NCBI GenBank assembly: GCA_034722435.1
Contig: JAYENX010000037.1
Location: forward strand, 1-11,543
Source: Nanobdellota archaeon
GTDB taxonomy: Archaea; Nanobdellota; Nanobdellia; Woesearchaeales; JAHWHD01
Direction of reading: 5' to 3'
DNA length: 11,543 nt
Of this stretch, positions 1 to 11,543 are shown piece by piece; position 1 is the stretch's first letter; each line of letters opens with the position of its first letter. Under the pieces are notes generated by a model, which was given only the letters and a program-made list of their open reading frames with translations, was not told where the DNA came from and made no database searches. Made by a program: the position numbers and the translations under genes.

Positions 1-2
1 GA

Positions 3-179
3 AAGAAAAAACTTGTAACGACACTTCTTGATGAACATGATGGCGTAAGTTCTTTATTTCGTTTACCTGATTACAATGGCGAAGACGCATATCTTCAATG
101 TTTTCATCCTGATGTCGATAAACAAGAAAGACCTCCTAAAGAATCAATTGTACATTATGAGCCTAAAATGTTCACATAG
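3..179 (+). CDS. 3' end of a hypothetical protein, truncated by the window edge (...KKKLVTTLLDEHDGVSSLFRLPDYNGEDAYLQCFHPDVDKQERPPKESIVHYEPKMFT*)
   Basis: Frame +3 is open from base 3 to TAG at 177-179 with protein-like composition. It overlaps the argS stop convergently by 8 nt. No family recognised. Confidence 0.55.
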   Translation, partial: KKKLVTTLLDEHDGVSSLFRLPDYNGEDAYLQCFHPDVDKQERPPKESIVHYEPKMFT

Positions 180-1863
180 CTTTTGGCGCTTCTATATCTA
201 ACAACTTCAAACCATTCACTATAACTTGTTTAACACATTCTAATAAGAAAAGTCTAGCTTTCTTTTGTTTATCTTCGGCTTTCAATATTGTGATGTTTTG
301 ATAGAACTCGTTAAAAGCTTGACAAAGATCAATCAAGTACCTACATATAATTGAGGGTTTATAATGCTTGGCAGCATCAACAACCACTGACGGATATTTT
401 CCAAGGATATTTATTATTTTTAGTTCTTCATCAGTTTCATACGATTTGAAATCTACTACAACATTACCAGTTTTCACTTTTTTAAGAACTGAATTAATCC
501 TTGCATGCGTATATTGAACATACGGTCCTGTTTCTCCTTCTAAACTTAAAGATTCGTTAGGATCGTAGACCATATCTTTTGAAGGGTCCATTTTTAATAT
601 GAAAAATTTAAGCGCACCCATACCAACCATTTTAGCTCTTTTCTCAATTTGTTTAGATGTAAGGTTATCTCCGTGTCTTATCTCAATCTCGACTTTTGCA
701 GCATTCACAACCTCATTAACAAGATCATCCGCATCTACAACTGTCCCTTCTCGAGATTTCATTCTACCCTCTGGAAGGTATACCATTCCATAACTTAAAT
801 GATAACATTTCTTTGCCCAAGAATGTCCTAACAATTCAAGAATTTTAAACAGTTGTTGAAAGTGTAAATTCTGTTCATTACCAACAACATACACTGACGA
901 TGTAAACTTGAAATCTTTATGTTTCATAACTGCCAGATACAAATCTTGTGTCATGTAAAGTGTTGTTCCATCTGCTCTTAACAAAAACTTATTTGGCATT
1001 TTATACTTTTCAAGATCTGCATATACTGCTCCTGTCTCGTCCTTAACAAGAAGTCCTTTCTTGAACGCATTATTTACAAGGTCTCTTCCATAAGTATAAA
1101 TCTCGCTTTCATAATATTCTTTTTTGAAAGATACATTAAACTTTTTATATGTTTCATTGAACCCGACGAGAGCCCACTTTCGCATCTTTTTCCATAACTT
1201 AAGAGTTTCTTTATCTCCTGATTCCCATTTACGTAATAATTCTTGAGCTTCTTCTTCAAGACCTGGCATATCTTTAGCTTTCTGGTTAAACATAACATAA
1301 TAATCTCCTACAAAAAAGTCTCCCTTTCTATCAGGCTCTTTATTCTTGCCCCATTTTTGATAAGCGAGCATCGACTTACAAATGTGCACGCCCCTATCAT
1401 TTACAAGATTTACTTGTACAACATCATTACCTATTTCTTCTAATAGCAATGAGCACGATTTACCCAGTACCATGTTTCGTACATGTCCAAGGTGTAAAGG
1501 TTTATTGGTGTTGGGTGCGGGATATTCTATCACAATTCTTTCTTTGCCAATATGTGATTTACCATAGAACTCTGCTTCTTTTTGTATTGCGAGAAGTACA
1601 TCTTTAGCTTGCTCTTTCTTGTTAACATAAAAATTAAGATACGGGCCGATAGTTTTTACTTCGGCTAAAATATTATTTTTCTTAATCTTTCCAGCTAACT
1701 CTTCAGCAATCTTGTTAGGGGCCTTCTTCATACTCTTGGCAAGAACAAAACACGGAAACGCATAATCTCCCATCTTACTATCTGGCGGTACCTCTAAACT
1801 AATATCTTTCAACTTTGTAACTCTCTTAATTTCTTTTACAATATATTTTTCAAACTTGTTCAT
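172..1863 (-). CDS. argS: Arginine--tRNA ligase (class I), 563 aa
   Basis: N-terminal PPDSKMGDYAFPCF and GPYLNF motifs, HIGH-type PNTNKPLHLGHVRN, RADGTTLYMTQDL, KMSKS-like RMKSREG, GETGPYVQYTHARI, and a DALR anticodon-binding C-terminus. Confidence 0.98.
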   Translation of the reverse strand: MNKFEKYIVKEIKRVTKLKDISLEVPPDSKMGDYAFPCFVLAKSMKKAPNKIAEELAGKIKKNNILAEVKTIGPYLNFYVNKKEQAKDVLLAIQKEAEFYGKSHIGKERIVIEYPAPNTNKPLHLGHVRNMVLGKSCSLLLEEIGNDVVQVNLVNDRGVHICKSMLAYQKWGKNKEPDRKGDFFVGDYYVMFNQKAKDMPGLEEEAQELLRKWESGDKETLKLWKKMRKWALVGFNETYKKFNVSFKKEYYESEIYTYGRDLVNNAFKKGLLVKDETGAVYADLEKYKMPNKFLLRADGTTLYMTQDLYLAVMKHKDFKFTSSVYVVGNEQNLHFQQLFKILELLGHSWAKKCYHLSYGMVYLPEGRMKSREGTVVDADDLVNEVVNAAKVEIEIRHGDNLTSKQIEKRAKMVGMGALKFFILKMDPSKDMVYDPNESLSLEGETGPYVQYTHARINSVLKKVKTGNVVVDFKSYETDEELKIINILGKYPSVVVDAAKHYKPSIICRYLIDLCQAFNEFYQNITILKAEDKQKKARLFLLECVKQVIVNGLKLLDIEAPKAM

Positions 1864-1886
1864 AGTATGAAATTATAGAAATATAG

Positions 1887-1900
1887 TTTATTAATCTTTC
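1887..1900 (-). promoter_or_regulatory. Putative BRE-TATA promoter of argS (GAAAGATTAATAAA)
   Basis: Purine-rich BRE plus TATA-like box ending about 24 nt before the ATG at 1863, with no SD. Consistent with a leaderless mRNA. Confidence 0.55.
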
Positions 1901-1915
1901 TAAACCTCTTTCAAT

Positions 1916-1927
1916 AAAACTTAAATA
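1916..1927 (+). promoter_or_regulatory. Putative BRE-TATA promoter of the DUF1653 gene (AAAACTTAAATA)
   Basis: TTAAATA box about 22 nt before the ATG at 1950. Divergent from the argS promoter. Confidence 0.45.
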
Positions 1928-1949
1928 TCTCCTCTTTCCTAATATTAGT

Positions 1950-2174
1950 ATGGAATCAATACACGCACAGGGAATATACAAACACTATAAAGGTAATTAT
2001 TACATAGTACTTGGTATTGGAACTCATTTTGAAACTGGTGAAGAACTGGTTGTATACACGCCTTTGAAAGATAGAAATAAAATTTGGGTACGACCGCTCA
2101 AAATGTTTTTAGAAGTTGTAAACATGGATGGCGTTTTCGTTAACCGTTTCACATATGCAAGACAAGCACTTTAA
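1950..2174 (+). CDS. DUF1653 family protein, 74 aa
   Basis: GIYKHYKGNYY...HFETGEELVVY...IWVRPLKMF matches the DUF1653 signature (G-x-Y-x-H-Y-K-G...H-S-E-T-x-E-x-L-V-V-Y...W-V-R-P-x-x-M-F). Confidence 0.9.
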   Translation: MESIHAQGIYKHYKGNYYIVLGIGTHFETGEELVVYTPLKDRNKIWVRPLKMFLEVVNMDGVFVNRFTYARQAL

Positions 2175-2187
2175 TTTTATTTATTTT

Positions 2188-2697
2188 CTATACAAAATCT
2201 TTAATATTATGCTTTCTCCATTCCCAGAACAACCAACTTATTAAGATAATTGCGTCTGCCCATACTGCGGCTGCCGTGTTAAACACTGTTGGACAATAAT
2301 TAAACGCAAACGGATAAAAAAATTGGTATCCTCCGAACGCACAATCTAGTAACAGATGCGACAATAAACCTATCCCGATAAACAAAGAGACCATCCCCGA
2401 TTTATGCCAAATGTGATACTTCTTTTGACTTCTTTTATTTTTCGCTTTATTCTTATAATACTTTAAAAATATAACTCCTATAAAAATTGCAATTAACGGC
2501 CACCACACCCAGTGAGTCACTGTTCCATGTAAATTCATTCCAAGCAACGCACCTATCGGAATATCAATATCAGGCACTAAAGCAAAAAATCCTGTGAGAT
2601 AAACAAAGAACAAACTAAACTTCTTTTTAGCAAAATAATGTCTGTATATATCAACAGCTATTATTGCTAATAATACATGTGTAACTGCATGTGCCAT
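2188..2697 (-). CDS. Membrane-bound metal-dependent hydrolase (YdjM/DUF457-like), 169 aa
   Basis: HAVTH, LVPDIDI, HGTVTH and SHLLLD motifs among hydrophobic helices. The ATG at 2697 directly abuts the TAG of the upstream B3/4 gene. Confidence 0.85.
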   Translation of the reverse strand: MAHAVTHVLLAIIAVDIYRHYFAKKKFSLFFVYLTGFFALVPDIDIPIGALLGMNLHGTVTHWVWWPLIAIFIGVIFLKYYKNKAKNKRSQKKYHIWHKSGMVSLFIGIGLLSHLLLDCAFGGYQFFYPFAFNYCPTVFNTAAAVWADAIILISWLFWEWRKHNIKDFV

Positions 2698-3396
2698 CTA
2701 TATCCTCATCGAAGTGTTAACAAAATTAAGAATTTTATATCTTATTTTCCCGCCTACAAACGTTTTAAGCAACGAAATATATTCTTTCATTACACTTTCT
2801 AACACTTGATACGTTACAGGTGGTAACCCGTCAAAATAAATTATCGCGTTCTGAGTGTGATGCGTTATTTTAGTTTTTTCACTTTCATGCCAGCTCCATC
2901 TTCGAGCAAGCACACCGCCACCATCCATGAACACAATTTCTCCTGATTTAGGATGTTCTATCTTGGTGTGTTCAGGTCTAAGTACTTCCCATCCTTTGGC
3001 AATTTTAACATTAATATCTCCTTTGACTTTATCAAGATCATCTCCTCCAATAGGAATCATGTCCTTTAACATAAAATATCTATAAAGATCAACCAAGTTA
3101 TTTTTTAACTTTACATCCCTTTTAAGAAGAACGTCATGTAAAAGGTTTTCAACTGCTGTGTGATACTTTGGAACTTTAACTTTACTCCCATACCCTTTTT
3201 TCCAATTGGTTAAATATGGCGACTTAGAGAACCCTTTCAATACATATTTATCCCTGCAATACTGCTGAATATCTTTTAGCATCTTACTAATCATAGAATA
3301 CGAACTTCGCGTATTATCCATATCTTTGATTACTATAACGCCAATGTTCAACTTAGAAAACTTTCCGAATACCTCTTTTTCAATACTTAACTTCAT
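2698..3396 (-). CDS. Stand-alone B3/4 domain protein (PheRS beta editing-domain-like), 232 aa
   Basis: LVDLY, IPIGGDDLDK, GEIVFMD and VLARRWSWHESEKTKIT match the stand-alone B3/4 family pattern (LVDxYN, PxGGEDLDK, GEVVYxD, LCRRWNWR, TKIT). Confidence 0.87.
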   Translation of the reverse strand: MKLSIEKEVFGKFSKLNIGVIVIKDMDNTRSSYSMISKMLKDIQQYCRDKYVLKGFSKSPYLTNWKKGYGSKVKVPKYHTAVENLLHDVLLKRDVKLKNNLVDLYRYFMLKDMIPIGGDDLDKVKGDINVKIAKGWEVLRPEHTKIEHPKSGEIVFMDGGGVLARRWSWHESEKTKITHHTQNAIIYFDGLPPVTYQVLESVMKEYISLLKTFVGGKIRYKILNFVNTSMRI

Positions 3397-3420
3397 CTAA
3401 ACAGAATTAATGGTTTTCGT

Positions 3421-3434
3421 ATTTATAAACTTAA
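3421..3434 (-). promoter_or_regulatory. Putative BRE-TATA promoter of the B3/4-hydrolase unit (TTAAGTTTATAAAT)
   Basis: TTTATAAA at 3422-3429, about 25 nt before the ATG at 3396, with no SD. Confidence 0.6.
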
Positions 3435-3437
3435 CTC

Positions 3438-3611
3438 CTACAACTCTTTAACCACATTCTGCATACGTTTATTCATATCAACCTTTTCTTCACTCTGCTT
3501 GATAACAGTCTTCATTAGAACTCTATTCTGCTTTCTAAGCTCGTTGATTAACTCATCCCTACGCTTCAACTCTTCAGCATATGTCTTCTCTAACTCTTCA
3601 ACTGATTTCAT
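3438..3611 (-). CDS. Small coiled-coil protein, 57 aa (MKSVEELEKTYAEELKRRDELINELRKQNRVLMKTVIKQSEEKVDMNKRMQNVVKEL); not in the ORF track
   Basis: ATG at 3611 to TAG at 3438-3440. It fills the intergenic gap, shows heptad-like E/K/L periodicity and overlaps the end of the upstream gene by 14 nt. Confidence 0.75.
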   Translation of the reverse strand: MKSVEELEKTYAEELKRRDELINELRKQNRVLMKTVIKQSEEKVDMNKRMQNVVKEL

Positions 3612-3909
3612 TCTGTAATTTCTTCAATGCGATATCTACTGCGACAAATAGATTTCTATCAACCTTTTCAGAATTGAACGACTTACCATTATCCATTAAT
3701 TTAGCCTTGATATTATACTTCTTTGAAGCTTCTGTTTCGTGTACAGATTTCAATGTAAGGCTTAAACTTTCGAACTTATTAGACATATCGTTCATCTTTC
3801 TTGCATAGTTACCTATCATCTTCTTCAAAATAATAAAAGAACCCGAATCCAATCCTTTAAAACCAGACAACTCAATATTTCCACCCAGCGCCATGATTTC
3901 ATCGTCCAT
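3598..3909 (-). CDS. Small conserved protein with a probable HPF/RaiA (S30AE)-like fold, 103 aa from the ATG at 3909
   Basis: Start reassigned from TTG at 3918 to ATG at 3909 because GGGGG (3919-3923) lies 9 nt upstream. The pattern NIELSGF / basic helix / LSLTL / KYNIKAKL / GKSFNSE / NLFVAVDIALKKL resembles the HPF b-a-b-b-b-a order and DLYAAIDxAxxKL. Coding status is solid; the fold is inferred. Confidence 0.7.
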   Translation of the reverse strand: MDDEIMALGGNIELSGFKGLDSGSFIILKKMIGNYARKMNDMSNKFESLSLTLKSVHETEASKKYNIKAKLMDNGKSFNSEKVDRNLFVAVDIALKKLQNEIS

Positions 3910-4002
3910 ATAAATCAACCCCCTGTTAAACTATATATCTATATTACTATTATCTAATATTTAATATTTACTGTTTTAGTATATACTTCTTCATTTTTTT
4001 TA

Positions 4003-4016
4003 GAAACATTTATATA
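4003..4016 (+). promoter_or_regulatory. Putative BRE-TATA promoter (GAAACATTTATATA) of the small membrane protein gene
   Basis: The first 12 nt are identical to the element upstream of gyrB. SD GAGGTGA follows at 4066-4072. Confidence 0.6.
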
Positions 4017-4077
4017 TAATAACTTAGATAAATGCTGTTAAATAACTATATAAAGTTTTAAAAAAGAGGTGAAATGA

Positions 4078-4248
4078 ATGGCAAAGAAAACAAGTTTAGG
4101 TGTTGGTACTAGTTCACCATGGTTTGCATGGTTAGTTCTAATTGTTGGTGTTCTATATTTACTAGCAGATTTAGGAACTTTTGCAATGACCTTGAGTTGG
4201 TACACAATTGCGTTCTTATTAATTGGAATAAGATATCTTACACACTAA
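4078..4248 (+). CDS. Small two-helix membrane protein, 56 aa (MAKKTSLGVGTSSPWFAWLVLIVGVLYLLADLGTFAMTLSWYTIAFLLIGIRYLTH); not in the ORF track
   Basis: SD GAGGTGA at 4066-4072, ATG at 4078, TAA at 4246-4248, two hydrophobic segments, an upstream promoter and a downstream T-tract. Confidence 0.8.
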   Translation: MAKKTSLGVGTSSPWFAWLVLIVGVLYLLADLGTFAMTLSWYTIAFLLIGIRYLTH

Positions 4249-4258
4249 ATTCTTAGAA

Positions 4259-4278
4259 TTTTTTTATTTTATTTTTTT
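4259..4278 (+). terminator. Oligo-T archaeal-type terminator candidate
   Basis: TTTTTTTATTTTATTTTTTT starting about 10 nt after the stop codon of the 56-aa gene. Confidence 0.5.
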
Positions 4279-4462
4279 ATAACGTCAACAAACTCTCTCT
4301 TATTGATAAAGGAATGATTAATTTATCCTTTCTTAATTTATTATAGCCAGTATTCTTGATTGTACTTAGAAATCATTACTTTCTATTGTGTGAAGTCCTA
4401 ACTACTAATTAATTATTAGACCGCATAGTTTTAACATATAAAAAAAGAAAATAATTAAAGAA

Positions 4463-4615
4463 TTATTTTTTAGCTTTTCCAACGATTCTACAAACAGTAG
4501 TACCGCACTTACCACATGAACCCTTGATCATCAACATATTGTTTTTAGTAACAACCTCTTTAGGGTCTTGTATTTCAACTTGTTTTTTGCATTTCATGCA
4601 TCTTCCTTCTGGCAT
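4463..4615 (-). CDS. DUF5679-like basic zinc-ribbon protein, 50 aa (MPEGRCMKCKKQVEIQDPKEVVTKNNMLMIKGSCGKCGTTVCRIVGKAKK); not in the ORF track
   Basis: CMKC...CGKCGT with the EIxDPKEV and KGxC spacing of DUF5679. SD AAGGAGGGA lies just upstream of the ATG at 4615; TAA at 4463-4465. Confidence 0.85.
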   Translation of the reverse strand: MPEGRCMKCKKQVEIQDPKEVVTKNNMLMIKGSCGKCGTTVCRIVGKAKK

Positions 4616-4670
4616 AATAACATCCCTCCTTATCTTAAATATGAACTATACTTATGAAATATTCCATTTT

Positions 4671-4684
4671 ATTTATAAATCTTT
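4671..4684 (-). promoter_or_regulatory. Putative BRE-TATA promoter of the DUF5679-like gene (AAAGATTTATAAAT)
   Basis: TTTATAAA at 4672-4679 preceded by AAAGA on the minus strand. Confidence 0.6.
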
Positions 4685-4774
4685 GCTTTTTTCACGTATA
4701 GATTTGATTAATTTGTATTTTAATATCTTACAATTTAATGTGCTAATTACGATTTTTATCAAGAAAAAATAAGT

Positions 4775-5470
4775 TTATTTTGACTCTTGAGGTTCTTCTT
4801 CTTTTACCTCTTTAACAGGCTCAGACTCTTTTGTCTCTTCCTTTTTTGGAGGTTTATCTTCGGTAACAAATACTTTAGAACTTTTCTTTATTTTACCTGT
4901 TTCAATCTTGAAAGCTCGCATCTCATAAATCCTCAAAGGGTATATCTTGCTAAGTTGTTCTTTCATGGCCCTTTGAAACCTGGTAGATATTACTTCTGTT
5001 AAAAATGTATCAAAATTAGTCTTTTTCATATATTGTGCAACCTTTTCTCTGTTTGCATTGATTAATTGAGTGGTTGAAGCACTTCTTGCCTTGTTTCGGG
5101 TAAGCATTAATGGTTTAACCCTTATATTTACATTGTTTGCTGTTTCACAGATAAATGAATCGTCTAACTTGTTTCTGTTCCTTCTTACAAGTCTTTTAAT
5201 TGCAGCAGGAATCATAGAATATCCTATAACCTTTGTTTGTGCACTTGCATTTTTAATTTCTGTAACTTCAAGATTAACAAGTACATTTTGCTTTTTAATA
5301 TCGTTTGTAAGACTCATTAAGTTAATTTTCATCTTTCTACCTACAAGATTTTCTGGTTCGAGTACGTGACTCTCTCCTACTTGCAAGTTTCTAAAGATTT
5401 TAGGTGCAATTACTGGAATCCACCGTTTCTTTTTAACTTTCAATGCTGCTGTTTTCTTTTTACCTGCCAT
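4775..5470 (-). CDS. rps3ae: 30S ribosomal protein eS1 (S3Ae), 231 aa, with a charged low-complexity C-terminal tail
   Basis: KKKRWIPVIAPKIF, GRKMKINLMSLTND, IKRLVRRNRNKLDDSF and SKIYPLRIYEMR match the archaeal eS1 pattern. Confidence 0.92.
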   Translation of the reverse strand: MAGKKKTAALKVKKKRWIPVIAPKIFRNLQVGESHVLEPENLVGRKMKINLMSLTNDIKKQNVLVNLEVTEIKNASAQTKVIGYSMIPAAIKRLVRRNRNKLDDSFICETANNVNIRVKPLMLTRNKARSASTTQLINANREKVAQYMKKTNFDTFLTEVISTRFQRAMKEQLSKIYPLRIYEMRAFKIETGKIKKSSKVFVTEDKPPKKEETKESEPVKEVKEEEPQESK

Positions 5471-5492
5471 TGTTTCACTGGAAAAATCATTT

Positions 5493-5506
5493 ATTTATAA
5501 ATCTTA
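5493..5506 (-). promoter_or_regulatory. Putative BRE-TATA promoter of rps3ae (TAAGATTTATAAAT)
   Basis: TTTATAAA at 5494-5501, about 23 nt before the ATG at 5470, inside the 39-nt gap after the gyrB stop. Confidence 0.6.
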
Positions 5507-5509
5507 TGA

Positions 5510-7468
<1,959 letters not shown>

Positions 7469-7535
7469 CTAACTTAGAAGCTCTGTACTTAATGAATTCG
7501 TAAAAAAAGTAATAATTCAAAAAATAAATTAAAAA

Positions 7536-7670
7536 TTATGCGCTTTCTGCACCCAACATTATTCCTGCATCTGCTGGATTCATGTCTTCATCTTCAACTA
7601 AATCTTCCCATGCCTGCATTCGCTCTCTATCGCTAAAGATTTCTGTTTCAATCTCGTGTATTATACCCAT
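7536..7670 (-). CDS. Small highly acidic protein, 44 aa (MGIIHEIETEIFSDRERMQAWEDLVEDEDMNPADAGIMLGAESA); not in the ORF track
   Basis: Strong SD GGGGGTGA (7676-7683) just upstream of the ATG at 7670; TAA at 7536-7538, followed by a minus-strand T-rich tract (about 7502-7535). Confidence 0.8.
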   Translation of the reverse strand: MGIIHEIETEIFSDRERMQAWEDLVEDEDMNPADAGIMLGAESA

Positions 7671-7699
7671 GTGTTTCACCCCCTGAGTTATATTCTATA

Positions 7700-7780
7700 G
7701 AAACTTTTAAATATATATACCTTATCCTTATAGTATATATGCATTATAGTATTTACTCGTAAATATATGTGATTACTTAC
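7700..7780. promoter_or_regulatory. Divergent promoter/operator region between the acidic small gene and the AbrB-PhoU regulator
   Basis: Plus-strand GAAACTTTTAAATA (7700-7713) overlaps a minus-strand AAGG-TATATATATTTAAAA. Inverted repeats: ATATATAC-N12-GTATATAT (7713-7740) and TATTTAC-TC-GTAAATA (7750-7765). Confidence 0.5.
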
Positions 7781-7799
7781 TAATAGTGGGGGGATATAC

Positions 7800-8747
7800 A
7801 TGGTTGAATATAGAAAATTAATAAGTTTTGGAAAATCGTCATATGTGATTTCATTACCTAAAGCATGGGTACTAAAAAATAAACTTGAGAAAGGAAGTTT
7901 AATTGCTGTCACAGAAACTACTGAGAACTTACTTCTTAGTCCTAAGCTTGATTTAGATAAACGTGAATCTAAGAAAATAATTATTAACGTGGATAATAAA
8001 GATTTTAGACGTATTAAAAGAGAGATAATCGCTGCATATATAAATAACAATCAGACGATAATCTTGACTGGGAAAGAGTTAAAGAATAAATCTGCAGACT
8101 TAAGAGGTATACTTCATAACATTATGGCCTTGGAAATCATGGAACAGACCTCTGACAGAGTCGTAGCAAAAGATTTCCTTAATATGAAAAAACTACAATT
8201 TAGTAGTTTAATTCGTAAGATGGATGTTATGTTGCGATCTATGTTATCTGATACCAAGATTTGTTTTAAGGAGGATGTTTATGACCATATCAGGCAAAGA
8301 GAGGCGGATGTTGACAGGCTTGCTTTCTTAATATATCGAATGGTCAAGTTCTCTTTGATGAATCCATCAGAGGTCCGTGATTTGCATGTAACTCCTAACG
8401 ACCTTCTCAATTATTGGTGGATGGCCAATAATCTTGAGAAAGCTACTGATAAGATTAAACATCTTGCTAAGCACATCACCGATATTAAGGTTGGTCCTAA
8501 AATTCAATCTCAACTCGTTGAGTTCTTGACAATTTTAGAGGGAAATCTTTCAATGACTATGAAGGCTTATTACTCTAATAACAAGGAATTGGCTTTTAAG
8601 GCAGCCAATGAAAAGGAGCCGTTAATTAAGGGTTGCGTAGCTTTTGTTGAGAAAAACTGGAAAATACAATATTTACCAGAACTTCTTGAACATATTAAAG
8701 AGACTGCTATTGCAATACACAATATTGGAAGAACTGTTTATTCTTGA
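7800..8747 (+). CDS. Archaeal AbrB/SpoVT DNA-binding plus PhoU-like domain regulator (phosphate uptake regulator family), 315 aa
   Basis: N-terminal RKLISFGKSSYVISLPKAWV...LEKGS is the AbrB-type signature. IIAAYINN, READVDRLAFL and NLEKATDK are PhoU-like helices. G-rich SD at about 7786-7792. Confidence 0.87.
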   Translation: MVEYRKLISFGKSSYVISLPKAWVLKNKLEKGSLIAVTETTENLLLSPKLDLDKRESKKIIINVDNKDFRRIKREIIAAYINNNQTIILTGKELKNKSADLRGILHNIMALEIMEQTSDRVVAKDFLNMKKLQFSSLIRKMDVMLRSMLSDTKICFKEDVYDHIRQREADVDRLAFLIYRMVKFSLMNPSEVRDLHVTPNDLLNYWWMANNLEKATDKIKHLAKHITDIKVGPKIQSQLVEFLTILEGNLSMTMKAYYSNNKELAFKAANEKEPLIKGCVAFVEKNWKIQYLPELLEHIKETAIAIHNIGRTVYS

Positions 8748-8760
8748 TTTTTCTTTTTTT
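8748..8760 (+). terminator. Oligo-T terminator candidate after the PhoU-like gene
   Basis: TTTTTCTTTTTTT immediately after the TGA at 8745-8747. Confidence 0.55.
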
Positions 8761-8783
8761 CTTACTTTATGATAGTTAATTTG

Positions 8784-8797
8784 GAAACCTTTATAAA
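8784..8797 (+). promoter_or_regulatory. Putative BRE-TATA promoter of the kinase-PHP unit (GAAACCTTTATAAA)
   Basis: Matches the window-wide consensus. SD GGGTGA at 8820-8825 precedes the TTG at 8833 by 7 nt. Confidence 0.6.
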
Positions 8798-8832
8798 TGC
8801 CTCGTGGATATCTAGAATAGGGTGACATTTAT

Positions 8833-10449
8833 TTGAAATTCGAGGATTCAAAGACATTAAACAATCCTAATTATTGGAAAAAAACTTTAAATCTGGATAG
8901 TTTGCCAAATATAAAATCCAGTAAATTGTCAGGGCTGCAGACTTCTTTACGTTCTGGAGTATACAGAGTTGATCTTGAATATCTCGTTGCGACAAATAAT
9001 CCTTCTGATAAATCTGAAAAATTTGTGAAATCTGTAGTTGTTAAGATTATGGGTAAGAGTAAGCATAATCTTGGTATAGACCGTAAAAGTTATAGATCGC
9101 AAAACCCTGCAGATTATGCGAAAAAACCTTATGATATTCTTAGCAAGAGATTGCTTGCAGTTCCACAGCTTCTTGATTATAATCCGCGAGAAGGATTTTT
9201 AGTTTTAGAACATTTGCCTGGACCTGTGACTGATGAAGCTTTTGAGGGTCCAACTGCTGACATTGAACTATCTTTAATCAATTCTAGAATGCATACTCTT
9301 GAGAACATAATTGATAAGTCGTCTGTTGTAAATATTAAATCTGTAACTGAACTTGAAAAACTCCAAGATTGGAAAGCATACATAATCAAAGGCTGCTTAG
9401 CAAACATTGCGGATGTTCATGTATATGCGACTGACTCATTAGAAGATTTTACAGATGCTGCCGGGAACATCCGATTAAGGCGACCAAGAATCTCACAATA
9501 TGGGAAAGGTAGATCTGCAACAAATCTCGGTAAGTCTCCGTGTTCAAATGAAGACGCTCTTGACTCGTTTAAGAATATGCATGATTCTTTTAGGTGGATA
9601 ATTGCACGTGAAATTATGAATGCAAAAATGATAAATCAAGAAGCTGCGCAACATTATAAATTAGATCATGATTCTACTGGCGATTTAGGACTATTTTTAG
9701 ATTCAATTCTGGGACGATTCAAATCTTTGGATGATATGGTTGTTGACGCAGGAGATAATTATCCTCACCATTTTTCGCGTAACGTAATTAAATGTGCACA
9801 ACGAAAAAAAGATATTGAAAAAACTTTTTTGCTTGACTGGGATAGAATTATGTACAGGAAACGTGCTCTAGGTTTGATGCAGTTTCTTTGTTCTCCTGTA
9901 CTTGAACTTGATGGTTCGGAAATTGTAAAATATGTCAAAGAATATCAGTCAATGACTGAAGCTCGTGTTAAAACTCTTAAACCCGCTCGTAGAAAAAAGT
10001 TAAAACCAATTTTCGAGAACTCTGCTGAATTTTTTAAAGATGCCATGCTTCTAGGAATATATGAGGCTGGATTTCATGGGCCCGCTCTTGGATGTCGTCA
10101 CGAGATATATCATTTGAGAAGTTATAGGAAACTTCTTAAAAGAAAAAAGATGATCCTTCCTATCAAGTTACAATATTCTGGAGACGGAACTGCTAAATTG
10201 GTTAATCCTGAATTTATTTCAAAGAAGGGTTTAAGTGACTCAAATACTAATGTTAAGACAAACTTTCGTTATGATTGTTATGCTAATAAATTTTTACTCG
10301 GAGGATATCGTGCTGTTGCCACCTCATTATATAATGTGGTGATGGACCACTCTAATTTCATTTCTGAACAGGGGGAGCTTGCAGCTCTATACGATTTTAT
10401 GAAGAATCATAAGGTGAAAGGGGTGTCTGTATCTATTTTTGAAAAATGA
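8833..10449 (+). CDS. Atypical protein-kinase-like (APH/choline-kinase/CAK fold) phosphotransferase-like protein, 538 aa, TTG start
   Basis: SLRSGVYRV (N-lobe), VVVK71I, AVPQLLDYNPREGFLVLEHLPG (strongly APH/AmgK-like), LANIADVH, catalytic-loop-like DAGD308NYPHH and metal-binding LLD335WD. The next in-frame ATG (M73) would remove the N-lobe start, which supports the TTG. Confidence 0.72.
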   Translation: MKFEDSKTLNNPNYWKKTLNLDSLPNIKSSKLSGLQTSLRSGVYRVDLEYLVATNNPSDKSEKFVKSVVVKIMGKSKHNLGIDRKSYRSQNPADYAKKPYDILSKRLLAVPQLLDYNPREGFLVLEHLPGPVTDEAFEGPTADIELSLINSRMHTLENIIDKSSVVNIKSVTELEKLQDWKAYIIKGCLANIADVHVYATDSLEDFTDAAGNIRLRRPRISQYGKGRSATNLGKSPCSNEDALDSFKNMHDSFRWIIAREIMNAKMINQEAAQHYKLDHDSTGDLGLFLDSILGRFKSLDDMVVDAGDNYPHHFSRNVIKCAQRKKDIEKTFLLDWDRIMYRKRALGLMQFLCSPVLELDGSEIVKYVKEYQSMTEARVKTLKPARRKKLKPIFENSAEFFKDAMLLGIYEAGFHGPALGCRHEIYHLRSYRKLLKRKKMILPIKLQYSGDGTAKLVNPEFISKKGLSDSNTNVKTNFRYDCYANKFLLGGYRAVATSLYNVVMDHSNFISEQGELAALYDFMKNHKVKGVSVSIFEK

Positions 10450-11426
10450 AACCTAAACTATACGCAACACATGTGCATACCACACATTCAGATGGCCTAG
10501 CTTTTCCTAAAGACATTGCTAAAATTATAAAACAATCTAAAGAATTTGAAGGCGTTATCACCTCTGATCATGATACTCTTACATCTATTATCGAAATTGA
10601 GAGCGAATGTAGAAGGGCTGGTGTTATAGGGATTGGAGCTGTTGAGTTTGGTTGCAAATTCGAATCTCGAGATGAAATTCTTGTTGAGGTTTTAGGTATA
10701 GGGGTTAATCCTCAAGACGCTTCCTTAATTGATATTTGTCAAAGAAATGCGGATTTTAGAGAGAATAGGATGTATGAAATGTTAGAACGACTTAATTATA
10801 ATGAAAGTTTAAATGTTAGTATGCAAGACATAAAACGAGTTATGGATGGTGATGTCCCTATAAGTAGAAACCATTTAGCGCAAGTTCTTGTAAAAAAAGG
10901 AAAAGCTGATACTGTTAATACAGCATTTGAACTTTATTTGGAACCAGAACCGTTTTCACCTTACAGTTGTTTTGTCAGGCGTGATGCTGTACCAATCAAA
11001 GAAGTAATTAAGTCTATCATAAAAGCAGGCGGCGTAGTTGATATTGCACACCCTGCAAATATTGCAATGGAACACCCTGATATGCAGAAACCTTACATGG
11101 ATTATCTAATATCTGAAGCTAAAAAAGGACATATACATGCTGTTGATATTTGTTATCCTTACGAATGGCAAGGTAAATTGGGGACTTTGACACAAGGTGC
11201 GGCAAAAGAACATAATAAGAGATGGAAGAATAACTTAGCAAGGCTAAGGAAGGTTTCTTCTATTTATATTGTCGGACTTTCTTCAATTGATTGGCATGGG
11301 AAACCTAAAGGTTTACCCCTTACTTCTATGCAATTCGCAAATACGAGACATACTATAGATAAACTTATCAGATATTGTTCTAAAGCGAAAGAATATAGAA
11401 AACAAATTAAAGAATTAAAAAAATAA
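10446..11426 (+). CDS. PHP-domain metal-dependent phosphoesterase (TrpH/YciV-like subfamily), 326 aa
   Basis: HVHTTHSDG, SDHDT, AVE, SRNHLAQVLV, IAHP and SIDWHG. ATGA overlap with the kinase-like gene. Confidence 0.88.
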   Translation: MKPKLYATHVHTTHSDGLAFPKDIAKIIKQSKEFEGVITSDHDTLTSIIEIESECRRAGVIGIGAVEFGCKFESRDEILVEVLGIGVNPQDASLIDICQRNADFRENRMYEMLERLNYNESLNVSMQDIKRVMDGDVPISRNHLAQVLVKKGKADTVNTAFELYLEPEPFSPYSCFVRRDAVPIKEVIKSIIKAGGVVDIAHPANIAMEHPDMQKPYMDYLISEAKKGHIHAVDICYPYEWQGKLGTLTQGAAKEHNKRWKNNLARLRKVSSIYIVGLSSIDWHGKPKGLPLTSMQFANTRHTIDKLIRYCSKAKEYRKQIKELKK

Positions 11427-11441
11427 ATAAATTAAAAAATT

Positions 11442-11543
11442 CTATTCAAGTCCACTTATGACTGGAGCTCTGTTAACGTCTTTAACAGTTACAGATATTG
11501 TTTGACTATCTTCTGCACCCATTACATCTGATACAGTTACTGT
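11442..11543 (-). CDS. C-terminal end of an Ig/cadherin-like surface-type protein, truncated by the window edge (...TVTVSDVMGAEDSQTISVTVKDVNRAPVISGLE*)
   Basis: Open frame to TAG at 11442-11444. TVTVSD-x5-SQTISVTVxDVNRAPVI is the usual F-G strand plus linker signature of cadherin-like/Big repeats. Confidence 0.7.
   Translation of the reverse strand, partial: TVTVSDVMGAEDSQTISVTVKDVNRAPVISGLE

Follow-up and report, generated by a model that had tools for sequence, protein, structure and literature searches.

An AbrB-PhoU regulator, a kinase-like protein and a TrpH-type PHP phosphoesterase encoded together in a Nanobdellota archaeon: a possible phosphorylation switch

Gene layout and boundaries of the locus

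The window analysed here is the whole 11,543-nucleotide stretch of contig JAYENX010000037.1 from a Nanobdellota archaeon of the order Woesearchaeales (genome G000). Three genes lie in tandem on its plus strand, the second and third of them overlapping, and a convergent gene follows. The same slots are found in two genomes of the same family, G001 and G002.

7800–8747, plus strand: transcription-factor gene with AbrB/SpoVT and PhoU domains, 315 aa (Pfam; same slot in G001 and G002)
8748–8763, plus strand: oligo-T tract TTTTTCTTTTTTTCTT after the regulator stop, candidate archaeal terminator (read directly from the sequence)
8784–8797, plus strand: BRE/TATA-like element GAAACCTTTATAAA (GAAACC TTTATAAA), 36 nt ahead of the TTG start
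8821–8825, plus strand: Shine-Dalgarno-like GGTGA, 7 nt upstream of the TTG start
8833–10449, plus strand: orphan kinase-like protein P0001, 538 aa, TTG start (open reading frame; APH-like by ESM Atlas)
10446–10449, plus strand: ATGA stop/start overlap of the kinase-like and PHP genes
10446–11426, plus strand: TrpH/YciV-type PHP phosphoesterase P0002, 326 aa (NCBIfam and PDB matches)
11442–11543, minus strand: 3' end of a convergent PKD/Big_9-type gene that bounds the cassette, its translation ending VTVKDVNRAPVISGLE and stop

A first-pass annotation of this DNA had described the kinase-like and PHP genes as a self-contained two-gene operon. Both reading frames lie where it placed them, and the individual elements that it listed, i.e. 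the ATGA overlap, a BRE-TATA element and Shine-Dalgarno sequence of the pair's own, the upstream T-tract and the downstream convergent gene, were all recovered. The pair thus has a promoter-like element of its own and is translationally coupled, but it is not fully self-contained, since the AbrB-PhoU gene immediately upstream travels and diverges with it.

The oligo-T tract may act as a transcription terminator. Five copies of TTTATAAA occur in the window against 1.7 expected, a count reached in 5 of 200 shuffles, and a promoter reading of this element is reasonable because at least four of the five copies precede a gene start by 24–52 nt. In G001 and G002 the corresponding intergenic stretch likewise contains a TATA-like box and a G-rich Shine-Dalgarno sequence. 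Together, the T-tract and the separate promoter weaken a strict operon link between the regulator and the kinase-like gene. The TTG start of P0001 is backed by the end-to-end alignment with P0004, its G002 orthologue, which begins at residue 1. Meanwhile, no Shine-Dalgarno sequence was found upstream of the PHP start, so PHP translation probably depends on the overlap, which takes the form ATGA in G001 and ATGACTAA in G002. Downstream, the C-terminus of the PKD/Big_9-type protein is 79–81% identical to the C-termini of its syntenic PKD counterparts in G001 and G002, the Pfam assignment having been made on the G001 copy.

The kinase-like protein and its coupled phosphoesterase

P0001 is an orphan by conventional searches. 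A single homologue, P0004 (~50% identity), was detected among about 15 billion proteins; neither of the two matches any Pfam family, APH included, even at E 10, P0001 has no match in NCBIfam and a profile search with it against the PDB came back empty. The ESM Atlas features score for P0001 is 0.96 and the best matches are all APH, while the G001 kinase-like protein is likewise APH-like (0.93). The Atlas ESM model of P0001 (pTM 0.68) aligns to APH-family models with a TM of 0.50–0.57 by query and up to 0.83 by target, over 311–367 residues, and hhalign links the P0001 group to a positional homologue in a genome of the same order, G009 (probability 89%, P 2e-6). Two AF2 models reached a pLDDT of only 46 and 42; with these low-confidence models Foldseek returned nothing at E <= 0.001, and the sole whole-length row from VIA was 3csv_A, a putative APH, with a Z of 7.3 that lies within noise. 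Over the first 130 residues, the predicted order of secondary-structure elements is that expected of a kinase N-lobe. The kinase fold assigned in the first-pass annotation is supported indirectly, by the Atlas score, the Atlas-model TM values, the motifs and the hhalign link; AF2 gave no usable fold match. This indirect evidence suggests that P0001 is a highly diverged protein-kinase-like protein of the APH branch, predicted to be cytosolic and without a receiver or membrane part.

Three segments of P0001 are candidates for an active site:

9043–9045, plus strand: Lys71 in VVVKIMGK, candidate beta-3 ATP-binding lysine, invariant between P0001 and P0004 (by inspection)
9745–9783, plus strand: catalytic-loop-like segment DAGDNYPHHFSRN, residues 305–317, invariant in P0004
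9829–9846, plus strand: LLDWDR, residues 333–338, candidate Mg-binding Asp motif (DFG/IDxE equivalent), invariant in P0004

Lys71 ends a predicted strand, after which come a helix, two strands and the hinge-like segment LVLEHLPG; on inspection of the sequence, Lys71 and Asp335 would supply the beta-3 lysine and the Mg-binding Asp. The loop itself departs from the H-x-D-x4-N pattern. It reads A-G-D308-N-Y-P-H-H313, with the leading His absent, Asp308 as the candidate base and His313, at D+5, in the position held by Asn in APH and protein kinases. Its counterparts are SHNDTTLRH in G009 (aligned) and SHGEAVLHHF in G001 (by eye and hhalign register), the latter with Glu instead of Asp, and LLDWDR (Asp335) aligns to WYDLEK in G009 and QYDLDG in G018. 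An acid-x4-His and a D-x-[DE] are therefore kept in G000/G002 and G009 (alignment) and in G001 (by eye, hhalign register), and their retention across such divergent members argues for an active site under selection. Since the canonical Asn is absent and G001 has Glu for Asp, P0001 could nevertheless be a pseudokinase or use other chemistry. An active His-for-Asn loop would extend known kinase-fold chemistry; an inactive one would make the locus a case in which a nucleotide phosphoesterase has a pseudokinase as its partner.

The nearest neighbours of P0001, by language-model features and by the Atlas model, are APH/choline-kinase-like proteins (PF01636 clan, e.g. the putative APH 3CSV), with which it shares the order of its motifs: SGVYRV loop, VVVKI lysine, LVLEHLPG hinge, acid-containing catalytic loop and D-W-D. 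Unlike APH, P0001 carries about 200 extra residues, including a long helical hairpin at 140–200, finds no HMM match and belongs to a group with two detectable members in that same protein collection.

The second protein is more readily placed. P0002 matches NCBIfam RNase RNM (NF047791; E 6e-24) and 3',5'-bisphosphate phosphatase (NF041577; E 7e-22), although its 84.8 and 77.8 bits are far below the respective equivalog cut-offs of 375 and 400. Its Pfam PHP score of 24.4 falls under the gathering score of 26.4, and its PDB sequence matches (7ug9, 9etk, 2yb1 and 3e0f, E 2e-10 to 4e-9) are all of the TrpH/Cv1693 type. From its sequence P0002 is classed as a divergent PHP enzyme of the TrpH/YciV (RNase AM/Cv1693) type, in agreement with the subfamily call made previously, and it is the sole TrpH-like ORF found in the genome (phmmer E <= 0.01). 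No match to PHP protein-tyrosine phosphatases of the CpsB/YwqE/Php1 type was found in Pfam or NCBIfam at E <= 0.1, and the only PHROG match is a weak one to a DNA polymerase with a PHP domain (E 0.0012).

10470–10493, plus strand: HxH...D metal motif (His9, His11, Asp16), equivalent to His13, His15 and Asp20 of RNase AM
10686–10688, plus strand: Glu81, at the position of RNase AM metal ligand His83, common to all three cassette PHPs
10758–10769, plus strand: Arg105 and Arg108 of the 5'-phosphate pocket, aligned to Arg107 and Arg110 of RNase AM
11289–11297, plus strand: DxH motif (Asp282, His284), final pair of metal ligands, equivalent to Asp255 and His257 of RNase AM

Compared with the ligand list of RNase AM (PMC9410882), P0002 retains eight of nine metal ligands (H9, H11, D16, H42, E67, H202, D282 and H284). 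The HxH...D motif is invariant in alignment A4 and the DxH motif in alignments A4 and A5, and Glu81, which is invariant in A5 and stands where the six TrpH relatives aligned have His, could still bind metal. The 5'-phosphate pocket continues with Arg141 and the stacking Phe161, aligned to RNase AM Arg141 and Phe161, and R105, R141 and F161 are invariant in A5; the roles of the RNase AM residues Arg107, Arg110, Arg141 and Phe161 are described in PMC9410882. By alignment, P0002 therefore contains the insertion domain with a three-Arg pocket and stacking Phe, and it resembles Escherichia coli RNase AM (YciV/TrpH, 7UG9) and Chromobacterium violaceum Cv1693, a 3',5'-nucleoside bisphosphate phosphatase (PDB 2YB1), in combining this domain with a PHP barrel. 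It differs from RNase AM in that the Mn-beta ligand His83 is replaced by Glu and the transition-state Arg201 by Asn (Lys in G001), and from both enzymes in having a C-terminal tail rich in lysine and, ahead of the DxH motif, a segment of ~40 aa that they lack. Furthermore, its gene is overlap-coupled to a kinase-like gene, unlike 80 bacterial TrpH loci.

Synteny, divergence and distribution of the cassette

The product of the upstream gene has PhoU (Pfam E 2.5e-7) and MazE/AbrB-type (E 3e-5) domains, and 33 of the order's 61 genomes carry an AbrB-PhoU orthologue, in many cases close to gyrB. The G000 genome also has an AbrB-PhoU paralogue, towards which an array of protein-kinase genes converges.

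Regulator, kinase-like and PHP genes are syntenic in three genomes of one family (G000, G001 and G002), where the cassette keeps a constant place, with gyrB on one side and a PKD/dnaJ-dnaK region on the other. Relative to G000, gyrB is 84.7% identical in G001 and 78.1% in G002. The cassette genes rank the two genomes the other way round: the regulator, in the same position in both, is 48% identical in G001 and ~70% (69.5%) in G002, the kinase-like protein about 0 (beyond BLAST recognition) and ~51%, and the PHP protein 22% and 33%. Because all three genes diverge in the order opposite to gyrB, they can be regarded as one evolutionary unit, and the divergence of the block is out of step with both gyrB and taxonomy. 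The two-gene unit originally proposed is accordingly enlarged to three, with the AbrB-PhoU gene as a syntenic and co-diverging member. Synteny across three genomes of a single family could reflect simple inheritance; the stop/start overlap is kept in all three despite divergence of the kinase-like genes beyond BLAST and PHPs that are 22% identical (G000/G001). The BLAST-invisible G001 counterpart, in the same slot and with the same start/stop overlap, illustrates how orphan proteins can be placed through synteny.

Beyond this family the picture changes. At seven out of the 15 loci inspected (G000, G001, G002, G009, G018, G019 and G046), the AbrB-PhoU orthologue is immediately followed by a kinase-like ORF, and in four other families such genes follow AbrB-PhoU orthologues without a PHP gene. 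The G019 group is linked by hhalign to genuine APH paralogues of the G000 genome (P 5e-6), the G046 protein reaches Pfam APH at E 0.012 and the G018 protein starts with a receiver domain, a feature suggestive of signalling. A PHP domain is absent genome-wide from three of five genomes checked, namely G009 (99% complete), G019 (98%) and G146 (91%). Only 15 of the order's 61 genomes yielded a TrpH-like PHP, and essentially no kinase neighbours were seen at other TrpH-like loci (16 of the order and 80 bacterial). A general pairing of the two genes is not borne out: their adjacency is confined to one family. The constant partner of the kinase-like genes is the AbrB-PhoU regulator, and the PHP gene appears to have joined this regulator-kinase cassette in one lineage only.

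Possible functions and comparison with known systems

A writer/eraser mechanism for the kinase-like/PHP pair is plausible, and the reading preferred here, held with somewhat less than even confidence, is a phosphorylation switch in which the kinase-like protein writes, the PHP enzyme erases and the target is linked to AbrB-PhoU. The core of such a switch would be the AbrB-PhoU regulator and the kinase-like protein, a pairing present in several families of the order. Using a nucleotide triphosphate, the kinase-like protein would phosphorylate something linked to the regulator: AbrB-PhoU itself, or a ligand of nucleotide type that AbrB-PhoU reads. In the G000/G001/G002 family alone, a trinuclear-metal PHP enzyme with changed active-site residues (His to Glu, Arg to Asn) and an extended C-terminal part would have been recruited, to be co-translated with the kinase-like protein through stop/start coupling and to reset the switch by hydrolysing the phosphoester. 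Retention of the 5'-phosphate pocket suits a phosphoprotein less well than a nucleotide or RNA substrate, and no similarity to protein phosphatases of the CpsB/YwqE type was found; both points count against this reading. A version in which an atypical kinase-fold enzyme and an RNase AM-like PHP make and destroy a phospho-nucleotide signal, or a phospho-mark on the regulator, for AbrB-PhoU to read is fairly improbable.

The two enzymes might instead act in sequence on nucleotides or RNA ends, which is somewhat unlikely. The kinase-like protein would add a 5'-phosphate to 5'-OH RNA, a nucleoside or a 3'-NMP, creating the PHP substrate rather than opposing the PHP enzyme, which would then remove a 3'-phosphate or degrade RNA 5' to 3' into 5'-NMPs. 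In a host-dependent archaeon this would serve salvage or the processing of RNA, under the local control of AbrB-PhoU. Such a pathway suits the best matches of P0002 (RNase RNM/AM and 3',5'-bisphosphate phosphatase), its three pocket arginines and stacking Phe, its status as the only TrpH-like ORF found in the genome and the language-model neighbours of P0001, which are small-molecule kinases of the APH/choline-kinase type and not Hanks kinases. Eukaryotes offer a precedent in Grc3-Rat1, where 5'-3' exonucleolysis is licensed by a kinase. The occurrence data speak differently: kinase-like relatives exist in the PHP-less genomes and TrpH-like genes elsewhere lack kinase neighbours, so the two steps would not form an obligate pathway. 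The receiver-domain fusion of G018 and the constant transcription-factor partner suggest signalling, and the cassette-specific active-site changes (Glu81, Asn205) suggest a shifted substrate. Moreover, the known polynucleotide kinases are P-loop enzymes, and we know of none with a kinase fold.

It is unlikely that the two proteins share no chemistry at all, P0001 being a non-catalytic, kinase-derived or helical scaffold or sensor and P0002 a co-transcribed housekeeping RNase AM/pAp phosphatase. The missing canonical Asn, the Asp-to-Glu change in G001, the lack of a confident AF2 kinase fold or of a Pfam APH match even at E 10, and an adjacency limited to one family would all be accommodated. 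All three genomes, however, keep the overlap although these genes have diverged to saturation, the small set of positions shared by very distant members includes the candidate catalytic residues and, with TrpH-like PHPs in only 15 of the 61 genomes, the enzyme is not universal housekeeping in the order.

HipA-type kinases are toxins that phosphorylate an essential target, and HipBST genes are ordered regulator, kinase, third component. A comparable conflict module (toxin-antidote or defence), with a kinase-like toxin acting on an essential target, an AbrB-type antitoxin/autoregulator and a PHP antidote, would account for this gene order, the AbrB/MazE-type N-terminal domain of the regulator, the extreme sequence turnover of the kinase-like and PHP genes and the disagreement of the block's phylogeny with flanking gyrB and taxonomy, but is very unlikely given that PADLOC and PHROGs hold no match for P0001 or the regulator, Pfam gives no HipA-family match, mobile-element genes are absent nearby, the core-genome position is fixed in three genomes and the AbrB-PhoU gene, whose product has 315 aa, is conserved in the order, which sets it apart from small labile antitoxins.

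The phosphorylation switch would, if real, have consequences beyond this locus. To our knowledge, recognisable signalling systems are few in DPANN archaea. AbrB-PhoU proteins are among the larger archaeal transcription-factor families, and in Pyrococcus furiosus they rank with the most populated ones (PMC6316755). A phospho-signal read by them would give this large family of PhoU-type regulators its first defined input pathway, and DPANN archaea a substitute of their own for two-component systems. Fixed in position and racing in sequence, the cassette provides a concrete three-protein system whose proteins are small, soluble and expressible.

The earlier view that the pair is an undescribed system agrees with the searches made here: it could not be matched to any characterised pathway, whether in the PDB, in the Pfam, NCBIfam, PADLOC and PHROGs collections or in the literature searched, in which no publication on such a regulator/kinase-like/PHP cassette was found. 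A parallel in gene content is the bacterial BY-kinase encoded together with a CpsB/YwqE-type PHP tyrosine phosphatase, e.g. Ptk1/Php1 of Porphyromonas gingivalis, where the PHP-family enzyme is the cognate phosphatase of the kinase (PMC6759763); there, too, one enzyme is proposed to write a phosphate and the other to erase it. Those pairs consist of P-loop BY-kinases and phosphatases of the CpsB/YwqE branch, whereas the cassette combines a predicted protein-kinase-like/APH-type protein with a PHP of the nucleotide-acting TrpH branch. A parallel on the regulator side comes from Bacillus subtilis, where, according to the account of Kobir 2014 given in PMC6333020, AbrB DNA binding is modulated by the Hanks-type kinases PrkC, PrkD and YabT. 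An AbrB-fold regulator is there set by a protein-kinase-like enzyme, and by analogy AbrB-PhoU phosphorylation is hypothesised for the cassette; the B. subtilis AbrB, however, lacks a PhoU domain and its gene is not linked to those of the kinases, while the archaeal regulator is an AbrB-PhoU fusion encoded immediately upstream of its putative kinase.

The three-gene cassette and its start signals

The gene pair at 8833-11426, described in the first-pass annotation as a two-gene unit, belongs to a longer arrangement, as the AbrB-PhoU regulator gene is syntenic with the pair and co-diverges with it in three genomes. The 11.5-kb window is the entire contig C37 of the archaeal genome G000 (1.3 Mb, 33% GC, 94.5% complete).

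Genes and signals of contig C37 (window coordinates)
Minus strand, in this order: argS, YdjM-type membrane protein, stand-alone B3/4 protein, ribosomal protein S3Ae, gyrB
7800-8747, +: AbrB/SpoVT-PhoU regulator gene, 315 aa
8784-8797, +: BRE/TATA-like sequence GAAACCTTTATAAA
7 nt 5' of the TTG start, +: SD-like GGTGA
8833-10449, +: orphan kinase-like gene, 538 aa (P0001)
10446-11426, +: PHP gene, 326 aa (P0002)
Window end, convergent to the cassette: PKD/Big_9-type gene, 3' terminus only
3422-3429, 4672-4679, 5494-5501, 7445-7452, 8790-8797: copies of the palindromic octamer TTTATAAA

In G002, at a locus that is also public (L001; Woesearchaeota contig JAHWHG010000008.1), the order is gyrB, AbrB-PhoU, a 530-aa homologue of P0001, PHP, PKD/Big_9 and dnaJ-dnaK; relative to the window, AbrB-PhoU is 70% identical, the 346-aa PHP protein is 33% identical and the PKD/Big_9 gene is likewise convergent. 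G001, of the same genus as G000, has the identical layout (gyrB, AbrB-PhoU at 48% identity, a 652-aa ORF, a 335-aa PHP protein at 22%, PKD/Big_9, dnaJ), and its PHP gene overlaps the 652-aa ORF by ATGA. BLAST detects no similarity between the 652-aa protein and P0001; the former is nevertheless APH-like by language-model features (0.93, ESM Atlas), and its SHGEAVLHHF...YDFD segment matches the slot of AGDNYPHHF...LDWD in P0001 (hhalign register P 0.034).

The one flanking gene comparable in all three genomes, gyrB, follows taxonomy: the G000 copy shares 84.7% identity with that of G001 and 78.1% with that of G002. All three cassette genes show the opposite order (G000-G001 vs G000-G002: regulator 48 vs 69.5%, kinase-like ~0 vs 51%, PHP 22 vs 33%). 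This reversal argues that the cassette evolves as one block, by joint divergence or by joint exchange. The G001 and G002 assemblies are unpublished, the G002 locus being available as the NCBI record behind L001. On the G001 assembly rest the presence of a third copy in synteny, the ATGA overlap of that copy, the discordance between block and flank and the Atlas result for the 652-aa protein. Transfer of the cassette as a horizontally acquired island was considered and rejected: its GC content of 0.34-0.36 is not anomalous against the 0.28-0.36 of the window, and no mobile genes were seen. Elsewhere at this locus, G001 has a 365-aa ORF between gyrB and the S3Ae gene (L034:10641-11738, minus strand) where the window has only 40 nt, so these two genomes of one genus differ there by a local insertion or deletion.

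The sequence features named in the first-pass annotation were all found (TTG start, ATGA overlap, T-tract, GAAACCTTTATAAA and GGTGA), and the TTG start of the P0001 gene is backed by the alignment to P0004, the G002 homologue, which begins at residue 1. The five copies of the octamer TTTATAAA exceed the 1.7 expected for the window, and at least four of them precede a gene start by 24-52 nt; these positions make a TATA-box reading credible, and the octamer looks like the consensus TATA box of this organism. Comparable boxes and G-rich SDs also stand before the orthologues in two further genomes. No SD is present before the P0002 start, so translation of P0002 probably depends on termination-reinitiation at the ATGA overlap.

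The orphan kinase-like protein and its relatives

P0001 is a new orphan kinase-like family at the centre of the cassette. It matches no family in Pfam (also at E 10), NCBIfam, PADLOC or PHROGs, and nothing in the PDB by single-sequence or profile search. Its sole homologue is P0004 (50% identity, from a Candidatus Woesearchaeota assembly), a match that marks the source of the window as a DPANN archaeon of the Woesearchaeota kind. Nothing beyond P0004 was recovered from 5.8 billion proteins by word-indexed searching, with a single sequence and with a 7-row alignment, or from 1.84 billion cluster representatives by exhaustive profile searching, and the 7-row profile gained one genome only, G146, over 301 genomes of the order.

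The kinase fold proposed in the first-pass annotation nevertheless appears likely, being supported by the Atlas features and model, motifs, secondary structure and links through positional homologues, but not by family HMMs or by our own AF2 models and Foldseek. The Atlas language-model features for P0001 reach 0.96, with the ten best family-bearing matches all APH-type, and the Atlas's own model (pTM 0.68) aligns with APH-family models over 311-367 residues (TM 0.50-0.57 by query, up to 0.83 by target). The motif order is kinase-like, i.e. SGVYRV, VVVKI (Lys71), LVLEHLPG, DAGDNYPHHFSRN (Asp308) and LLDWDR (Asp335), all five being invariant in P0004, and the predicted strand-strand-strand-helix-strand-strand-hinge secondary structure fits a kinase N-lobe. 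Our own AF2 models were poor (pLDDT 46 with 2 sequences, 42 with 8); Foldseek of these against the PDB gave nothing at E <= 0.001, and a VIA-wide fold search gave mostly helical-hairpin noise, the lone whole-length row being the putative aminoglycoside phosphotransferase 3CSV at Z 7.3, within the noise level. These models therefore do not settle the fold. Direct hhalign comparison of the P0001 family with the APH and Pkinase paralogues of G000 was not significant, and the links are indirect only.

Those links come from 12 further AbrB-PhoU orthologue loci of the order, four of which have a large Pfam-less ORF directly downstream of the regulator gene.

Kinase-like ORFs downstream of AbrB-PhoU genes at further loci
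G009, 628 aa: motifs SHNDTTLRH...YDLE; hmmsearch E 1.5e-8 in a small set
G018, 750 aa, L037:2763-5015, minus strand: N-terminal response-regulator receiver domain and HADIENTEH...YDLD
G019, 465 aa, L035:3615-5012, minus strand: canonical APH motifs NDCHPLN...ITDLF
G046, 481 aa: Pfam APH E 0.012; VDFG...D motif

The G009 protein aligns with the G000/G002 kinase-like pair (hhalign probability 89%, P 2e-6), and the group of the G019 protein, which itself carries a ScpB/Tfb2-like winged-helix insert at residues ~132-208, connects to genuine APH paralogues of G000 (hhalign P 5e-6). The G018 gene overlaps its AbrB-PhoU gene and is followed by a transglutaminase-like protein (1725-2711, minus strand) in the place of PHP. 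Phosphate transporters were rejected as the identity of the large ORFs downstream of AbrB-PhoU genes, since membrane-rich sequence is confined to the ORF of G030 and the remaining ORFs look soluble and kinase-like.

The 1.3-Mb G000 genome has 19 APH-profile matches, and a single 2987-aa open frame at C5:12080-18619, with several separate APH-like segments, looks like a giant multi-kinase-like protein. A second kinase/phosphatase/AbrB-PhoU neighbourhood is found at C12:8167-16944 (L065:1668-10445), where an array of four tandem, overlapping Ser/Thr Pkinase paralogues (438-526 aa), with a HAD hydrolase and an IMPase-HAD fusion encoded after it, converges on an AbrB-PhoU paralogue. A third such paralogue, at C23:17524-24412 (L066), has as neighbours a DHH/DHHA1 (DHH-CID, RecJ/GAN-like) phosphoesterase, two Pfam-less ORFs of ~450 aa and an ORF of 428 aa that matches PHP faintly (E 0.033).

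The PHP phosphoesterase as an optional partner

P0002 is a divergent TrpH/YciV-type protein by NCBIfam and PDB matches, as had been proposed from its motifs. No second TrpH-like ORF was found in G000 at phmmer E <= 0.01. In NCBIfam P0002 matches RNase RNM best (E 6e-24), followed by 3',5'-nucleoside bisphosphate phosphatase (E 7e-22), in each case at a score far under the equivalog cut-off, and the nearest solved structures are E. coli RNase AM (7UG9), 9ETK, Cv1693 (2YB1) and 3E0F. The metal ligands and 5'-phosphate-pocket roles in RNase AM are listed in PMC9410882, and the ligands of P0002 were assigned from that list and from alignments to RNase AM/TrpH relatives. Eight of the nine metal ligands are kept in the alignment to RNase AM, as are R105, R108, R141 and F161, the three Arg and the Phe that enclose the 5'-phosphate and stack against the base. 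P0002 thus retains the 5'-phosphate pocket of RNase AM but differs at the ninth ligand, His83, where it has Glu81, and at the sulfate-binding Arg201, replaced by Asn205. Glu81 is common to the cassette PHP proteins (3/3) and occurs in 0/6 of the ordinary TrpH relatives aligned. On these residues, metal-phosphoesterase activity of P0002 is very probable and the pocket suggests a 5'-phosphorylated nucleotide or RNA end as the candidate substrate, while the cassette-specific changes would allow for a shifted one.

A kinase-PHP pairing as a general unit did not hold up. No PHP gene is adjacent at the four further kinase-like loci, and the domain is absent genome-wide from G009 (99% complete), G019 (98%) and G146 (91%). 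Conversely, no APH-like ORF lies near the other TrpH-like genes at 16 loci of the order (flanks ~1.5 kb) or near bacterial TrpH genes at 80 loci (flanks 5 kb), and a single Pkinase-like neighbour was seen in all of these, as surveyed with small, home-made detection HMMs by which weak kinases could be missed. The constant pairing is thus that of regulator and kinase-like protein, which PHP, with its cassette-specific active-site changes, appears to have joined in the G000/G001/G002 family only. A different partner is coupled to a PHP enzyme in G045, where a Pfam-less ORF of 472 aa (L009:78-1496, plus strand), which bears a HIT-like H-L-H-M-K motif, runs into the start of an ordinary TrpH-like PHP gene (1471-2355, plus strand) and overlaps it.

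Proposed function of the cassette and known systems

Every step beyond gene structure, synteny and residue conservation is one that we infer. The cassette is tentatively read as a regulator-linked phospho-switch, a fair prospect though short of probable, in which the kinase-like protein would write a phosphate and the PHP enzyme, where present, would remove it. Four observations point to a signalling cassette rather than a fixed metabolic pathway: a transcription factor is the constant partner, the G018 protein is fused to a receiver domain, the phosphoesterase is optional and all three genes diverge together. The intact nucleotide 5'-phosphate pocket of P0002 is evidence against a protein substrate, so the phosphate may mark a nucleotide-type ligand, or the two proteins may work in sequence. 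The latter, a nucleotide or RNA pathway in which the kinase-like protein creates the 5'-phosphate required by the PHP enzyme, is rather unlikely: the pocket speaks for it, but the same four observations favour signalling.

The absence of any shared chemistry, with P0001 as a pseudokinase, is less likely still. APH and protein kinases carry a metal-binding Asn in the catalytic loop, whereas P0001 has His313 at that position, five residues after Asp308, and the acid-x4-His pattern recurs in G009 (HND...H) and G001 (HGE...H). Such an unusual loop may reflect an altered metal site, a different chemistry or a pseudokinase. A toxin-antidote or defence role is very improbable.

No publication on a DPANN kinase/PhoU/PHP module was found. 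The parts of the cassette belong to known superfamilies, and kinase/phosphoesterase signalling pairs with a transcription factor are of a known kind. Archaeal PhoU-type proteins form a multi-paralogue transcription-factor family (PMC6316755). Kinase control of an AbrB-type regulator has a precedent in the regulation of AbrB by Hanks-kinase phosphorylation (Kobir 2014, as cited in PMC6333020), and a PHP-family phosphatase is partnered with a kinase in the case of Php1 (PMC6759763).
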